Program-made: the position numbers and the translations under genes
Notes under the pieces: generated by a model
Database searches by the model: none
What the model saw: the letters and a program-made list of their open reading frames with translations, nothing else
Told to the model about the DNA's origin: nothing
Shown here: piece by piece, positions 1 through 64,000 of the stretch
How the letters are laid out: each line of letters starts with the position of its first letter
Position numbering within the stretch: the first letter of the stretch is position 1
Assembly (NCBI GenBank): GCA_016872515.1
Contig: VGZR01000001.1
Span: 80,475-144,474, forward strand
Length of the DNA: 64,000 nucleotides
Reading direction: 5' to 3'
Source of the DNA: SAR202 cluster bacterium
GTDB lineage: Bacteria; Chloroflexota; Dehalococcoidia; Lucifugimonadales; VGZR01

Positions 1-1
1 C

Positions 2-1936
2 GCGGGAGCCATCCTGGGCTACCTCGCCGAGAAGCAGAAGACGGCCCTCGGCCAGGTCGCCTCCCTGCGCACCTACTCGACCGCCTCGTACATGACCCTT
101 GACCCGCAGACGCGCCGCAACTTGGAGCTGTTCCAGGGAGGCCGCTGGGGGGACGCCAAGGCGTCGCTGCTGTCCGTGCTCGACCACACCCGCACCTCCA
201 TGGGCGGGCGGCTGCTGCGGACGTGGCTCGGCCAGCCGCTGCTCGACATCGCAAGACTGACCCGGCGGCAGGACGCGGTCGAGTGGTGCCACCGGAGCAC
301 GCTCCGGCGCGGGCGCGTGGTGCAGGAGATGCAGCAGGTGGCCGACCTGGAGCGGCTAGTCAACCGCGTGCGCGGCTTCACCGCCACGCCGCGCGACCTC
401 GTCTCGCTGGCGAACGGCCTGGAGGCCGCCCCGCGCATCAAGGCCATCCTGTCCGAGGGCGAGGATGCTCTCAAGGTCGCCCATCTCGCCGGGGAGATGC
501 GGTCCCATGGCGAGGTTGTGCAGCTCGTCAAGACCGCCATCGTGGACGACCCGCCGGCCACCACCGCGGACGGCGGGGCGATCCGCAGGGGCTTCTCGCA
601 CGAGCTCGACGCCATGCGCGACGCCTCCCGCGACGCCCAGGACTACATCGCCGGGCTGGAGGCTTGCGAGCGGGAGGCCACCGGCATCAAGTCGCTCAAG
701 GTCGGCTATAACAAAGTTTTCGGCTACTACATCGAGGTCACCAAGCCTCACATGGCCCAGGTGCCGCCACACTACATCCGGCGGCAGACGCTGGTGGGCG
801 GCGAGCGGTACATCACGCCGGAGATGAAGGAGTACGAGTCGCGTGTCCTGACGGCGCAGGAACGGATGGCCGAGTTGGAGGCGTCGCTGTTCCGGCAGGT
901 GTGCCAACAGGTCGGTAACGAGGCCCCGGCGGTGCTGCGGACCGCTGCGGCCATCGCCGAGGTGGACGCGCTGGCCTCGCTGGGCGAGGTGGCCTCCCAT
1001 CACGGCTACGTGCGGCCCGCGCTGGACGAGGGCGATGCCATCGCCATCAAGCAGGGGCGCCATCCGGTCGTCGAGCGGATGCTGCCTTCGGGGAGCTTCG
1101 TCCCCAACGACGCGCGGCTGTCGAACCGCGACGGCCAGTTCGTTATCCTCACCGGCCCCAATATGGCGGGCAAGTCAACCTTCATCCGCCAGGTCGCTCT
1201 TATCGTACTCATGGCCCAGGTGGGCAGTTTCGTCCCCGCCGAGTCGGCGCACATCGGCCTGGTGGACCGTATCTTCACCCGCGTCGGGCTGCAGGACGAC
1301 CTGGCCGTGGGCCAGTCCACCTTCATGGTCGAGATGGTCGAAACTGCGGCCATCCTGAACCACGCGACGCCGCACTCCCTCATCGTGCTGGACGAGATCG
1401 GGCGCGGCACCAGCACGTACGACGGCCTGGCAATCGCCCGCGCGACCGCCGAGCACATCCACAACCACCCCCGCCTCGGCTGCAAGACCCTGTTCGCCAC
1501 CCACTACCACGAGCTGACGCGGCTGGCCGACGTACTGCCCCGCGTGCGGAACTGGAGCGTGGCGGTGGCCGAGGACAAGGGCGAGGTCGTGTTCCTGCGT
1601 CGCATCGTGCCCGGCGGCGCCGACCGCAGCTACGGCGTCCACGTCGCCCGTCTGGCCGGGCTGCCCCAGAGCGTCATCCACCGCGCCTGGGAGGTCTTGG
1701 CCGAGTTGGAGAACGGCGCCCGCCAGACCCCAAACCCTAAACCCCAACCCCCAGAGTCGAGGGGAAGGGGTGTGGGATTCGGGGGCCAGTCCCCGCCTCC
1801 CGACCAGCTGCCCCTGCTGCCCATCACGCACGCCGTCGTTGAGGAGCTGCTGTCGCTCGACGTCGCCGACATGACCCCCCTGGAGGCCATCACCAAGCTC
1901 TACGAGCTCCAGGAGAAGGCAAAAGGGGAGGGGTGA
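2..1936 (+). CDS. mutS: DNA mismatch repair protein MutS (C-terminal ~644 codons; 5' end outside window)
   Basis: ORF 92..1936 stays open in the same frame back to nt 2 (AGAILGYLAEKQKTALGQV...). MutS hallmarks are present: LTGPNMAGKSTFIRQ (Walker A), VLDEIGRGTSTYDG, FATHYHELT. Stop TGA is at 1934-1936. Confidence 0.95.
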   Translation, partial: AGAILGYLAEKQKTALGQVASLRTYSTASYMTLDPQTRRNLELFQGGRWGDAKASLLSVLDHTRTSMGGRLLRTWLGQPLLDIARLTRRQDAVEWCHRSTLRRGRVVQEMQQVADLERLVNRVRGFTATPRDLVSLANGLEAAPRIKAILSEGEDALKVAHLAGEMRSHGEVVQLVKTAIVDDPPATTADGGAIRRGFSHELDAMRDASRDAQDYIAGLEACEREATGIKSLKVGYNKVFGYYIEVTKPHMAQVPPHYIRRQTLVGGERYITPEMKEYESRVLTAQERMAELEASLFRQVCQQVGNEAPAVLRTAAAIAEVDALASLGEVASHHGYVRPALDEGDAIAIKQGRHPVVERMLPSGSFVPNDARLSNRDGQFVILTGPNMAGKSTFIRQVALIVLMAQVGSFVPAESAHIGLVDRIFTRVGLQDDLAVGQSTFMVEMVETAAILNHATPHSLIVLDEIGRGTSTYDGLAIARATAEHIHNHPRLGCKTLFATHYHELTRLADVLPRVRNWSVAVAEDKGEVVFLRRIVPGGADRSYGVHVARLAGLPQSVIHRAWEVLAELENGARQTPNPKPQPPESRGRGVGFGGQSPPPDQLPLLPITHAVVEELLSLDVADMTPLEAITKLYELQEKAKGEG

Positions 1937-2500
1937 AGCGTCGGCAAGGGAAGCGCTCACCCCTACCTCAATCCTCCCCCCTCGAGGGGGGAGGACGGGT
2001 CCGGCCGCATCCGTGTTTTCGCTCACGGGCTTGGAAAGTTCGGGCGCGCGCGCCTCTCCCCCACCGGGGGAGACCACAGAGGGGGTGGATTCTCGTGACG
2101 GTTCTAATGACGGTTCAAGATACGTCGGTGGCGACGTGGAGACCATGTCGGCAGCGACAAGGGCAGGCGTCGCAGGCGACGTGGCAGCTGCATCGGAGAC
2201 GGCGTGGGGGATAGCGTCGTTTTCGACATCCTCTCCCATCCTCAGGAGGTAGATGTTCGATGTCCTCCGGCCAACGCCGTCATAGCGGGGCCGGATCTCG
2301 ATCAGGCCCTTCTCGGCGAGGATGGCGGTGTGTTTCTGGACATTTCTGGGAATCACGCTGCACAGCTCGGCGAGGCGGGCGTTGCTGGGCCAGCAGACGC
2401 CGTTCTTGTCGGCGTGGTCGGCCAGGATGATCAGCGCCGGCTTCACCGGCCCAGCCAGGCCGCGCTGCTTCACAGCCCACTCCATCGCCTTCACCGACAT
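1175..2500 (-). CDS. Phage/plasmid-type winged-helix (HTH_36-like) DNA-binding protein; no stop codon until 1175, so the tail runs antisense through mutS
   Basis: The N-terminus AMEWAVKQRGLAGPVKPALIILADHADKNGVCWPSNARLAELCSVIPRNVQKHTAILAEKGLIEIRPRY is followed by an EPSLEPS tail typical of this family. Start taken at ATG 2498-2500, preceded by GGGGGTGG. The true C-terminus is uncertain. Confidence 0.6.
   Translation of the reverse strand: MSVKAMEWAVKQRGLAGPVKPALIILADHADKNGVCWPSNARLAELCSVIPRNVQKHTAILAEKGLIEIRPRYDGVGRRTSNIYLLRMGEDVENDAIPHAVSDAAATSPATPALVAADMVSTSPPTYLEPSLEPSRESTPSVVSPGGGEARAPELSKPVSENTDAAGPVLPPRGGRIEVGVSASLADASPLPFCLLLELVELGDGLQGGHVGDVERQQLLNDGVRDGQQGQLVGRRGLAPESHTPSPRLWGLGFRVWGLAGAVLQLGQDLPGAVDDALGQPGQTGDVDAVAAVGAAGHDATQEHDLALVLGHRHAPVPHAGQYVGQPRQLVVVGGEQGLAAEAGVVVDVLGGRAGDCQAVVRAGAAPDLVQHDEGVRRRVVQDGRSFDHLDHEGGLAHGQVVLQPDAGEDTVHQADVRRLGGDETAHLGHEYDKSDLADEG
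1930..1995. repeat. Type-1 mosaic hairpin repeat, copy A (GGGGTGA...TCACCCC stem plus Y hairpin)
   Basis: GGGGTGA 1930-1936 (contains the mutS stop) pairs with TCACCCC 1957-1963. Y hairpin CCTCCCCCC-TCGA-GGGGGGAGG lies at 1973-1994. The same modules occur at 4708-4854, 5702-5823 and 55345-55475. Confidence 0.8.
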
Positions 2501-2631
2501 GCTGCGCCACCCCCTTTTTATCAGCGTAGGACGCATGTGCGGCTTTGACAACCCACCCCAAAACTGAGGTGGGTTCGCGCCGTTTGCACAACTCCAAAAG
2601 GCTGGTACACTCGCTCCCTCGGACGGCCAGC

Positions 2632-2907
2632 ATGGGAGGCGGCATGGAAGCGACGCTCAAGGTCTATGGTGCTATGACGTGCGGGGATACCCTGCGGGTG
2701 CGCCACTTTCTCAGGCTGCGCCGCATCCCCTACGAGTGGTTCGGCGTGGACGAAGACCCGGAGGCGCTCAAGCTCATCAAGCGCGTCAACAACGGCCAGA
2801 GGACGCCGCCGACCATCTTCCTCAAAGACGGGACCATCCTGTTCGAGCCCTCGGACGAGGAGCTGGCGCGCCGCTTGGGGCTCAAGCCCACGATGAGACT
2901 GGCATAG
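2632..2907 (+). CDS. Glutaredoxin/NrdH-like small thioredoxin-fold protein, monothiol variant
   Basis: ORF 2545..2907. KVYGAMTCGDTLRVRHFLRLRRIPYEWFGVDEDPEA...TPPTIFLKDGTILFEPS fits a glutaredoxin-like fold. The active-site position reads CGDT, with the second Cys replaced by Thr. Start placed at ATG 2632 (MGGGMEATLKVYG); upstream ORF codons look non-coding. Confidence 0.65.
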   Translation: MGGGMEATLKVYGAMTCGDTLRVRHFLRLRRIPYEWFGVDEDPEALKLIKRVNNGQRTPPTIFLKDGTILFEPSDEELARRLGLKPTMRLA

Positions 2908-2979
2908 CCGCCTGGCGGGGGCTGCCCGTGTTGACGCCCCCGCGCCTTCTCGGTACGCTTAGGGCAGAGGAGGCCCTAC

Positions 2980-3777
2980 ATGAAGATTGCGACAGCCGTT
3001 CCCCAGACCCCCGCCGAGGCGCGGGCGCTCATTCGCGACGGCAAGTTCCGGCGCACCACCGCGGGTGTCGCGCCGGGCCACGCGCAGGCGAACCTGGCCA
3101 TCCTGCCGAAGGACCTAGCCTTCGACTTCCTGCTGTTCTGCCAGCGCAACCCCAAGCCGTGCCCTATCCTCGAGGTCGTGGAGGCGGGGAAGACCGAGCC
3201 GAGGCTCGTCGCGCCCGGCGCCGACCTGCGCTACGACCTGCCGAAGTACCGCGTGTACCGCCACGGCAAGCTGGAGGCCGAGGTGGACGACCTGGGCGAG
3301 CAGTGGCGCGGCGACCTGGTCTCGTTCCTCCTGGGGTGCAGCTTCTCCTTCGAGAACGCGATGATGAACTCGGGCATCGAGCTGCGCCACGTCCAACGCG
3401 GCACGAACGTCTCGATGTACATCACCAACATCCAGACGACCCCCGCGGGCGTCTTCTCCGGCCCGATGGTCGTCTCGATGCGGCCCATCCCCCACGAGAA
3501 GGTCGTCAAGGCCGTCCAGGTTACCTCGCGCTACCCCAGCGTCCACGGCGCGCCGGTGCACGTCGGCGACCCGGCGGCCATCGGCATCCGCGACATCGCC
3601 AAGCCCGACTTCGGCGACGTGACCGAGATCAGGGACAGCGAGGTGCCCGTCTTCTGGGCCTGCGGCGTCACCCCCCAGGCGGTGGCGATGAAGTCCAAAC
3701 CGGCGCTTATGATCACCCACGCGCCGGGCCACATGTTCATCACTGACAAGCGCGATGAGGACTACGCGGTGATCTAG
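2980..3777 (+). CDS. DUF1445 family putative hydro-lyase (D-glutamate cyclase-type catalytic domain)
   Basis: 265-aa ORF with RBS GGCAGAGGAGG. Sequence is characteristic of the UPF0317/DUF1445 family ([69 protein letters not shown]). Confidence 0.85.
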
Positions 3778-3838
3778 GACACCCTTCTTAGAGAAAAGGC
3801 GGTAGCATCCTCCCCATCCGGTAGGCAGGAGCATCGGC

Positions 3839-4693
3839 ATGACCACCATCGAAGACATCATCCTCGACCACGACCGGCGCGGCGTCTCGCAGCTGCGACC
3901 CCATCTGCCCGCCGACTTCGCCGACCAAGCGGCCAAGGTCGTCCTCGACCACCCGGGCACGGCCGTCATCGTCGTCGGTTTCTACATCCTCTCGGCCAAG
4001 GCCACCGAGACCGACGGCCCTCCCGGCGCCATCGTCATCGGCAACGCCCTCCAGAAACTCGGCTACAAGGTCGCCTACGTGACCGACCGCTACACCGCGC
4101 CCGTCATGCGCGGCTGCGCGGGCAAGGGCGCCGAGGTCGTGGACTTCCCCATCACCGGCGTCGCCGAGAGCAAGGCGTTCACCAAGCAGCTCCTCGACCG
4201 GCTCAAGCCGTCGGTGCTCATCGCCATCGAACGGTGCGGCCTGACCGACGAAGGCGTGTACCGCAACATGCGCGGCCTGGAGATCACCGACTTCAACGCC
4301 AAGACCGACTACCTCTTCGAGGCGGGCATCCCCTCCGTCGGCATCGGCGACGGAGGCAACGAGATCGGCATGGGCAACCTCGCCGACATCATCCCCACGG
4401 TGCCGACCCTCGTGCGCAAGCCCACCCTCACCAAGGTCACCAAGCTCGTCATCGCCAGCGTCTCCAACTGGGGCGGTTACGGCCTGGCCGCGGCCATCTC
4501 GCTGCGCAAGAAGAAGAACCTGCTCATCTCGGTGAAGGAGGAACAGGACCTCCTCAAGCGCACGGTGAACCTGGGCGCGGTGGACGGCATGAGCGCCAAG
4601 CCCGAGTACAAGGCCGACGGCTTCACCATGGAGGAGAACACCGCCCTGTACCAGCGGCTCCACGACCTCCTGGCCGCCAAAGGCGTGAAGTAG
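3839..4693 (+). CDS. DUF4392 domain protein (partner domain of D-glutamate cyclase)
   Basis: 284-aa ORF lying 61 nt downstream of the DUF1445 gene. Motifs TETDGPPGA, IAIERCG, GIGDGGNEIGMGN and SVSNWGGYG match my memory of DUF4392. Confidence 0.75.
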   Translation: MTTIEDIILDHDRRGVSQLRPHLPADFADQAAKVVLDHPGTAVIVVGFYILSAKATETDGPPGAIVIGNALQKLGYKVAYVTDRYTAPVMRGCAGKGAEVVDFPITGVAESKAFTKQLLDRLKPSVLIAIERCGLTDEGVYRNMRGLEITDFNAKTDYLFEAGIPSVGIGDGGNEIGMGNLADIIPTVPTLVRKPTLTKVTKLVIASVSNWGGYGLAAAISLRKKKNLLISVKEEQDLLKRTVNLGAVDGMSAKPEYKADGFTMEENTALYQRLHDLLAAKGVK

Positions 4694-4702
4694 CGGGGAG
4701 CG

Positions 4703-5689
4703 ATGCTCTTCCTTCCCCCTCGAAGGGGGAAGGAAGACGCGGCGGCTTGGCCGGCGCGTAGGGATAGGGGTGAAGCATCAACGAAGAGAGGCATCACCCC
4801 TAGCCTTCAACGAGCTCAGGACAGGCTTTCGATCCTCCCCCTCAACGGGGAGGAGGAATGTCATGAGTCTTGCCCGCTGGCTGCCCTGGCTGCGGCGGTG
4901 CTGGCCGTCGCAGGCGTCATCATCCGGCAGGTGGGTGTGCTCGACCGCTACTTCATCTTCTTTCCCGAGCGCGAGGTTGCGGAAACCCCCTCAGACCGCG
5001 GCCTCGCCTTCGAGGATGTCTCCTTCACCGCCTCGGACGGGACGCGGCTGCATGGCTGGTACGTCCACGGCACGTCGGACGTGACCTGGCTGTGGTTCCA
5101 CGGCAATGCGGGCAACATCGCCGACTGGCTCGACGCGCTGGCCGCGCTGCACCGCAACCTCGGCGTCGCCATCTTCATCTTCGACTACCGCGGCTACGGC
5201 AAGAGCGAGGGCAGGCCGTCGGAGCGGGGGATGTACGTCGACGGCGAGGCGGCGCTGGTGTACCTGCGCTCGCGGCCCGATGTGAACGCGGACAAGGTTG
5301 TGCTCTACGGCCGGTCGCTGGGCTGCGCCGTCGCTGTCGAGATGGCCAGCCGCCACGGCGCGTATGCCCTAGTGCTGGAGTCGCCGTTCACGTCCATCAG
5401 GGCGATGGCGCGGCAGACGCTCCCCGTCCTTCCGGCGTGGCTGCTGGTGAAGAGCCGTTTCGTCTCGCTGTCGAAGATGTGTGGCATCACGGCGCCGTTG
5501 CTGGTCGTTCATCCGGAGAACGACGAGGTCGTGCCCATCGCGATGGGGTGGGAGGTGCATGAGGCGGCGGGAGGGCCGAGGCGCTTCTTCGTCGCCGAGG
5601 GCGCGCTGCACAACGACCAGCACCTGGCCGGCGGCGACCCCTACTTCGCGGCGCTGCGCGACTTCCTGGCGTCGGTTGGCGAGGGGTAA
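4703..5689 (+). CDS. Alpha/beta-fold hydrolase (serine hydrolase); start codon uncertain
   Basis: Has the HGNAGN oxyanion region, nucleophile elbow GRSLGC, and later ENDEVV and ALHND (Asp/His). The first ~50 codons of the ORF run through repeat copy B, so the true start is probably internal (e.g. GTG 4898). The only SD-preceded ATG (4863) is in another frame. Confidence 0.8.
   Translation: MLFLPPRRGKEDAAAWPARRDRGEASTKRGITPSLQRAQDRLSILPLNGEEECHESCPLAALAAAVLAVAGVIIRQVGVLDRYFIFFPEREVAETPSDRGLAFEDVSFTASDGTRLHGWYVHGTSDVTWLWFHGNAGNIADWLDALAALHRNLGVAIFIFDYRGYGKSEGRPSERGMYVDGEAALVYLRSRPDVNADKVVLYGRSLGCAVAVEMASRHGAYALVLESPFTSIRAMARQTLPVLPAWLLVKSRFVSLSKMCGITAPLLVVHPENDEVVPIAMGWEVHEAAGGPRRFFVAEGALHNDQHLAGGDPYFAALRDFLASVGEG
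4708..4854. repeat. Type-1 mosaic hairpin repeat, copy B (X hairpin, 40-nt linker, long stem, Y hairpin)
   Basis: X is a 12-bp stem CTTCCTTCCCCC/GGGGGAAGGAAG at 4708-4736. The linker is 4737-4776. GGGGTGA 4767-4773 pairs with TCACCCC 4794-4800. Y stem TCCTCCCC/GGGGAGGA lies at 4833-4854. Confidence 0.85.
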
Positions 5690-5701
5690 GGGGCCATACG
5701 T

Positions 5702-5823
5702 TCCTTCCCCCTTTGAGGGGGGAAGGAGTACGCGGCGGCCTGGCCGGCGCGTAGGGATGGGGGTGAAGCGTCTGTAGGGGGATATGTCACCCCTACCTCA
5801 ATCCTCCCCCTCAAGGGGGAGGA
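5702..5823. repeat. Type-1 mosaic hairpin repeat, copy C
   Basis: X hairpin is at 5702-5727. Linker 5730-5769 differs from 4737-4776 at 2 of 40 nt. GGGGTGA...TCACCCC spans 5760-5793. Y hairpin TCCTCCCCC-TCAA-GGGGGAGGA lies at 5802-5823, about 10 nt past the rpsT stop. Confidence 0.85.
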
Positions 5824-5833
5824 ACGCCGTGGG

Positions 5834-6094
5834 CTACGCCTTCTTCTTGGAGGCGTTGAACTGGCGCATCAGGCGCGACTTGCGGCGTGCGGCGTTGGCC
5901 TTGTGGAGGGCGCCCTTCTGGACCGCCTTGTCCAGCGCCACGATGGCCGCCTTGGCGTTCTGCTCTGCCGCGGCCGCATCGCCGGCCTCGATGGCGGACC
6001 GCGTCCGGGTCACGTACGTCTTGGCCTTGGTGCGCAGCGGCAGGTTCCGGAGGTGGCCGCTCTTGGCGACCCGGGCTGATTTGGCGCTTGGCAA
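5834..6094 (-). CDS. rpsT: 30S ribosomal protein S20
   Basis: 86-aa basic, Ala/Lys-rich ORF MPSAKSARVAKSGHLRNLPLRTKAKTYVTRTR...HKANAARRKSRL, a typical S20 sequence. Confidence 0.9.
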   Translation of the reverse strand: MPSAKSARVAKSGHLRNLPLRTKAKTYVTRTRSAIEAGDAAAAEQNAKAAIVALDKAVQKGALHKANAARRKSRLMRQFNASKKKA

Positions 6095-6109
6095 GGTTCC
6101 TGTCCTCCT

Positions 6110-8338
6110 CTACGTTGATGCTGCTTGTTTGGGGGCCGGCTTGCCGGGATGAAGGTCCGGGGCTGCGCGCGAGACGCTGATGACTCCCTTGACCCCTTCC
6201 AGTTTCGAGAACAGCCGGTTCAGCTGCTGGATGCTGTTGATATAGACCGTGAGGGTAATGAAGCTCTTGTCCTCCACCTCCTCGGTCACGCACGTAGCTA
6301 TGTTAACACGTTCCTCCGTCACGAGTGACGTCACATCCCTGAGCAGGCCCAGGCGGTCGTACGCCTCGACCTTGATGCCGGCGGGATAGACGGTCTGCGA
6401 CTTACCCCAGTCCACCTGAATCATCCGCTCCTCGCCCTGCTCGGCGGAGATGTTGCGGCAGTCCGCGCGGTGGACGGTGACGCCGCTGCTGCGGGTGATG
6501 TAACCGGTGATCTTGTCGCCCTGGATGGGGTTGCAGCAGCGCGCCAGCCGCGTCAGCATGTCGCCGACGCCCAGCACCTCGATGCCCGCCGAGGGGAGGC
6601 TCTTGTGGCCGGTGGCGACGGCGGGCGGCTGGGGCTTCGTCTCCTGCTGCGCCTGTGGAAATAGCTTGTTCACCAGGTGGGTGATGGTCAGCTCGCCGTT
6701 CCCCAGGAGGATGTAGAGGTCGTCCACCGTTTCCAGCTTCATCAGCTTGGCTATCTGAAGCTCGTCCAGGCCGGTGCCGAGCCGCCGTATCTGCTTGGAG
6801 AACATCTCCTTGCCGCGCTGCAGGTTCGCCGCACGCTCCTGCTTGGCGAACCACTGGCGTATCTTCGTGCGCGCCGAGCCGGTCCGCACGTAGCCGAGGT
6901 TGGGGTTCATCCAGTCCATGCTCGGCCCGCGCACCGTCTTGCTGGTCAATATCTCCACGGTGTCGCCGTTCTGCAGCTCGTAGTGGAGGGGCACCAATTT
7001 GCCGTTGACCTTGGCGCCGATGCACCGGTGGCCCACGTCGGTGTGGACGCGGTAGGCGAAGTCCAGCGGCGTCGCGCCCACGGGCAGCTCCTTCAGCTCG
7101 CCCTTGGGCGTATAGACGAACACCTGGTTCTGGAAAACATCTGTCTTGAACGACTCGACGAAGTCGTTCGGCTTGGTGATGTCGGGCTGCCACTCCAGTA
7201 TCTGGCGCAGCGACTTCATCTTCTCCTCGAATGGCCGGTCGGCGGTGCGGCCTTCTTTGTAGAGCCAGTGTGCGGCGACGCCGTACTCGGCCAGGTGGTG
7301 CATCTCGTGGGTGCGTATCTGTATCTCCACAGGCGAGGCGCCCTCGCACAGCACCGTCGTGTGGAGCGACTGGTACATATTGTCCTTTGGGTTGGCGATG
7401 TAGTCGTCGAACTGGCCGGGGATGGGGCGCCACAGGCTGTGGACGACTCCCAGCGCGGCATAGCAGTCCTCCACCTTCTGGACGAAGACCCGCAGGGCGA
7501 ACAGGTCATAGATCTCGGTGGCCTCGCGGTTGACCTCCGCGTACTTCTTGGCCTTCTTGTAGATGCTGTACAGGTGCTTGGGGCGGCCGGTCACCTCGGC
7601 CTTGACGCCCGCCTTCTCCAGCGACGCCTCCAGCGTGCGCTTGACCCGCTCGACGTACCCCTCGCGCTCCATGCGCTTGGCGCCGATGAGGTGCGAGATC
7701 TCCTTGTACTCGTCGGGGTGCAGGTGCTGGAAGGCCAGGTCCTCCAGCCGCCACTTGATCTCCCAGATGCCCAGCCGATGGGCCAGGGGTGCGTAGATGT
7801 CCAGCGTCTCCTGGGCGATGGCCAGGCGGCGCTCCTCGGGCAGCGCCTTGAGCGTGCGCATGTTGTGGAGCCGGTCCGCCAGCTTGATGAGCACGACGCG
7901 GATGTCTTCGGCCATGGACATGAGCATCTTGCGGATGCTGTCGGCCCGGGCCTCCTCGTCGGCGGAGCCGCCTTCCACCTCTAGCGAATGCTCCTCGGTG
8001 AGCAACTCCGTCTTCGTCAGCTTGGTGACGCCGTCCACGAGCCGCGCGACCTCGTCGCCGAACCCCTTCGACAGCTCCTCGAAGCTGATGCCGCAGTCCT
8101 CCATCACATCGTGGAGCAGCGCGGCGGCAAGCGCGTTGGGGTCGAGCTTCAGGTCGGCCAGGAACAGCGCCGTCTGCAGCGGGTGCTCGATGAACGGCTC
8201 GCCCGACCGGCGCTTCTGGCCCGCATGGGCCTTCGCCGCGAACTCGTAGGCTTGGGACACGATGCCCAGCCGGTCCTCGGGGATGTACTTGCGGGCCGCG
8301 GCCAGCAGTTCGTCGACGCTGTGCAGTTCGGTGGTCAC
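6110..8338 (-). CDS. rel: Bifunctional (p)ppGpp synthetase/hydrolase (RelA/SpoT homologue)
   Basis: 742 aa. HD hydrolase domain (AALLHDVMEDCG), synthetase domain (MYQSLHTTVL, EIQIRT), TGS region (VFVYTPKGE) and a C-terminal ACT-like domain. Confidence 0.95.
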   Translation of the reverse strand: MTTELHSVDELLAAARKYIPEDRLGIVSQAYEFAAKAHAGQKRRSGEPFIEHPLQTALFLADLKLDPNALAAALLHDVMEDCGISFEELSKGFGDEVARLVDGVTKLTKTELLTEEHSLEVEGGSADEEARADSIRKMLMSMAEDIRVVLIKLADRLHNMRTLKALPEERRLAIAQETLDIYAPLAHRLGIWEIKWRLEDLAFQHLHPDEYKEISHLIGAKRMEREGYVERVKRTLEASLEKAGVKAEVTGRPKHLYSIYKKAKKYAEVNREATEIYDLFALRVFVQKVEDCYAALGVVHSLWRPIPGQFDDYIANPKDNMYQSLHTTVLCEGASPVEIQIRTHEMHHLAEYGVAAHWLYKEGRTADRPFEEKMKSLRQILEWQPDITKPNDFVESFKTDVFQNQVFVYTPKGELKELPVGATPLDFAYRVHTDVGHRCIGAKVNGKLVPLHYELQNGDTVEILTSKTVRGPSMDWMNPNLGYVRTGSARTKIRQWFAKQERAANLQRGKEMFSKQIRRLGTGLDELQIAKLMKLETVDDLYILLGNGELTITHLVNKLFPQAQQETKPQPPAVATGHKSLPSAGIEVLGVGDMLTRLARCCNPIQGDKITGYITRSSGVTVHRADCRNISAEQGEERMIQVDWGKSQTVYPAGIKVEAYDRLGLLRDVTSLVTEERVNIATCVTEEVEDKSFITLTVYINSIQQLNRLFSKLEGVKGVISVSRAAPDLHPGKPAPKQAAST

Positions 8339-8475
8339 TCTGCTCTAAGTATAACCGCCGCCCTTCCCTGCGGCCAAGCGAGGCAGCAGCACGACTCCCC
8401 CTACCTGGGATAGGGTGAGGCCGGTTCTGGACGGTGTGATATCCTTCACTATCAGGTTTTCGGACGCACAACACC

Positions 8476-9732
8476 ATGCAGTTCCAGGCCCCCAGAGGCA
8501 CCGCCGACATCCTCCCCGCCGACCAGAAGGTCTGGCGCTACGTGATTTCCACAGCCCAGGACGTCGCCGCACGCTTCGGCTACGAGCGCATAGACACGCC
8601 GCTGTTCGAGGATGCGCGCCTGTTCGTCCGGGGCATCGGCGAGGTCACCGACATCGTCGAGAAGGAGACCTATACCTTCGAGGACCGTGGCGGCGACTCG
8701 CTTACCCTTCGCCCCGAGGGCACCGCGCCCGTCTGCCGCGCCTACCTTGAGCACGGGATGCACAACCTGCCCCAGCCCGTGCGCCTCTACTACGTCTGCC
8801 CCGTCTTCCGCTACGAGCGCCCCCAGTCGGGCCGCTACCGCCAGCACCATCAGTTCGGCGTCGAGGCCATCGGCGACCCCAGCGCCGCCGTGGACGCCGA
8901 GGTCATCGAGCTCGGCTGGCGGCTCCTGGAGGAGCTAGGGCTGCGCGGCCTCGCTCTTCACATCAACAGCATCGGCGACCCCCAGTGCAGGCCGCCGTAC
9001 ATCCGCAAGCTCCAGGACTACTACCGCCAGCACGTCAGTGTGCTCTGCGAGGACTGCAAGCGGCGGTTGGAGAAGAACCCCCTGCGCTTGCTGGACTGCA
9101 AGCAGCCGCAGTGCCAGCCGGTCATCGCGGGCGCTCCGCGCGGGGTGGACGAGCTCTGCGGCCCGTGCCAGGCCCACTGGGACGACCTGCGGGCCATCCT
9201 CCAGGCCGTCGCCTTGCCTCATGAGGTCAACCCTCGTCTGGTCCGTGGCTTCGACTACTACACCCGCACCGTCTTCGAAATCGTCCCGCCGGTCGAGGGC
9301 AGCCAGAGCACCATCCTCGGCGGGGGCCGTTACGATGGCCTCATCGAGCAGCTCGGCGGCAAACCCACGCCCGGCCTTGGCTTCGGCATGGGCATCGAGC
9401 GCGTTATCGGCAACCTGGCCCGTCAAGAGATGAAGGTGCCGGAGAGCGCAGGGATTAAGGTCGCCATCCTCCACCTGGGCGACGCCGCCCGCATGGAGGC
9501 GGTCAAGCTCTCCTCTAACCTACGGCGCTCCGACGTCACGGCCATCATTGCCCCCACCGAGCGCGGCTTGAAGGGACAGCTGCGCTACGCCTCCGCCATC
9601 GGCGCGACCCACGCCGTCATCATCGGCGACGACGAGCTGCGCTCCGGCGCGGTCCAACTCCGCGACTTGGCCGCCAGCCAGCAGCGCGCAGTGCCGAAGC
9701 AAGAGTTGGTTGACCTCTTGCGGCGAGGCTAA
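8476..9732 (+). CDS. hisS: Histidine--tRNA ligase
   Basis: 418 aa. MQFQAPRGTADILP, FRYERPQSGRYRQHHQ, VRGFDYYTRTVFE and GGGRYDGL are class II HisRS motifs. Confidence 0.95.
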   Translation: MQFQAPRGTADILPADQKVWRYVISTAQDVAARFGYERIDTPLFEDARLFVRGIGEVTDIVEKETYTFEDRGGDSLTLRPEGTAPVCRAYLEHGMHNLPQPVRLYYVCPVFRYERPQSGRYRQHHQFGVEAIGDPSAAVDAEVIELGWRLLEELGLRGLALHINSIGDPQCRPPYIRKLQDYYRQHVSVLCEDCKRRLEKNPLRLLDCKQPQCQPVIAGAPRGVDELCGPCQAHWDDLRAILQAVALPHEVNPRLVRGFDYYTRTVFEIVPPVEGSQSTILGGGRYDGLIEQLGGKPTPGLGFGMGIERVIGNLARQEMKVPESAGIKVAILHLGDAARMEAVKLSSNLRRSDVTAIIAPTERGLKGQLRYASAIGATHAVIIGDDELRSGAVQLRDLAASQQRAVPKQELVDLLRRG

Positions 9733-9763
9733 CTGACCGGATAGGGGAGGGTGGCGAGCGGCG

Positions 9764-9790
9764 GAGACCCTTCTGGTTCGGAAGGTTCTC
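9764..9790. terminator. Possible shared hairpin between convergent hisS and the SnoaL-like gene
   Basis: GAGACCCTTC-N7-GAAGGTTCTC forms 10 bp with one mismatch. There is no clear U-tract. Confidence 0.35.
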
Positions 9791-9819
9791 TAGGACTTCT
9801 TCTTTGGCGCAGCCCCGAA

Positions 9820-10314
9820 CTATTGCTTCGCGGTGGTCGCCGCCTGTTGCGCCGTAGCGCCTGCCTGCTGGGCCGTGGTCGCTGTCTGTTGGGGTGCAGC
9901 GCCTATCTGTTGGAGCATCGTCATCAGGTCGAAGTAGTGGTTCGTGTGCTTCAGCTTTCCACCCTCGACCGTGGTCACCTGGACGGCGCGCATCTGGACC
10001 TTCTTGCCTGTGGCGGGTATGGTGCCTGCCGGGCTGGGGAGGGCGCCCTTATGCGTCCCCTCCCAGAAGATCTCGGCGGTCACTGTGTTGCCGCTGGCCG
10101 TTATCCTTTGGATGGTCCCCTTGGCGTCGGGGAAGGCCTGCCGCCACTCCATCGCCAACTGTATTGTGGCGTCCCTGCCCTGGATCCTCCGCTGCGTCGC
10201 CATCTCCTCGTACACTGCGTTCTCTGCGGTGGTAGCTGCCATCTTCTGTGCATCGCCCGCGTTAAATGCCGCGATATTGGCCTGTACCGTCTTGATCGCA
10301 TCCTGTTCAGCCAT
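9820..10314 (-). CDS. SnoaL-like / NTF2-fold protein (predicted ester cyclase family) with a Q/A/T-rich tail
   Basis: 164 aa. IAAFNAGD...AVYEEMATQRRIQGRDA...HYFD pattern is typical of SnoaL-like proteins. The C-terminal ~30 aa is low complexity (TAQQAGATAQQAATTAKQ). Confidence 0.65.
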   Translation of the reverse strand: MAEQDAIKTVQANIAAFNAGDAQKMAATTAENAVYEEMATQRRIQGRDATIQLAMEWRQAFPDAKGTIQRITASGNTVTAEIFWEGTHKGALPSPAGTIPATGKKVQMRAVQVTTVEGGKLKHTNHYFDLMTMLQQIGAAPQQTATTAQQAGATAQQAATTAKQ

Positions 10315-10505
10315 ACGACTCCTCCTTGTGAACCAACGGCCGGCCGCTCGCTACCCTGGCCGCTTCGTACTCGCGGCCCACGGCGAAGTCGACGACGGCC
10401 TACGCGTGGACGGAACGCAGCTTCGTGGCCTGATATACTGAGCATAGTCCCCCATCGCACCGCGATGGGCCGCGCAGTCCTTCCATTCCACAGAGAGAGT
10501 GCACC

Positions 10506-11576
10506 TTGCTCGACCACATCTCAGTCATCCTCAACCGCTACGAAGAGTTGGAGCGCCTCATGGCCCAGCCGGAGGTCGCGTCCGACTACTCGCGCGCCCA
10601 GGCCATCATCCGGGAGCACGGCGCGATGCGGCCCCTCGCGGCCCTCGCCACCGAGTACCGCAAGGTGGCCAGAGAGCTGGAGGACGCCCGCGCTATCGTC
10701 CGCGACGAGTCCGACCAGGACCTGGCTGCGATGGCCAGGGAGGAGGCACGCCGCCTCGAGGAGCGCAGGGCCGCGCTCGAACTGGAGCTGAAGCTGGCGC
10801 TGGTACCCAAAGACCCCAACGACAGCAAGAACGTCATCGTGGAAGTCCGCGCGGGCACCGGAGGCGAGGAGGCCGGGCTGTTCGCCTCCGAGCTGTTCCG
10901 CATGTACATCCGCTACGCCCAGCGGCGGGGCTGGAAGAACGAGGTCATCAGCACCAACGAGAGCGGCATCGGCGCCATCAAGGAGGCCGTCTTCCAGATC
11001 AAAGGCGATGGCGCGTACAGCCGCCTCAAGCACGAGAGCGGCGTCCACCGCGTCCAGCGCGTCCCCGTCACCGAGTCCAGCGGCCGCATCCACACCTCCG
11101 CGGCCACCGTCGCCGTCCTCCCCGAGGCTGAAGAGGTGGACGTTGCCATCCGCCCCGAGGACCTGGAGATAGATATCTACCACGCCAGCGGCCACGGCGG
11201 CCAGAACGTCCAGAAGGTCGCCACTGCCGTCCGCATCACCCACAAGCCCACCGGTATCATCGCCACCTGCCAGGACGAGCGCTCCCAGTTCAAGAACAAA
11301 GAGAAGGCGATGGCCGTCCTCCGCTCGCGCATCCTCGCCCGTGAGATCGAGCGGCAGCAGACGGAGATATCCGAGGCCCGCCGCGCCCAGGTCGGCACCG
11401 GCGACCGCTCCGAGCGCATCCGCACCTACAACTTCCCCCAGAACCGCGTCACCGACCACAGGGCGGACATCTCCCACTTCAACCTCCCGGCGGTGTTGGA
11501 CGGCGACCTCGACCAGTTCATCGAGGCGCTGATGGCCAAGGAGCAGACGATGCGCCAGAAGGAAGCGGGATTGTGA
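10506..11576 (+). CDS. prfA: Peptide chain release factor 1
   Basis: 356 aa with TTG start. Has the PVT tripeptide (RVQRVPVTES) and the GGQ motif (SGHGGQNVQKV). Confidence 0.95.
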   Translation: MLDHISVILNRYEELERLMAQPEVASDYSRAQAIIREHGAMRPLAALATEYRKVARELEDARAIVRDESDQDLAAMAREEARRLEERRAALELELKLALVPKDPNDSKNVIVEVRAGTGGEEAGLFASELFRMYIRYAQRRGWKNEVISTNESGIGAIKEAVFQIKGDGAYSRLKHESGVHRVQRVPVTESSGRIHTSAATVAVLPEAEEVDVAIRPEDLEIDIYHASGHGGQNVQKVATAVRITHKPTGIIATCQDERSQFKNKEKAMAVLRSRILAREIERQQTEISEARRAQVGTGDRSERIRTYNFPQNRVTDHRADISHFNLPAVLDGDLDQFIEALMAKEQTMRQKEAGL

Positions 11577-12535
11577 AGCTCGCCGAGTCCTGGACGGCGG
11601 CGCGCGACCGCCTGACGCGGCACGGTATCGCCGACGCCTCTCTGGAAGCCGAGGTGCTGCACCGCCATGTTCTCAGCGTGGATAGGGGAGGTTTCTTCGC
11701 CACGCTCCAAGACCAGGTGGAGCCGTCCGTCTCGCAAGCTGTGGCTGCTCTGGCCGAGCGCCGTCTTTCTGGCGAGCCGCTGGCCTACATCCTGGGCCGC
11801 CGCGAGTTCTACGGCCTCGACTTCACAGTGAACCCCGGCGTCCTCGTGCCGCGCCAGGAGACCGAACTGCTCGTTGACCTGACCCTGAAAGCCACCGCCG
11901 GTATGGACATGGAGCGACCCCGCATCGCCGACGTGGGCACCGGCAGCGGCGCCATCGCCGTCGCTTTGGCCAAGCGCCTGCCAGCAGCCACCATCTATGC
12001 CACCGACATCAGCCATGAGGCGCTGGCGACCGCCGCGGCGAACTGCTGCGCCCACGGCGTCGCCGATAGGGTGCGGCTGCTCCACGGCGGCCTGCTGGCG
12101 CCGCTGCCGGGGAGCGTGGACATCATCGTCTCCAACCCGCCCTACATCGCCACGGGCCTGCTCGGCTCGCTGCCGCCTGAGGTCAAGCGTGAGCCGCGGC
12201 TGGCCCTCGAAGGCGGTCCCGACGGCCTCGATGTCATCCGCCGCCTGCTGGCCCAGGTGCCAAGCTACCTCAGACCGGGCGGCAGCCTCATCGTGGAGCT
12301 GTCGCCTGAGCAGAAGGGCACTGTCGCTGAGCTGGCGCGGCAGGCCATGCCCGATGCCGACATTGCCTTCTCCCACGACCTGCTCGGCCTCGTGCGGGCT
12401 GTTTCCGTCTCGTCACTGACCTCTACACAGGCCGTCCGGCGCGCGCAAGCTCTTGTGCGCCGGTACGTACCCGAAGGACGGAGCCTCACTGACGAGCTGA
12501 TTGCGGAACGGCGGGAAGAGGCGAGGCGTGAGTGA
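11573..12535 (+). CDS. prmC: Release-factor glutamine N5-methyltransferase PrmC/HemK
   Basis: GTG start overlaps the prfA stop (GTGA). Has SAM motif DVGTGSGAIAV and catalytic NPPY (IIVSNPPYI). About 40 aa of extra charged C-terminal tail. Confidence 0.9.
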   Translation: MKLAESWTAARDRLTRHGIADASLEAEVLHRHVLSVDRGGFFATLQDQVEPSVSQAVAALAERRLSGEPLAYILGRREFYGLDFTVNPGVLVPRQETELLVDLTLKATAGMDMERPRIADVGTGSGAIAVALAKRLPAATIYATDISHEALATAAANCCAHGVADRVRLLHGGLLAPLPGSVDIIVSNPPYIATGLLGSLPPEVKREPRLALEGGPDGLDVIRRLLAQVPSYLRPGGSLIVELSPEQKGTVAELARQAMPDADIAFSHDLLGLVRAVSVSSLTSTQAVRRAQALVRRYVPEGRSLTDELIAERREEARRE

Positions 12536-12562
12536 GGTTGGATCGGCGGTTCCGCTGACCCA

Positions 12563-12928
12563 CTACCCCTTTGCGTAGCCCGTTATCCCTGTCCAGTCCA
12601 CGACCACCACCGGCTCATCGCCGACCACCCACGCATCGTGGCCCGCCGGGACGAACGCCACCTCACTGGGGCCGATGTCCAGGTCGCTGCCGTCGGCCAT
12701 GACGATGTGCAGGCGGCCCGAGATGTGGTACCCGAAGTGCGGGTTCTTGCACCGCTCCGTCCCCGCCAGCGGCTTCACGTGCTGCGACCAGCGCCACCCC
12801 GGCTGGAGCGTGAACCGCACGACCTTACCCCCGGCGACGTTGACTGCCTCCACCTTGCGGTTTTGCGACGTCTGTGTCTCATCGGGCTTGTTGAGGCTCC
12901 TCGATTCAAGGCGCGTCATGGGGGTCAT
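12563..12928 (-). CDS. Cupin-domain protein
   Basis: 121 aa. Beta-rich core HFGYHISGRLHIVMADGSDLDIGPSEVAFVPAGHDAWVVGDEP resembles the cupin_2 fold. Confidence 0.7.
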   Translation of the reverse strand: MTPMTRLESRSLNKPDETQTSQNRKVEAVNVAGGKVVRFTLQPGWRWSQHVKPLAGTERCKNPHFGYHISGRLHIVMADGSDLDIGPSEVAFVPAGHDAWVVGDEPVVVVDWTGITGYAKG

Positions 12929-13031
12929 CCTCCTAGCTGGCCCAGCTAGCGTCCGGCACTGCTTTGGTGATACTTTACGCCCCTAGGTCCTCCAGGGAAA
13001 GCGTGGCGGCAGACCGTGGCTGGAGGTTGGC

Positions 13032-13946
13032 ATGGTGAAAGAGTACGAGTTCCGGCAAGTGGATGTCTTCACGACGACACCCAACGCCGGCAACCCGCTG
13101 GCCGTGGTAATGGATGCCCAGGGCCTGTCCACGGGGGAGATGCAGGCCATTGCGGTCGAGATGAACCTGTCGGAGACGAGCTTCGTGTTGCCGCCCGAAA
13201 GGCCTGGGGCCGACTACCGGATGCGTATCTTCACCCCCAAGCTGGAGCTTCCCTTCGCGGGCCATCCCAGCGTTGGCACGGCCTACATCCTGTTCGAGGA
13301 AGGCCGGTTCGGCAAAGCTGCGGGCCCCATCACCGTCCGCCAGCAGGTGGCCATCGGTGTCCTGCCCATCGAGATCCGGTCGTCGCCCGGCGGGCCGCCG
13401 TTGGTGATGATGACGCAGGGCAAGCCGGAGTTCTGGCCGCGTTTCGAAGACCTAGGCCGCTTGGCCGCTGCGCTGGGGCTGAGGACGGACGACATCCGAC
13501 GCTCCGGCCTGACGCCCCAGGTCGCGTCCACTGGCCTGAAGCAGATGGTGGTGCCCGTCGCATCGCTGGAAGCTGTGACGGCCATGAAACCGGACATGCG
13601 TGTCCTAGCCGAGTTGGAGACCGCGCTGGACGTCACGGGGCTCGAGGTCTTCTGTCTACAGACACGCTCCGGCGTCACAGCCCATGTTCGCTTCTTCGGC
13701 CCCGCGTCCGGTGTGGCCGAGGATCCGGCCACGGGCAGTGCCGCGGGAGGGCTTGGGGCTTACCTCGTGAAGCATGAGGCTGTGGACGTATCACGCAGCC
13801 CCGTGCATATCACCATCGAGCAGGGCGAAGAGTTGAAGCGTCCGAGCCGCATCGAGGTCGAGGTGGACCACCAGAAGGGCGAACCGAGGGCCGTCCGCGA
13901 CGGCGGGACCTGCGTGACCGTCTTCAAAGGCAAGCTGCCGTCGTAG
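13032..13946 (+). CDS. PhzF-family isomerase
   Basis: 304 aa. FRQVDVFT...GNPLAVV...MQAIAVEMNLSETSFV...FAGHPSVGTA and C-terminal DPATGSAAG are typical PhzF family motifs. Confidence 0.85.
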   Translation: MVKEYEFRQVDVFTTTPNAGNPLAVVMDAQGLSTGEMQAIAVEMNLSETSFVLPPERPGADYRMRIFTPKLELPFAGHPSVGTAYILFEEGRFGKAAGPITVRQQVAIGVLPIEIRSSPGGPPLVMMTQGKPEFWPRFEDLGRLAAALGLRTDDIRRSGLTPQVASTGLKQMVVPVASLEAVTAMKPDMRVLAELETALDVTGLEVFCLQTRSGVTAHVRFFGPASGVAEDPATGSAAGGLGAYLVKHEAVDVSRSPVHITIEQGEELKRPSRIEVEVDHQKGEPRAVRDGGTCVTVFKGKLPS

Positions 13947-14099
13947 AGTCGTGTCCTTGTCTTTTTGATTGAAAACGTCACCGTTTCTGAACTAGTACGG
14001 TATTTGGACATCGAAGAGTGATTACTGTACCATCCGCGCCACGCCGGGGGGAAGGGGCAGGTCCCTTCCCTAACGTAAGTCTTTGTAGGAGGCAAGGCT

Positions 14100-15794
14100 A
14101 TGAGAGGTGTAGGGTTGGTAGTGGTTACCGCCGCCTTGGTGGTACTCCTCGTCGCGGCCTGCGGTGGGAAAGAGGTCATCGTCACGAAGGAAGTCGTTGA
14201 ACAAGTGACGGTTGTGAAAGAAGTGACGGTCGAGAAGGAATTGTTGGCGACGGTGGTAGTGGAGCAGACGAAGATCGCCATCGCGACGCCGACGCCTCCT
14301 CCGGCGGGCCAGGCGAGGTTCGGCGGCACGCTGCGCATTGTCTCCCAGGCGAGCATCCCCACGCTCGACCCCATCATCGGAGGTGCATACGTCACAGGCG
14401 CCGTCTCGTCTCACATCTACGAGACCCCCTTCGGCTGGGACGCCAAGTTCACAGACCAGCCTCGGATGGTGGACTCCTGGAGTGTGAGTGATGACGGCCT
14501 GGCCTGGACGTTCACCCTCCGGACGGGACTGACATTCCACGACGGCAGCCTGGTCACGGCGGATGATGTGGGCACCACCTTCACGCGATGGCTGGAGAGC
14601 TGGTATTCGATAGCGGGGTTGATGCGGGACTTCACGGCGGAGGACCCGTTCACCGTGGTGAACGAGAACACCTTCAGCATCAAGCTGAAACAGCCCACCG
14701 GGGCGCTGGTCATGGCCCTGGCCAAGCCGTACGGCAGCCCGCACATCATGCCCAGCAGAATTGATGGAGGCAAATCTTCGGCCGAGCCGGTCGAGGAATG
14801 GGTAGGCTCCGGCCCCTACAAGTTCGTACGGTGGGACCAAGGCGATAAGGTCGTGCTTGAACGCTTCGATGGGTATGTGTCGCGCGCCGAGCCATCCAGC
14901 CTCTACACCGGCAGAGTGTACGCCTACCTCGACGAGTTGGTCTGGCTGGAGATATCCGATGAGGAGACCAAGATAGCCGGACTGGAGACCGGGGAGTGGG
15001 ATGTGGTGGACGGGGCCGGTCTGGACATGTACAACCGCCTGAGGGACAACCCCGGCCTGGCGGTCCCGCTCTACAAGCCGGGACACAGAAGCAATCTATT
15101 CCTCATACCCGGCCAGCCGCCGTTCAACGACGTCAACGCTCGCCTTGCGATGCAGACGGGCATGGACGTGGCCGCCGTCATGGCTTCCCTGGGCCCGCGC
15201 GATCTATGGACCCTGTGCCCGGCCATCTATTATTGCGGGACCCGCTGGGAAACGGAAGCTGGGGCTGACGGGTATTACAACGCGAACGACAAGGACAGGG
15301 CGCGGCAACTTCTGAGCCAGTCGGGGTATGCCGGAGAGACTATGATTCTCTTGAATCCTACGGACTACTCCACCATCACGCCTACGGGCTTCGTCGTCAG
15401 GCAAGAGATGGAGGACATGGGCTTCACCGTGGAGATGCCGGCGCTGGACTGGGCGACCGTCGTCACCAAGTTCGGCAACCCAGACAGCTTCAACGTCGCC
15501 ACCAGTTGGGATGTCCACTGGAACAGCACCAGCCCCCTGGAACATGAGACGCTGGCAGACTTGCCGCTGTTCTTTTTCGTAGAGAGGCTGCAGGCGCTGC
15601 GCAAGCAGTTCGCCCAGGCCACCACCGAGGAGGAGAAGCTCCGGCTCGTGGACGAGATCCAGGCCGAGTTCTATAAGAACGTCCCCGCGTTGTACCTAGG
15701 AATCTTCTACAGCATCTACCCCGCCACGGCGGCCCTGAAGGACTTCGAGGTGAAGGCCTTCCCCTTCTATGCCAATAGCTGGCTAGAAAGATAG
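14100..15794 (+). CDS. ABC transporter substrate-binding lipoprotein, family 5 (peptide/nickel type)
   Basis: 564 aa. Signal peptide with lipobox LVAAC-GG. SBP_bac_5-like body (TLRIVSQASIPTLDP, GSGPYKFVRWDQGDKVVLERFDGY). No permease or ATPase genes are adjacent. Confidence 0.85.
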   Translation: MRGVGLVVVTAALVVLLVAACGGKEVIVTKEVVEQVTVVKEVTVEKELLATVVVEQTKIAIATPTPPPAGQARFGGTLRIVSQASIPTLDPIIGGAYVTGAVSSHIYETPFGWDAKFTDQPRMVDSWSVSDDGLAWTFTLRTGLTFHDGSLVTADDVGTTFTRWLESWYSIAGLMRDFTAEDPFTVVNENTFSIKLKQPTGALVMALAKPYGSPHIMPSRIDGGKSSAEPVEEWVGSGPYKFVRWDQGDKVVLERFDGYVSRAEPSSLYTGRVYAYLDELVWLEISDEETKIAGLETGEWDVVDGAGLDMYNRLRDNPGLAVPLYKPGHRSNLFLIPGQPPFNDVNARLAMQTGMDVAAVMASLGPRDLWTLCPAIYYCGTRWETEAGADGYYNANDKDRARQLLSQSGYAGETMILLNPTDYSTITPTGFVVRQEMEDMGFTVEMPALDWATVVTKFGNPDSFNVATSWDVHWNSTSPLEHETLADLPLFFFVERLQALRKQFAQATTEEEKLRLVDEIQAEFYKNVPALYLGIFYSIYPATAALKDFEVKAFPFYANSWLER

Positions 15795-15811
15795 CGAAGG
15801 CGTCGCTGTTG

Positions 15812-15849
15812 CCGTTGTGCCCGACCAGCGAATGGGTCGGGCACAACGG
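15812..15849. terminator. Bidirectional hairpin between convergent SBP and GuaB3-like genes
   Basis: Perfect 15-bp stem CCGTTGTGCCCGACC / GGTCGGGCACAACGG with an 8-nt loop. No U-tract. Confidence 0.55.
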
Positions 15850-15919
15850 AGTGGGCGGCGGATGGACGGCCCGATACTACTGTCCGTGCTTCGATGAGTT
15901 CAGCACGAGCGGAGTTCGC

Positions 15920-17062
15920 CTACTGGCCGCCGCCCATCTGAAAGAACTTGCCCTCGGTCTTGATGGAGGGCGCGACGACCACCTCGGCGCGGTGCATCTC
16001 ACGGATGTTGAACGCGCCGACCATGCCCATGCACGCGGTCAGGGCGCCCACCAGGTTCTGTGTCCCGTCGGTGCGCGACGTGGGGCCGAACAGGATTTGC
16101 TGCAGCGTCCCCTTGGTGCCAACCTTTACGCGCGTGCCACGCGGCAGCGCCGGGTGCGGCGTTGCCATCCCCCAGTTGTAGCCCTTGCCGGGGGCTTCCT
16201 GTGACTGGGCCAGCGGTGAGCCGATCATCACGGCGTCGGCGCCGCAGGCGAAGGCCTTGCACAGGTCGCCGCCGGTGCGGATGCCGCCGTCGGTGATGAT
16301 GGGGATGTACTTGCCGGTCCGGCGCATGTACTCGTCCCTAGCCGCCGCGCAGTCCAGCGTCGCCGTCACCTGGGGTACGCCCACGCCCGTGACCTCGCGC
16401 GTCGTGCAGGCCGCGCCCGGCCCAACGCCCACCAGAAGCCCGTTGATGCCCGTCTCCATCAGCTCTAGCGCGGCCCCGTAACCCACGCAGTTGCCGACGA
16501 TGACCGGCACGTTGATCATCTCCAGCAACTCGGAGAAGATGAGGCCTCGCGCGCTCTTGGAGATGTGCCGCGCGGTGGTGACGGTGGACTGGACAACGAC
16601 GAGGTCCGCGCCCGCATCCACCGCCAGCGGCGCCAGTTTCTTGGTGTTGGCGGGGGTGACCGACACGGCGCAGCGTGCGCCCGTCGCCTTGATCTCCTTC
16701 ACTCTCGTGCCCACCAGGTTCGGCTTGATGGAGGCCGAGTACGCCTTCTGCAGGGCCTCCGTGGCCTTCTCCTGCGGCGCCTGCGCGATTTCGTTCAGCA
16801 CGTCCGCGGGCTTCTCGTACCTTGTCTGGACGCCCTCCAGGTTCATCACCGCGAGGCCGCCCGCCTTCTCCATCAGCCCCGCGAACTCTGGCGAGACGAC
16901 CGCGTCCATCGCCGAGGCGATGATGGGGATGCGGAACGTCTGGCCGTTCACGGAGAAGGAGGTGTTGGTCTGGTCTGGGTTGATGGTCACGTCGCCGGGG
17001 ACGATGGCGACCTCATCGAATCCATAGACCCTGCGGAGCTCTTTGATGTGGGGAGCGGGCAT
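15920..17062 (-). CDS. GuaB3-type IMP dehydrogenase-related protein (no CBS pair)
   Basis: Start at ATG 17062 (MPAPHIKELRRVYGFDEVAIVPG) preceded by AGGAG. The ORF-track upstream extension to 17275 looks non-coding. IMPDH-fold motifs IIASAMD, VGVGPGAACTTR and IITDGGIRTGGD are present. Confidence 0.85.
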   Translation of the reverse strand: MPAPHIKELRRVYGFDEVAIVPGDVTINPDQTNTSFSVNGQTFRIPIIASAMDAVVSPEFAGLMEKAGGLAVMNLEGVQTRYEKPADVLNEIAQAPQEKATEALQKAYSASIKPNLVGTRVKEIKATGARCAVSVTPANTKKLAPLAVDAGADLVVVQSTVTTARHISKSARGLIFSELLEMINVPVIVGNCVGYGAALELMETGINGLLVGVGPGAACTTREVTGVGVPQVTATLDCAAARDEYMRRTGKYIPIITDGGIRTGGDLCKAFACGADAVMIGSPLAQSQEAPGKGYNWGMATPHPALPRGTRVKVGTKGTLQQILFGPTSRTDGTQNLVGALTACMGMVGAFNIREMHRAEVVVAPSIKTEGKFFQMGGGQ

Positions 17063-17262
17063 CTGTGACTCCTGGGGGAGCAGTGTGGCATTCCCCTCAT
17101 GGTATGCCCGCGAGGGTGGCTGGTCAATAGCGGCGTGACTTGCCGCATGATGCGCTGCGATCCCAGCGTCGGCTGTACTGACGGACGCGATGGCGCCGCC
17201 TGGCAAAGCTGTGGCATAATCGGCGTCGTAGGCTGCCCATCGCGGCAACCGGGGAGGAACGC

Positions 17263-18336
17263 ATGACGCGCGCACGGCTTCGCGACCTCGGCATCACCAT
17301 CGGGACGCTTCCAACGGGTAAGCACAACGCCATCACCGACGTCCCCGGCGTCTCCGTCGGCTTCTGCACCCTCGCCTACGACACCCCGCGCATCGCCCGT
17401 ACCGGCGTGACCGTCGTTGTGCCGCGCGACGACGGTCACTGGGACAATCACGCCTTCGCGGGCATGTTCTCATTCAACGGTTTCGGCGAAATGGTCGGCG
17501 TTCACTGGGTCGAGGAGTCTGGCCTGCTCACTGCGCCCATCGCCATCACAAACACCCACTCCGTAGGCACCGTCCGCGATGCGCTGCTACAGCACTCGGT
17601 GGAACAGTCTCTCCCCGACACCTGGTACCTGCCCGTGGTCGCCGAGACCGACGACGGCTGGCTCAACGACGCGGCGGCCTTCCACATCAAGAAGGAGCAC
17701 ACCATCACGGCGCTGCGCGCCGCCCGCTCCGGCGCAGTGGCCGAGGGCAACGTCGGCGGCGGGACAGGCATGATTTGCCACCACTTCAAGGGTGGCACGG
17801 GCACCGCTTCCCGCGTCGTCTCCTCCAAGTCGGGCAGGTTCACCGTCGGCGCGCTTGTCCAGGCGAACTATGGCGACCGCCCGTTGCTCCGGGTGGACGG
17901 CGTGCCGGTGGGCCGCGAGCTCGGGGCGGAGCGCGTCCCGCTGGCCCGGCCGGTCTATCCCCACAGCTCCATCATCGTCGTCGTGGCGACAGACGCGCCG
18001 CTTTTGGCCGGCCAGTGCAAACGGCTGGCCCGCCGCGCCACCGTGGGCCTCGCCAGGGTCGGCGGCACTGGCCACGACGCCAGCGGCGACATCTTCATCG
18101 CCTTCGCCACAGGCAACCGCGTGCCGCTGCAGTCGAACGGGTCCGTCGCCCTCAAAATGGTGCCACACGACCAGATGGACCCACTCTTCGACGGTACCGC
18201 CGAGGCGGTTGAAGAGGCCATCCTCAACGCTCTGACCGCGGCGGAGGACACGGTGGGCCAGAAGGGCAGGGTGGCACATGCACTGCCGCTTGACGACCTG
18301 AAGGCCGTGATGAAGCAGTACCGTCGGCTAGGGTAG
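17263..18336 (+). CDS. DmpA/P1-family (S58) aminopeptidase
   Basis: 357 aa. DLGITIG...NAITDVPGVSVG...TGVTVVVP...ITNTHSVG...GGGTGMICHHFKGGTGTASR matches the DmpA/BapA family layout. Confidence 0.8.
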   Translation: MTRARLRDLGITIGTLPTGKHNAITDVPGVSVGFCTLAYDTPRIARTGVTVVVPRDDGHWDNHAFAGMFSFNGFGEMVGVHWVEESGLLTAPIAITNTHSVGTVRDALLQHSVEQSLPDTWYLPVVAETDDGWLNDAAAFHIKKEHTITALRAARSGAVAEGNVGGGTGMICHHFKGGTGTASRVVSSKSGRFTVGALVQANYGDRPLLRVDGVPVGRELGAERVPLARPVYPHSSIIVVVATDAPLLAGQCKRLARRATVGLARVGGTGHDASGDIFIAFATGNRVPLQSNGSVALKMVPHDQMDPLFDGTAEAVEEAILNALTAAEDTVGQKGRVAHALPLDDLKAVMKQYRRLG

Positions 18337-18350
18337 GGTACAACTGTCCT

Positions 18351-18399
18351 CCTCTCCCCTTGCGGGAGAGGCCTATGATTTGCCTCAGGCGAATCATAG
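18351..18399. repeat. Type-2 double-hairpin element, copy upstream of queG
   Basis: Hairpin 1 is CCTCTCCC-CTTGC-GGGAGAGG (18351-18371). Hairpin 2 is a 12-bp stem CTATGATTTGCC/GGCGAATCATAG containing one T-G wobble (18373-18399). Confidence 0.65.
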
Positions 18400-18426
18400 A
18401 GCGGGGGGTATGAAGATCCGCTGACC

Positions 18427-19572
18427 ATGGGCCACCTCGAAGCCTCCATCAAAGTCTACGGTCGCTCGCTCGGCTTCGACATCGTCCGCATCGCGGACGC
18501 GAAGCCCTTCGTCCGGGATGAACAGGCCGCCTTGGAGCGGGTGCGAGGCGGCCTAATGGACGGCCTGCACTGGTACACCGAGGAGCGTGTCCGCCGCGCT
18601 GCCAACCCGGAGGTGCTGCTGCCCGGCGCCATGTCTATTGTCTCCGTCGCCATGAGCTATTTCACCGGTGACGCCGAGCGGTCCAACGGCGGGCCGACCG
18701 GCCAAGTCGCCCGCTACGCCTGGGGCGGCGAGTACCACTTGGTGATGAAGGCTAAGCTGCGCGAGCTGGCAGATGGCTTGTCGAAGCTGGCTGCTAGGCC
18801 CGTAAGGACGCGGGTGTTCGTGGACGACGGCCCGATGCTCGACCGCCCCGCAGCCGAGCGCGCAGGTGCCGGCTGGTTCGGCAAGAATACCAACATCCTG
18901 ACGCCGTCCCACGGCTCGTGGGTCTTCCTCGGCCAGGTCATAACCGACCTAGAGCTTGCCCCCGACCAGCCACTAAAGAAGACCTGCGGCAGCTGCGTCC
19001 GCTGCATCGACGCCTGCCCCACAGGCGCCATCGTCGCCCCGTACGTCATAGACAACACCCGCTGCATCTCCTTCCTCACCATCGAGCTGCGCGGCGCCAT
19101 CCCCCGCGAGCTAAGGCCGCTCGTGGGCGACTGGGTCTTCGGCTGCGACATCTGCCAGGACGTTTGCCCCGTCAACCGCAAGGCCCAGCAGAGCCTGGAA
19201 CCCGCCTTCCGGCAGCGCCACGGCTTCGCCGCACCCGCACTGCTGCCGCTGCTGGAGTTGGACGACGAGGCGTTCCGCCAACGATTCGCTGACAGTCCCA
19301 TAAAACGCGCCAAGCGCGCCGGTCTGCAGCGCAACGTCTGTGTCACCCTTGGCAACATCGGCGACCCCGTCGCAGTGCCCGCTCTGGTAAAGGCATTGCG
19401 CCAGAACCCGGACGCCCTCGTTCGCCAGCACGCTGCCTGGGCTCTGGGCCGTATCGGCGGCATGGAGGCCGCACAGGCGCTGCGCGAAGCCCTTGAGCGC
19501 GAGCAGGACGCGGCCGTTCTTGAGGAAGTCAAGCTGTCTCTGTCTGACCTGGGGGTACATGCACAGTCTTGA
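18427..19572 (+). CDS. queG: tRNA epoxyqueuosine(34) reductase
   Basis: 381 aa. GWFGKNTNIL, ferredoxin-type CGSCVRCIDACPTGA and CDICQDVCPVN motifs, and C-terminal HEAT-like repeats (GNIGDPVAVPALVKAL...AAWALGRIG). Confidence 0.9.
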   Translation: MGHLEASIKVYGRSLGFDIVRIADAKPFVRDEQAALERVRGGLMDGLHWYTEERVRRAANPEVLLPGAMSIVSVAMSYFTGDAERSNGGPTGQVARYAWGGEYHLVMKAKLRELADGLSKLAARPVRTRVFVDDGPMLDRPAAERAGAGWFGKNTNILTPSHGSWVFLGQVITDLELAPDQPLKKTCGSCVRCIDACPTGAIVAPYVIDNTRCISFLTIELRGAIPRELRPLVGDWVFGCDICQDVCPVNRKAQQSLEPAFRQRHGFAAPALLPLLELDDEAFRQRFADSPIKRAKRAGLQRNVCVTLGNIGDPVAVPALVKALRQNPDALVRQHAAWALGRIGGMEAAQALREALEREQDAAVLEEVKLSLSDLGVHAQS

Positions 19573-19590
19573 AAGGAAAGCGCACGTCGT

Positions 19591-19641
19591 CCTCTCCCCT
19601 TTTGGCAGAGGTCTTTGGCCTCGAGTCATCGAGGCCAAAAG
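19591..19641. repeat. Type-2 double-hairpin element, copy downstream of queG
   Basis: Shares GTCCTCTCCCCTT with the 18346-18361 copy. Has a degenerate first hairpin (19591-19611) and a strong second hairpin CTTTGGCCTCGA-GTCA-TCGAGGCCAAAAG (19613-19641). Confidence 0.55.
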
Positions 19642-19674
19642 GTGAGGGGGTGAGGAAGGTTTTAGGAGACATTT

Positions 19675-20445
19675 GTGCAAGGCAAGGTCTATCTCATCAA
19701 CGTCGGCGCCAACGCCAGCCAGCGCTTCTGCAGCCCGCTGTTCTCCGATGGCACCTTCGAGTTCCTCCCCATCCCCGAAGACCGCACTTTACCTGGCGCG
19801 TACGCCGTCCGCTACCGAGACCTGCGCTCCCACTACGACGCCTCCAGGTCCCTCGCGCCTTTCGTGCCTGCCCGCCTGCTGGACTGGCCCGCGCACAACG
19901 ACCCGGAATTCCACACCTTCACCTACGGCGACAACTGCGAGACCAGCCCCAGGGCTGCGTCCCTCAAGAGCGTCGAGCGTGACGACAGCCTACTCTTCAT
20001 CGCCCGCCTGTGTCCCTGGGACGACGGCAGGCCCACCCACCGGCACGGCTTCTACTTCGTAGGGTTTCTCGAGGTCAGGGAGGTGCTTCGCGACGTGCGG
20101 GCCAAGCCCAGCCAGTCCACGCTCAAGCGCTTCCGCAACAACGCCCATTTCCGCCGCGGCCTGAGCGACCCGGCGCTGTGGGACCGGTTCTGGGTCTTCC
20201 GAGGCTCCACCCGCTCCCTACGCTTCGCCAGGGCGGTGCACGTCACGAGGGCGCTGGCGGAGCGTCTCTTCACCGCCGCAGCCGGCGGGCCATGGCAGTG
20301 GGGCAACGGCCGCACCGAATTGCAGACCATCGGCTCCTACACCCGCAGCTGCCGCTGCGTCCTCGACCCGACGCTGCCCGGCCACGCTGAACGGATACGG
20401 GCCTTATGGGAGTGGGTTGAGCGGCACGCTGGAGCGCCTTCGTAA
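19675..20445 (+). CDS. Conserved-looking hypothetical protein (no domain recognised)
   Basis: 256 aa. GTG start lies 6 nt after AGGAG. Coding-like composition. Notable segments are KVYLINVGAN, FEFLPIPE, LLFIARL and HGFYFVGFLEV. Confidence 0.6.
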   Translation: MQGKVYLINVGANASQRFCSPLFSDGTFEFLPIPEDRTLPGAYAVRYRDLRSHYDASRSLAPFVPARLLDWPAHNDPEFHTFTYGDNCETSPRAASLKSVERDDSLLFIARLCPWDDGRPTHRHGFYFVGFLEVREVLRDVRAKPSQSTLKRFRNNAHFRRGLSDPALWDRFWVFRGSTRSLRFARAVHVTRALAERLFTAAAGGPWQWGNGRTELQTIGSYTRSCRCVLDPTLPGHAERIRALWEWVERHAGAPS

Positions 20446-20482
20446 CGGGCTATAATAGACACTAGCCGCGCTCAGGCACCGT

Positions 20483-20566
20483 GGGGAAGTGGCGGAATGG
20501 CAGACGCGCAAGACTTAGGATCTTGTGCCGTAAGGCGTGGGAGTTCAAATCTCCCCTTCCCCACCA
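20483..20566 (+). tRNA. tRNA-Leu (anticodon UAG), type II with long variable arm, CCA encoded
   Basis: Hand-folded. Acceptor GGGGAAG/CTTCCCC, D stem GCG/CGC, anticodon stem CAAGA/TCTTG with loop CTTAGGA, variable arm GCC-GTAA-GGC, T arm GGGAG-TTCAAAT-CTCCC, discriminator A plus CCA. Confidence 0.93.
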
Positions 20567-20775
20567 CATTGTCGGGTATGTCCTCGTTCTCGAATTAATA
20601 CAGCGGCGGCGACTGAAGGACGCTTTCGTGTTATACTGTCCGGAAGCGTATAACTCGGCGGCCCGCCATTTCGGCTGGTCAGACACAGACCACTTACCCT
20701 GTTCTCACCTCCTTAAGACCCGCGCTGACCGACTAATCTGGGATTTCCCATACGCATCGAAGGAGTCAGCGCGTC

Positions 20776-22188
20776 ATGGTTTCTACCCTTATTACCTGTC
20801 CCGATTGTGGACAAGAGTTCTTGCCCACCTCTAACGGGCGGGGTTCTCAAAACGGCGTTCCCCACGCCGGCAGTCCACCCCAGTGTCCAGCTTGCCAGAA
20901 CGGCAAGCGTTCGTTCGCCGATTTCAAGCTGCATCCGGCGACCACCGCCGCCATCGCCGCGATGGGCATCACAGCGCCCACCCCTGTCCAGTCGCAGGCC
21001 CTCCCCGCGCTCCTTGCCGGCAAGGACGTCATCGGGCAGGCACGGACCGGTTCCGGAAAGACCCTCGCCTTCGCCGTCCCCATCGTGGAGCGGTGCGTCC
21101 CGAACAGCCGTGGCGTTCAGGCGCTCGTCCTTGTCCCGACGCGGGAGCTGGCCGTTCAGGTCGGCGAGGTCGTCGGGCGGCTAGCCGCGGCCCGTCGCCT
21201 GCGGCTCTCCCTGCTCTTCGGCGGCCGGTCGCTCCGCCCCGAGGCCCAGGCCTTGGCGAGGGGTGTGGATATCGTCGTCGGTACACCGGGACGCACCCTC
21301 GACCATCTGCGCCAGGGGACCCTGTCCCTCGGCCAAGTGAAGCTCCTGGTGCTCGACGAGGGAGATGAGATGCTCGACCAGGGGTTCGCGCCTGACGTGG
21401 AACGCATCCTCTCGAAGACGCCTGCCGCCCGGCAGACCGCCATCTTCTCGGCAACGATACCCGCCTGGGTCGGCCAGATGGTGGCCCGCCACACGCGCAA
21501 CCCCGTGCAAGTACGGATAGACACCGACGCTCAGTCGCCGCCCGAGATCCAGCACGTGGTCTATGAGGTCGAACCGGCGCGCAAGTTCGACGCCCTCTGC
21601 ACCCTCCTCGACCAGCGGGGAGACGGTGCCATCCTCGTGTTCGGCCGCACCAAGCGAGGCGTACAGAAGCTCGCGCGCCAGCTCGGCGCGCTTGGCTACT
21701 CCGTCGTGGCCCTCCAAGGGAACCTCGGCCAGCAGGCCCGCCTCCGTGCCATGGCCGACTTCCGCGCCGGCGTCGTGCCCGTCATGGTCGCGACGAACGT
21801 CGCGGCGCGCGGACTCGACGTGGCGGACATAGACCAGGTCATCAACTACGAACTGCCGGAGTCCGAGAGGCTCTTTGTGCACCGCGTGGGCCGCACCGGC
21901 CGCATGGGGCGTGAGGGCCTCGCCATCACCTTCATCACGCCGGATGACAACACAAAGTGGCGTCAGATCGAGCGTGCGTTGGGACGCCGCTTCCTGCGTA
22001 AGAGTTGGCCCGGACAGCGGCCGGAGATTGGCGCGAACGGCGCCAGGACGGCTACCGTGCCTGCGGCTACCGTGCCTGCGGCATCGCCGCGGAGTCCGCG
22101 CCCATCCGATAGCAGGCCCTCTCATCGTTCACCGCTCCCCGTTCCCTGGGTCGGCGCTCCGCGAACCACTGTCCACCCTACACGATAG
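20776..22188 (+). CDS. DEAD-box-family RNA helicase with N-terminal Zn-ribbon and variant motif II (DEGD)
   Basis: 470 aa. CPDC...CPAC lies in the first 40 aa. Has Q motif, motif I ARTGSGKT, Ia PTRELA, II VLDEGDEM, III SAT and VI HRVGRTGR, plus a Pro/Ser/Arg-rich tail. Confidence 0.9.
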   Translation: MVSTLITCPDCGQEFLPTSNGRGSQNGVPHAGSPPQCPACQNGKRSFADFKLHPATTAAIAAMGITAPTPVQSQALPALLAGKDVIGQARTGSGKTLAFAVPIVERCVPNSRGVQALVLVPTRELAVQVGEVVGRLAAARRLRLSLLFGGRSLRPEAQALARGVDIVVGTPGRTLDHLRQGTLSLGQVKLLVLDEGDEMLDQGFAPDVERILSKTPAARQTAIFSATIPAWVGQMVARHTRNPVQVRIDTDAQSPPEIQHVVYEVEPARKFDALCTLLDQRGDGAILVFGRTKRGVQKLARQLGALGYSVVALQGNLGQQARLRAMADFRAGVVPVMVATNVAARGLDVADIDQVINYELPESERLFVHRVGRTGRMGREGLAITFITPDDNTKWRQIERALGRRFLRKSWPGQRPEIGANGARTATVPAATVPAASPRSPRPSDSRPSHRSPLPVPWVGAPRTTVHPTR

Positions 22189-22242
22189 CCACTGCTGGAG
22201 ATAGGTGCCGGTTGCCCGCAGGCTGAAGAGGCAGGGCTTCTT

Positions 22243-23670
22243 CTAAGCCTCGCTCCGCAGCGACTCCCAGAGATACGTAGCCGCGAGCGACCGCCACGGG
22301 CGCCACCGCTCCGCCATACGGTCGAGGTCGTCTGTGGAGATAGCGGGCTGTCCAAGCGCCCGCGCCGCCGCCTTCCGCAGACCGAGATCGCTGGCCGGGA
22401 ATGCGTCCAGGTGGCCGTACACACGCATCGCCAGCATGTTCGCCGTCCACGGCCCGACCCCCGGCAGCGCCTGGAGCCGCTGGAGCAGCGTCGGCAGGTC
22501 GCTGGCGTCGTAGAGGTTCAGCGACCTGTCGGCCACGGCGCGTGCGAACAGCCGCATGGACGACGCCCGTGCCAGCGGGACTCCCACCTCGAAAATGTCA
22601 GCGACCGCTAGGCGCTCCGCCGATGGGAACAGGTAGCCGAGGCCGAACTCGCCGAGTCCTGGCACCGGCGTGCCGAACCGCTGCGCGATGCGGCCTGAGA
22701 GCGTGGACGCCGCCTGGACTGAGACCTGCTGCCCCAGGATGATGCGGATGGCGGTCTCGAATCGGTCCCAGGCGCCGGGGAGGGTGATGCTGGGTCTTTG
22801 GCAGATGAGCGGCGCCATCAAAGAGTCGCTGGAAAGGGAACCCCGGCCCTCGTACAGGTCCATGTCGAGGCCGAGCAGCCGCCGACAGCGGGCCACGTCG
22901 TCCACCAGGTTGGCGAACGTCGGCAGGTGCGCCACGACCTCCAGATTAGCGCCGTCGGATGCAGCGGAAACCTCGAACACTCCTGTGTAACCGCAGGTGT
23001 TCGTCACGCGGCGATAGACGCCTCCGTCCACCGACTCCACCTGCGGTGTCGCCCTCAGCGCCAGGAACCCGAGCATCGCGGGGAAGTCAAAACCGGACGG
23101 GTGCGGTATCCGCAGCCGCAGGCCGCCGTCGGCGACCAACCGGCTCACCGCCCGCCGTTTCGCCCGCAGCTCCACCGGAGAGAATCTGAACACCTCACGC
23201 ATGACCCGGTTCATCTGGCGGACGCTCCGGAAGCCTGCCGCCTCCGCGATGGCGTCCACCGGCAGGTCGGACTCGTCCAGCAGCCGACGGGCGAAGTGCG
23301 CCCGCTTGGAGCGGGCCACCAGCGCCGGCGTCGCGCCGACATGCTCGGCAAACAGCCGACGGAGCTGCCGCGGGCTGATGCCGATACGCCGCCCAAGAGC
23401 CGTCTCGCCGCTATGGTCGAGCGCGCCGTCGCTGATGAGCATCAGCGCCTGCTTGACGACTCCAGGCGTGGCGCCATCGAGCAACTCGTTCTGCCGTCTG
23501 CCGGGGCGGCACTTGAGGCATGGCCGGTAGCCTGCCGCCTCGGCTGCCATGGCGGACGGGTAGGTCGAGCAGTTTGCAGGCAGCGGCCGCGCAACGCAGT
23601 CCGCCTGGCAGTAGATACCGGTCGTCGCGACCGCGTTCACCTCTCTACGGCTCAGGGCTAACGTGCTCAT
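22243..23670 (-). CDS. Ada-type regulator fused to AlkA DNA-3-methyladenine glycosylase II (Ada Zn domain, AraC HTH, AlkA_N, HhH-GPD)
   Basis: Start taken at ATG 23670 (MSTLALS); the ORF track extends to 23721. Has YCQADC...GYRPCLKCRP (Ada Zn site), an AraC-type HTH (ISPRQLRRLFAEHVG) and a C-terminal HhH-GPD region (LQALPGVGPWTANM). Confidence 0.85.
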   Translation of the reverse strand: MSTLALSRREVNAVATTGIYCQADCVARPLPANCSTYPSAMAAEAAGYRPCLKCRPGRRQNELLDGATPGVVKQALMLISDGALDHSGETALGRRIGISPRQLRRLFAEHVGATPALVARSKRAHFARRLLDESDLPVDAIAEAAGFRSVRQMNRVMREVFRFSPVELRAKRRAVSRLVADGGLRLRIPHPSGFDFPAMLGFLALRATPQVESVDGGVYRRVTNTCGYTGVFEVSAASDGANLEVVAHLPTFANLVDDVARCRRLLGLDMDLYEGRGSLSSDSLMAPLICQRPSITLPGAWDRFETAIRIILGQQVSVQAASTLSGRIAQRFGTPVPGLGEFGLGYLFPSAERLAVADIFEVGVPLARASSMRLFARAVADRSLNLYDASDLPTLLQRLQALPGVGPWTANMLAMRVYGHLDAFPASDLGLRKAAARALGQPAISTDDLDRMAERWRPWRSLAATYLWESLRSEA

Positions 23671-23819
23671 GGGACCCCTTTTGAAGGGGTGGTTGGTAGA
23701 AGAGTGGACAATTCCGGACATGATATACCCGCTGGTGAAAACGTGTCCGGTTGTGGCCAGGCTTGCACCTTTCTGGAGCCTATGTTTGACTCGGATTCAC
23801 TAACCTAAGGTGGCACCAG

Positions 23820-24335
23820 ATGCTCACACAACGCTACTACACGACTCGTTTGGAGAGCCCGGTGGGGGCCCCGACCCTCGTCGCCAGCGGCGCTGGGCTT
23901 CGCGCGGAGTTATGGCCCAGCGACACGGCTGAAGGTGTTTCCCTGCCACCGTACATCGTGGCCTCCGACTCCTATCCCGTTCTCCAGGCGGCGCGGAGGC
24001 AGCTTACCGAGTACTTCGCTGGTGGGCGGACCTCGTTCGACATCCCGCTCGACCTTCATGGCACCGATTTTCAGCGGAGGGTATGGCGTGCCCTCGCGTC
24101 CGTCCCGTATGGCCGCACCGCGACCTACGCCGAGCAGGCGGCGCGGATAGGCAGGCCCAGCGCGGTCAGGGTTGTGGGCGCGGCCAACGGCCGTAACCCG
24201 GTCTCCATCATCCTGCCCTGCCACCGCGTAGTGGGAAAAGATGGCGGGCTGGTCGGGTATGCCGCCGGACTCGGAGTGAAGCGGTGGCTGCTGGAGCACG
24301 AGCGGGCGAATGCGCACCGATTTGAGAATGTATAG
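23820..24335 (+). CDS. ogt: Methylated-DNA--protein-cysteine methyltransferase
   Basis: 171 aa. Active site IILPCHRVVG. Upstream YGRTATYAEQA...AVGAANGRNP. Divergent from the ada/alkA gene. Confidence 0.92.
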   Translation: MLTQRYYTTRLESPVGAPTLVASGAGLRAELWPSDTAEGVSLPPYIVASDSYPVLQAARRQLTEYFAGGRTSFDIPLDLHGTDFQRRVWRALASVPYGRTATYAEQAARIGRPSAVRVVGAANGRNPVSIILPCHRVVGKDGGLVGYAAGLGVKRWLLEHERANAHRFENV

Positions 24336-24362
24336 AAAATCCGATGGCTCGGTGGAAATAGA

Positions 24363-24393
24363 ACAGAGGCCGCCCCGGTCGGGCGGCCTCTGT
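24363..24393. terminator. Bidirectional hairpin between convergent ogt and the osmC-like gene
   Basis: 13-bp perfect stem ACAGAGGCCGCCC / GGGCGGCCTCTGT with loop CGGTC. Confidence 0.55.
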
Positions 24394-24418
24394 CGTTCTA
24401 CTGAGAAACTGCCTCTCG

Positions 24419-24862
24419 TTACTTTGCCAGCGTTGCCTCGACCGACAGGGCGACGTTGCCCTTGAGGGCCTGGGAGATGGGACAGCCGTCCTTGGCGCCC
24501 TCGGCGGCCTTCTTGAACGCCGCGTCGTCGGCGCCGGGCACCGTCCCCTTCACCTTGATGGTACTGGAGGTGACACGCCATCCGGCCTCGACCTTGTCGA
24601 AGGTCACGGCCACGCTGACCTCTAGCTTTTTGGGCGGCGTGCCCGCGCGGGCAAGCCCCGCCGACAGCGCCATCGCGTAGCAACTCGCGTGGGCCGAGGC
24701 CAGCAGCTCCTCTGGGCTGGTCTTGCCGCCGGAGGCCTCCGTGCGCGTCGCCCACGACACGGGCAACCTCTTGAACAGCCCGCTTGTCCCCGCTGTCACT
24801 ACGCCATTGCCGGAGAGCAGGTCGCCCTCCCACGTCACTTCAGCAGTCCGTACCGCAGCCAT
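24419..24862 (-). CDS. OsmC/Ohr-family peroxiredoxin-like protein
   Basis: 147 aa. Typical OsmC pattern (PEELLASAHASCYAMAL ... DGCPISQAL) with two conserved Cys. Confidence 0.85.
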   Translation of the reverse strand: MAAVRTAEVTWEGDLLSGNGVVTAGTSGLFKRLPVSWATRTEASGGKTSPEELLASAHASCYAMALSAGLARAGTPPKKLEVSVAVTFDKVEAGWRVTSSTIKVKGTVPGADDAAFKKAAEGAKDGCPISQALKGNVALSVEATLAK

Positions 24863-24988
24863 GTCGCCTCCTCGTCAATGTTTCGTGTCACCGTACCGCG
24901 GAATAGTGCGGAAGGGCATCTTACCACACCCCGTCTGCGGCTTTGCAATCGGCTTGAGGCATACCTACCCCTATGCTAGCATGGCTCT

Positions 24989-27726
<2,738 letters not shown>

Positions 27727-27859
27727 TTCTAAATGCTCCCAAGAAGCTCGTTCTCATGGTGCCGCCAGCCTGGAGTGTGCTCTATTGATACTGACGGAAG
27801 GAGGATAGAACTCGTTCCACCAACGCACAGCCGTTTTCCCTAGCTTGCGGCTGCCTTCG

Positions 27860-27888
27860 TTGACACTGCGGTGGCCGTCGCCTACCAT
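27860..27888 (+). promoter_or_regulatory. Sigma-70-type promoter of the SRP RNA gene
   Basis: TTGACA (27860-27865), 17-nt spacer, TACCAT (27883-27888). The predicted start near 27895 coincides with the first base of the SRP RNA terminal helix. Confidence 0.55.
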
Positions 27889-27894
27889 GAACAT

Positions 27895-28162
27895 GGCCGT
27901 GCTAGGCGGGGAGATAGCGGTGCCCTGTACTCGCAATCCGCTTTAGCGGGGCTGAACTCCCTCCAGAGGTCCGCCTTCGGAGGCCTCTTTCCTCGGATGT
28001 AGGTGTTGAGAGTTGGGTCCTACGCGGCGGAACCCTGTGAACCCCGTCAGGTCCGGAAGGAAGCAGCGGTAAGCAGTGTGTTTCGGGTGCCGTGGGTTCG
28101 CCTGACTTGAGCCGAATCTTAGGGAATGTTTTCGGATAGGATCGAAGCGGGGGTGCACGGCC
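27895..28162 (+). ncRNA. ffs: Signal recognition particle RNA, long Bacillus-type form with Alu domain (~268 nt)
   Basis: Domain IV core GTCAGGTCCGGAAGGAAGCAGC lies at 28046-28067. The 5' part GCTAGGCGGGGAGATAGCGGTGCCCTGTACTCGCAATCCGCTTTAGCGGGGCTGAA closely parallels B. subtilis scRNA as I remember it. Terminal helix GGCCGTGC (27895-27902) pairs perfectly with GCACGGCC (28155-28162). Confidence 0.9.
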
Positions 28163-28179
28163 GTCTCTTTGTCGCAGAG

Positions 28180-29034
28180 GTGCCCTCGACGCTGGAGAAC
28201 AAGCCCATCCCACATGCCGCGCCCTCGCGTCTCCCTAGGGCCAAGAAGTCGCTGGGGCAGCACTTCCTGGTGGACAGGGGTGTCCTGCGCCGTATCGTCG
28301 AGGCCGCCGACCTCTCGCCGGCCGATGTGGTCGTGGAGATTGGGCCAGGTCAAGGCCTGTTGACGCGCGAGCTTGCGGCCCAGGCGGGCCGCGTGATTGC
28401 CGTCGAGTTGGACGATGCTCTGGCAGCCAGGCTGATGGAGGAGTTCAAGAGCCAGCCTCACGTCTCGGTTATCCACGCCGATGCGAGGGAAGTGGATATC
28501 GAGGCGCTCGTAGAGCCGGGCACACCCTTTAAGCTCGTGGCCAACCTGCCGTACTACGCTGCGTCGCCCATCATCCGGCGTTTCCTCCGTGCGACCCATA
28601 AGCCCTCGCTCATGGTGGTCATGGTGCAGCGTGAGGTAGCGCGGGAGATGGCCGCGCAGCCGGACGAGATGGGGTTCCTTTCGCTGACGACCCAGCTCTA
28701 CGCTAAGCCGCGCCTCGTTTGCACTGTGCCCCCCGGCGCATTCCGTCCTCGCCCAAAGGTGGCCTCGGCGGTGCTCCGCCTGGACACCCTGCCCCGCCTC
28801 GCGCTGGACGTGGACCACGAAGAACGGTTCATAGAAATGGTCAGAGCGGGCTTCAGCGCGCCGCGCAAACAGCTCCACAACTGCATCCGAAAAGGGCTTG
28901 ACCTGCCGCCGGATGCGGTCGGCAAGATGCTGGCCGAGGCGGGCGTCGAGCCCACTCGCCGCGCCGAGACGCTCTCGATGGCCGAGTGGGGGGCACTGTA
29001 CCGCGCATTCAAACGCCTCGGACCCGCAGGGTAG
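28180..29034 (+). CDS. rsmA: 16S rRNA (adenine1518/1519-N6)-dimethyltransferase RsmA/KsgA
   Basis: LGQHFLVD, SAM motif VVEIGPGQGLLT, NLPYY. The ORF-track ATG at 28126 lies inside the SRP RNA, so the in-frame GTG at 28180 is the first possible start downstream of the RNA (24 aa before LGQHFL). Confidence 0.88.
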   Translation: MPSTLENKPIPHAAPSRLPRAKKSLGQHFLVDRGVLRRIVEAADLSPADVVVEIGPGQGLLTRELAAQAGRVIAVELDDALAARLMEEFKSQPHVSVIHADAREVDIEALVEPGTPFKLVANLPYYAASPIIRRFLRATHKPSLMVVMVQREVAREMAAQPDEMGFLSLTTQLYAKPRLVCTVPPGAFRPRPKVASAVLRLDTLPRLALDVDHEERFIEMVRAGFSAPRKQLHNCIRKGLDLPPDAVGKMLAEAGVEPTRRAETLSMAEWGALYRAFKRLGPAG

Positions 29035-29037
29035 GGG

Positions 29038-29907
29038 ATGGCTGTGTTGACGGTCAAGGCCTACGCCAAGGTGAACCTCACGCTGGAGGTGCTGGGGCGC
29101 CGCGACGACGGCTACCACGACATCGTCTCTATCATGCAGACGGTGGACCTGGCTGACACCCTGACGCTTGAAGATTCGGACGGCATCACGTTGGAGTGCG
29201 ACGACCCCACGCTGGCGGGGGCGGACAACCTGGCGCTCAAGGCCGCCCGGCTGCTCGCCGATGAGACTGGAGCGAAGCGCGGCGTACGCATCACCTTGCG
29301 CAAGGGCGTCCCGGTGGCCGCCGGTTTGGGGGGTGGCAGCGCCGACGCCGCGGCAGTCCTCCTTGGCCTCGACCGCCTCTGGAAACTGAAGCTGCCGCCT
29401 GAGCGGCTGTCGTCGTTGGCGGCCAAGCTCGGCTCCGACGTCCCGTTCTTCCTGCACGGCGGCACTGCGATGGTGCAGGGCAGGGGCGAGGTCGTGCGGC
29501 CCATGCCGCCTGCCGACATCAAGTGGCTTGTCGTCCTTACTCCCGCCATCAACATCCCATCCAAGACTGCTGCCCTGTATGCGCGGCTCACACAAGGCGA
29601 CTACACCCGAGGGATGCTGACCCGCAAGCTGGAGGCGCGCATCCGCGGTGGTGGCGACGTGCCCGCGCAGTTCCTCTACAACGCCTTCGATGCGGTGGCC
29701 CTCGTGGCCTTCTCAGGCCTGGAGGCCTACTGGAAAGCCTTTGAGTCCCTGGGCGCGCGTGAGGTGCATCTGGCTGGGGCCGGCCCCTCCATCTTCGCTC
29801 TTGTGCCGCAGAAAGAGGTCGGCACCGCGCTCGTGCTGCTGCTTCGCCACCGTGGATGGCAGGCCTACCTCGCCGCCCCAGCCCGTGCCCTAGAAAGCCA
29901 GCCGTGA
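29038..29907 (+). CDS. ispE: 4-diphosphocytidyl-2-C-methyl-D-erythritol kinase
   Basis: 289 aa. AYAKVNLTLEVLGRRDDGYHD and GHMP kinase motif VPVAAGLGGGSADAAA. Confidence 0.93.
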   Translation: MAVLTVKAYAKVNLTLEVLGRRDDGYHDIVSIMQTVDLADTLTLEDSDGITLECDDPTLAGADNLALKAARLLADETGAKRGVRITLRKGVPVAAGLGGGSADAAAVLLGLDRLWKLKLPPERLSSLAAKLGSDVPFFLHGGTAMVQGRGEVVRPMPPADIKWLVVLTPAINIPSKTAALYARLTQGDYTRGMLTRKLEARIRGGGDVPAQFLYNAFDAVALVAFSGLEAYWKAFESLGAREVHLAGAGPSIFALVPQKEVGTALVLLLRHRGWQAYLAAPARALESQP

Positions 29908-30317
29908 CCGCCGTCTTCGTCGGGCTCTACCTCGGCTTGCTCATGGCGTCAGTGTTCATCAGCCTCGGCGCCATCATGCTGTTCATGTACGTCAAGTCCC
30001 CCACGCCCACCTTCAGCGCCCTCTCCCGCCGGATGGCGCCGTCCAAGATGGTCATGGGGGGCATCATGTTCGCCTACCCCTTCTGGTCCATCCTCGGCAT
30101 CCTGGCAGGCTTCATGTACTGGAGCTTCTCCGGTGCGGCCCCTGGGCGGTGGCTCGCCAGCCCCAACGGCGCCTACACGGCAGCGGTCATCATCTTCGCG
30201 GTGATGGCCACTCTGCCGCTGCTCCTCGTGCTCAAGCGCGTCGCCCCGGGTGTGCTGGCCGTGGCCCTGGTCTTCGCCGGCCTCTACGGCTGGGCTTTGC
30301 CCTACTTCGCCGAATAA
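29904..30317 (+). CDS. Hypothetical integral membrane protein (about 4 TM helices)
   Basis: GTG 29904 overlaps the ispE stop (GTGA). Hydrophobic segments VFVGLYLGLLMASVFISLGAIMLFM, VMGGIMFAYPFWSILGILAGFMYW, AAVIIFAVMATLPLLLVL and VLAVALVFAGLYGWAL. Confidence 0.55.
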   Translation: MTAVFVGLYLGLLMASVFISLGAIMLFMYVKSPTPTFSALSRRMAPSKMVMGGIMFAYPFWSILGILAGFMYWSFSGAAPGRWLASPNGAYTAAVIIFAVMATLPLLLVLKRVAPGVLAVALVFAGLYGWALPYFAE

Positions 30318-30378
30318 GGCCGCTGCCCCGCGGCAGACCTGATACAATTGTTCGACTTTTCTTCTGGCAAAGTGTGAG

Positions 30379-33219
30379 ATGACCTTATTCGACCCAACGG
30401 TTCCCCCCCAGGACGAGGTCTGGGTCTCGCTCGACCTGGAAACGACCGGCCTTTCCCCCGATGCCGACGACATCATCGAGGTGGGCGCGGTCAAGTTCCA
30501 GGGTAAGCGGGTGCTGGACACGTTCGAGACCTTCGTGAACCCGCACCGTCGTCTGAGCGACTTCATCAAGCGGTACACAGGTATCCAACAGGCCGACGTG
30601 GACGGCGCCCCGCCGTTCTCGGTGGTATCGCCCAAACTGGCGGCCTTCGTCGGCGCCGCGCCGGTCGTCGGCCACAACGTCGGCTTCGATTTCGGCTTCC
30701 TGGCCGCCAAGGGGCTGCGTTTCCACAACACCCGCTCCGACACCTGGGACATGGCGTACGTGCTCCTCCCCCAAGCGCCTGAGTATTCGCTCTCCAAGGT
30801 GTCCGCGCAGCTGAAGGTCGCCCACCCGAGGCCGCACCGTGCCCTCGATGACGCCCAAGTGACCAAAGACCTGTTTCTCAAACTCACCGAGGAGTTTGGG
30901 CGCCTGGACATATTCGCGCTGGCGGAGATGGAGCGGCTGGCGTCGCGCTCGTCCTGGGTGTTGGACTACCAGCTTCGGCAGATGATGAAACAGAGATTGG
31001 CCGCGCGCGCCAGGCCAAGGGAGCCGGGCGGCGAGAGTGATATAGGCGCGGCAGCCGGGTTTGACGTCCGCGACATCAAACGGCGCGTCCCCTACACGCA
31101 GCCTTTGCGGGTAAACCAGTCCAACGCCAGGCTGGACGCCGATTTCGTGGCCTCCCTGTTCAGCGATGGTGGCCCGCTGGCCAAGGCGATGCCCGGCTTC
31201 GAGCACAGGTCGCAGCAGGTCGCGATGGCCCGCGCCGTCGCCCAGGTTGTGGACTCCGGCGGCAGACTCATCGTGGAGGCGGGCACGGGCGTCGGCAAGT
31301 CGCTCTCCTACCTGTTGCCTTCGGTGCTTTACGCCCTGGCCGCGGGCAAGCGAGTCGTGGTCTCCACCGACACCATCAACCTCCAGGAGCAGCTCCTGAA
31401 GAAGGACGTGCCGCTGCTGGTTAAGGTGCTGCAGGGCCTGTCCGGAGTGGCGGTGGACGACCTACGGTTCGCCCAGCTCAAGGGACGCGCCAACTACCTG
31501 TGCCTCAAACGCTTCACCCACATGCGCGGCGGCGAGGTCGTCACCGACAGCGAGGCGCGGCTGCTGGCGAAAGTGCTCGTCTGGCTAGGTGCCACGGCGA
31601 CAGGCGACCGGAGCGAACTTAACCTGTCCGACCGTGGCTCCGGCGCGATTTGGACACGGCTCTCGGCTCAAGGCGCCCGAGACTGCGACGGTGTGGGAGG
31701 CTTCTGCTTCCTGCGCGCGGCCAGGGACAGGGCAGGCGGCGCTCACCTCCTCATCGTCAACCATGCCCTGCTTATGGCCGACCTCAGCGCGGATGGCGCC
31801 CTACTGCCCAAGTACGACGTACTCATCGTGGACGAGGCCCACAACCTGGAGGAGGAGGCGACGCGGCACCTCGGCTTCGAGGTCTCCCAGGTCACTATCG
31901 AAGACCACCTCCAGTCCATCGGCGGCGACGGCGGGCTGATGCGGTCGGCGGTCGCAGCCTTCCGCACCTCGAAGGCGGCCGCAACCCGCGTCCCGACAGT
32001 GCAGGAGTTAGCCGCCGAAGCCACCTCAGAACTGCCCCGTCTCCGCGAGGCAATGGCTGCGATGTTCAGGGCCGTCTCCATCGGCGTGGCCGCTGAAGCG
32101 TCGGGCCACGGCCAGGACCAACGCGTGACCGCGTCCACCAGGTCACGCAAGGAGTGGTCCCAGGTGGAGGTCCTCTGGGAGAATGCGGACGTTCTGCTGG
32201 CGGACATAGGCAAGCAGGTCGCGAGATTGGAGTCGTCCCTGGATGGTCTGGAGCAAGCTGGCCTAGCTGACTACGAAGGCCTGCTTCTGGAGGTCGCGGC
32301 GGCGTCCGAGACGAACACGGAGCTCCGCCAGCACCTCGCCCAGTTCGTCTCCAGGCCGGAGAAGGACGGGGTCTATTGGGTGTCCAACTCCCCGCGCGGC
32401 GACTACATGACCCTCCACATGGCGCCTCTGAATGTTGGGGAGCACCTTGAGAAACGGCTCTACTCCGAGAAACGGGCCGTGGTGTTGACCAGCGCGACAC
32501 TCGCCGCCAACGGAGCTTTCACCCACGTGCGCGAACGCACGGGCTTCGCCGACGCCGAGGAACTCCTGCTCGGGTCGCCCTTCGACTACCCCAGCGCGGC
32601 CCTGCTGTGCGTGCCCAAGGACATGCCGGAGCCCAGCGCCTGGGCCTACCAGGCGGCGCTGGAGCAGGCTATCATGGACGCCGCGGCGACCGCCGGAGGG
32701 CGGACGATGGCCCTGTTCACCTCCTACGCCTCGCTCCAGGCCACCGCCGGCGCCGTTCGCGCCAACCTGGAGGCCAAGGGTCTGACCGTGTTGGCGCAGG
32801 GCGCTGACGGTACGCCGCATCAGATCGTCCGCAGCTATCTAGGGAACCCGAACTCGGTCATCCTCGGCACCGCCAGCTTCTGGGAGGGGGTGGACCTGTC
32901 TGCGGAGTCGCTGAAGGTGCTCCTGCTGGCGCGGCTGCCCTTCAACGTGCCGACCGAGCCGGTCTTCGCGGCCCGGTCGGAACTCTTCGAGGACCCATTC
33001 AACCAGTATGCAGTCCCCCAGGCCATCCTCCGTCTGCGCCAGGGGTTCGGCCGCCTCATCCGCAGCAAGTCAGACAAGGGCGTCGTGGTCATCATGGACA
33101 GCCGTGTCCTCTCCAAGCGGTACGGCAAGGCGTTCCTCGACTCGCTCCCGCCCAGCACGTTCAAGACGTGCCAACTCAATGAACTGCCGAAGCTCATCAA
33201 GGGCTGGGTCGGGCGCTAG
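30379..33219 (+). CDS. dinG: DinG-family ATP-dependent helicase fused to an N-terminal DnaQ-like 3'-5' exonuclease
   Basis: 946 aa. Exo motifs SLDLETTGL, GHNVGFD, HRALDDA. Helicase motifs EAGTGVGKS (Walker A), VLIVDEAHNLEE (DEAH), and a C-terminal helicase_C_2 region. Confidence 0.9.
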   Translation: MTLFDPTVPPQDEVWVSLDLETTGLSPDADDIIEVGAVKFQGKRVLDTFETFVNPHRRLSDFIKRYTGIQQADVDGAPPFSVVSPKLAAFVGAAPVVGHNVGFDFGFLAAKGLRFHNTRSDTWDMAYVLLPQAPEYSLSKVSAQLKVAHPRPHRALDDAQVTKDLFLKLTEEFGRLDIFALAEMERLASRSSWVLDYQLRQMMKQRLAARARPREPGGESDIGAAAGFDVRDIKRRVPYTQPLRVNQSNARLDADFVASLFSDGGPLAKAMPGFEHRSQQVAMARAVAQVVDSGGRLIVEAGTGVGKSLSYLLPSVLYALAAGKRVVVSTDTINLQEQLLKKDVPLLVKVLQGLSGVAVDDLRFAQLKGRANYLCLKRFTHMRGGEVVTDSEARLLAKVLVWLGATATGDRSELNLSDRGSGAIWTRLSAQGARDCDGVGGFCFLRAARDRAGGAHLLIVNHALLMADLSADGALLPKYDVLIVDEAHNLEEEATRHLGFEVSQVTIEDHLQSIGGDGGLMRSAVAAFRTSKAAATRVPTVQELAAEATSELPRLREAMAAMFRAVSIGVAAEASGHGQDQRVTASTRSRKEWSQVEVLWENADVLLADIGKQVARLESSLDGLEQAGLADYEGLLLEVAAASETNTELRQHLAQFVSRPEKDGVYWVSNSPRGDYMTLHMAPLNVGEHLEKRLYSEKRAVVLTSATLAANGAFTHVRERTGFADAEELLLGSPFDYPSAALLCVPKDMPEPSAWAYQAALEQAIMDAAATAGGRTMALFTSYASLQATAGAVRANLEAKGLTVLAQGADGTPHQIVRSYLGNPNSVILGTASFWEGVDLSAESLKVLLLARLPFNVPTEPVFAARSELFEDPFNQYAVPQAILRLRQGFGRLIRSKSDKGVVVIMDSRVLSKRYGKAFLDSLPPSTFKTCQLNELPKLIKGWVGR

Positions 33220-33221
33220 CC

Positions 33222-34070
33222 GTGCGCATCGCCGTGGACGGGCCGCTCGACCTGCAGGCTACGCTGGAGAGCGGACAGGCGTTCCGCTGGCGGCGCGAGG
33301 ACGGCTGGTACGGCGGCGTGGTCTTTAGCAATGCCGTGCTGCTGCGGCGGACGGCGCGCGGCATCGAGTTCCGCTCCACGCCAGAGGACGAAGAAGCCCT
33401 TGCTGAACACCTTGTTGACTACCTGGGCCTGTCCGACGACCTGGACGCCATCTACCGTTCCATCGCCGTGGACGAGCACCTGAAGGCAGCTATCCGGCGA
33501 TATCGCGGCATGCGCATCCTGCGCCAAGACCCCTGGGAATGCCTCGTTTCCTTCATCTGCTCTGCCTGGTCCAATGTGCATCGCGTCAGCGGCAACATCG
33601 AGGCCATCGCCTCCCGCTTCGGCGAGCCCGTTCACCAGGACGGCGGCACCCGACATGCCTTCCCATCTCCCAATGAGCTAGCGGCTGCTGATGAAGCCGC
33701 TCTGCGCATACTAGGACTGGGTTTCCGCGCCAAGTACGTACCGCATACCGCGGAACTGGTCGCCAGCGGCGAAGTCAATCTACTGACGCTGCGCGAGGCG
33801 TCGTATGACGACGCGCTGAGAGTGGTGTTGTCGCTTCCCGGCGTCGGCGACAAGGTCGCCAACTGCGTCCTGCTGTTTTCTCTCGACAAACGCGAGGCGT
33901 TCCCCGTGGACGTCTGGATCCAGCGGGTGCTGTGCGACTTGTACTTGGGCGGAGCCGGACGGAAGATGTCCACCAGAACGCTCCGCCTTTGGGCACAGGA
34001 CCACTTCGGCCCCTACGCCGGCTACGCCAACCACTACCTCTTCCATGACCGCCGCCTCGCCGCGAGGTAG
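33222..34070 (+). CDS. 8-oxoguanine DNA glycosylase/AP lyase (OGG1 family, HhH-GPD)
   Basis: GTG start lies 2 nt after the dinG stop. LESGQAFRW, ILRQDPWECLVSFICS, LPGVGDKVANCVLLFSL and FPVDVWI are OGG-type motifs. Confidence 0.85.
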   Translation: MRIAVDGPLDLQATLESGQAFRWRREDGWYGGVVFSNAVLLRRTARGIEFRSTPEDEEALAEHLVDYLGLSDDLDAIYRSIAVDEHLKAAIRRYRGMRILRQDPWECLVSFICSAWSNVHRVSGNIEAIASRFGEPVHQDGGTRHAFPSPNELAAADEAALRILGLGFRAKYVPHTAELVASGEVNLLTLREASYDDALRVVLSLPGVGDKVANCVLLFSLDKREAFPVDVWIQRVLCDLYLGGAGRKMSTRTLRLWAQDHFGPYAGYANHYLFHDRRLAAR

Positions 34071-34101
34071 GCCCGCGGCCCCGCCAGTGGGAGTGGTTGG
34101 C

Positions 34102-34863
34102 CTACTGAATGGTGAGACCGCTGTCTATGGAGAGGCTGGCACCGTTGACATAAGAGGCCTTGCCGGAGCATAGCCAGACGACGGCGCGGGCGACTTCGTC
34201 CGGCTTGGCCTCGCGGCCCAGCGGGTGTCCCTGGCGGACCTGCCGGCGCTTCGGCGTATCCACCCCGTACAGCCGGTCGAACATGGGGGTCGCCACACCA
34301 CCGGGGCAGACCGCGTTGACGCGGATGCCTTCCTTGGCGTACTCCAGCGCCGCCGCCTTCGTCAGCCCCAGCACGCCGTGCTTGCTTGCCGTGTAGGCCG
34401 TGAACGTCGGCGTGCCGATGAGGCCGTTGGCGGAGGCGACGTTGACGATGCTCCCGCCGCCCGTTTTGAGCATAGCCAGGATCTCCTGCTTCGTGCACAA
34501 CCACGCGCCGGTGAGGTTGACAGCCATCACCGTGTCCCAGTCCGCCTCGGAAACCTCGTGAATGAGCCTGCGCTCCCCCTCGAAGCCTGCGTTGTTACAG
34601 GCGCAGTCCAGCCTCCCGTACGCCTTCACGGCGCGGTCCACCAGCGCCGCCACCTGGTCAGGCTGAGAGACGTCGCACCGGACGAACGTCGCCTCGCCGC
34701 CGGCCTTCCGGATGGCGGCCACCGTCTGGTTGCCCGCCTTCTCGCCCCGTGCCGCTACGACGACCTTCGCTCCCTCGCGGGCCATCGCCTCCGCCGTCGC
34801 GCGGCCGATGCCCATGCTCCCGCCCGTTACGATAGCGACCTTGTTTTGGAGGAGTCCCGTCAC
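34102..34863 (-). CDS. Short-chain dehydrogenase/reductase, tandem paralogue 1 (last gene of the operon)
   Basis: GTG start at 34863 (VTGLLQNKVAIVTGGSMGIGRA). NNAG present, catalytic S...YTASK, VNAVCPG. Closest to paralogue 2. Confidence 0.88.
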   Translation of the reverse strand: MTGLLQNKVAIVTGGSMGIGRATAEAMAREGAKVVVAARGEKAGNQTVAAIRKAGGEATFVRCDVSQPDQVAALVDRAVKAYGRLDCACNNAGFEGERRLIHEVSEADWDTVMAVNLTGAWLCTKQEILAMLKTGGGSIVNVASANGLIGTPTFTAYTASKHGVLGLTKAAALEYAKEGIRVNAVCPGGVATPMFDRLYGVDTPKRRQVRQGHPLGREAKPDEVARAVVWLCSGKASYVNGASLSIDSGLTIQ

Positions 34864-34877
34864 TGTTCCCTGCCTGC

Positions 34878-35639
34878 CTACCGCGCGACGGCTGCGCCGT
34901 CGAGAAGAAGGGCACTCCCGTTCACGTATGACGACCTGGCAGAGCACAGCCAGACCACCGGCTCGGCGACCTCCTCCGGCGTTCCTTCCCGGCCGATGGG
35001 GCGTCGTGCGTTGATCGCCTCCCTCGACAGGGGGCTAGCGGCCACGATTCGGTTCAGCATCTCCGTCGTCGTCCCCGCCGGGCACACAGCATTGATGCGG
35101 ATGCCGTCCTTGGCATACTCCAGCGCCGCCGCCTTGGTCAGCCCGATGACTGCCCACTTGCTCGCGGCGTACGCAGCATAGAAAGAAGACCCGACGACTC
35201 CAGCATTCGAGGACATATTGACGATGACCCCGCCGCCCTGTTTGACCATCTGGGGCAACTCGTACTTCATGCTGAGCCAGACGCCTTTGAGGTTCACGTC
35301 CATGACCTCGTCCCACACCTCGACGGGCAGGTCCGCGATACGGAACCTGGATCCTTCGAAGCCAGCGTTGTTGAAGGCGCAGTCGAGCCTGCCATAAGTC
35401 TCGACGGTCGCCCTGACCAGCGCCTCTATCTCTTGCGGCCTGGTCACGTCACAGCGCACGAACACCGCCTCGCCGCCCTTCTTTCGGATTGCCTCAACCG
35501 TCTCGTGCCCGGCCTCTTCCCCGCGCGCCGAGACGACCACTTTCGCACCTTCGCGTGCCATCGCCAGCGCGGTCGCGCGTCCGAGGCCCTTGTTGCCGCC
35601 GGTGATGAGAGCGACTTTGTCCTGGAGGAGTCCTACCAT
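34878..35639 (-). CDS. Short-chain dehydrogenase/reductase, tandem paralogue 2
   Basis: 253 aa. ITGGNKGLGRA, NNAG, YAASK, INAVCPAG. Confidence 0.9.
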   Translation of the reverse strand: MVGLLQDKVALITGGNKGLGRATALAMAREGAKVVVSARGEEAGHETVEAIRKKGGEAVFVRCDVTRPQEIEALVRATVETYGRLDCAFNNAGFEGSRFRIADLPVEVWDEVMDVNLKGVWLSMKYELPQMVKQGGGVIVNMSSNAGVVGSSFYAAYAASKWAVIGLTKAAALEYAKDGIRINAVCPAGTTTEMLNRIVAASPLSREAINARRPIGREGTPEEVAEPVVWLCSARSSYVNGSALLLDGAAVAR

Positions 35640-35645
35640 CCGGTA

Positions 35646-36407
35646 CTATTGCGCGGTGAACGTGCCGTCCACCACCATCGGATGGCCGTGCACGAACGAC
35701 GCCGCATCGCTGCACAGCCAGACCACCGCCTCCGCGATCTCCTCCGGCTGCCCGTAGCGGCCCAGTGGCACCGTCTTTAGCATCTCCTCTTTGCTTCCTG
35801 GGAACTGGTCCCAGTACTTCTGGTTCAGTGGCGTCTCGAAGATGCCTGGGCAGACCGCGTTGACACGGATGCCCTTGCGGGCGTACTCCAGCGCCGCCGT
35901 CTTCGTCAGCCCCAGGACGCCGTGCTTGCTCGCCACATAGGCCGACAGCCCGCCCATGGCCACCAGCCCCACGATGGAGGCCGTGTTCACGATGCAGCCG
36001 CCGCCCTGCCTGAGCATCTGTGGGATTTCGTACTTCATCCCCAGCCACACGCTCTTGAGGTTGATGGCGATGGTCCGGTCGAACTCATCCTCGGTGTACT
36101 CGTCGGTGGTCTTCCCGAGGCCGCCGATGCCGGCGTTGTTGAAGGCGCAGTCCAGCCGCTTGTACTTCTTCACCGTCGCCTTGACCATGGCCTCCACCTC
36201 AGCCGCCTTCGAGACGTCCGTCTTGATGGCGATGGCGTCGCCGCCCGTATCCTCGATCAGGTGCGCCGTCTGCTCGGCGGTCTGCAGGTTGATGTCCGCA
36301 CACACCACCTTCGCGCCGTCGCGGGCGAACAGCAGCGACGTCGCGCGGCCGAACCCCGACCCCGCGCCGGTCACAAGGGCTACTTTCCCTTCGAACTCTC
36401 CTGCCAT
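35646..36407 (-). CDS. Short-chain dehydrogenase/reductase, tandem paralogue 3
   Basis: 253 aa. VTGAGSGFGRA, NNAG, YVASKHG, VNAVCPG, WLCSDAASFVHGH. Closest to paralogue 4. Confidence 0.9.
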   Translation of the reverse strand: MAGEFEGKVALVTGAGSGFGRATSLLFARDGAKVVCADINLQTAEQTAHLIEDTGGDAIAIKTDVSKAAEVEAMVKATVKKYKRLDCAFNNAGIGGLGKTTDEYTEDEFDRTIAINLKSVWLGMKYEIPQMLRQGGGCIVNTASIVGLVAMGGLSAYVASKHGVLGLTKTAALEYARKGIRVNAVCPGIFETPLNQKYWDQFPGSKEEMLKTVPLGRYGQPEEIAEAVVWLCSDAASFVHGHPMVVDGTFTAQ

Positions 36408-36445
36408 GAGACCCTCCTCAGAATCTGGCTTTCTATTTCAAGCTG

Positions 36446-37216
36446 TTACTGCGCAGTCCAGGCACCGTCAACGACCATCGTGTGGCCGTGGACGAACGAG
36501 GCCGCGTCCGAGCACAGCCAGACCACCACCTCGGCGATCTCCGGTGTCTGCCCGTAGCGGCCAAGGGGCGTCCGAGCGATGTTGCGCGCCACCAAGTCCG
36601 GGTTGATCTTCGCATAACGTATGTTCATCGGCGTCTCGATGACGCCGGGGCAGATGGCGTTGACGCGCACGCCGTGTTTCGCGTACTCCAGCGATGCCGT
36701 CCGCGTCAGCCCGACGACGCCGTGCTTGCTCGCCACGTAGGCCGCCGACCCTTCGATGCCCGTCACCCCCATGATGGACGAGGTGTTCACGATGCAACCG
36801 CCGCCGTTCTTGAGCATCTGCGGTATTTCGTACTTGATGCACAGCCAGACGCCCTTGAGGTTGATGGCGATAGTGCGGTCGAAGTCCTCCTCCTTGTGGA
36901 GGTCTATAGGGGTGCCCATGCTACCCACGCCGGCGTTGTTGAAGGCGCAGTCCAGCCGACGGTACTTCTTGACGGCTGCACCGACTGCCGTCTCGACCTC
37001 GGCCGCTTTCGACACGTCGGCTTTCACCGCGACGGCCTGGCCGCCACCCTTCTCGATAGTGTTTGCAGTCTCCTCCGCCGAGGCGGCGTTGAGGTCCACC
37101 ACCACAACCTTCGCACCCTCGCGGGCGAACGCCAGCGCCGTCGTCTGGCCGATGCCGGAGCCGCCTCCGGTCACCAGCGCGACCCTCCCCTCGAACTCCC
37201 TCATAGTCTTCGCCAT
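36446..37216 (-). CDS. Short-chain dehydrogenase/reductase, tandem paralogue 4
   Basis: Start at ATG 37216 (MAKTMREFEGRVALVTGGGSGIG); the ORF-track extension to 37351 looks non-coding. NNAG, YVASKHG, VNAICPG. Confidence 0.88.
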   Translation of the reverse strand: MAKTMREFEGRVALVTGGGSGIGQTTALAFAREGAKVVVVDLNAASAEETANTIEKGGGQAVAVKADVSKAAEVETAVGAAVKKYRRLDCAFNNAGVGSMGTPIDLHKEEDFDRTIAINLKGVWLCIKYEIPQMLKNGGGCIVNTSSIMGVTGIEGSAAYVASKHGVVGLTRTASLEYAKHGVRVNAICPGVIETPMNIRYAKINPDLVARNIARTPLGRYGQTPEIAEVVVWLCSDAASFVHGHTMVVDGAWTAQ

Positions 37217-37259
37217 CTGTCCTCTTGCCTTCCCCAACAGCAATCGTATCGCCCTATCG

Positions 37260-38300
37260 TCAGGGCACCGTGAGCACCAGCTTGCCGAAGAAGTCCAGCT
37301 TCTCCATCTCCTCATGGGCCTTGCGCGTCTCTTCCAGCGGATAAGTTGCATGGACGACGCCCTTGATGACGCCCTTACCTGCTACATCCACGATCTGCCG
37401 CAGGTCTCCATTCCGACCCATAAAAACGCCGAAGACTGTCTGGTGGCGTAAGAACATCAATCCCATCTGCAACTCGACCTTATACCCGCTCGTGACGCCG
37501 CAGATGCCATAGCGCCCGCCGACCGCCAGCGATGCTGTGGCATAGGGCCATGCGTCGGCGCCCACGTGGTCCACCACCACCTCCACCCCCCGCCCGCCCG
37601 TCAGCGACTTCACTCGCTCGGCCACATCCTCCGTCTTGTAGTTCACCACCTCGTCCGCGCCCAGTTCCTTCGCCCGCCTTGCCTTCTCGTCGGAGCTCGT
37701 GGTGGCGATGACCCGGGCGCCGATCACTCTCTTCGCCACCTGGATGGCTGCCGTGCCCACGCCGCTTGAGGCCGACAGGATGAGCGCCGTCTCCCACGGC
37801 TTGAGGGCCGCACGTCGCAGGAGGATGGACCAGCATGGCAGGAACACCGTGGGGAGCGATGCGGCCTGGACATACGACAGCGACGCGGGGAGCGGCATCG
37901 CGTTGACGGCAGGCGCCTTCGCGTACTCGGCGTACCCCCCGCTCTTCGTGGAGCCAATCATCCCCGGCGCCACGCACAATTCCGTCTCGCCGGAAACACA
38001 CGCCCGGCATTGACCGCATGTGATTCGTGGATTCACCACCACCCGGTCGCCAGGCTTCAGCGAGGTGACCGCGCTACCCACTTCGGCCACGTCGCCCGCG
38101 ATGTCGCCGCCCAGGATATGTGGCCCCGCTGTCTTGATGCGCGTCCCGCGGACGCCCGCGCGGGTGAACAGGTCCAGCCGGTTGAGGGCGCAGGCCCGCA
38201 CCCGTATCTTCACATCGTTGGGGCCGATGGCTGGCTCTGGCAGGTCGCCGTAGGTAAGCACCTCCGGCCCACCGTGCTGCGTGAGATAGACTGCCTTCAC
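37260..38300 (-). CDS. Zinc-type medium-chain alcohol dehydrogenase / quinone-oxidoreductase family protein
   Basis: 346 aa. GTG start overlaps the LLM stop (GTGA). GGDIAGDV, structural-Zn loop CGQCRACVSGETELC, and a Rossmann segment SASSGVGTAAIQ. Confidence 0.88.
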   Translation of the reverse strand: MKAVYLTQHGGPEVLTYGDLPEPAIGPNDVKIRVRACALNRLDLFTRAGVRGTRIKTAGPHILGGDIAGDVAEVGSAVTSLKPGDRVVVNPRITCGQCRACVSGETELCVAPGMIGSTKSGGYAEYAKAPAVNAMPLPASLSYVQAASLPTVFLPCWSILLRRAALKPWETALILSASSGVGTAAIQVAKRVIGARVIATTSSDEKARRAKELGADEVVNYKTEDVAERVKSLTGGRGVEVVVDHVGADAWPYATASLAVGGRYGICGVTSGYKVELQMGLMFLRHQTVFGVFMGRNGDLRQIVDVAGKGVIKGVVHATYPLEETRKAHEEMEKLDFFGKLVLTVP

Positions 38301-39271
38301 TTAGCGGCCTCTACCAGCGGTCTGACCTCATTGGCGAACCGCTCCATCCTCGCCAGCGTCTCGTCGAGCTCCTTCGACATCAGGTTGAACAGGAAGTGCT
38401 TCACCCCTTCCTCCGCGAAAGCGTTGAAGTCGCCCGCGATCTGTTTTGCCGAACCGGTGAACATACGCCGCTTCCCCGCTGCGTCCTTCTCCACCTCGAG
38501 CTCGTTGTACCATCCGGTGGCGTATGCGACGCCGACCGCCGACGGGTCGCGGCCAGCCTCCTGGGCGTGTTTGCGTACCTGGGCCAGGGATGTTCGCAGT
38601 TGCTTCGGCGTGGCGACGGGGTACTCTGGATTGCTCCCGATGGGGTACCAGCAGTCGGCGAAGCGGCCAGCCCTTCGCAAAGCTGGAGGGCTTTCCCCCC
38701 CGATCCAGATGGGCGGCGTCGGTTTCTGGACCGGCTTCGGCTCGAAGGCGATGCCAGAGAACTTGCAGAACTCGCCCTCGAACGAAGGCGACTTGGCCGT
38801 CCATAGCTCCTTGAAGGCGCGCAGGTACTCGTCGGTGACGGCGCCCCGCCGCTCGTAAGGCGGCGCCTGCACCGCCTCGAACTCCTCCCGCATCCATCCC
38901 GCGCCGCAGCCGACGACCAGCCGCCCGCGCGACAAGACGTCGAGCGAGGCGAGAATCTTCGCGGTGTGGACCGGGCTCCGGTACGGCACAACCATCACCG
39001 AGGTGAGCAGCTTCACGTGGCTCGTCACGCCCGCCAGGAATGTAAGCGCCGTAAGCTGTTCGAGACACTGGTCCCGCTCGTCCTTGTCGCCCGGGTACGC
39101 TCCCGTTGCGGAGTATGGATACTGGGAAGCGATGCGGCGGGGGATGACGATGTGGTCGGATACCGAGACGAAGTCGAACCCCAGCATTTCCGCCCGTTTG
39201 GCGATGGCCAGTAAGCCATCGCGGGTGGCTAGCGGGCCACGGGTTGGGATGATTGCTCCGAACTTGGGCAC
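38297..39271 (-). CDS. Luciferase-like monooxygenase (LLM) class, probably an F420-dependent oxidoreductase
   Basis: 324 aa. GTG start lies 5 nt after GGAGGT. FDFVSVSDH, the PYRSP region and GGESPPALRRAGR resemble the Rv2161c-like F420-dependent LLM subgroup as I remember it. Confidence 0.72.
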   Translation of the reverse strand: MPKFGAIIPTRGPLATRDGLLAIAKRAEMLGFDFVSVSDHIVIPRRIASQYPYSATGAYPGDKDERDQCLEQLTALTFLAGVTSHVKLLTSVMVVPYRSPVHTAKILASLDVLSRGRLVVGCGAGWMREEFEAVQAPPYERRGAVTDEYLRAFKELWTAKSPSFEGEFCKFSGIAFEPKPVQKPTPPIWIGGESPPALRRAGRFADCWYPIGSNPEYPVATPKQLRTSLAQVRKHAQEAGRDPSAVGVAYATGWYNELEVEKDAAGKRRMFTGSAKQIAGDFNAFAEEGVKHFLFNLMSKELDETLARMERFANEVRPLVEAAK

Positions 39272-39306
39272 CAGGCACCTCCGTAAGCTAGACCCTGCCG
39301 CGCTTC

Positions 39307-39335
39307 ACACTACTGGCGGGCAGGGGCCTTGTCAA
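39307..39335 (-). promoter_or_regulatory. Candidate promoter of the LLM-MDR-SDRx4 operon
   Basis: On the minus strand: TTGACA (39335-39330), 17 nt, TAGTGT (39312-39307), about 35 nt upstream of the LLM start codon. Confidence 0.35.
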
Positions 39336-39367
39336 CGGCACCCGGCTTTGAGGAATCAGAAAACCAC

Positions 39368-39414
39368 TTGACACACCCGAACGTCAGTGCTAGATTATGC
39401 CAGAACATTCGTGC
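39368..39414 (+). promoter_or_regulatory. lexA promoter with two Cheo-type LexA boxes (autoregulation)
   Basis: TTGACA (39368-73), 17 nt, TAGATT (39391-96). Box 1 GAAC-GTCA-GTGC (39379-39390) sits in the spacer. Box 2 GAAC-ATTC-GTGC (39403-39414) sits just downstream of the -10. Both are one mismatch from GAAC-N4-GTTC. Confidence 0.65.
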
Positions 39415-39441
39415 GCTGGAGATGACACAAAGGAGAGGGAT

Positions 39442-40080
39442 ATGAAAACGAAGCTGTCGCCCAAACAGGACAAGATGCTCTCCTTCATCAAAGGTTTCTT
39501 GGAGGAGCATCAGTATCCGCCTACCGTGCGGGACATCCAGGCGGGCTGCGACATCAGCTCTACCTCGGTGGTGGACTACAACTTGCGCATCCTCCAGCGC
39601 GAAGGTTATCTGCGCCGCTTCGCTGAGGTGTCACGCGGCATCGAGCTACTAGGCTCCTACCGCCCCAAGCGCGACCTCGTCCTCGTCCCCATCGTGGGCA
39701 ACATCGCCGCGGGCGAGCCGCTGCCCATCCCGGACTCCGATTCCCTCCATACCGACGAGCACGACACGATTGACCTGCCTCCGTTCCTCACCAAGGGCAA
39801 GCCCAATGTCTTCGCTCTCAGAGTGAAGGGCACCTCCATGATTGACGCCCTGGTCGCGGACGGCGACCTCGTCCTGTTGGAGCCGGCCCAGAAGGCCGAG
39901 AACGGCGAGATGGTGGCGGCCCGGCTCCACGACAACAATGAAGTCACCCTCAAACACTTCTTCGTCGAGAACGGCATGGTCAGGCTTCAGCCAGCCAACC
40001 CCCTCATGGGCCCCATCTTTGTTGCTGCCAACAAAGTCTCCGTGCAGGGCAGGGTCGTCGGCGTCGTCCGCACGGTTTGA
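39442..40080 (+). CDS. lexA: LexA repressor (S24 self-cleaving)
   Basis: ATG 39442 follows AGGAGAGGG. Winged HTH (PPTVRDIQAGCDISSTSVVDYNLRILQREGYL), Ala-Gly cleavage site (NIAAGEP), catalytic Ser (VKGTSM) and Lys (VTLKHF). Confidence 0.93.
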   Translation: MKTKLSPKQDKMLSFIKGFLEEHQYPPTVRDIQAGCDISSTSVVDYNLRILQREGYLRRFAEVSRGIELLGSYRPKRDLVLVPIVGNIAAGEPLPIPDSDSLHTDEHDTIDLPPFLTKGKPNVFALRVKGTSMIDALVADGDLVLLEPAQKAENGEMVAARLHDNNEVTLKHFFVENGMVRLQPANPLMGPIFVAANKVSVQGRVVGVVRTV

Positions 40081-40190
40081 CTCAAGGCCCGTTGACCAGA
40101 CCTCTGTGTGGCAGTAACATACGCCCGTAAGCTACCGCCGAGCGTCCCGGCAGCGCTGGGACAATCTAGTCGGGGTGGGGGTAGGCGAAT

Positions 40191-40364
40191 ATGCCACGTA
40201 TCGGGGCGATTGAGCTAGTCATCATCCTTGTCATCGTCCTCATGGTTTTCGGCGCTGGAAAGTTGCCGGAGATAGGGAGTGCCCTGGGTAAGTCCATTGG
40301 TAACTTCCGCAAGGGTGCGGCAGGCAAGCTCGAAGAGCAGGAAAAGACCCACAAGGTAAAGTAG
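40191..40364 (+). CDS. tatA: Twin-arginine translocase TatA/E-family protein (57 aa, below the ORF-track cut-off)
   Basis: My translation is [57 protein letters not shown]. It shows the canonical TM helix, FG hinge and amphipathic helix. Confidence 0.85.
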
Positions 40365-40405
40365 ACGTAAACGGCTTAGTCAGGGTCTGACACTAGGAAA
40401 CGAGA

Positions 40406-40434
40406 AGGGGCCCCTGGTCAACCCAGGGGCCCCT
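40406..40434. terminator. Bidirectional hairpin between convergent tatA and tatC
   Basis: 12-bp perfect stem AGGGGCCCCTGG / CCAGGGGCCCCT with loop TCAAC, followed on the plus strand by CGATTTCTGTG. Confidence 0.65.
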
Positions 40435-40460
40435 CGATTTCTGTGCGAGTTCCTCCAGCC

Positions 40461-41222
40461 CTACGCATCACCCTCCAACTGTGTCCTGAGCGCACGCCGC
40501 TTCTTCCGGGTGCCTAGCCAGACCAGCCAGATACTCACCTCGTACAACACGATGATGGGTACGGCTACGAGGGTCTGGTTGATGGGGTCGAAGGTCGGTG
40601 TGATGATTGCGCCCACAACGAAAGCCAGAAGAAATGCCCATCGCCGCTGCCTCGCGAGGAATTTGTAGCTCACGATGCCGATCTTCGAAAGGAAGAACAA
40701 CACCAGCGGCATCTCGAAGATGATTCCCATCCATAGCAGCAGTGTAATCATCAGATTGATATAGCTGCCGATGCGGATGAGTGGCACCGCCACATCGCTC
40801 CCGTAATGGAGCAAGAAGTTGATGGCGGGCGGGAAGAGGACCTTGTAACCGAACGCCGCGCCGGCCAAGAACGAAAGAATACTGGCCGGAATCAACGTGA
40901 ACAGATACCGCCGCTCGGTGCGCGTCAGCCCCGGCGCGACGAACATAACGAACTGGTACAGGATGAACGGAATCGAGGCCGCCAGGCCGGTGTAGAGCGA
41001 CACCTTCATCGCCACGCCGATGTACTCCGTCAGCTCGGTGAACACCGGTTTGCCGTTGGGGAGGTCCGCGAAGCCCTTGGCAGGCCCCAGCAGCAGACGG
41101 ATGATTTGCTCGTTGAAAACGAATGCAGCGACGGTGAAGACGAAGAGCACGGCGATGCTCCAGAAGAGCCGCCGCCGTAGCTCCAGGATATGCTGCCTGA
41201 GGGAGAGTGGTCTGTTCTTCAC
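40461..41222 (-). CDS. tatC: Twin-arginine translocase subunit TatC
   Basis: 253 aa with six hydrophobic helices. N-terminus HILELRRRLFWSIAVLFVF is typical of TatC. Confidence 0.92.
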   Translation of the reverse strand: MKNRPLSLRQHILELRRRLFWSIAVLFVFTVAAFVFNEQIIRLLLGPAKGFADLPNGKPVFTELTEYIGVAMKVSLYTGLAASIPFILYQFVMFVAPGLTRTERRYLFTLIPASILSFLAGAAFGYKVLFPPAINFLLHYGSDVAVPLIRIGSYINLMITLLLWMGIIFEMPLVLFFLSKIGIVSYKFLARQRRWAFLLAFVVGAIITPTFDPINQTLVAVPIIVLYEVSIWLVWLGTRKKRRALRTQLEGDA

Positions 41223-41563
41223 GCCTGGCCGGAGGGGGGCGTCTCGCCTTCAGGCGCTCGGGGTTGGCCTCCGTGCTGAAAGGGCACAGGGCCGCCTCCG
41301 TTAACGCTGGTCGCGGGTGAGCTGCCGTTGGCGTTCGCGGCGGCTGGGTCGCGTTTCTCGGGCGCACGGTCCTCCAAGCCTTTGGTGACTTCCTCCTCTG
41401 CCTCGACGACCATGTCGGACAGGTTGGAGGTGGAGCGGCGGATGTCGCTGAAGGTCTTGCCCATCTTGCGGCTCATGCCGATCATCCGCGACGGCCCAAC
41501 CACGAGAAAGCCGATGAGAAGGATAACCAGGATTTCCATGCCGCCCATGCCGAAGATATTCAT
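41219..41563 (-). CDS. TatA/TatB-family protein (TatB-like, 114 aa)
   Basis: Start at ATG 41563 (MNIFGMGGMEILVILLIGFLVVGPSRM...). The stop overlaps the tatC start by 4 nt. Long acidic/Pro-rich tail. The ORF-track extension to 41683 lies inside maf. Confidence 0.8.
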   Translation of the reverse strand: MNIFGMGGMEILVILLIGFLVVGPSRMIGMSRKMGKTFSDIRRSTSNLSDMVVEAEEEVTKGLEDRAPEKRDPAAANANGSSPATSVNGGGPVPFQHGGQPRAPEGETPPSGQA

Positions 41564-42285
41564 GGTTTCGCAGCGTCCAGTCTGCCGGCGAGAGCGCACC
41601 CGCCACACTCCGCTGGCACCGCCCAGCCCGGCCGCATCGGCTCGGCGATACCGATCTGCTCCAGCAGGTCCGCCAGTCTGCAAACCGGCAAGCCGACGAC
41701 GTTGAGATAGCAGCCCGCGACCTCCTGTGCAGGGTGGAACCCGGCGTGTTGGATGGCGTAGGCTCCAGCCTTGTCCAGCGGGTCTCCTGAGGCGACATAG
41801 GCCGCCAACTCGGCGTCGCTGTACCGCCGCATGGCGACCTCAGTAGCCGTCGTGGACGAGCGTTCGGCCTTCGAGGCCGAGTCCAACACTATCAAGCCCG
41901 TGATGACCCGGTGCGTGCGTCCACGCAGCCGGATGAGCATATCCGTGGCCTCCGCAGCGTCCGCGGGCTTGCCCAGGACCTGCCCGTCCAACACCACAAC
42001 CGTGTCTGCCCCAACGACCAACGCGTCCTGCCAGGCGGACCCCGTCTGCGTGGCCTTCGCCCGCGACACACGCAAGGCGTACTCCTCAGCGGCCTCGCCC
42101 GTTTCAGGACGCCCCTCGGCCACCATCGGGCGTTCCCAGACCATCGGCACGAAATAGGCCGCCGTCAACTCGCGCCGCCTGGGTGAACTGGAGGCCAACA
42201 CCAGCGTCCGCTTGTCCACCGCGGTCTTGGCGGTCGTAGGCGTTCTGCCATTCGTGCGCTTCAACATGACCGTATTGTAGCCCAT
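41560..42285 (-). CDS. maf: Maf-like nucleoside-triphosphate pyrophosphatase
   Basis: LVLASSSPRRREL, VVGADTVVVLDG, DKAGAYAIQ. Start is ambiguous (ATG 42285 or 42267). The stop overlaps the tatB-like start by 4 nt. Confidence 0.85.
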   Translation of the reverse strand: MGYNTVMLKRTNGRTPTTAKTAVDKRTLVLASSSPRRRELTAAYFVPMVWERPMVAEGRPETGEAAEEYALRVSRAKATQTGSAWQDALVVGADTVVVLDGQVLGKPADAAEATDMLIRLRGRTHRVITGLIVLDSASKAERSSTTATEVAMRRYSDAELAAYVASGDPLDKAGAYAIQHAGFHPAQEVAGCYLNVVGLPVCRLADLLEQIGIAEPMRPGWAVPAECGGCALAGRLDAAKP

Positions 42286-42289
42286 CGTG

Positions 42290-43516
42290 CTAGCCACCCA
42301 CCGCGCGGACAAGCCGCAGCGTGGACAGGCACTCCACATGGTGCGTCTGCGGGAACATGTCCACCGGCTCGACCCACTCGACGTTGTAGCCGCCGCGCAC
42401 GAGCAGCGTCAGGTCCCTGGCCGCCGTCTCCGGGTCGCAGGACACATAGACCACCCTAGCAGGGGCCAGACGCACGGCAGCCTCGATGGCTGCGGGATGG
42501 CACCCTGTGCGCGGCGGGTCGAGGATGACCGCGTCGGGCGCCTTTGCAAAGGTGCCAAGCACGTCCTCGGTCTTGCCAAGCAGGAACTCCACATTCTCGA
42601 TCCCCAGGGTGTTGACCGCGGCATCCTTGACCGCCGCCGTCGACTCCTCGATGGCGATGACCCGCCCCACATGCGGGGCTACCAGGGCCGAGAACGTGCC
42701 TACTCCTGCATAGGCGTCCACGACCGTCTGGGATCCGTCAGCGGCAATGCGCTCGAGTACAAGGCTGGCCAGCTGCTCCGCCTGGGCCGTGTTGACCTGG
42801 AAGAACGACGGCGAAGCGATGCGGAACAACTTGTCCAGCAACTGTTCCCGGTAGTGCGTCTGGCCGGTCAGCAGCGGGATGTCTTTGTTGGCCAGTCTGG
42901 GCTGCACCAGCCACTCGCCGGTATTGATGCCGTAGCGGATGGAGAGTTGTGTTGTCTCGCTGCAGCAGCCCTGGAGCTTGGTCAGGGCCTCGTTGATCCA
43001 AGGGTGCATGAGCATGCACTCGTCAACGCGCACCCACCGACGCGTGACGCGGTTCACATAGCCCAGTTGCCCGCTCTGCTTGACAGTGAAGCGGCCATGA
43101 TTGCGGTAGCCGAACTCCTGCGGGCTGGGCAGCGTCTCCGCCACTGCGACACCCGCCAACTCAGGCCGGGCCGCCAGCGCCTGGGCAACCTGTTCCCGTT
43201 TGAGTAGAAGCTGGTGGGAGTAGGCGATGTGCTGCCAGTCGCAGCCGCTGCACGGCCCATAGTAGGGGCACGGCGTCGGCACCCGGTGCGGCGACGGCTC
43301 GATGACCTCCACCACGCTCACTGCGGCCTGCCACCGCTTGCGGTGTTTGAACCGGTGCACCGCTGCCACCACCACCTCGCCTGGGATGCCGCCGAACACA
43401 CTGACCCGCTCGCCCTCCAGCGTGGCATAGGTCGAGCCGTCCGGTCCCATCCCTTCCAAGGTGAGGCGGACCCGCTCATCCGTCGTTACCGTCTTCTGTT
43501 CTGTCTCAGGCAACAT
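42290..43516 (-). CDS. rlmD: 23S rRNA (uracil-5-)-methyltransferase RlmD/RumA family
   Basis: TRAM-like N-terminus, Fe-S Cys cluster CPYYGPCSGCDWQH, SAM motifs VVDAYAGVGTF and ILDPPRTG. Start taken at ATG 43516; the ORF track extends to 43585. Confidence 0.85.
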   Translation of the reverse strand: MLPETEQKTVTTDERVRLTLEGMGPDGSTYATLEGERVSVFGGIPGEVVVAAVHRFKHRKRWQAAVSVVEVIEPSPHRVPTPCPYYGPCSGCDWQHIAYSHQLLLKREQVAQALAARPELAGVAVAETLPSPQEFGYRNHGRFTVKQSGQLGYVNRVTRRWVRVDECMLMHPWINEALTKLQGCCSETTQLSIRYGINTGEWLVQPRLANKDIPLLTGQTHYREQLLDKLFRIASPSFFQVNTAQAEQLASLVLERIAADGSQTVVDAYAGVGTFSALVAPHVGRVIAIEESTAAVKDAAVNTLGIENVEFLLGKTEDVLGTFAKAPDAVILDPPRTGCHPAAIEAAVRLAPARVVYVSCDPETAARDLTLLVRGGYNVEWVEPVDMFPQTHHVECLSTLRLVRAVGG

Positions 43517-43624
43517 CTGGTGGAATAGGCTCCTTGGGTAAAGGGTACTCGCTGATGGAAGGCCTGTCGAACCGGCGGCACTCATCTGGTATCATCGTCC
43601 CAAGCTACCCTTGTTGGAGGGGAC

Positions 43625-44506
43625 GTGGTCGTTCAGCGAAGGTTGCCAGAATGGCTAAAGGTCCGGGCGCCTGGCGGGCCAAACTACATCGAGCTTCAAG
43701 GCCTCCTGCGCGGCGCCAGCCTCCACACCGTCTGCGAGGAGGCCCGCTGCCCCAACATCGGTACCTGTTGGGAGCGCCGCACCGCCACTTTCATGATCCT
43801 GGGCGACATCTGCACCCGCGCCTGTGCCTACTGCGCTGTCACCAGCGGCAGGCCCACTGGCCTCGACCTCAATGAGCCTGTCCGCCTCGCCGAGACCGTC
43901 GAACGGATGGGGCTGCGCTACGCCGTAATCACCTCCGTCAACCGCGACGACCTTCCCGACGGCGGCGCCTTCATCTTCGCCCAGTGCATCCACCAGGTCA
44001 GGAAGCGCCTGCCGGACTGCAAGGTCGAGGTGCTTATACCCGACTTCTGCGGCAACTGGGATGCTCTTACGCGGTTGATGGACGCCAAACCCGACACGCT
44101 GAACCACAACATCGAGACGGTGCGCCGCGTCTTCCACCGCGTGCGGCGCAAGGGCGACTACGACCGTTCCCTCGAACTCCTCGCCCGCGCCAAGGCGATG
44201 GCCCCCGGCGGCGTCACCAAGTCCGGCATGATGGTGGGGCTGGGAGAGACATGGGACGAGATTCTTCAGACCATGCGCGACCTGCGGTCGGTGGACTGCG
44301 ACCTGCTCACCATCGGCCAGTACCTGCGGCCGTCCGAGCGCCACATCGCCCTGGCCCGCTGGTACACGCCCCAGGAGTTCGACGAATTGCGCCGCGAGGG
44401 CGACGCCCTGGGCTTCCGCCACGTCGCCTCCGGCCCACTCGTCCGAAGCTCCTACCACGCCGACGAACAGCACGCCGCCGCGATGGCCGTCACTGTGGGG
44501 GCGTAG
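43625..44506 (+). CDS. lipA: Lipoyl synthase
   Basis: 293 aa, GTG start. CEEARCPNIGTCW (auxiliary cluster) and radical-SAM CTRACAYC. Confidence 0.95.
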   Translation: MVVQRRLPEWLKVRAPGGPNYIELQGLLRGASLHTVCEEARCPNIGTCWERRTATFMILGDICTRACAYCAVTSGRPTGLDLNEPVRLAETVERMGLRYAVITSVNRDDLPDGGAFIFAQCIHQVRKRLPDCKVEVLIPDFCGNWDALTRLMDAKPDTLNHNIETVRRVFHRVRRKGDYDRSLELLARAKAMAPGGVTKSGMMVGLGETWDEILQTMRDLRSVDCDLLTIGQYLRPSERHIALARWYTPQEFDELRREGDALGFRHVASGPLVRSSYHADEQHAAAMAVTVGA

Positions 44507-44522
44507 CTCGTCTCGTTACCGA

Positions 44523-44531
44523 TGCTATAAT
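44523..44531 (+). promoter_or_regulatory. Extended -10 promoter (TGCTATAAT) 9 nt upstream of the first mini-ORF
   Basis: TGnTATAAT at 44523-44531 and ATG at 44541. No Shine-Dalgarno lies in between, which suggests a leaderless or near-leaderless transcript. Confidence 0.45.
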
Positions 44532-44540
44532 CACGCCAGT

Positions 44541-44660
44541 ATGCCTAGCGAGACCGGCAAGCGTTATGTGTGTACCAAGTGCGGCTCCGAGTTCGTGGCG
44601 ACGCGAGGCGGCGACGGCACTCTGACCTGCTGCGACCAGCCCGTCCAGCCTAAGCCCTAG
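44541..44660 (+). CDS. Desulforedoxin-like mini-protein (39 aa, not in ORF track)
   Basis: My translation is MPSETGKRYVCTKCGSEFVATRGGDGTLTCCDQPVQPKP. It fits the desulforedoxin / desulfoferrodoxin-N pattern Y-x-C-x-x-C-G ... G-x-G-x-L-x-C-C. Confidence 0.7.
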   Translation: MPSETGKRYVCTKCGSEFVATRGGDGTLTCCDQPVQPKP

Positions 44661-44682
44661 CCCCACCTTCACGCTGCATCGC

Positions 44683-44826
44683 ATGGCCAACCAACTCGGA
44701 CGACGCTACCGCTGCGAGACCTGTGGCGCCACCGTCTTGTGCACCAAGGCCGGCACCGGCACCGTTAAGTGCCACGGCGCCGACATGGTCGTCCAGCAGC
44801 CCCGCCGCCTCCCTTCCTCCGACTAG
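44683..44826 (+). CDS. Desulforedoxin-like mini-protein paralogue with C-C changed to C-H (47 aa, not in ORF track)
   Basis: My translation is MANQLGRRYRCETCGATVLCTKAGTGTVKCHGADMVVQQPRRLPSSD. Same scaffold as the upstream mini-ORF. The fourth ligand position reads His. Confidence 0.6.
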   Translation: MANQLGRRYRCETCGATVLCTKAGTGTVKCHGADMVVQQPRRLPSSD

Positions 44827-46019
44827 CGCGATGTGAGTACCTCGCGGACGCGGTGCGTCAGCGCCTGAGCGCGAGCATCGTTCAGGTTTAGTGGATTCAC
44901 GATCAAGGTGTGCTGCCGAAGCAGCCGTTCCTGGACGAATATCCCCGGGTTGCCCTTTTTCATCTCCTGCGAGACCTGAAAGGCCGAGCGGCCCAATGCC
45001 TTCGTGTCCAGCACCAGGTGCATCACCGGCGGCCCCTCTTCTGGGGTGATGACCCGCGGCTCCACCGGCAGCCCGCTCAGCCCGTCCGCGATGTACTCAA
45101 GGTGCCGCCTCATCTGCCGGTAGTCCGGCGCATACTTCCCCTGCGCGAATAGCTCCAGCCCCGTCAGCAGCCCCACGACCTCCTCCTTGGAGACCTTGAA
45201 CCCCCGCCCGATGCCGTGGCGCGGGATGCCTGCGATGCTGCTCTTGGGGATGAACTCCTCGGGTGGCTCCCAGATGTCGAAGAACTCGTCCATGTCCAGG
45301 TTCTGCAACGCTGCCGAGGCGATGTACTCCCGCCTGCCGCACAGGATGCCGCTCGACTGCGGCCCGCGTATCGCCTTGCCACCAGAGAAAGCCACCAGGT
45401 CGGCGCCAGCCTCAATGAAGCGGCGCAGGTTCCCGATGGGCGGGAGCTGCCCCGCTGCGTCCACCAGCACCGGCAGCCCGTGCCGGTGCGCCACGCGGAC
45501 CACATCCTCGATGGGCGGCACGCCTCCTGCGGTCACCGCGAAGGCGATGCCCGCGGTCTTGTCCGTGATGGCCGCCTCGTACTCCCATGCCTCCGTCCGC
45601 CGCACGCCCGCATCCGCGAGCAGCTCGTTCATACCGACTTCCACCAGCTTCGCGCCCGCCAATCGGATGGCGTGATCGTACCCGCTCCGGTGCTCCCGCG
45701 AGATGATGAACTCGTTCTTCATGCCCGCCGTGTCGGGCAGCCGCTCCATCTTCCCCAGGTCGAGTCCGGCCAGGATTGCAGCTGTCCCCAGCGACAGCCC
45801 GGCGGACGCTCCCGCGGTCACGTAGCCCGCCTCGGCGCTTGTAGCCTTGGCGATGGCGCGCGACGCTGCCGCCTGCAGCTCCGTCATCGAGACCGAGTGC
45901 TGTGCTGCCTCCACCATCGCCTGCACGATTTCAGGCACCATCAGCGCCCCGCCGACACGCGTGGACGCGCCCGACACGTTGATGATGGTCCTGACCCCGA
46001 ACTTCTCGTAGATGCTCAC
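44823..46019 (-). CDS. SelA/DgaE-like fold-type-I PLP-dependent enzyme
   Basis: 398 aa. GTG start lies 7 nt after GGGAGG. N-terminus VRTIINVSGASTRVGG and PLP-lysine context FSGGKAIRGPQSSG resemble the L-seryl-tRNA(Sec) selenium transferase-related family. Confidence 0.7.
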   Translation of the reverse strand: MSIYEKFGVRTIINVSGASTRVGGALMVPEIVQAMVEAAQHSVSMTELQAAASRAIAKATSAEAGYVTAGASAGLSLGTAAILAGLDLGKMERLPDTAGMKNEFIISREHRSGYDHAIRLAGAKLVEVGMNELLADAGVRRTEAWEYEAAITDKTAGIAFAVTAGGVPPIEDVVRVAHRHGLPVLVDAAGQLPPIGNLRRFIEAGADLVAFSGGKAIRGPQSSGILCGRREYIASAALQNLDMDEFFDIWEPPEEFIPKSSIAGIPRHGIGRGFKVSKEEVVGLLTGLELFAQGKYAPDYRQMRRHLEYIADGLSGLPVEPRVITPEEGPPVMHLVLDTKALGRSAFQVSQEMKKGNPGIFVQERLLRQHTLIVNPLNLNDARAQALTHRVREVLTSR

Positions 46020-46102
46020 GGCGAAGCCTCCCGTTCAAGTGTTTGCGGCGGCACCACTTTAACGCAAGGCGGTCTTACGTCACAAGCGCAGGGCTAGCGG
46101 GA

Positions 46103-46969
46103 CTAGCGCCCGAAAGCGGTCAGGACGCGCCGGGCGGCGTCGTAGTCCCGTACCCCGCCCTTGAGGATGGGCGGAACGAGGTAGATGTAGGAGAGACCTT
46201 GATCAGCGAAACGGCGGACGAGTTCAACGGCGATGTCGCTTCCCGCGCGGCCCGAAGCCATCCCCTTTATCACCCATCGGGGCACGTTCCCGAATGTGAT
46301 GCTCTCCGGCGCCATGACCTGTACGCCGCAGAAGAGCGGCTGACGCAAAGCCTGGCCGTGCGCCTCTTGGTAGCACTCCCAAAACGCCTTGACCGTTGAT
46401 GGCTCGAACACCGCCTGCAACAGGAAGAAACTTGCCCCGGCCTTCGCCTTGCGGTGGGCCAAGACGACCTCGCGTTCCATATCGCGGTTCAGGTCGATCG
46501 TCGCGCCAACTGCGAAATTGGTGGGCGAGCGGAGCTTGACGCCCCTGAAATCCACGCCCTGGTTCATCGCGGTGATCGAGGCGATGAGTTCCGTAGGTGT
46601 GAAGTCGTCCACCGCTCTCACCCGCTCCAGGTCTTTTTCGGTGAAAGCGTCACCCTTCACCACGACGGCGTTCTGGAGGCCGAGGAGGGCGGCGCCGAGG
46701 AGCAGGCTCTGTGTCGCCACCTTGTTCATGTCCCTGGTGGCGACGGTGAACAGCGTATCGCGGCCGATGTTGGCCTTGATCCAGTGAGCCGTCAGGACCG
46801 AGTTGACCCTGACTGACCTGCCCGGGTTGTACGCCACCGAGATGAAGTCCGCGTTCAGCTCGCGCGCATCCTGCAGCAGGGCAGGGTCGCCGCCCCTCGG
46901 AGGCGAGAAGTCGCAGATGAAGACGTTGCTGTCGCCCGCTGCGGCGCACCGCTCAGGGACTGTCGCCAT
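46103..46969 (-). CDS. Methylenetetrahydrofolate reductase (MetF)-like protein
   Basis: Start at ATG 46969 after GGAGG; the ORF-track extension to 47179 overlaps the upstream gene. FICDFSPPRG, ADFISVAYNPG, FTVATRD and LQNAVVVKGD parallel MTHFR motifs. Confidence 0.72.
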   Translation of the reverse strand: MATVPERCAAAGDSNVFICDFSPPRGGDPALLQDARELNADFISVAYNPGRSVRVNSVLTAHWIKANIGRDTLFTVATRDMNKVATQSLLLGAALLGLQNAVVVKGDAFTEKDLERVRAVDDFTPTELIASITAMNQGVDFRGVKLRSPTNFAVGATIDLNRDMEREVVLAHRKAKAGASFFLLQAVFEPSTVKAFWECYQEAHGQALRQPLFCGVQVMAPESITFGNVPRWVIKGMASGRAGSDIAVELVRRFADQGLSYIYLVPPILKGGVRDYDAARRVLTAFGR

Positions 46970-47018
46970 CAGGCCTCCGGACCCGGAGGTGTCGGCACTT
47001 AGGGCTGGCTGGACTGGC

Positions 47019-47501
47019 TTACTTCCAGCCCCAGGCCCCGTTGCGCGAAGGCAGCAGAGAAACCCTGTGGCCCTCCAGGCACTTGTAACGCTCCTCGCGG
47101 TTCTCGCGGCGCTTGCCCGACAGGGAGGACTGCTCCATCTGGCCGGTGCAGAACGGGCACTTGATGAGGTATCCCACACGCGTCCGCACGCGGATGACCT
47201 TCAGCGTGATGAGCTTGTTGCGCAGGCTCGCCGCCTCGCCCATGTAGCGCAGCACATAGATGGTGCCTGCGCTCACGATGTTCACGCCGTTCTTGTGCGC
47301 GATAGCCGGCACATGCCTGGGGTCTTCGTAGCCGCACATGGCGCAGGTGTAGGAACCGTACTGGTTGTACAGCCGTCCCTGGCACCGGGGGCACAGGTCC
47401 TGCCGGATGGGGATCGGAATCCTGTTCAGCGGGGGTGCGCTCGACGGCTGCGTCGCGGCGGGAATCCCAGGCGTGAAATTCGTGGTGGCGGGGGTGACCA
47501 T
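47019..47501 (-). CDS. Hypothetical double Zn-ribbon protein
   Basis: 160 aa with a strong RBS (AGAGGAGGAATC-ATG). CPRC-x12-CAMC lies after a Pro-rich N-terminus. A second ribbon CPFC...C-LEGH lies near the C-terminus. The first ribbon is paralogous to ORF 60853..61050. Confidence 0.6.
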   Translation of the reverse strand: MVTPATTNFTPGIPAATQPSSAPPLNRIPIPIRQDLCPRCQGRLYNQYGSYTCAMCGYEDPRHVPAIAHKNGVNIVSAGTIYVLRYMGEAASLRNKLITLKVIRVRTRVGYLIKCPFCTGQMEQSSLSGKRRENREERYKCLEGHRVSLLPSRNGAWGWK

Positions 47502-47934
47502 GATTCCTCCTCTTGGCCCCTTTTAGCCCTGTGCTCTCAGCTCCGGCGGTCCGACGTTGACACCTCGACCAGTGGAGCCTGGCAGCACACAAGGCCTCCG
47601 AAGAGGAGCGCGCTAAGCACGCGGGGAGCAGGCTACGGCGAGACCTGTTACCCCGATGTAAGCACCCTTTATGCTGGACCTCCAGGTCAATCGGCTGAAG
47701 ATGCAAGGGGCGACCATTCCCCCTGCTTGTACGCGGCCTTCAGCCTTTATTGACCTCCCGCATAGGCGGGACTGGCTAGCACCTCAATTTGACTGAATAT
47801 TTTCTTATACTTCTCCGGAATTGTCAATAGTAAATGTCTCAATACTGTGTGAAACCAAGAGGCGGTGGTGTTTGGTTGAGGGCTAAAGATAGCTAGGAAG
47901 TCGAGTGGCCCATGCTCTGCGGTCTTGACGATTG

Positions 47935-47964
47935 TTGACACCTCCACAGGGTGGATGCTACATT
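47935..47964 (+). promoter_or_regulatory. Candidate etfBA promoter
   Basis: TTGACA (47935-40), 18 nt, TACATT (47959-64) with TG at 47956-57 (extended -10 TGCTACATT), about 65 nt upstream of the etfB ATG. Confidence 0.45.
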
Positions 47965-48030
47965 CGGGGCAACGAGCTTGTACGCCATTACAGCCTACCC
48001 CCTCATACTTGACTCTAGGCCTTCCAGCGC

Positions 48031-48843
48031 ATGACGTCGCCCCGTGCGCCAGTGCGTATCCTCGTGTGCGTTAAGCAGGTCATTGACCCCGAGACGCCCC
48101 TCTCGGCCTTCAAAGTGGACCCTGCCACGAAGCGTGTCCTTGCTGCCCCCGGCGTTCCACCCGTGGTCAACGGCTTCGACGAAAACGCGGTGGAGGCGGC
48201 TCTGCGCCTCAAGGACACCGTCGGCGCCGAAGTCACCGTCCTCTCCGTCGGTCAAGGCTTTATCATGGACGTGATGAAGAAGCCGCTGTCCATGGGCGCC
48301 GACCGCCTCGTCTTGGCCCAGGATCCGTCGTTCCAAGACCTGGACCCCTTCGCCACTGCGTACATCCTCTCGCTGGCGGTGCGCAAGTCGGGCGCGTTCG
48401 ACCTCGTGCTGTGTGGCCGTCAGGCCTCCGACTGGGACAACGCTCAGGTTCCGCTCGTCCTGGCCGAGTTGCTAGGCCTGCCGTGCGTGACTGTAGCCCA
48501 GAAGCTCGAGCTTGCTGGCAAGGGGCTGGTCGTGCAGCGGGCCTTGCCGGATGGTTATGAGGTCGTCGAGGCGCCGTTGCCTGCGCTCGTGAGCGTGAGC
48601 AACGAGTTGGGCGAGCCACGCTATCCCACGCTGCGCGGCATCATGGCCGCGGGCAAGAAGACGCCGGTCACCTGGACAGCCGCCGACCTCGGCGTTGATC
48701 TGGCCCGCCTAGCGCCGAAGCTGCGGGTGCTTGACCTTTTCGCGCCTCCACGGGAAAAACAGTGCGAGTTCGTCGCGGGTGAGAACGAGGCCGATGCAGG
48801 ACGCCTGCTCGCCCTCAAACTCCGTGAGGACAAACTCATCTGA
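48031..48843 (+). CDS. etfB: Electron transfer flavoprotein, beta subunit
   Basis: 270 aa. VRILVCVKQVIDPE and NGFDENAVEAALRLKD are typical EtfB/FixA. The start could instead be GTG 48052. Confidence 0.9.
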   Translation: MTSPRAPVRILVCVKQVIDPETPLSAFKVDPATKRVLAAPGVPPVVNGFDENAVEAALRLKDTVGAEVTVLSVGQGFIMDVMKKPLSMGADRLVLAQDPSFQDLDPFATAYILSLAVRKSGAFDLVLCGRQASDWDNAQVPLVLAELLGLPCVTVAQKLELAGKGLVVQRALPDGYEVVEAPLPALVSVSNELGEPRYPTLRGIMAAGKKTPVTWTAADLGVDLARLAPKLRVLDLFAPPREKQCEFVAGENEADAGRLLALKLREDKLI

Positions 48844-48844
48844 C

Positions 48845-49834
48845 ATGACCGATATGAACGCTGAGACTGTTGTCTTGGGCGACCTTGCTGATGGGCGCCT
48901 GAGCGGTGCTACCGCTGAACTCATCGCTCTGGGCCGCAAGCTCGGTGGCCCAGTCGCCGTCGCTTTCGCCGGCGTAGGGTTGGAAAGCGCGGCATCCGAG
49001 GCCCTCGCTGCTGGTGCGGACAAGGCCTACCTCCTGAACAGCCCCGTGTTAGCCGAGCTGCAGACCGATGCTCTCGTCGCCGCCTTCGAACAGCTATGCA
49101 AACATTCCAGCCCTGCGGTGGTGCTGGTCGCCAAGACGCCCATGGGCCGCGACGTCGGTCCCCGTCTGGCTACCCGTCTCGGTGTCGGCCTCGCGCAGGA
49201 CTGTGTTGACCTCCGCCGCGATTCGAGTGGCACCCTCATCGCCACACGGCCTGTGTATGGCGGCAATGCTTTGGCCGCGTTAGCCTTCTCCGATGCTCGT
49301 CCCAGCATCGTTGTCGTCCGCGGGAAGGTGTACCCTCCGCTCGCTCCCGACCCGGCACGGAAGGGCGAGATCGTCCGCTTCGAGCCGAAGCTGGATCCCT
49401 CTGCAGTGAAGGCGAGAACGGTGCAATTCGTCCGCCGCGAGGCGGCCGGAGTGCGGCTCGAGGACGCCGCCGTCGTCGTCAGCGGGGGACGCGGCCTCGG
49501 CGGGCCTGAGCCATTTGGTATGCTGAAAGAGTTGGCGGGTCTGCTCGACGGCGCCGTCGGTGCCTCTCGCGCGGCGTGCGACGCCGGATGGATAGACCAT
49601 AGCTACCAGGTGGGGCTTACGGGCAAGACCATCACGCCGAATGTGTACATCACGGTAGGTATCTCCGGCGCCAGCCAGCACATGGCGGGCTGCTCCGGCG
49701 CAAAGAACATCGTCGCCATCAACAAAGACGCCAATGCGAACATCTTCAAAGAGGCCCGCTACGGGGTGGTGGGCGACTGGAAAAAGGTGCTACCTTCCTT
49801 CATCGAAGCGGTGCGGGAACTCGTGAAATCGTAG
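48845..49834 (+). CDS. etfA: Electron transfer flavoprotein, alpha subunit
   Basis: ATG 48845 lies directly after the etfB stop. C-terminal FAD-binding region VVVSGGRGLG...YQVGLTGKTITPNVYITVGISGASQHMAG. Confidence 0.9.
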   Translation: MTDMNAETVVLGDLADGRLSGATAELIALGRKLGGPVAVAFAGVGLESAASEALAAGADKAYLLNSPVLAELQTDALVAAFEQLCKHSSPAVVLVAKTPMGRDVGPRLATRLGVGLAQDCVDLRRDSSGTLIATRPVYGGNALAALAFSDARPSIVVVRGKVYPPLAPDPARKGEIVRFEPKLDPSAVKARTVQFVRREAAGVRLEDAAVVVSGGRGLGGPEPFGMLKELAGLLDGAVGASRAACDAGWIDHSYQVGLTGKTITPNVYITVGISGASQHMAGCSGAKNIVAINKDANANIFKEARYGVVGDWKKVLPSFIEAVRELVKS

Positions 49835-49851
49835 ATGGGAGAGATGGCAGA

Positions 49852-50295
49852 GTGATGGACGAAGATTTCGGCCTGGACATCGCTGAGACCCTAGCCAACA
49901 TAGACAAGGCGGAAGTCCTCTCGGTGTTCTTCCCGACCTTCCGGAAAGCGCTGATTATCGACACGCGCTCCAATGGTAGTCAGGGCCCGCTGGTCAAAGT
50001 CATGCCGATGGTGGCATCGCCCCAAGAGCGGGTGAGGGCCATCCGCAGGATGCGTCCCGGATTCCCCCGCATCACCAACCTCACCGTGGTGCCCTGGCCG
50101 CGTTACGTGGACAGCCTGGTTGCGCAGGGGATCTGGGACAAGATCCTCGCCAGGCTCACCGCTGCGGGCCAGGACCAGGCCGTGGCCGACTGCCAAGCGG
50201 CGTTCCAGGAGTTGAAGAAGATGGAGAAGGATGAACTGGCCAGCGTGGTGAAGGGTGAGAACTACCACACCATCTGGTCCGCCCGCCGCCGCTGA
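49852..50295 (+). CDS. Hypothetical protein downstream of etfBA (no domain recognised)
   Basis: 147 aa, 17 nt after the etfA stop (GTG 49852 or ATG 49855). Composition is coding-like. Confidence 0.5.
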   Translation: MMDEDFGLDIAETLANIDKAEVLSVFFPTFRKALIIDTRSNGSQGPLVKVMPMVASPQERVRAIRRMRPGFPRITNLTVVPWPRYVDSLVAQGIWDKILARLTAAGQDQAVADCQAAFQELKKMEKDELASVVKGENYHTIWSARRR

Positions 50296-50310
50296 CCAGC
50301 TGCGGAGCGG

Positions 50311-52353
50311 TTACACCGCTGCCGCTTGGCGCTCCTTCTGCTCGACGATGCGCTGGACGAGGTGGTCCGGCACCGGATCCATGTGGGCGACCCTCGCGGT
50401 GAACGAGCCGCGTCCGCCCGTCAGCGACCGCAGTTCCGTCGCATATCTGAGCATCTCCGCCATCGGCACCTCAGCCTCTACCAAGGTGTTGCCGTTCCCC
50501 TGGGGTGTCATGCCGTGGATGTGTCCCCGCTTGCCGTTCAGGTCGCCGATGACATCGCCCGCTGACGTGTCAGGCACTATGATCTTCACCGTCATCACCG
50601 GCTCAAGCAGCGTCGGGTTGGCCATCTTCACGCCTTTGGAGAGGGCATGGGAGGCCGCGATTTCGAATGCCATGCCCGACGAGTCCACGTCGTGGGAGCT
50701 GCCGTCCACCAGCGTGGCCTTGACGTCCACGATGGGGAAGCCCGCCACAGCGCCCTCGGCCATGGCCTTGACCACGCCCTTCTCCACAGAAGGGATGTAC
50801 TCTTTCGGCACTGCGCCTCCGACAACCTTCTCCGCGAACTCGAACCCGGCGCCGCGCGGCCGTGGCTCCAGCTCCAGCCACACGTGGCCGTACTGGCCGT
50901 GGCCGCCCGTCTGCTTCTTGTGTTTGTACTCAACCCGGGTCGTGGAGCGTATCGTCTCTTTGTACGGCACCTTCGGCACGCTCAGGGCTAGGTCCACCCC
51001 GAACTTGCGCTTCATCTTCTCCACGGCTACGGCCAAGTGGGTGTCGCCCAAACCACCTAGCAGGATCTCCGTCGTATCCGGGTCGCGGGCCACCCGGAGG
51101 CCGGGGTCCTCTTCCACGATGCGGGCCAGCGCGCTCGTCATCTTGTCCAGGTCTGCCTTGGACTTCGGCGCCACCGCCATCTGGTACACCGGCTCGGGGA
51201 ATTGGACGCTCGGCAGCTTTACCGGTCGGTCCTTCTGCCCTAGAGTGTCCCCGGTCAGGACGGCCTGCAGCTTGGCGACGGCGGCGATGTCTCCGGCGCC
51301 GACCCTCGCCATCGGCTCCTGCGTCTTGCCTCGGACGAGGAACACCTGGCCGACGCGCTCGTCCTCGTTGCGCGACGCGTTCCAGACATGGGAGTCGCTC
51401 TTGAAGGAGCCGCTGTACACACGGAAGTAGGACAGCTTCCCGACGAAAGGGTCGGCGGTGGTCTTGAAGACCAGCGCCGCCAGTGGGCCGTCGTCCTTGC
51501 AAGGCAATGTGACCTTTGCGTTGCTGTTTGTCGCCTCGGCCGCTGGCACGTCGGCTGGCGAGGGCAACAGGTCAACGATGGCGTCCATGAGCTTGTCTGC
51601 CCCCACGCCTGCCAGCGCGGAGCCGAACAGGACAGGCGTGAGCGCTCCGGAAGCCACGCCCTGTTTCAGCCCGTTGGACAGTTCCTCTGGTGTCAGGGCC
51701 TGCCCGTCGAGGAACTTGTTGACCAGCTTGTCGTCCGTCTCGGCGATGGCTTCGATGAGCCGCTCCCGCGCTGCCTTCACCTCCTGTGTAGCCTCAGCAG
51801 GTACGTTGCCCGGCGTCCCCATCAGGTCCACGACGCCCTTGAAAGACGCCTCGGCGCCGATGGGTACCTGGACGGCCACGCAGCTGCGACCCAGAGAGTT
51901 CTGCAAGGAGACCATGACCCGCTTGTAGTTGGCGTTTTCCCGGTCCATCTTGTTGACGAAGACGACGCGCGGCAGCTTGCGCTCCGCTGCCATCTGCCAG
52001 GACTGCTCCGTCCCGACCTCGACGCCCGCAGGGGCCGACACCACCATCACCGTGCTATCGGCCACGCGCAGGCCCGACAAGACCTCACCTCGGTAGTCCG
52101 CATACCCTGGGGTGTCCAGCAGGTTGAGTTTGTGCTTCTTCCAGACACAGGGGAGCAGAGAGACCTGCACGCTGGTCCTGCGCCGGGCCTCCTCCGGCTC
52201 GTAGTCGGAGGTAGTCGTGCCCTCGTCGGTCTTGCCCATCCGCGAGATGGCGCCGGCGGCTAAGAGCATCGCCTCGGAGATCATCGTCTTGCCAGCCCCG
52301 CTGTGGGATAGCAGCACGACGTTTCGTAGCTGCTTGGCCGTGAAATCTGCCAT
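50311..52353 (-). CDS. Elongation factor G-like translational GTPase (EF-G paralogue)
   Basis: 680 aa. G1 SHSGAGKT (variant of AHVDAGKT), DTPGYADY, NKMD, followed by EF-G domains II-V. Confidence 0.88.
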   Translation of the reverse strand: MADFTAKQLRNVVLLSHSGAGKTMISEAMLLAAGAISRMGKTDEGTTTSDYEPEEARRRTSVQVSLLPCVWKKHKLNLLDTPGYADYRGEVLSGLRVADSTVMVVSAPAGVEVGTEQSWQMAAERKLPRVVFVNKMDRENANYKRVMVSLQNSLGRSCVAVQVPIGAEASFKGVVDLMGTPGNVPAEATQEVKAARERLIEAIAETDDKLVNKFLDGQALTPEELSNGLKQGVASGALTPVLFGSALAGVGADKLMDAIVDLLPSPADVPAAEATNSNAKVTLPCKDDGPLAALVFKTTADPFVGKLSYFRVYSGSFKSDSHVWNASRNEDERVGQVFLVRGKTQEPMARVGAGDIAAVAKLQAVLTGDTLGQKDRPVKLPSVQFPEPVYQMAVAPKSKADLDKMTSALARIVEEDPGLRVARDPDTTEILLGGLGDTHLAVAVEKMKRKFGVDLALSVPKVPYKETIRSTTRVEYKHKKQTGGHGQYGHVWLELEPRPRGAGFEFAEKVVGGAVPKEYIPSVEKGVVKAMAEGAVAGFPIVDVKATLVDGSSHDVDSSGMAFEIAASHALSKGVKMANPTLLEPVMTVKIIVPDTSAGDVIGDLNGKRGHIHGMTPQGNGNTLVEAEVPMAEMLRYATELRSLTGGRGSFTARVAHMDPVPDHLVQRIVEQKERQAAAV

Positions 52354-52488
52354 TGCTCAGCCCTCCTCGTGCGGATGCGGCCATTTTAAGAAACGATTGA
52401 CGCATCCGCAACTTCAGCTACGAAGTAGCTTGGAAGATTTGCGGCATCCGTCTCCAAGCGCGAGAATGAAGACGAGGTGAAGAAAGCT

Positions 52489-53142
52489 ATGGCGGGAGTT
52501 ATCGGCATCATCGGCGGCACGGGACCCGAGGGCAAGGGCTTGGCGCTGCGCTTTGCCCTGGCGGGGGAGCGCGTCGTCATCGGCTCGCGAGAGGAGGCCC
52601 GCGCCCGCGAGGCCGCGGCCAGCCTGGCATCACTGGCGCCGCACGGCTCCATCCGTGGCACGACCAACATCGACGTGGCCCTGGAGACTGACATCATTGT
52701 CATCTCGGTGCCGTACGAAGCCCAGAAGGATATCCTCCACGCCCTCAAGGATGCCCTAGCGGGCAAGGTGGTGGTCTGCGTTGTCGCCCCGTTGGTATTC
52801 GTCAAGGGCTGGGCATCCGCCGTTTCCGTGCCGGAGGGCTCCGCGGCCAAAGAGGAACAAGCGCTTCTCCCCCGCTCCCGCATCGTGGCCGCCTTCCAGA
52901 ATGTGAGCGCACGTGACCTGCTCGACCCGGCCAGATCCGTGGAGGCCGATGTCATCGTATGCTCAGACGACGTGGATGCGAAGAAACAGGTCATGGCCCT
53001 CGCGCAGCGTATCCCAGGCGTCCGCGGCGTGGACGGCGGAGGACTCGACAACGCCCGGTATGTCGAAGACCTCACCGCGCTCCTGCTGAACATCAACCGC
53101 ATCTACAAGGCGCACTCCAGCATCAAGATCGTTGGCATCTGA
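52489..53142 (+). CDS. NADPH-dependent F420 reductase (Fno/NpdG-like)
   Basis: MAGVIGIIGGTGPEGKGLALRFALAGERVVIGSR Rossmann N-terminus, similar to the NpdG family. The ORF track starts 12 nt earlier at GTG 52477. Confidence 0.75.
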   Translation: MAGVIGIIGGTGPEGKGLALRFALAGERVVIGSREEARAREAAASLASLAPHGSIRGTTNIDVALETDIIVISVPYEAQKDILHALKDALAGKVVVCVVAPLVFVKGWASAVSVPEGSAAKEEQALLPRSRIVAAFQNVSARDLLDPARSVEADVIVCSDDVDAKKQVMALAQRIPGVRGVDGGGLDNARYVEDLTALLLNINRIYKAHSSIKIVGI

Positions 53143-53145
53143 ACC

Positions 53146-54474
53146 ATGCGTATCCTGGCAACCGTCCTCTTAGCCGCGTTGGCAGCCTCGCTCCTTGGCT
53201 TCGGCCCCGAGCCGACGCCAACGCCGCAACAGGAGGGCAGCTTCTCCGAGACCCGCCCCGCCATACGCATGATCTCGTCGTCCCACGACATCCAGTTCGC
53301 CGAGCGGATCGTGTTCTGCATGGAAGCCGAGGCCGACTCATCTATCGAAGAGGTCACCTTCTACTACCGCCTCGGCGGCAAGAACGTGCTGGTCTTCGGC
53401 TACCCCGATTTCGAGCGCGGGCAGCATGTCGCCGCCGAGTTCGAGGTGGACACGGGCGTCGCTGGCGGATTCCTCCCTTCCGGTATAGACATCGAATACC
53501 ACTACGTCATCGTGGACGCCGCAGGCCGCCGCCTGGAGACGCTGCCGCAACGTCTCGAATACCTCAACCCCAGGTTCGGCTGGCAACGGTTGAGCCTGGA
53601 GAATTTCGTCATGCTCTGGCACGACCGCCCTCGGGCCGAGGCCGCCGCCGTCGCCGAGAAGGTCAACGCGCGCCTCGCAAACGTGAAAGCGCTGCTCGGC
53701 CTGGGCCCTACCAAACGCATGAAGGCGGTTATCCTGAACAACCCCATCGAGGCGCAGCGCAGCTTTCCCAGGGTGAGCCAGACCGCCAGTGACGAACATC
53801 TCTTCGGCGGCTTCGCCTTCAGCGAGTACGACCTGTTCGTCCTGATGGGGCTGGACGAGGACGGCATCGTCCATGAGATGACCCATCTGTTGCTGGACGA
53901 GGCCATGGACTCGCGGCTGGCGAAGGTCCCGGCCTGGCTCAACGAGGGGCTGGCCACCTACTTCGAGCGCATCGCCCAGCGGCGCGACCGAGAGGTGGAC
54001 GACGCGGTGCGCGACGGAGATCTGCTGCCGCTGCGGGCCATGGGCACCGTGCCCGGCAAGCCGGACGACGTCGTGCTGTTCTACGCCCAGTCCCGCGACC
54101 TTGTCCGCTACCTCATAGATGAGCGCGGCGCTGAGGGGATGACTGCCGTCATCAGGGGCCTTTCTGCGGGCACGAAGTTGGAGCAGGCCGTCCAGGATGC
54201 CTACGGCGTCTCCCTTGGTGATTTGGAGGATGACTGGCGGGTCTACATCGGCGCCGAGCCGCTGCCCATTGCTGATGGTTCGACCAGCCCCAGCGTGTTA
54301 GGAAACGAGCCTGACGAACCCATTCCCCAAGACGTCGCGGATGGGTCGGCGCAGCCCCCAGCCAGGAACTCGAGGGGTTTCGGCGGCGCTGGCGTCGTCG
54401 CAGCCGTTGTTGTCCTGGCGGCCATCGCCTCTGCAGCCACCTTCGCGCTCCGCCACACGCGCCGCCCCCGCTAG
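53146..54474 (+). CDS. Secreted, C-terminally anchored MA-clan metallopeptidase-like protein
   Basis: 442 aa. N-terminal signal, HEMTH (HExxH) followed by NEGLATYFE, and a C-terminal TM helix (GAGVVAAVVVLAAIASAATFAL) plus a basic tail. Confidence 0.7.
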   Translation: MRILATVLLAALAASLLGFGPEPTPTPQQEGSFSETRPAIRMISSSHDIQFAERIVFCMEAEADSSIEEVTFYYRLGGKNVLVFGYPDFERGQHVAAEFEVDTGVAGGFLPSGIDIEYHYVIVDAAGRRLETLPQRLEYLNPRFGWQRLSLENFVMLWHDRPRAEAAAVAEKVNARLANVKALLGLGPTKRMKAVILNNPIEAQRSFPRVSQTASDEHLFGGFAFSEYDLFVLMGLDEDGIVHEMTHLLLDEAMDSRLAKVPAWLNEGLATYFERIAQRRDREVDDAVRDGDLLPLRAMGTVPGKPDDVVLFYAQSRDLVRYLIDERGAEGMTAVIRGLSAGTKLEQAVQDAYGVSLGDLEDDWRVYIGAEPLPIADGSTSPSVLGNEPDEPIPQDVADGSAQPPARNSRGFGGAGVVAAVVVLAAIASAATFALRHTRRPR

Positions 54475-54517
54475 TTCCCATTGCGGCTCCATCCGGCTAT
54501 CATTAGCGCCACTTGCA

Positions 54518-55278
54518 ATGAAGCTGCGCATCTTGGGCATCAATAACATGGAGAGCAGGGACACCCGTCTGTCGGGCTACCTGGTGGACGACGTGCTGGC
54601 CCTCGACGCAGGCTCGCTGGCCCGCTCGCTGCGGTTCGACGAGCTCCGCCGCGTCGAGGCCATCCTGCTCTCCCACCGCCACTACGACCACATCCGCGAC
54701 ATACCCGCGCTGCGCTACAGCCTCCGTGATCCCGGCCGCATCGTGGACGTCTTCGGCATCAAGGACACGGCGGATCAGGTGCGCGCCCGCTTCTTCGCGC
54801 CCCCGGCCTGGGACGGCGTGGCGGAGGGCGTGGAGGGCCCGCTGCGCCTCCACGAGGCCGAGCCGTACGAGCCCTTCCAGGTGGCAGGCCACACGGTCAC
54901 TCCGCTGCTCGTGCGCCACAGCGTCCCCGCCACCGGCTACCTCGTCTCCGATGGCCGCGCCAGCCTCTTTTGCACCGATGACACGGGCAGGAGTCTAGAG
55001 GAGGTCTGGAAACGCGCCGCCCCGGACGTGCTCCTCACCGAGGTCGCCCTCGGCGATGCGATGTGGGAGAGGGCGCAGGAGGTCGGCCATATGACGCCAT
55101 CCTTGCTCGCCGAGGAGATGGCTGTCTTCAAGTCCATCCACGGACACTTCCCCGCGTCATCGTCACCCACATGAACCCGCCGTGGGAGCAGGCCATTCGC
55201 GTCGAACTGCCGCCCATCGCCGGTAAGCTGGGCGCTGACATCACCATCGCTGTCCCCGACCAGGTCTTCAGCCTGTGA
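54518..55278 (+). pseudogene. MBL-fold metallo-hydrolase with a 1-nt frameshift near 55140-55153
   Basis: MKLRILG...LSHRHYDHIRD (metal motif) reads in one frame up to ...KSIHGH and then hits a stop at 55172-55174. The expected C-terminus PRVIVTHMNPPWEQAIRVEL...VFSL continues in the adjacent frame (ORF 55063..55278). A C4 run at 55150-55153 is a likely indel site. Confidence 0.75.
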
Positions 55279-55344
55279 ATGCGCCACCAAAGTTCCCGGT
55301 GGACGCGAACCCCAGTCACGGCAAGCTATTGCCCAAAAGAGCTT

Positions 55345-55475
55345 TCACACCCACCTCCATCCTCCCCCCTCAAGGGGGAGGATGGAGAATGCATCAAGGC
55401 CGCGCGCCTTGTGCTCAAGGGCGGCGTGGGGCAACCCTTCTCCCTCGAGGGGGGAAGGCGCAGGATGGGGGTGAG
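55345..55475. repeat. Type-1 mosaic hairpin repeat, copy D (modules permuted)
   Basis: Order is TCACACCC 55345-52, Y hairpin TCCTCCCCC(C)-TCAA-GGGGGAGGA 55360-82, degenerate X hairpin 55436-58, then GGGGGTGAGA 55466-75. Confidence 0.75.
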
Positions 55476-56610
55476 ACGAACGTTGGCTAAGAAGGCAGCG
55501 TTTATCTATGACGACGCCCTTTCCGGGCATGTGCTGAGCGATACGCACCCCATGAAGCCGGTCCGCCTGCGGTACACCTACGAGCTCCTGGAGGCTTATG
55601 GCGTACTGACCGCGCCCACGGCCATGGTGGTGAAGCCTCGCGTGGCCACCGAGGAGGAGGTGCTGCGGCACCACACCCACGCCTACGTGGACGCGGTGAA
55701 GGCCTATAATGTGGGCAAGATGCCGCTGAACCCTGAGCGGTACAACTTCGCCGCGGGCGACAACCCGCCCTACAAGGGCGTGTACGACGCGGCCCTGCTG
55801 TCCACCGGGGCGTCGCTGACCGCAGTCGAGCTGCTCCTGTCCGGCCAGGCGGACAGGGCTATGAACATCTCCGGCGGGCTGCACCACGCCATGCCCGGCT
55901 ACACCTACGGCTTCTGCGTCTTCAACGACCCGGTCATCGCCATCAAGGCGCTGGTGGACAAGGGCCTGCGGGTCGCCTACGTGGACATAGACTGCCACCA
56001 CGGCGACGGCGTCCAGCACGCCTTCTACGCCACCGACCAGGTGCTCACCATCTCGCTCCACGAGTCGGGGGCGTTCCTGTTCCCCGGGACGGGCTTCGTG
56101 CAGGAGATCGGCGCGGGGAAGGGGAGGGGCTACGCGGTCAACGTGCCGCTGTACCCGTACACGACCTCGGACGTGTACCTGTGGGCCTTTCGTGAGGTCG
56201 TGCCGCCGCTGCTGGAGGCCTTCCGGCCCGACGCGCTGGTGACGCAGCTGGGCATAGACACCCACTACCTCGATCCCATCACCCACATCGCGCAGACGAC
56301 CCAGGGGTTCGGCGACGTGGTGCGCGAGTTCGCCAAGCTCGACACCAAGTGGCTGGCCCTGGGCGGCGGAGGCTACGACCTGCAGGCGGTGGCCCGCTCG
56401 TGGGCGCTGGCCTACGCCATCATGGCGGGCCAGGAGCTGTCCAACGAGATCCCCGCGTCGTACAGCGAGCGGTACGGCATCGCCTCGCTCAAGGACCCCG
56501 ACGACCTGCCCATCCCCCAGGAGGTGCGCAAGGACGTGCGCACCTTCGCCGAGGGCAGCGTCGAGGCCGTCCACCGACTCATCTTCCCCCTCCACGGGAT
56601 ACGGGTTTAA
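55465..56610 (+). CDS. Histone deacetylase-family protein (AcuC/acetoin-utilisation-type deacetylase)
   Basis: Start at ATG 55465 (MGVRRTLAKKAAFIYDD); upstream ORF-track codons are repeat copy D. GGLHHAMPGYTYGFCVFND, DIDCHHGDGVQ, SLHE. Confidence 0.88.
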   Translation: MGVRRTLAKKAAFIYDDALSGHVLSDTHPMKPVRLRYTYELLEAYGVLTAPTAMVVKPRVATEEEVLRHHTHAYVDAVKAYNVGKMPLNPERYNFAAGDNPPYKGVYDAALLSTGASLTAVELLLSGQADRAMNISGGLHHAMPGYTYGFCVFNDPVIAIKALVDKGLRVAYVDIDCHHGDGVQHAFYATDQVLTISLHESGAFLFPGTGFVQEIGAGKGRGYAVNVPLYPYTTSDVYLWAFREVVPPLLEAFRPDALVTQLGIDTHYLDPITHIAQTTQGFGDVVREFAKLDTKWLALGGGGYDLQAVARSWALAYAIMAGQELSNEIPASYSERYGIASLKDPDDLPIPQEVRKDVRTFAEGSVEAVHRLIFPLHGIRV

Positions 56611-56781
56611 CGATAGTTACGGCAGCCGAATATGGCGGAAAATCGGTATCCGTGGTTCCAGCGACTAGGCGAAACCTTCAAGGTCGGGGAAAAGCGTGAT
56701 TCAGTTGATGTTCATCGCTTCCAAACTCCGAAGTATTTCCGCTCTGCGTTTTCCAGTACTCCCAGTCCCCAAGATGAACTG

Positions 56782-57468
56782 TTACACATTGGTGTTCGGT
56801 TTCTCGTTTTGCGCGAATGCGCCAAGGTTCTCCTCGAACCTTGCATTGATGTCGCTGGGGCATAAGCAAGTTCCTCGCTGGTAGGCCATGCGGTTGTTCA
56901 ATAGCATGGGGGTCATATGTAGTACAAACTTGGATGGGGTAAACCTGAAAAGAGCCTGGAAAGACGCTGAGGTGCGACTTCGCTGGTGTTCCACATGAAG
57001 CGAAGCCAGCAATGGAGAGATTGAGCTTAACTGGTTCTTGCACCAATCTGTGTTGACAGCCCAGACGGCCACCTCGCTCCTTCGTTTTGCGTTCTCCAGC
57101 GCGAAATACAGGGCTACAAAGGGGGAATATGTGAAGTCCAACAGACGTGTTGGTGTGCCGTAGTGTTGCATTAGGGCCCACAATTCGTCTCTTTGGTCTC
57201 GATCTGGCACGTCATCCATGTAGTGATCAAGCCGCCTTTGAAATTCGCGGACCCATTGGCTCTCTATTTTCGCCCTTTCTTCGCCGTGTACACCGTACGG
57301 CTCAAATGGGCGCTCTAAGCGAGTCTTGAGATCCCAACGAGCATTGCATTCACCTCTGAATATCCATTGGTCATTCTTTGGTTGCTTCTTGGGATGCAAA
57401 TTATCGACTTTAGGGGCAAAGTCGTCCCATCCGCTGCACCGAACTTGTTCGTACACCGTTGGTATCAC
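56782..57468 (-). CDS. FRG-domain protein in a low-GC islet
   Basis: 228 aa, GTG start with no obvious RBS. WIFRGECNARWDLKTRLER and ALMQHYGTPTRLLDFTYSPFVALYFA are the FRG-domain signatures. Confidence 0.75.
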   Translation of the reverse strand: MIPTVYEQVRCSGWDDFAPKVDNLHPKKQPKNDQWIFRGECNARWDLKTRLERPFEPYGVHGEERAKIESQWVREFQRRLDHYMDDVPDRDQRDELWALMQHYGTPTRLLDFTYSPFVALYFALENAKRRSEVAVWAVNTDWCKNQLSSISPLLASLHVEHQRSRTSASFQALFRFTPSKFVLHMTPMLLNNRMAYQRGTCLCPSDINARFEENLGAFAQNEKPNTNV

Positions 57469-57481
57469 GTCTAGGAATCTT

Positions 57482-57515
57482 TGGGGGACTTCTTCTGGTC
57501 AGAAGAAGTCCCCCA
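57482..57515 (-). terminator. dnaK operon terminator hairpin
   Basis: Perfect 16-bp palindrome TGGGGGACTTCTTCTG-GT-CAGAAGAAGTCCCCCA starting 9 nt after the dnaK stop. The FRG gene start lies only 14 nt beyond it. Confidence 0.7.
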
Positions 57516-57524
57516 GCGTAGTCT

Positions 57525-59438
<1,914 letters not shown>

Positions 59439-59440
59439 AG

Positions 59441-60013
59441 CTACCTCTCCTCGTGTCGCTGTTCGCTTGTATCGGGTTGGTTCTTGGGCTGGGGCGGCCT
59501 GGATACGGTGACCTGCGCCGCACGCAGGAGCCTGTCTTGAAGCCTGTAGCCCTGCCGGACCACGTTCACCACGTGCCCTGGCTCGACGGCGTCGGTCTCG
59601 ACGAAGAACAGGGCTTCGTGCTGGTGCGGATCGTAGGGCTGGCCCTCGGCCTCGATGCGCTTGACGCCCTCGGACTCCAGCACTTGGTCGAGGTTGCGCT
59701 GGACCAGCTTGAGGCCCTCCAGCAGCGCGGCAGGAGCCTGTCCGTTGGCGGCGAACTCCATGGCGCGCCGGAAGTCGTCGGCGACGCCAAGCACCTTGAG
59801 GAGCAGCCTAGAGGCCCCGAACTTGCGGATGTCCTCGAGTTCTTCGGAGGCGTGCCGCTTGTAGTTGGCTAGGTCGGCCTGGGCCCGCTGCGCGATGGTG
59901 CGGAACTGCTCCTTCTCCCGCAGGGCCTCCTCGAGCCGTTGTTCGAGTTGTGCCGCCTCTCCGGGAGTCGAACTCTCATGGGGTGCGGCTGCTGGCTGCT
60001 GTTCACTGGTCAT
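59441..60013 (-). CDS. grpE: Nucleotide exchange factor GrpE
   Basis: 190 aa. Coiled-coil N-terminus and C-terminal beta domain (YDPHQHEA...[14 protein letters not shown]). Confidence 0.92.
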
Positions 60014-60518
60014 CGTCCGAGACTCCTGTGAGGTCTTCGAGGGTGTCCGAGGTTGGGCCGGTCTGGAGCAGTCTGAACATCTCGTCCAACTGCCTCCCGA
60101 CGTAGGCCCTGAGGCCCTCGCCCTCCAGCGCGTCCAGATGGGAGCGCATCGCGAGGAGCTGGTTGAACAGGTCCAGGACGAGCTGCACCCCTGCCAGGTT
60201 GAGGCCGAGGTCGCCCACCAGGTGCTTGATGAGCCGCAGGCGGGCGATGTCCTCCTCGGAGTAGAGCCTGCGGATGCCGATGGTGCGGAAAGGGGAGATG
60301 AGGCCGACGCGCTCGTACTTGCGCAGCGTCTGGGGGTGCATCTCCAGGATCCGGGCGGCGACGCTGATGATATACACCCCTTGGATGTCCTCGGCCTCCT
60401 CGTGTCCTCGTTCTGCGCAGTGGGCGCGGCCTTCCGCGGCCTGCCCTAAACGCGGGTTGTATGAGGCCGTTCTATGAGAAGAGGGTGGGTCGTTCTGTTG
60501 CGGGTAGCGGTTGGTCAC
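60003..60518 (-). CDS. hspR: HspR-type MerR-family heat-shock repressor (first gene of hspR-grpE-dnaK)
   Basis: GTG 60518 lies 6 nt after GGAG. VYIISVAARILEMHPQTLRKYERVGLISPFRT...RLYSEEDIARLRLI matches the HspR HTH. Overlaps the grpE start by 11 nt. Confidence 0.85.
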   Translation of the reverse strand: MTNRYPQQNDPPSSHRTASYNPRLGQAAEGRAHCAERGHEEAEDIQGVYIISVAARILEMHPQTLRKYERVGLISPFRTIGIRRLYSEEDIARLRLIKHLVGDLGLNLAGVQLVLDLFNQLLAMRSHLDALEGEGLRAYVGRQLDEMFRLLQTGPTSDTLEDLTGVSDDDQ

Positions 60519-60583
60519 CCCTCACTCCATAGGCGCCCGGCGGTTTCCGCAGCCGATTTGATTACGTCCTGATTACATAGGGG

Positions 60584-60612
60584 AGTATAAAATATGATAC
60601 GAGTCGTGTCAA
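60584..60612 (-). promoter_or_regulatory. Near-consensus sigma-70 promoter of hspR-grpE-dnaK
   Basis: On the minus strand: TTGACA (60612-60607), 17 nt, TATACT (60589-60584). The TGATTAC x2 direct repeat (60559-65, 60570-76) lies at and just downstream of the predicted start. Confidence 0.6.
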
Positions 60613-60662
60613 TATACGTTACACGGCGGGATGGAGACGCGAGATGGAACCTCATCCGAGGA

Positions 60663-60684
60663 AAGTGCGTCTAAAGTGCGTCTA
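60663..60684. repeat. Exact tandem 11-bp direct repeat AAGTGCGTCTA x2 in the hspR / Zn-ribbon divergent region
   Basis: Copies at 60663-60673 and 60674-60684 are identical. The pair is nested inside a 10-bp inverted repeat, ATATACGTTA (60612-21) / TAACGTATAT (60683-92). Confidence 0.8.
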
Positions 60685-60852
60685 ACGTATATGAAAGCAC
60701 TCGGCAACGAACGTCAGGAACATCGCGAAAATAAATACTCGGTATCACAAGGCATCCCTTTACAAGATAGTGTGACACGCCGATAATTCGGAGACGTTTC
60801 GGCGGTCGTCCCGGCGAAGCCGGGGTGTAGCCGCGAGAGGAGGCAAGAAACG

Positions 60853-61050
60853 ATGGTTCACTTCAAGAGCTGCCCACGCTGCAAAGGTGACATGCACATC
60901 AATACCGACATGTACGGCTCCTACAAGGAGTGCCTGATGTGCGGGCACATGGTCAACCTGCGCGAAGTCGCCATGGCCGGCACGGCCGTGGATGAGCGGA
61001 CTGCCGTGAAGACCCAAGCCGTTCTGAAGACCAAAAAACGGGCCGCCTAA
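60853..61050 (+). CDS. Small Zn-ribbon protein (65 aa), paralogous to the N-terminal ribbon of 47019..47501
   Basis: RBS GAGAGGAGG. MVHFKSCPRCKGDMHINTDMYGSYKECLMCGH... followed by a basic tail. A strong terminator follows. Confidence 0.65.
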   Translation: MVHFKSCPRCKGDMHINTDMYGSYKECLMCGHMVNLREVAMAGTAVDERTAVKTQAVLKTKKRAA

Positions 61051-61080
61051 CCACCGCCCGTTCCTGGTAAAGGACAACGA

Positions 61081-61121
61081 AGCGCGAGGGCCCCGGCAGT
61101 GCCGGGGCCCTCGCGCTTTTT
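61081..61121 (+). terminator. Intrinsic terminator after the small Zn-ribbon gene
   Basis: 17-bp perfect stem AGCGCGAGGGCCCCGGC-AGT-GCCGGGGCCCTCGCGCT followed by TTTTT. Confidence 0.85.
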
Positions 61122-61153
61122 CTCCACTGGCTTGCCGTGAGCTCAGGCTTTGC

Positions 61154-61765
61154 CTAGAGGTCTTCCCAAAAGCGCTGCTCCTTCCAGGGGTCGCCTTCCA
61201 TGTGGTAGCCACGCGCCTCCCAGAAGCCGGGGGCGTCCTCGGCCATGAACTCCAAGCCGTTCACCCACTTGGCGCTCTTCCACCCGTACCGCTTGGGCAC
61301 GACGAGGCGGAGCGGCCCGCCGTGGTCCGCGGGCAGGTCCTGGCCGTCGTGCCTGTAGGCGAAAAGGACGTCGCTATCAAGCAGCACATCCAGCGCCACG
61401 TTCGTTGTGTAGCCCCCGTAGCAGTGGGCCATGACGAACTTGGCCTCGGGCTTCGGCTTGGTGAGCTTCATCAGATCGGTGAACAGCACGCCCTCCCAGG
61501 TGTTCTCCAGGCGGCTCCACTGAGTCACACAGTGGAACTCGGCGTCCACCGTGGTCTTGGGCAGGCTGGTGAACTGCTGCCAGTCCAGGGTCAGGTCCTG
61601 CTCCACGAGGCCGAAGACCTTGAAACGCCAGTCGCTGAGAGCGATCCTGGGCGTCGGACCGAAGGTAAGGACGGGGAACTTCTGGGTGACGTACTGGCCC
61701 GCCGGGACATGGAGACTCTTCTGGTCCTGGCTGATTTTGGTGACTTGGCCGAGCTTCTTGAGCAT
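61154..61765 (-). CDS. Sulfite-oxidase-like molybdopterin-binding oxidoreductase (single Moco domain)
   Basis: 203 aa. FHCVTQWS (Mo-ligand Cys context), HGGPLRLVVP and WKSAKWV are typical of the small SO-family/YedY-like group. Confidence 0.8.
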   Translation of the reverse strand: MLKKLGQVTKISQDQKSLHVPAGQYVTQKFPVLTFGPTPRIALSDWRFKVFGLVEQDLTLDWQQFTSLPKTTVDAEFHCVTQWSRLENTWEGVLFTDLMKLTKPKPEAKFVMAHCYGGYTTNVALDVLLDSDVLFAYRHDGQDLPADHGGPLRLVVPKRYGWKSAKWVNGLEFMAEDAPGFWEARGYHMEGDPWKEQRFWEDL

Positions 61766-61854
61766 GTTTGTCCTTCCTGGATGCGCTTCCGTTTGGGTAA
61801 ACGCCTACTCCCGGCAGTGGCGTCTCCTATTTTACCCCAAGCCCTAGCTGCGCA

Positions 61855-61974
61855 TACCTGCGCCGTACGCTCGGCCACGGCCACGCGCTTGCCTAGTTTC
61901 GCGGCCTGGATGGCGGCCCGCTGGCCTGCGGGGCCCGACCCGATGACGAACATGTCGTAGTCGTAGTTTCCCAT
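61855..61974 (-). pseudogene. Remnant (first ~40 codons) of an FAD-dependent pyridine nucleotide-disulfide oxidoreductase (SthA/Lpd-like)
   Basis: MGNYDYDMFVIGSGPAGQRAAIQAAKLGKRVAVAERTAQV is a textbook FAD-binding N-terminus with its own GGAGAG RBS. The expected GGxCxxxGCIPSK redox motif is absent in all frames, and the ORF drifts into the start of the next gene. Confidence 0.7.
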
Positions 61975-62082
61975 GCCACTCTCCGTGTCCAGCCGTCCAC
62001 CACGTACGCCCCATTGCATAGCACCTGCTGGCTTTGGCAGCTACAGAACTTGCGTTCACCTTGTTGCTGCTACAATCCAACC

Positions 62083-63375
62083 ATGGCCACATCAACCATC
62101 GAAACACGGCAGACCTGCTCAAAGACCACCCTGGACAGCGGCATCCGCGTCATCACCAGCGAGATGCCCCATACACAGTCCGTTACTATCTGCATCTTCG
62201 TGGGCGTCGGCTCCCGCAACGAGACCGACGAACAGTCCGGCATCTCCCACTTCGTCGAGCACATGGTCTTCAAGGGAACTCACCGCCGCCCCACGCCCAA
62301 GGATGTCAGCGGCGTCATCGAGGGCGTTGGCGGTATCCTGAACGCCGAGACCGACCACGAGTACACAGGCTACTGGTGCAGGGTGCCGAGACCCGACTTC
62401 AAGGAGAGCCTCGACCTTCTGGTGGACATGCTGCGCGATTCACGCCTCGACTCTGCAGACGTCGAGAAGGAGCGTGGGGTCGTCATCGAAGAGTTGGGGA
62501 TGGTTCGCGACAATCCCGAGTACAAGGTCGAGGCGTTGATAGACGAGATGCTCTGGCCAAGCCATCCTTTAGGCCGCGAGGTGGGCGGAACCCGCGAGAC
62601 CGTCTCCGCCTTCACCCGCGAGGCGGTGCAGGAGTACATGGCCCGGTACTACACCGCTTCCAATATCGTCCTCAGCGTCGCGGGCAATGTCACCCACGAT
62701 GAGGTGCTCCGCGAGGCCTCGCGTCTGCTCGCCGGATGGCCCAACGGCAAGCCTCCCCATTGGACGCCTTTCAAGGGCACGCAATCGGCGCCGGCGGTGC
62801 GCGTGGCGTACCGCAAGACCGAACAGGTCTATATCTCTCTTGCCATGCCGGGGATCCACCTGACCCATCCTGACCGGTACAACTTCGATATCCTCAGCGT
62901 CATCATGGGCGAGGGCACGAGCAGCAGGCTGTTCCTCGAGGTGCGCGAGCGGCTTGGGCTGGCCTACGACGTCCACAGCGGCGTCACCCACTTCCGTGAC
63001 TGCGGCGCCTTCTTCGTCAATGCCGGCGTCGCTCCTAAGAAGGTCGCCGACTCCGTCGAAGCTATCATGGGCCAGGTCGCCAAGGCCAAAGAGCTTGTGC
63101 CGGACGACGAACTGGAGATGGCAAAGCGGCTCACAACAGGGCGGCTCATGCTGCGGATGGAAGACACCCGCGCCGTCTCCCACTGGTTCGGCGCTCAGGA
63201 ACTGCTCATGGGAGAGGTACACGAAGCCAGTGAGGTCGCGCGCAATGTGAAAGCGGTTACTTCGGAGGGTGTCCAACGCATCGCCAAGGAGCTGCTCCGG
63301 CCGGACGGCCTCAATCTGGCCGTCGTCGGCCCCTGCCGCTCCAACCGCCGCCTCGAACGCATCGTTACTCTCTAG
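62083..63375 (+). CDS. M16-family (pitrilysin/insulinase-like) zinc peptidase
   Basis: Start at ATG 62083 (MATSTIETRQ). Inverted zinc motif HFVEHMVFKGT and downstream ERGVVIEE. Two M16 halves. Confidence 0.88.
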   Translation: MATSTIETRQTCSKTTLDSGIRVITSEMPHTQSVTICIFVGVGSRNETDEQSGISHFVEHMVFKGTHRRPTPKDVSGVIEGVGGILNAETDHEYTGYWCRVPRPDFKESLDLLVDMLRDSRLDSADVEKERGVVIEELGMVRDNPEYKVEALIDEMLWPSHPLGREVGGTRETVSAFTREAVQEYMARYYTASNIVLSVAGNVTHDEVLREASRLLAGWPNGKPPHWTPFKGTQSAPAVRVAYRKTEQVYISLAMPGIHLTHPDRYNFDILSVIMGEGTSSRLFLEVRERLGLAYDVHSGVTHFRDCGAFFVNAGVAPKKVADSVEAIMGQVAKAKELVPDDELEMAKRLTTGRLMLRMEDTRAVSHWFGAQELLMGEVHEASEVARNVKAVTSEGVQRIAKELLRPDGLNLAVVGPCRSNRRLERIVTL

Positions 63376-63477
63376 CTTCGGCCCGCGTTGCCACCGGGGG
63401 GCCGCCGTGTTGAATTGGCGGCCTTCACTTGCTACGCTAGTAGCGGAATCCCTTGAACCGCCCTGGGGGTGTGTGCT

Positions 63478-64000
63478 ATGCAAGATGTGTTTCACGAAGC
63501 CGTCAACCAGTTCAGCCGGGGCAACCGGGCTGTGGTGGCCACGGTTGTGCGCACCAAAGGCTCGACCCCCCAGAAGCCGGGCGCAAAGCTTCTCGTACGC
63601 CAGGACGGTTCCGGCGTCGGCACTCTCGGCGGCGGCTGCGTTGAAGGCGATATCTGGTTCGCTGCCAAGGAACTGCTTAAGCGCAATGGTCCGACCGAGC
63701 TCCGCGAGTATGAGCTCAACGAAGACCTCGCGGCAAATGACGGCCTGGTCTGCGGCGGCACGATGTACTTCCTCATTGACCCGGTGTACCAGCCGCAGGC
63801 GTTCCTGCCCCTCGCCAAAGAGATAAGCGAGGCCTATGCGGGGACCGGAGCGCCAGTGGCCATGGCCACGCTCGCTCAAGCAGGGAACGGCTCTAAAGCC
63901 GCCGTCGGCGCGAAGCTTTTCGTCCGCGAGAACGGCACCACGTCCGGTACACTGGGCGACCCCGACCTCGACCACGACGCAAGCAAGAAAGCGTTGGAAC
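63478..64000 (+). CDS. xdhC: XdhC/CoxI-family accessory protein (3' end outside window; open-ended so absent from ORF track)
   Basis: My translation from ATG 63478 is MQDVFHEAVNQFSRGNRAVVATVVRTKGSTPQKPGAKLLVRQDGSGVGTLGGGCVEGD...GLVCGGTMYFLIDP, which is typical of the XdhC N-terminal domain. Confidence 0.8.
   Translation, partial: MQDVFHEAVNQFSRGNRAVVATVVRTKGSTPQKPGAKLLVRQDGSGVGTLGGGCVEGDIWFAAKELLKRNGPTELREYELNEDLAANDGLVCGGTMYFLIDPVYQPQAFLPLAKEISEAYAGTGAPVAMATLAQAGNGSKAAVGAKLFVRENGTTSGTLGDPDLDHDASKKALE

Follow-up and report, generated by a model that had tools for sequence, protein, structure and literature searches.

Short hairpin-rich repeats bracket an alpha/beta-hydrolase gene in the DNA analysed here, a 64,000-nucleotide stretch from a SAR202 cluster bacterium (the window), and the question is what kind of element they represent. 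The preferred reading is that a short DNA motif, one that could fold into a three-stranded helix, is present in paired copies. The repeats probably form a lineage-specific, non-coding and non-autonomous intergenic family, the units of which are class II potential intrastrand triplex motifs.

Anatomy of the repeat units

Each unit runs from a pyrimidine arm (PY) through a loop to a purine arm (PU), and then through a second loop (loop 2) to a G/T strand (RH). The RH strand is a mirror of the PU arm and ends in GGGGTGA. The TGA is conserved after every third strand, in the form TGGA in the Z unit. There are three unit types, X, Y and Z, and all three strands change together between them. The stems are CCTTCCCCC/GGGGGAAGG/GGATGGGGG in the X type, TCCTCCCCC/GGGGGAGGA/AGGTAGGGG in the Y type and TCTCCCCC/GGGGGAGA/AGAGGGGG in the Z type. 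All units (9/9) are intergenic (Table 1).

In copy A and in copy B, an X-type unit (+) and a Y-type unit (-) form an inverted doublet. Stem S, the long stem of both copies, is the pairing of the GGGGTGA and TCACCCC tails of the two inverted units, and the core of the 40-nt linker is a GC hairpin, L (CGCGGCGGC-YTG-GCCGGCGCG), situated inside loop 2 of the X unit. The initial annotation had divided the repeats into four modules (X hairpin, linker, long stem and Y hairpin). This parse misses the organising principle, and is replaced here by PY arm, PU arm and mirror G/T strand. Copy C is a Y unit with the tail of a partner, fused to the 3′ end of mutS. The further copy that had been placed at 55345-55475 (copy D) is real, but its arrangement differs from that of A and B, with a Y-type unit, 48 nt and an X-type unit in divergent order and not collinear with either. 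The units at 2055-2085 and 55436-55471 are additions to the original list. Two other hairpins are left as solitary and outside the family because they have no mirror strand.

Module content, order and spacing are irregular among the copies. A CRISPR array is defined by regular identical repeats with unique spacers, whereas spacing and module content vary here, and the earlier description of a non-coding intergenic mosaic repeat family that is neither a CRISPR array nor an IS holds.

Table 1. Coordinates of repeat units, their parts and related features in the window
Feature	Position	Strand	Sequence and remarks
Copy C, long stem-loop S	1930-1963	+	GGGGTGAAGCG...CGCTCACCCC; mutS stop TGA (1934-1936) inside the 5′ arm
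Copy C, Y-type unit	1960-1995	-	TCCTCCCCC-loop-GGGGGAGGA-TTG-AGGTAGGGG(TGA); Y hairpin 1972-1995; 8/9 triads
Z-type unit	2055-2085	+	TCTCCCCC-ACC-GGGGGAGA-CCAC-AGAGGGGG, then TGGA; 8/8 triads
Copy A, X hairpin	4707-4737	+	PY TCTTCCTTCCCCCT, PU AGGGGGAAGGAAGA; 14-bp perfect stem
Copy A, L hairpin in loop 2	4738-4758	+	CGCGGCGGC-TTG-GCCGGCGCG; core of the 40-nt linker
Copy A, mirror third strand	4762-4773	+	GGATAGGGG with TGA tail; 8/9 triads with X, 28-nt loop 2
Copy A, long stem S	4767-4800	+	GGGGTGA...TCACCCC
Copy A, Y hairpin	4833-4857 (hairpin 4833-4854)	+	TCCTCCCC-CTCAAC-GGGGAGGA; PU arm extends to GGAGGAGGA
Copy B, X hairpin	5702-5727	+	TCCTTCCCCC-TTTGAG-GGGGGAAGGA; 10-bp stem
Copy B, L hairpin	5731-5751	+	CGCGGCGGC-CTG-GCCGGCGCG
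Copy B, mirror third strand	5755-5766	+	GGATGGGGG with TGA; 9/9 triads with X, 28-nt loop 2
Copy B, long stem S	5760-5793	+	GGGGTGA-N20-TCACCCC
Copy B, Y-type unit	5789-5823	-	TCCTCCCCC(T)-loop-(A)GGGGGAGGA-TTG-AGGTAGGGG(T); Y hairpin 5802-5823; ~10 nt from the rpsT stop
100-nt segment X + L + S	5702-5801		Present here, absent in L063; direct repeats TCCT(T)CCCCC at both ends
Copy D1, Y-type unit	55348-55387 (motif 55348-55382)	-	TCCTCCCCC-loop-GGGGGAGGA-TGG-AGGTGGGTG(TGA); hairpin extends to 14 bp, 55355-55387
Copy D2, X-type unit	55436-55474 (motif 55436-55471)	+	CCTTCTCCC-TCGAG-GGGGGAAGG-CGCA-GGATGGGGG-TGA; short loop 2; 36-mer CCTTCTCCCTCGAGGGGGGAAGGCGCAGGATGGGGG
Solitary hairpins	14049-14070; 18351-18371		No mirror strand

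Three-strand pairing and excess over chance

In the ITxF definition, the PY, PU and reverse-Hoogsteen blocks of a class II motif are consecutive on one strand, the triads are G·G-C and A/T·A-T, stems measure 6-15 nt with at most one mismatch, and loops measure 1-6 nt (PMC4666352). An ITxF-like re-implementation was used with stems of at least 8, at most one mismatch, a loop 2 of 1-6 nt and a loop 1 of up to 8 nt; in the units found, loop 1 measured 2-6 nt. Five class II motifs occur in the window (2055-2085+, 55436-55471+, 55348-55382-, 5789-5823- and 1960-1995-) as against none in 100 dinucleotide shuffles. The X units of copies A and B and the Y unit of copy A obey the triad rule only if loop 2 is allowed to reach 26-28 nt, which is beyond the published 1-6 nt. 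In both X units this loop, of 28 nt, contains hairpin L, and the third strand of the Y unit has one extra base.

Compatible triads amount to 8/8, 9/9 or 8/9 in the units of the window and to 7/9 in a copy from the related locus L063. A mismatched triad recurs in the Y-type units. The triads read CGG CGG TAA TAT in X units, TAA CGG CGG TAT in Y units and TAA CGG TAA in Z, so that the A/T positions of the third strand track the A positions of the PU arm. Such natural subtypes with joint changes in three strands are comparative evidence for constraint on the mirror strand. The covariation between X and Y is less discriminating than it appears, because the X purine arm also fits the Y third strand (8/8).

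Mirror matches are inflated by low-complexity G-rich sequence. A pyrimidine-motif (class IV) triplex with TCACCCCTACCTC as + third strand was also tried by hand and fitted poorly; the minus-strand class II motif fits.

The four copies first reported are all present with all of their modules, and their occurrence is far above chance. The 40-nt linker (4737-4776 and 5730-5769) differs at 2 of 40 positions, as had been noted, and has two matches in the window and none in shuffles. The pattern GGGGTGA-N20-TCACCCC is matched three times (1930-1963, 4767-4800 and 5760-5793) with 0.00 expected, and 12 pyrimidine-then-purine hairpins were counted where 100 dinucleotide shuffles averaged 0.71. The annotation had further proposed that the bases beside the GGGGTGA/TCACCCC stem vary while keeping their pairing. 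Compensatory change in stem S is rejected, since the 5′ side is AAGC in 3/3 copies and differences are confined to the 3′ side.

Relatives, instability and similar repeat families

The family is lineage-specific and unstable, being kept in part in a relative at 95% amino acid identity (L063) and absent in relatives at 76-84%. In L063, copy A is retained at 94% nucleotide identity and site B holds a single Y hairpin. The two genomes differ at site B by exactly 100 nt bounded by TCCT(T)CCCCC, a gain or loss that is unpolarised. Site B of L067 (84%) and L064 (81%) contains an unrelated palindrome, GTAGGGG...CCCCTAC. Site A of L064 is a 25-nt spacer and site D of L068 (76%) is a 30-nt spacer, both with no element. 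No class II motif was found in loci L064, L065, L066, L067 and L068, nor any PY-PU hairpin of at least 8 bp in L064, L065 and L066 or of at least 7 bp in L067 and L068. The closest intermediate relative, in sample ERZ1305449, has a hydrolase homologue at 87%, an AcuC homologue at 92% and a site A spacer of 112 nt. A look-up of rpsT for further variants of site B returned the same strain only. The variability of these loci between relatives is raised, in a small sample with no control sites scored.

By analogy with E. coli (PMC4666352), units in DNA that becomes single-stranded during replication or transcription may fold into a hairpin or triplex. The folded structures would favour slippage and recombination between similar arms, with fast gain and loss of units and flanking DNA, and the family would persist as DNA of near-neutral or selfish character, lodged in the small number of gaps that a compact genome leaves between its genes. 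Triplex folding in vivo, slippage and the mode of spread are all putative steps of this scheme.

The direct repeats of 9-10 nt that bound the site B difference could also be viewed as a target duplication. A classical MITE would be a deletion derivative of an IS, with the X 5′ arm and Y 3′ arm as terminal inverted repeats and with target-site duplications. The element length of 120-150 nt suits such an origin, as does the pairing of the outer arms of B with one another in the minimum-energy fold. However, the direct repeats are imperfect and consist of the hairpin arms, A, C and D are not flanked by any duplication, and module content and order vary (C, D, Z) in a manner not predicted by cut-and-paste. 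The window ORFs scanned included no parent IS or transposase, and a MITE origin is considered highly improbable.

The potential triplex units have their closest known parallel in the BoxC/TM_ECO/PIT elements of E. coli, described by Holder et al. in 2015 (PMC4666352), where the earlier BoxC/PIT work of Hoyne/Maher et al. is cited. The TM_ECO consensus is CCCTCNCCC-N3-6-GGGNGAGGG-N3-GGGNGAGGG. TM_ECO elements are always intergenic and their inverted doublets always consist of two subtypes; deletions within doublets leave a hairpin, and strains vary more at these loci (PMC4666352). A check for the E. coli motif found it in 5409 of 5426 genomes. The units described here share with it the succession of PY arm, loop, PU arm, short loop and mirror G/T strand, stems of 8-10 nt, a strictly intergenic location, subtypes, inverted doublets of two subtypes (A and B), partial deletion that leaves a hairpin and variation between close strains. 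Neither kind shows a terminator signature or, for the present units among the window ORFs scanned, association with a transposase.

The two kinds differ in sequence, the CCTTCCCCC/GGGGGAAGG/GGATGGGGG and TCCTCCCCC/GGGGGAGGA/AGGTAGGGG stems standing against CCCTCNCCC/GGGNGAGGG/GGGNGAGGG. They belong to one class but to separate sequence families, and the host here is not a proteobacterium but an uncultured SAR202-like member of the Chloroflexota. The conserved TGA (TGGA in Z) after each third strand and the 21-nt GC hairpin inside loop 2 of the composite copies also set the present units apart. For the Chloroflexota units, the triplex is predicted; a stable in vivo triplex was not detected even for TM_ECO (PMC4666352). 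The elements can be seen as the Chloroflexota counterpart of E. coli BoxC, a further case of a repeat type that is known but poorly understood, with members that appear and disappear between close relatives, and no new type of system. They extend the BoxC-type grammar, including two-subtype inverted doublets and hairpin-leaving deletions, to an uncultured freshwater Chloroflexota lineage.

The resemblance to REP/BIME repeats suggested by the initial annotation is reasonable, but a consistent GTAG tag and an associated RAYT gene are not demonstrated. A GTAG REP is an imperfect palindrome of 20-40 nt with GTAG (or GTGG) conserved at one end, and its repeats flank a RAYT (Y1 transposase) gene. 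REP, BIME and REPIN elements (PMC3733652, PMC3116915, PMC3333891) are likewise short GC-rich palindromic intergenic repeats with mosaic clusters, linker motifs and inverted doublets; they too tend to lie downstream of genes and between convergent genes, vary between strains and have GTAG near one hairpin. In a mobile version of this model, REP/BIME- or TIR-type repeats would be mobilised in trans by a Y1 transposase (RAYT/TIRYT, IS200/IS605-like), with S as a GTAG-tagged REP and the doublets as REPIN-like mobile units. GTAG immediately precedes S in copies A and B (GCGTAGGGAT...) and occurs within the Y-type third strand (AGGTAGGGGTGA), and the GGGGTGA(C/G) tail of three units fits GGGGWSAS, a motif reported for TIRs flanking TIRYT genes. 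GTAG REPs are known in Chloroflexi, mostly between unidirectional or convergent genes and often as inverted dimers. The presence or absence of units between relatives agrees with such a model, and the palindrome at site B of the relatives is GTAGGGG...CCCCTAC, although it is single-copy in the 15-kb loci. Against mobilisation, no Y1 or other transposase occurs among the ~45 window ORFs scanned with Pfam, and no RAYT gene was found there. GTAG is missing 5′ of S in C, keeps no fixed distance from the X, Y or Z hairpins and is not a consistent unpaired tag. The homopyrimidine and homopurine arms with a mirror strand are unlike REPs, which have no mirror strand, and the model leaves unexplained how the non-complementary third strand relates to the PU arm and covaries with it. 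Y1-driven mobility is quite unlikely here.

The REP/RAYT model is compatible with the triplex-motif explanation, and the two are not mutually exclusive.

It is very doubtful that the three-strand changes reflect real in vivo selection for an intrastrand DNA triple helix, with the doublets, L hairpin and GGGGTGA tails forming either a self-propagating class, a triplex-based analogue of REPINs recognised by an unknown enzyme, or programmed pause or recombination sites that are used by the cell and donate ribosome-binding sites and start codons.

No further unit was found in 13.9 kb outside the window (7.7 kb to the right and 6.2 kb to the left), the portion of the genome read being ~78 kb. Scans of genome and metagenome contigs with GGGGTGAAGC-N-TCACCCCTA, in collections that do not contain the source organism, gave single chance matches in unrelated organisms. 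Five complete contigs from independent short-read assemblies start or end within ~20 nt of a unit, at 2106 (twice), 4702, 4846 and 5705. The units break short-read assemblies, and these contig ends are suggestive of multi-copy status. A family dispersed genome-wide is inferred. The same pattern of units was seen in unrelated bacteria at loci fetched by chance (L009, L025, L027, L045 and L048). L048 has the same convergent doublet layout as here, with GGGGTGA...TCACCCC between two hairpins.

Transcripts and neighbouring genes

Selection could instead act on RNA. The copies would then serve as 3′-UTR hairpin blocks in termination or protection from 3′-exonucleases and, upstream of genes, as hairpins that sequester the Shine-Dalgarno sequence and tune translation. 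All composite copies lie directly 3′ of a + strand gene in one orientation, and their predicted RNA folds are very stable (z = -6.1 for A and -5.0 for B, from programs that model only Watson-Crick and wobble pairs). At the convergent hydrolase/rpsT junction they replace the different palindromic hairpin of the relatives, which would fit a need for some hairpin at that place. The stem mismatches in D2 and in the X unit of A from L063 are both T-G, a pair that the sense strand tolerates in the form U-G, and GGAGG-like purine arms precede two start codons by 5-6 nt.

Like intrinsic (Rho-independent) terminators and 3′-UTR stabilisers, the copies place strong GC hairpins ~10 nt past stop codons, including between convergent genes. 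Unlike terminators, they have several hairpins in tandem, and the same units occur directly upstream of start codons. The terminator-like role proposed for Y after rpsT has no support from the U-tract scan, as neither strand has a U-tract after any of the X or Y hairpins; the sole match is weak and lies just 3′ of copy C (1995-2014). Rfam yields no match to the elements (best sub-threshold scores of 15-25 bits against thresholds of 37-100), and the only window matches at or above threshold are the SRP RNA and one tRNA. Any function of the elements must be dispensable, because the sites are empty in the 76-84% relatives. Purine-motif triplexes do not form in RNA, and the conserved mirror strand therefore has no explanation at that level. 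The PIT elements of E. coli showed neither promoter nor terminator activity, and stem S shows no double-sided compensatory change. Selection on RNA is unlikely.

Under the preferred reading as DNA triplex motifs, the units may still affect the genes beside them. It had been proposed that the 3′ arm of Y in copy A forms a Shine-Dalgarno sequence before ATGs at 4858 and 4863. This is upheld for ATG 4863, whereas ATG 4858 merely opens a two-codon ORF. The former is the ancestral hydrolase start, since MSLARWLPW matches homologues beginning MSLDRWLPWL, and the purine arm provides the Shine-Dalgarno sequence 5 nt upstream. In this genome 31 nt have been lost between CTGGCTGCG repeats at a point ~30 nt downstream of A, and this deletion breaks the hydrolase frame; the units adjoin small deletions, of which this one causes a frameshift. 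The start codon of acuC (ATG 55465) lies inside the third strand of D2, where a Shine-Dalgarno reading also holds. The 92% relative shares MGVRRTLA at the N-terminus of AcuC, and relatives at 76% or below lack it. The units appear, in part on direct evidence, to be co-opted as ribosome-binding site and start codon, with purine arms supplying the ribosome-binding site of the hydrolase and both the ribosome-binding site and the start codon of acuC. Strong hairpins would also come to lie in the 3′ UTRs of the genes upstream.

That the repeats carry no ORF is correct biologically, but gene callers extend ORFs across A and D and are misled into N-terminal extensions, giving a 328-aa hydrolase (ATG 4703) through A and a 443-aa AcuC through D. 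A 57-aa in-frame translation of A had no match among 1.84 billion representative proteins, and a protein-space search with concatenated open-frame translations of the elements gave nothing at E of 1 or below. A small ORF in the elements (in B, ATG GGG GTG AAG CGT CTG TAG) was considered and rejected, as A has ATA at that position. Copy C and the Z unit adjoin a spot of variable gene content.

Three-strand units of the composite repeats

The best-supported reading of the elements is as structural DNA repeats resembling BoxC. Their sequence family is new but their kind is known: G/C-rich potential intrastrand triplex repeats of BoxC/TM_ECO type, here in inverted doublets. The TM_ECO motif (old BoxC), CCCTCNCCC-N3-6-GGGNGAGGG-N3-GGGNGAGGG, contains a pyrimidine arm, a pairing purine arm and a third G/T strand which mirrors the purine arm, forming G*G-C and A/T*A-T triads (Holder et al. 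2015, PMC4666352). The window units share exactly this grammar. D2, the X-type unit of copy D, reads CCTTCTCCC-TCGAG-GGGGGAAGG-CGCA-GGATGGGGG-TGA. On the minus strand, the Y-type units of copies B and C (Y_B, Y_C) read TCCTCCCCC-loop-GGGGGAGGA-TTG-AGGTAGGGG-TGA; D1, the Y-type unit of copy D, is identical in layout but with AGGTGGGTG. Unit Z reads TCTCCCCC-ACC-GGGGGAGA-CCAC-AGAGGGGG. With the published criteria re-implemented (stem length 8 or more, no more than one mismatched triad, second loop of 1-6 nt), the window yields five motifs and 100 shuffles yield none. The X-type units of copies A and B (X_A, X_B) have a fitting third strand, GGAT(A/G)GGGG, but with a 28-nt second loop, made of the GC hairpin L with 3-4 nt on either side. 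As the units follow the three-strand grammar, the long stem S is the paired GGGGTGA tails of two facing units on opposite strands, and copies A and B are each an inverted doublet of one X-type and one Y-type unit.

Every module listed in the initial annotation was borne out by reading the sequence. The 40-nt linker is near-identical between copies (2/40 positions differ; no match in shuffles), but is itself a hairpin, CGCGGCGGC-YTG-GCCGGCGCG, rather than a plain linker. GGGGTGA-N20-TCACCCC has a chance expectation of 0.00; the compensatory change proposed beside it did not hold, the bases varying on the 3' side only. All listed copies are present, copy D with a different module order, and two more units were added. 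The window has 12 hairpins whose 5' arm is pyrimidine and 3' arm purine, where 100 dinucleotide-preserving shuffles average 0.71, and RNA fold z-scores are -6.1 (copy A) and -5.0 (copy B).

Positions of repeat modules and other features, in window coordinates unless a locus is named
Feature	Position	Remark
Copy A	4707-4857	between GLUCM-like gene (stop 4693) and hydrolase
Copy B	5702-5823	between convergent hydrolase and rpsT
Copy C	1930-1995	begins within mutS stop codon
Copy D		between MBL-fold gene and acuC
X hairpin	4707-4737; 5702-5727	first copy a 14-bp perfect stem
40-nt linker	4737-4776; 5730-5769	
GGGGTGA-N20-TCACCCC	1930-1963; 4767-4800; 5760-5793	
Y hairpin	1972-1995; 4833-4854; 5802-5823; 55355-55387	
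Added units	2055-2085; 55436-55471	
Contig ends near units	2106 (twice); 4702; 4846; 5705	
BoxC-type motifs beside GGGGTGA...TCACCCC	L048 60-146; L009 401-434; L025 5749-5885; L027 4009-4040; L045 1830-1865	unrelated bacteria
GTAG-headed palindrome	L067 815-842; L064 10865-10892	site B of relatives
mutS-glutaredoxin spot	1937-2643; L063 1-2354; L064 5898-7111	
HTH_36 ORF	1937-2497	minus strand, start 2497
MBL-fold (Lactamase_B_2) gene	54518-55278	upstream of copy D
Inverted hairpin	14049-14070	30 nt before SBP_bac_5 gene start
Solitary hairpin	18351-18398	upstream of queG-like gene
Long perfect palindromes	61080-61118; 57482-57515; 15812-15849; 24363-24393; 40406-40434	intergenic, 12-19-bp arms
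Tandem repeats	34279-37400	four, period ~770-800 nt
Large SRP RNA	27897-28160	bacterial, 196 bits
tRNA	20483-20563	

The mirror strand and effects on gene starts

The X, Y and Z types differ by coordinated changes across all three strands. From the outer end, the triads run CGG CGG TAA TAT in X, TAA CGG CGG TAT in Y and TAA CGG TAA in Z, each followed by a CGG run. Each A of a purine arm faces a T in the pyrimidine arm, and the mirrored third-strand position is A or T. The triad fit is 8/8, 9/9 or 8/9 in window units and 7/9 in the copy of X_A at L063, the orthologous locus of the 95% relative. Ordinary copying errors (slippage or template switching at hairpins) yield direct or inverted repeats rather than mirror repeats, so the covariation argues that the mirror strand is constrained. 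The caveats are that the Y third strand, in a shifted register, is compatible with the X purine arm too, that one recurrent mismatch is common to the Y units, and that G-rich low complexity eases mirror matches.

RNA does not form purine-motif triplexes (PMC4666352), so the conservation of the mirror strand points to the DNA level. A role in RNA, as 3'-end hairpins or through Shine-Dalgarno sequestration, is unlikely. The Y hairpin at 5802-5823 had been described as terminator-like in position, but a U-tract follows no hairpin. The proposal that the 3' arm of Y_A, GGAGGAGGA, is the hydrolase Shine-Dalgarno was supported, since the ancestral start is ATG 4863 (MSLARWLPW matches MSLDRWLPWL of homologues). 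Relative to L063, the hydrolase has lost 31 nt between CTGGCTGCG direct repeats at about 4893, ~30 nt into the gene, shifting the frame after codon 10 (4863-4990). This allele is found in every contig of the strain examined (several JGI, ENA and Logan samples), and gene callers report a 328-aa ORF from ATG 4703, in frame through copy A. The hydrolase may be a pseudogene, start at GTG 4904 or have a genuine upstream start. For acuC, D2 provides the ATG as well as a purine arm resembling a Shine-Dalgarno sequence. Gene callers place the start at ATG 55279, which gives a 443-aa product read through both D units (55279-55464), but the 375-381-aa length of homologues indicates a true start at ATG 55465, within the D2 third strand. 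A 92% relative shares the resulting N-terminus, MGVRRTLA, which relatives at or below 76% lack. The effects of the units on expression are genuine, but look secondary.

The REP/BIME-like analogy drawn at first was reasonable, but the mirror strand makes the elements read as BoxC/TM_ECO-type triplex repeats. REP/RAYT-type repeats, in favour of which GTAG lies near S and the tail resembles the GGGGWSAS motif of TIRYT-flanking repeats, are less likely still than a role in RNA. The elements match no Rfam family, and no transposase domain was found among the window ORFs scanned. By analogy, a BoxC-like repeat would persist in intergenic gaps, its units folding when single-stranded and being gained or lost by slippage or recombination between similar arms. 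Triplex formation in vivo was not detected even in E. coli (PMC4666352). Natural three-strand covariation with clean gain/loss polymorphism is useful for asking whether triplex motifs are under selection.

Gain, loss and recurrence of units

Orthologous loci were found via homologues of the hydrolase and AcuC. L063 (95% amino acid identity) carries copy A with 94% nucleotide identity and, at site B, one Y hairpin only; the window is longer there by exactly 100 nt (5702-5801: X, L and S), bounded by direct repeats TCCT(T)CCCCC. At site B of L067 (84%) and L064 (81%) lies an unrelated near-perfect palindrome, GTAGG(G/A)GCGACCGGCCGGTCGCCCCTAC, which is GTAG-headed, REP-like and single-copy in the loci examined. 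The base of stem S is similar to its ends, GTAGGG...CCCCTAC. Site A is a 25-nt spacer in L064 and site D a 30-nt spacer in L068 (76%). L064, L065 and L066 lack pyrimidine-purine hairpins of 8 bp or more, L067 and L068 lack those of 7 bp or more, and none of the five loci has a class II motif (the three-strand unit). The comparative evidence suggests an unstable, lineage-specific family. This gain and loss among Chloroflexota relatives matches the E. coli pattern of Holder et al., in which TM_ECO doublets always pair two subtypes, doublet deletions leave a hairpin and TM loci vary more between strains (PMC4666352).

Small-scale instability also shows beside units, in the 31-nt hydrolase deletion and in the mutS-glutaredoxin spot. 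The spot differs in gene content per relative: an HTH_36 remnant in the window, an OLD-family AAA/TOPRIM nuclease in L063, a HEPN_Swt1 protein in an 87% relative and an NHL-repeat protein in L064. It is a small variable islet bordered by units C and Z, possibly defence-type. The HTH_36-domain ORF (E 4.9e-11) runs without a stop through Z and C into antisense mutS, its frame open to 1175, and resembles what is left of a truncated phage- or plasmid-type gene; the JGI annotation has a shadow ORF on the plus strand instead.

No further unit lies in the flanks of the window (6.2 kb on the left, 7.7 kb on the right), and protein-space searches with the element translation gave no match. In independent short-read assemblies, five complete contigs start or end within ~20 nt of a unit. 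Such breaks are typical at multi-copy or hypervariable sequence, and lend indirect support to multi-copy status. Scans of genome and metagenome collections that lack the source genome returned chance matches, among which BoxC-type units of unrelated bacteria were over-represented. In one of these loci (L048), two units that differ in type form a convergent doublet, with GGGGTGA...TCACCCC between two pyrimidine-purine hairpins; as this is the layout of A and B, the architecture recurs across phyla. In E. coli, the TM_ECO motif is present in 5409/5426 complete genomes, and the median number of places in a genome is 16.

Genomic setting and other features

The host is an uncultured Chloroflexota; among named homologues, the nearest come from "SAR202 cluster bacterium", Dehalococcoidia and Chloroflexi MAGs. 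Several metagenome assemblies from fresh water contain the same sequence, for example JGI 3300020200 and, on a 236-kb contig, ENA ERZ27247963. Its genes are housekeeping: mutS, glutaredoxin, two D-glutamate-cyclase-like genes, alpha/beta hydrolase, rpsT, relA/spoT, hisS, lepA, lexA, tatC, fusA, acuC and dnaK. The MBL-fold gene appears split, one ORF ending at 55174 and a second frame (55063-55278) carrying a C-terminal-looking stretch (VIVTHMNPPWE...); L068 has no such gene between its peptidase gene and acuC.

The X-like hairpin reported in the SBP leader, GGGAAGGG-N6-CCCTTCCC, is indeed inverted and purine-first, but is solitary and lacks a mirror strand. Another solitary hairpin without one, CCTCTCCC-CTTGC-GGGAGAGG, is directly followed by an 8-bp hairpin (CTATGATT...AATCATAG). 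The long palindromes are of unrelated sequence, occupy other gaps and are probably ordinary transcript-end hairpins, so that the genome also uses non-family hairpins at gene ends. The SRP RNA and the tRNA are the only above-threshold Rfam matches in the window. The tandem repeats share 60-80% identity, and as at least two are adh_short_C2 short-chain dehydrogenase genes on the minus strand, they form a tandem SDR paralogue array.

Follow-up and report, generated by a model that had tools for sequence, protein, structure and literature searches.

A conserved two-gene unit of desulforedoxin-fold mini-proteins in SAR202 Chloroflexota, with a putatively leaderless promoter layout

A 64-kb stretch of SAR202 DNA (the window, i.e. 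all 64,000 nucleotides analysed) contains a two-gene operon that has its own consensus -10 promoter and encodes two paralogous mini-proteins of the desulforedoxin (Dx) fold. We propose that the products of the two genes, ORF1 and ORF2, associate as a heterodimer, bind metal and dock onto a partner via the C-terminal tail of ORF2, and that the operon has lost its leader in this lineage. We put the probability of this reading as a whole at about 0.6. The elements of the locus, in window coordinates, are:

43625-44506, + strand: lipA (lipoyl synthase), upstream neighbour of the pair; NF004019, 424 bits
44523-44531, + strand: extended -10 element TGCTATAAT with its TATAAT at 44526-44531; a -35 hexamer is not recognisable
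44538-44541, + strand: putative transcription start zone; purine A44538 is 7 nt past the -10 box and the ATG is at 44541, for a predicted 5' UTR of 0-3 nt
44541-44660, + strand: ORF1, 39 aa, MPSETGKRYVCTKCGSEFVATRGGDGTLTCCDQPVQPKP; GenBank MBM3947748.1
44661-44682, no strand: intercistronic spacer, 22 nt, ccccaccttcacgctgcatcgc, without Shine-Dalgarno motif
44683-44826, + strand: ORF2, 47 aa, MANQLGRRYRCETCGATVLCTKAGTGTVKCHGADMVVQQPRRLPSSD; GenBank MBM3947749.1
44770-44775, + strand: Cys30 and His31 codons of ORF2 (TGC 44770-44772, CAC 44773-44775), matching in position the neighbouring iron ligands Cys28-Cys29 of desulforedoxin
44800-44823, + strand: C-terminal tail of ORF2, P40-R-R-L-P-S-S-D47, absent from classical desulforedoxin
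44823-46019, - strand: convergent gene for a SelA/DgaE-like PLP enzyme; TIGR01437 188 bits (below cut-off), PF03841 37.7 bits

The locus is base-for-base the same in four other assemblies and is therefore not an assembly artefact. The coordinates bear out the 4-nt overlap with the 3' end of the convergent SelA-like gene that had been reported in a preliminary description of this DNA, the overlap covering the ORF2 stop codon. The same description had presented both genes as unlisted and as likely to be missed by automated annotation. The first statement is true of its own first-stage track, which held only ORFs of at least 60 aa, but not of GenBank; the second was mistaken, as NCBI PGAP called both ORFs in the SAR202 MAG (MBM3947748.1 as 'desulfoferrodoxin', MBM3947749.1 as 'hypothetical protein') although the Prodigal-type calls in ENA, JGI and Logan did pass over ORF1 here. 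No Rfam match to a structured RNA or riboswitch was found across 44300-45000 at E values up to 1. Elsewhere in the window, an ARAGORN call of tRNA-Asn(ATT) at 1105-1198 was discarded for want of Rfam support.

Profile searches and structural modelling show that ORF1 and ORF2 have the Dx fold, the three-dimensional fold being a prediction made for ORF2. The HMM search that the preliminary description had proposed gave scores above the gathering cut-off of PF06397 Desulfoferrod_N (23 bits) for both ORFs, with 32.2 bits (E 8e-8) for ORF1 and 26.9 bits (E 3.6e-6) for ORF2; both matches are still significant given roughly 800 small ORFs in the window, a number extrapolated from 69 per 5.5 kb. The scores against TIGR00319 (desulf_FeS4 domain; ORF1 19.4, ORF2 23.7 bits) lie below its curated cut-off of 36.05, and TIGR00320 (desulfoferrodoxin), whose match is confined to the N-domain, gives 19.5 bits where its cut-off is 146.9. 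ORF1 has the full C-x-x-C...C-C ligand set, with Cys11, Cys14, Cys30 and Cys31 invariant across the ORF1 alignment, and its proposed placement on the desulforedoxin/desulfoferrodoxin N-terminal scaffold is upheld. The ORF1-type family consists of 47 clusters of 38-39 aa that carry the NCBI name 'desulfoferrodoxin'. We rejected true membership of the desulfoferrodoxin (Dfx)/superoxide reductase (SOR) family for these 39- and 47-aa proteins, as neither has the SOR catalytic domain (centre II), and because of this absence the NCBI name of ORF1 is a misnomer. One search match, P0158, is a true Dfx, and its N-domain is close to the ORF2 type.

ORF2 aligns without gaps to Desulfovibrio gigas desulforedoxin (PDB 1CFW/1DXG) with an E value of 5.7e-5. 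The AF2 model of ORF2 (pLDDT 83) has 1DXG_A as its top Foldseek match, with a probability of 1.00, a target TM of 0.91, an rmsd of 0.7 Å and 46% identity over 35 columns. By hhalign (probability 99.2%) the two proteins, which share only about 40% identity, are paralogues.

Both ORFs are real genes under purifying selection. The comparison of conservation and Ka/Ks that had also been suggested yielded dN/dS values of 0.2-0.55 for ORF1 against four relatives, with changes mostly at third codon positions, and of 0.06-0.24 for ORF2; synonymous sites are near saturation in these comparisons, and the frames are intact in orthologues. That the frames are very short, lack a Shine-Dalgarno (SD) sequence and were in the case of ORF1 skipped by some gene callers might be taken to indicate chance open frames or degraded pseudogenes between genes. 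The probability of this is negligible and we discarded it, given dN/dS well below 1 with saturated synonymous sites, intact frames in hundreds of orthologues, Pfam scores above the gathering threshold for both ORFs and a confident ORF2 structure model that matches Dx. The earlier view of the two as genuine desulforedoxin-fold genes is thus supported by conservation, selection, Pfam and the structure model alike.

The pair, which had been thought unusual, proves to be conserved as a unit of two genes. Of 80 Dehalococcoidia species genomes, 76 have an ORF1-type gene 10-128 nt ahead of one of the ORF2 type (22 nt in the window), same-strand pairing of the two types recurs at 61 of 68 metagenome loci of another branch, and the tandem pair is also present in Acidimicrobiia, Syntrophales, Deltaproteobacteria and Acidobacteria. 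It retains its own promoter across differing contexts and orientations. At about 10% of loci (L070 and L092 among them) the ORF2-type gene stands without an ORF1-type partner, so the ORF2 type can exist alone. Fusions were also observed: two matched stretches, an ORF1-like domain followed by a tailed ORF2-like domain, occur in 38 of the 150 best representatives, and for one ORF1-ORF2 fusion an uninterrupted reading frame was confirmed on a contig of 3.5 Mb. An AF2 model of a fusion, with only 7 sequences behind it, reaches a pTM of 0.61 despite a disordered linker, and its strands are longer than those in the monomer model.

With regard to the promoter, TGNTATAAT occurs once in the 64 kb, counting both strands (0.08 expected), and TGCTATAAT ends 9 nt before the ORF1 ATG. 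TATAAT is found three times in the 64 kb, one copy being located 27 nt upstream of tRNA-Leu. A consensus scanner found no -35/-10 pair at ORF1, only the extended -10. Among the relatives, an exact TATAAT precedes the orthologous ORF1 at 59 of 81 loci, usually 36 nt from the start; as judged by sequence comparison, the TATAAT box of the pair is an ancestral, conserved promoter element. The TG extension accompanies it at four of these 59 loci and is not conserved. Of the extended -10 box described earlier, the perfect element and its distance from the ATG therefore stand, as does the TATAAT as a conserved feature, while the TG extension does not extend to the family. Applying the usual spacing between -10 box and transcription start would place the start zone at 44538-44541. 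There is no GGAG-type SD upstream of ORF1, in agreement with the preliminary description, or of ORF2, and strong SD sequences occur at many other genes of the window. The relatives have leaders of 26-65 nt, with an SD before the ORF1-type gene at 77 of 81 loci and, in most leadered cases, a TTG or GTG start codon; the window is the sole outlier among the 81, with its 9-nt spacing, no SD and an ATG start. Of 84 orthologous loci, 81 likewise have an SD-like motif ahead of ORF2; the three that lack it include the window.

In the published description (Zheng et al. 2011, PMC3160421), leaderless genes carry a TANNNT box some 10-12 bp ahead of their start codon. In the window, the -10 box lies within about 10 nt of the AUG with no SD, which is the layout taken as the sequence criterion for leaderless mRNA (PMC3160421). 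Because the 9-nt spacing without SD contrasts with the leadered, SD-bearing relatives, a leaderless reading is reasonable, and a leaderless or near-leaderless mRNA is plausible in the window lineage. We suggest that an ancestral leader of about 30 nt was deleted together with its SD in this SAR202 lineage, so that transcription would be expected to begin 0-3 nt before the ATG; the SD-less ORF2 could then be translated by re-initiation 22 nt past the ORF1 stop. A terminator scan found none between lipA and the pair, hence read-through transcripts with long leaders may coexist with the leaderless one. The missing terminator could also mean that the mRNA is not leaderless at all, with transcription mainly by read-through from lipA or a start elsewhere, SD-independent internal initiation at ORF1 and a TATAAT at 44526 that is a relic of the ancestral promoter; the absence of a -35 hexamer points the same way, as does the 9-nt spacing, which is a little longer than expected if transcription began right at the A of the ATG. 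We regard this as rather doubtful. The TATAAT is perfectly retained, the lineage has gained a TG extension able to compensate for the missing -35, and TATAAT also stands ahead of tRNA-Leu in the window; furthermore, the start codon is ATG, as opposed to TTG or GTG in most leadered relatives, and the geometry fits the published leaderless signature (PMC3160421).

ORF2 belongs to a large tail-bearing subfamily, delimited here as 'DxB' by GKRY-x-C-x-x-C, (L/V)xTKAG-x-G, C-(C/H/D/N) and, closing the protein, (K/R)-x-L-P-S-(S/A)-D, all of which are present in ORF2. Its same-strand upstream partner, the ORF1 type, is 38-40 aa long, has no tail and is designated 'DxA'. The ORF2 type amounts to 686 clusters at 50% identity and 1,227 at 90% identity, and its close branch alone covers at least 285 species genomes. 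The tail closes 118 of the 149 top ORF2-type representatives. Within these 118, D47 is conserved in 116, P44 and S45 in 99 each and L43 in 87, so that D47 is kept more often than either Cys11 or Cys14 (104 each). The AF2 model has a pLDDT of about 66 over the tail, and modelling suggests a flexible peptide. Database labels for the family are inconsistent, ranging from 'desulfoferrodoxin', 'desulforedoxin' and 'hypothetical' to 'RpoP' or 'ribosomal protein S27E'. A literature search on desulforedoxin-like proteins yielded no account of a family with such a tail or pairing; the conserved C-terminal tail of the ORF2 type is undescribed so far.

The ligand set of ORF2 is C11-x-x-C14...C30-H31, plus an extra Cys20, and departs from the C-C requirement of Dx. 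The gapless alignment to 1CFW/1DXG places His31 opposite Dx Cys29, confirming the replacement of the second adjacent Cys by His. The notion that this variant is peculiar to the locus does not hold, as His is common in the family, at about a third to a half: position 31 is C in 62, H in 37, D in 11 and N in 5 of 118 representatives (clusters at 50% identity), and His31 is present in 48 of the 94 closest ORF2-type clusters at 90% identity. At least 10 switches of the position-31 state are needed on the ORF2-family tree. Since this position is restricted almost entirely to C, H, D and N (115 of 118), residue 31 probably remains a metal ligand. Position 20 behaves as part of the hydrophobic core, with Cys alternating with Val, Ile and Ala. 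Cys20 was considered as a substitute fourth ligand in the His variants and rejected: Val20 is present in 16 of 35 His31 proteins versus 8 of 48 Cys31 proteins, the opposite of compensation. Each subunit would bind a single Fe or Zn ion, the site being Cys4 in ORF1 and Cys3His in ORF2; Fe and Zn are indistinguishable from sequence alone. Metal binding is not universally needed in the family, because members P0076, P0103 and P0198 have lost either the two cysteines of CxxC or every cysteine.

The genomic context of the pair varies. lipA adjoins it at 50 of 84 loci and is convergent with it at 48 of these 50. The window pair does directly follow lipA, as had been pointed out, but the link this seemed to imply is weak, and we discarded co-transcription or functional coupling with lipA given the prevailing convergent orientation and the separate promoter of the pair. 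The SelA/DgaE-like gene is found beside the pair at only 5 of 84 loci. In a survey of 56 loci, 27 have an AMP-binding gene directly upstream of the pair on the same strand, CoA_transf_3 lies downstream of the pair at 15 and ECH genes lie upstream at 14. CoA enzymes are also encoded next to the pair in Acidobacteria, Deltaproteobacteria and Acidimicrobiia and at six Dehalococcoidia loci; the window's own clade is without this association and has lipA, an MTHFR-like gene and ETF genes as neighbours. The association may in part reflect chance or inherited synteny, the genomes being rich in such genes.

Classical Dx is a homodimer (PDB 1DXG), with subunits of roughly 36 aa and redox-active high-spin iron. 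The natural fusions and the obligate Dx dimer together suggest an ORF1:ORF2 heterodimer, in which one copy of each product would form a 1:1 equivalent of the Dx homodimer. ORF1 and ORF2 might instead each form a Dx-like homodimer with a separate role, the tandem arrangement being an old duplication under shared regulation. The precedent of Dx itself, the low identity between the two proteins and the occurrence of solitary ORF2-type genes all agree with separate homodimers. Nevertheless, we consider them unlikely, since pairing is kept at about 90% of loci across several phyla, natural fusions are many and follow the order of the genes, and the two domains pack together in the fusion model.

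As to function, the conserved tail could dock the proposed heterodimer onto a partner enzyme, for which the gene neighbours seen in other phyla suggest acyl-CoA ligases and CoA-transferases. A related reading, possible though on balance doubtful, dispenses with redox iron altogether: the pair would be structural, zinc-ribbon-like adaptor or accessory subunits containing Zn or, in some lineages, no metal. The Dx scaffold would only maintain their shape, while the GKRY/TKAG surface and the LPSSD tail would bind a partner or regulate it, an acyl-CoA synthetase or a CoA-transferase for instance. Conservation of the tail and of GKRY/TKAG does at least equal that of the ligands, and the tail is kept in members missing some or all Cys ligands (P0076, P0103, P0125, P0198). 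Replacement by His, Asp or Asn is characteristic of Zn sites, and AMP-binding, CoA_transf_3 and CoA_trans genes recur as same-strand neighbours. Yet the closest solved relatives (Dx and Dfx centre I) are iron proteins, ORF1 keeps the exact FeCys4 ligand set, and the window's own clade has no conserved partner gene. A much more speculative extension, to which we attach very little likelihood, is that the ORF2 type, held by the ORF1 type, acts as an adaptor/carrier and not as an electron carrier. Its free ...L-P-S-S-D end would then be engaged by an acyl-CoA synthetase or CoA-transferase, either non-covalently or covalently via the terminal Asp carboxylates, in a LysW-like protein-handle system. 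If true, this would constitute a protein-handle system for acyl-CoA metabolism not described before, with C/H/D/N variation at the fourth ligand tuning a structural or regulatory metal site.

For the window itself these results are mostly corrective: the genes are real, but they are not rare and are already annotated, and the Cys-to-His change occurs often in the family. Only the near-leaderless promoter layout is specific to the window lineage. The Dx-fold two-gene unit is very widespread, occurring in Chloroflexota (including abundant ocean and lake SAR202), Actinobacteria, Acidobacteria and Deltaproteobacteria. Its natural C/H/D/N series at one ligand position of a 36-residue metal site offers a variant set for bioinorganic study, and could show the tuning effect of the fourth ligand on a rubredoxin-type centre. 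The window also provides a clean natural case in which leader loss appears to have turned an SD-dependent leadered operon into a leaderless layout, with sister lineages keeping the leader; one of them, L014, has a leader of 26 nt, an SD and a TTG start.

Several known systems can be compared with the pair. Rubredoxins are similarly small, hold one metal on four Cys from two knuckles and resemble the pair in a possible electron-carrier role, but they are monomers with two C-x-x-C knuckles, whereas the second knuckle of the pair is C-C or C-H. No match of ORF1 or ORF2 to Pfam rubredoxin was reported at E values up to 1, and PDB rubredoxins match at E of about 0.14 through the first knuckle only. 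LysW-type amino-group carriers provide a functional analogy only, sharing a metal-knuckle domain of roughly 50 aa, a flexible tail and a conserved acidic C-terminal residue. Homology to LysW was rejected, 5K2M_F ranking 44 with a probability of 0.06 in the fold search of the ORF2 model, and the neighbourhood surveys revealed no recurrent cluster with an ATP-grasp ligase (LysX/RimK-type) next to the pair. The desulfoferrodoxins, or 2Fe-superoxide reductases (1DFX, 2JI1; TIGR00320), have a homologous N-terminal centre I domain, but ORF1 and ORF2 stop at 39 and 47 residues without the SOR catalytic domain.

The closest system is D. gigas Dx (1DXG/1CFW; PF06397), with which the pair shares the fold, the size class, the C-x-x-C-G knuckle spacing and the adjacent second ligand pair, ORF1 having all four Cys. 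Dx is encoded by a single gene and forms a homodimer with two FeCys4 sites, whereas here two diverged paralogues occupy one operon and are naturally fused in places, which leads us to expect a heterodimer rather than the Dx homodimer. ORF2 further differs from Dx by His in place of the fourth Cys, a conserved 10-residue C-terminal tail and the extra core Cys20, and the host is an aerobic-type SAR202 Chloroflexota, no sulfate reducer. The promoter layout resembles that of leaderless bacterial mRNAs (Zheng et al. 2011, PMC3160421) in its consensus -10 box just upstream of the ATG and its lack of an SD. The box in the window, however, starts 15 bp upstream, from which a leader of 0-3 nt and not exactly none would be expected. 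Unlike the leaderless mRNAs of that study, the layout in the window appears to be a lineage-specific, derived state of a leadered, SD-dependent operon, in which the SD of the second cistron is gone as well.

Six genes of the window, in and around the pair of short reading frames, frame the analysis:

43625-44506: lipA, upstream of the ORF1/ORF2 pair
44541-44660, + strand: ORF1, 39 aa
44683-44826, + strand: ORF2, 47 aa
44823-46019, - strand: gene for a SelA/DgaE-like PLP enzyme, convergent, with a 4-nt overlap with ORF2
46103-47179, - strand: a divergent MTHFR-like gene (PF02219, just 46 bits)
47019-47501, - strand: gene for a 160-aa Cys-rich protein that carries two zinc-ribbon-like motifs and matches no Pfam family above threshold

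The coordinates assigned to both frames in the preliminary description are exact. Four other assemblies agree with the window at each of the 390 bases around the pair, ORF2 homologues with 77-87% identity occur in SAR202/Chloroflexota genomes, and an ORF1 homologue lies directly upstream of the ORF2 homologue at every locus fetched. The Ka/Ks comparison with relatives that had been proposed was made by the Nei-Gojobori method, setting the window against four loci of increasing distance. It gave dN/dS values of 0.2-0.55 for ORF1 and 0.06-0.24 for ORF2, with synonymous sites near saturation and differences clustering at third codon positions. Rfam holds no family matching the region. ORF1 and ORF2 are genuine genes, and their being chance reading frames is excluded. 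Elsewhere in the window, a 94-nt 'tRNA-Asn' (anticodon ATT) called by ARAGORN at 1105-1198 (-) is probably a false positive, because an Rfam search at E up to 1 detects neither a tRNA nor any other family there.

In the profile search proposed for the desulforedoxin/Desulfoferrodoxin_N model, both proteins score above the 23-bit Pfam gathering score of PF06397 (desulfoferrodoxin N-terminal/desulforedoxin domain), ORF1 with 32.2 and ORF2 with 26.9 bits. Both fall under the cut-off of the stricter NCBIfam model TIGR00319, and the NCBIfam search found a superoxide reductase domain in neither. Among proteins of solved structure, ORF2 is closest in sequence to Desulfovibrio gigas desulforedoxin (Dx) (E 5.7e-5, ungapped over all 36 residues); ORF1 matches Dx and the desulfoferrodoxins more weakly. 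With 107 sequences as input, AlphaFold2 predicts ORF2 at a pLDDT of 83 (core 86-92, last residues ~66). In a structural search this model matches 1DXG_A best (probability 1.00, target-normalised TM 0.91, rmsd 0.7 Å, 46% identity), and N-domains of 2Fe-superoxide reductases come next. ORF1 and ORF2 themselves are paralogues (40% identity over residues 1-30, profile-profile probability 99.2%).

It had been expected that automated annotation would miss the pair. This was not supported, as GenBank holds both exact proteins from a SAR202 cluster MAG under consecutive accessions: ORF1 as 'desulfoferrodoxin' (MBM3947748.1) and ORF2 as 'hypothetical protein FJ312_00630' (MBM3947749.1). The former, NCBI's routine name for ORF1-type proteins of 38-39 aa, is a misnomer, since they lack the catalytic domain. 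At the window locus ORF1 is passed over by the Prodigal-type calls of ENA, JGI and Logan. At the orthologous loci L001-L008 the same pipelines absorb its orthologue into a spurious ORF of 85 aa (about 4680-4937), which begins at a GTG within the overlap with the stop codon of the MTHFR-like gene, while the start that is conserved is a TTG after AAGAGG. Database names of the 39-47 aa family members are inconsistent and partly wrong, and include 'desulfoferrodoxin' (without the SOR domain), 'desulforedoxin', 'hypothetical protein', 'ribosomal protein S27E', 'DNA-directed RNA polymerase subunit RPC12/RpoP', 'ribosomal protein L37AE/L43A' and 'tRNA G26 N,N-dimethylase Trm1'.

The ORF2 family comprises 686 cluster representatives at 50% identity (exhaustive profile search, E up to 1e-3) and 1,227 clusters at 90% identity (word-indexed search), with named members in Chloroflexota, Acidimicrobiia, Syntrophales, Deltaproteobacteria and Acidobacteria. 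Scanning one genome per GTDB species revealed a close relative in 285 genomes, the best 80 of which are all Dehalococcoidia or Chloroflexota. In 76 of these 80 the ORF2-type gene is preceded, at a distance of 10-128 nt, by an ORF1-type gene; the four misses include one at a contig edge and two true absences of the ORF1-type gene. The same arrangement recurs in 61 of 68 metagenome loci with enough upstream sequence, an independent sample from a different branch of the family, and the pair is also found in Syntrophales, Deltaproteobacteria, Acidobacteria and, uncalled, Acidimicrobiia. The pair is hence not the rarity it was first taken for. It is the unit, and moves as a cassette: most SAR202 relatives have the order MTHFR-like gene, ORF1, ORF2 and convergent lipA, L013 carries the cassette between thiL and an IscA-like gene, and in the window and L014 it is inverted to a position after lipA, with a SelA-like gene inserted. 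The SelA/DgaE-like gene adjoins the pair in just 5 of 84 loci (L014 and L095-L098), and in the window separates it from the MTHFR-like gene. Because this insertion coincides with the inversion relative to lipA, the two constitute a lineage-specific rearrangement.

The reported Cys-to-His swap in ORF2 was confirmed, His31 standing opposite Dx Cys29 in the ungapped alignment. Across 118 tail-bearing representatives the equivalent position holds Cys 62 times, His 37 times, Asp 11 times and Asn 5 times, and in the closest 94 clusters of 47 aa residues 30-31 read CH 48, CC 40 and CD 6 times. When 81 paired loci (H 45, C 29, D 7) are placed on a neighbour-joining tree, position 31 needs at least 10 state changes, and CH or HC also occurs in a few ORF1-type proteins. 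Judged from these alignments, the swap is a frequent, labile state of the ORF2 family. Nearly all alternatives at position 31 are metal-ligating residues, a pattern that favours exchange of the ligand over loss of the putative metal site. The extra Cys20 of ORF2 was ruled out as a compensating ligand: it alternates with Val, Ile and Ala across the family, and Val20 is commoner alongside His31 than alongside Cys31; it is therefore a core residue.

What truly sets the ORF2 type apart from classical Dx is an invariant tail at the extreme C-terminus, (K/R)-x-L-P-S-(S/A)-D. Asp47 is kept in 116 of the 118 tail-bearing representatives, Cys11 and Cys14 in 104 each, and some family members have partly or wholly lost the cysteines with the tail kept. 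The low AlphaFold2 confidence of the tail is as expected for a flexible docking peptide.

In the clade of the window the pair has housekeeping neighbours. lipA adjoins it in 50 of 84 loci (convergent in 48 of those 50), and the MTHFR-like gene, the commonest upstream same-strand neighbour in SAR202 relatives, takes that position in 33, with the gene for the 160-aa Cys-rich protein on its far side in 25 of the 84; other recurring neighbours are RlmD-like, Maf, TatA/C and ETF genes. Other branches of the family have the pair embedded among acyl-CoA genes on the same strand. Across 56 metagenome loci, an AMP-binding acyl-CoA synthetase gene is immediately upstream in 27 and enoyl-CoA hydratase genes further upstream in 14, with a family III CoA-transferase downstream in 15 and NMO in 9. 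CoA_trans alpha and beta genes flank the pair in Acidobacteria and succinyl-CoA ligase genes in one deltaproteobacterium; an AMP-binding gene follows it in Acidimicrobiia, and a 797-aa CoA-transferase gene at six Dehalococcoidia loci. Outside SAR202 such clusters (L099, L101, L102, L105, L110, L111 and L112-L191) contain genes for AMP-binding acyl-CoA synthetases, enoyl-CoA hydratases, CoA-transferases of families I and III, succinyl-CoA ligase and NMO. A functional association with acyl-CoA metabolism is possible, a lead and not proof, since such genes are abundant there and the pattern may be partly inherited synteny.

Upstream of the pair, TGCTATAAT occupies 44523-44531 and ends 9 nt before the ORF1 ATG; TGNTATAAT occurs once in the window (0.08 expected by chance). 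Sequence scanning bore out the description of ORF1 as lacking a Shine-Dalgarno (SD) motif, and none precedes ORF2; strong SD motifs occur at many genes of this 65%-GC genome, lipA and the SelA-like gene among them. Of 81 loci, 59 have an exact TATAAT ahead of ORF1 (with the TG extension in just 4 of the 59), at 26-65 nt from the start, most commonly 36 nt, except in the window (9 nt) and L046 (100 nt). ORF1 has an SD in 77 of the 81 loci and starts with TTG in 49, GTG in 17 and ATG in 14; the window alone combines a box at 9 nt, no SD and ATG. L014, the closest relative to share the gene arrangement, still starts ORF1 with TTG and keeps an AGGAG motif and a leader of 26 nt. Before ORF2, an SD-like motif is present at 81 of 84 loci, the window being among the three exceptions. 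The 64-kb window contains just three TATAAT hexamers, and the one at 20451-20456 precedes tRNA-Leu(TAG) (20483-20566) by 27 nt, which supports TATAAT as a functional -10 box in this organism. Leaderless genes are marked by a TANNNT box ~10-12 bp upstream of the start codon, of TAtaaT type in Chloroflexi (PMC3160421). We conclude from the locus comparison that the TATAAT promoter is ancestral and that the window lineage lost the leader, most likely leaving a predicted 5' UTR of 0-3 nt, with transcription probably starting at A44538. ORF2 would then be translated by re-initiation, 22 nt past the ORF1 stop. Read-through from lipA is possible, as a scan found no terminator between lipA and the pair; that the transcript is not leaderless is unlikely.

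Dx is an obligate dimer with a hydrophobic core formed between subunits (1DXG). Two matched stretches are found in 38 of the 150 best representatives, where a linker joins an ORF1-like to an ORF2-like domain within one polypeptide; on a 3.5-Mb contig, one of these fusions is encoded without interruption in a single frame. A fusion model with both ligand sets kept reaches a pTM of 0.61 despite its disordered linker, and its strands are longer than those of the monomer model. From the conserved pairing, the fusions, this model and the obligate dimerisation of Dx, we infer that ORF1 and ORF2 form a heterodimer; separate homodimers of each are improbable. The best reading is a heterodimeric Dx-fold metal protein with a docking tail, whose two putative sites would be Cys4 and Cys3His, and which in the window would be expressed from a leaderless bicistronic mRNA. 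Its main rival, which is less likely, takes the scaffold as an adaptor for CoA-handling enzymes in which Zn would be structural or a metal optional; in its favour are the acyl-CoA neighbourhoods, the tailed proteins lacking cysteines and the His, Asp and Asn alternatives at position 31.

A third architecture of ~110 aa joins a ~60-residue unannotated N-terminal domain (..RPDNFRW.IGG..Y.RD.LI.E.E.GS.., no Pfam match) to an ORF2-type domain with an LPSSD tail (P0083, P0087, P0110, P0118, P0120, P0146, P0172, P0179, P0187, P0191, P0197 and P0200).

In the literature searched, no paper describes the paired or fused architecture, the tail, the labile fourth ligand or the host range of this Dx family. 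The closest known entity is D. gigas Dx, from which the family differs in its hetero-pair and fusion architecture, its conserved tail, its labile fourth ligand and its host range.
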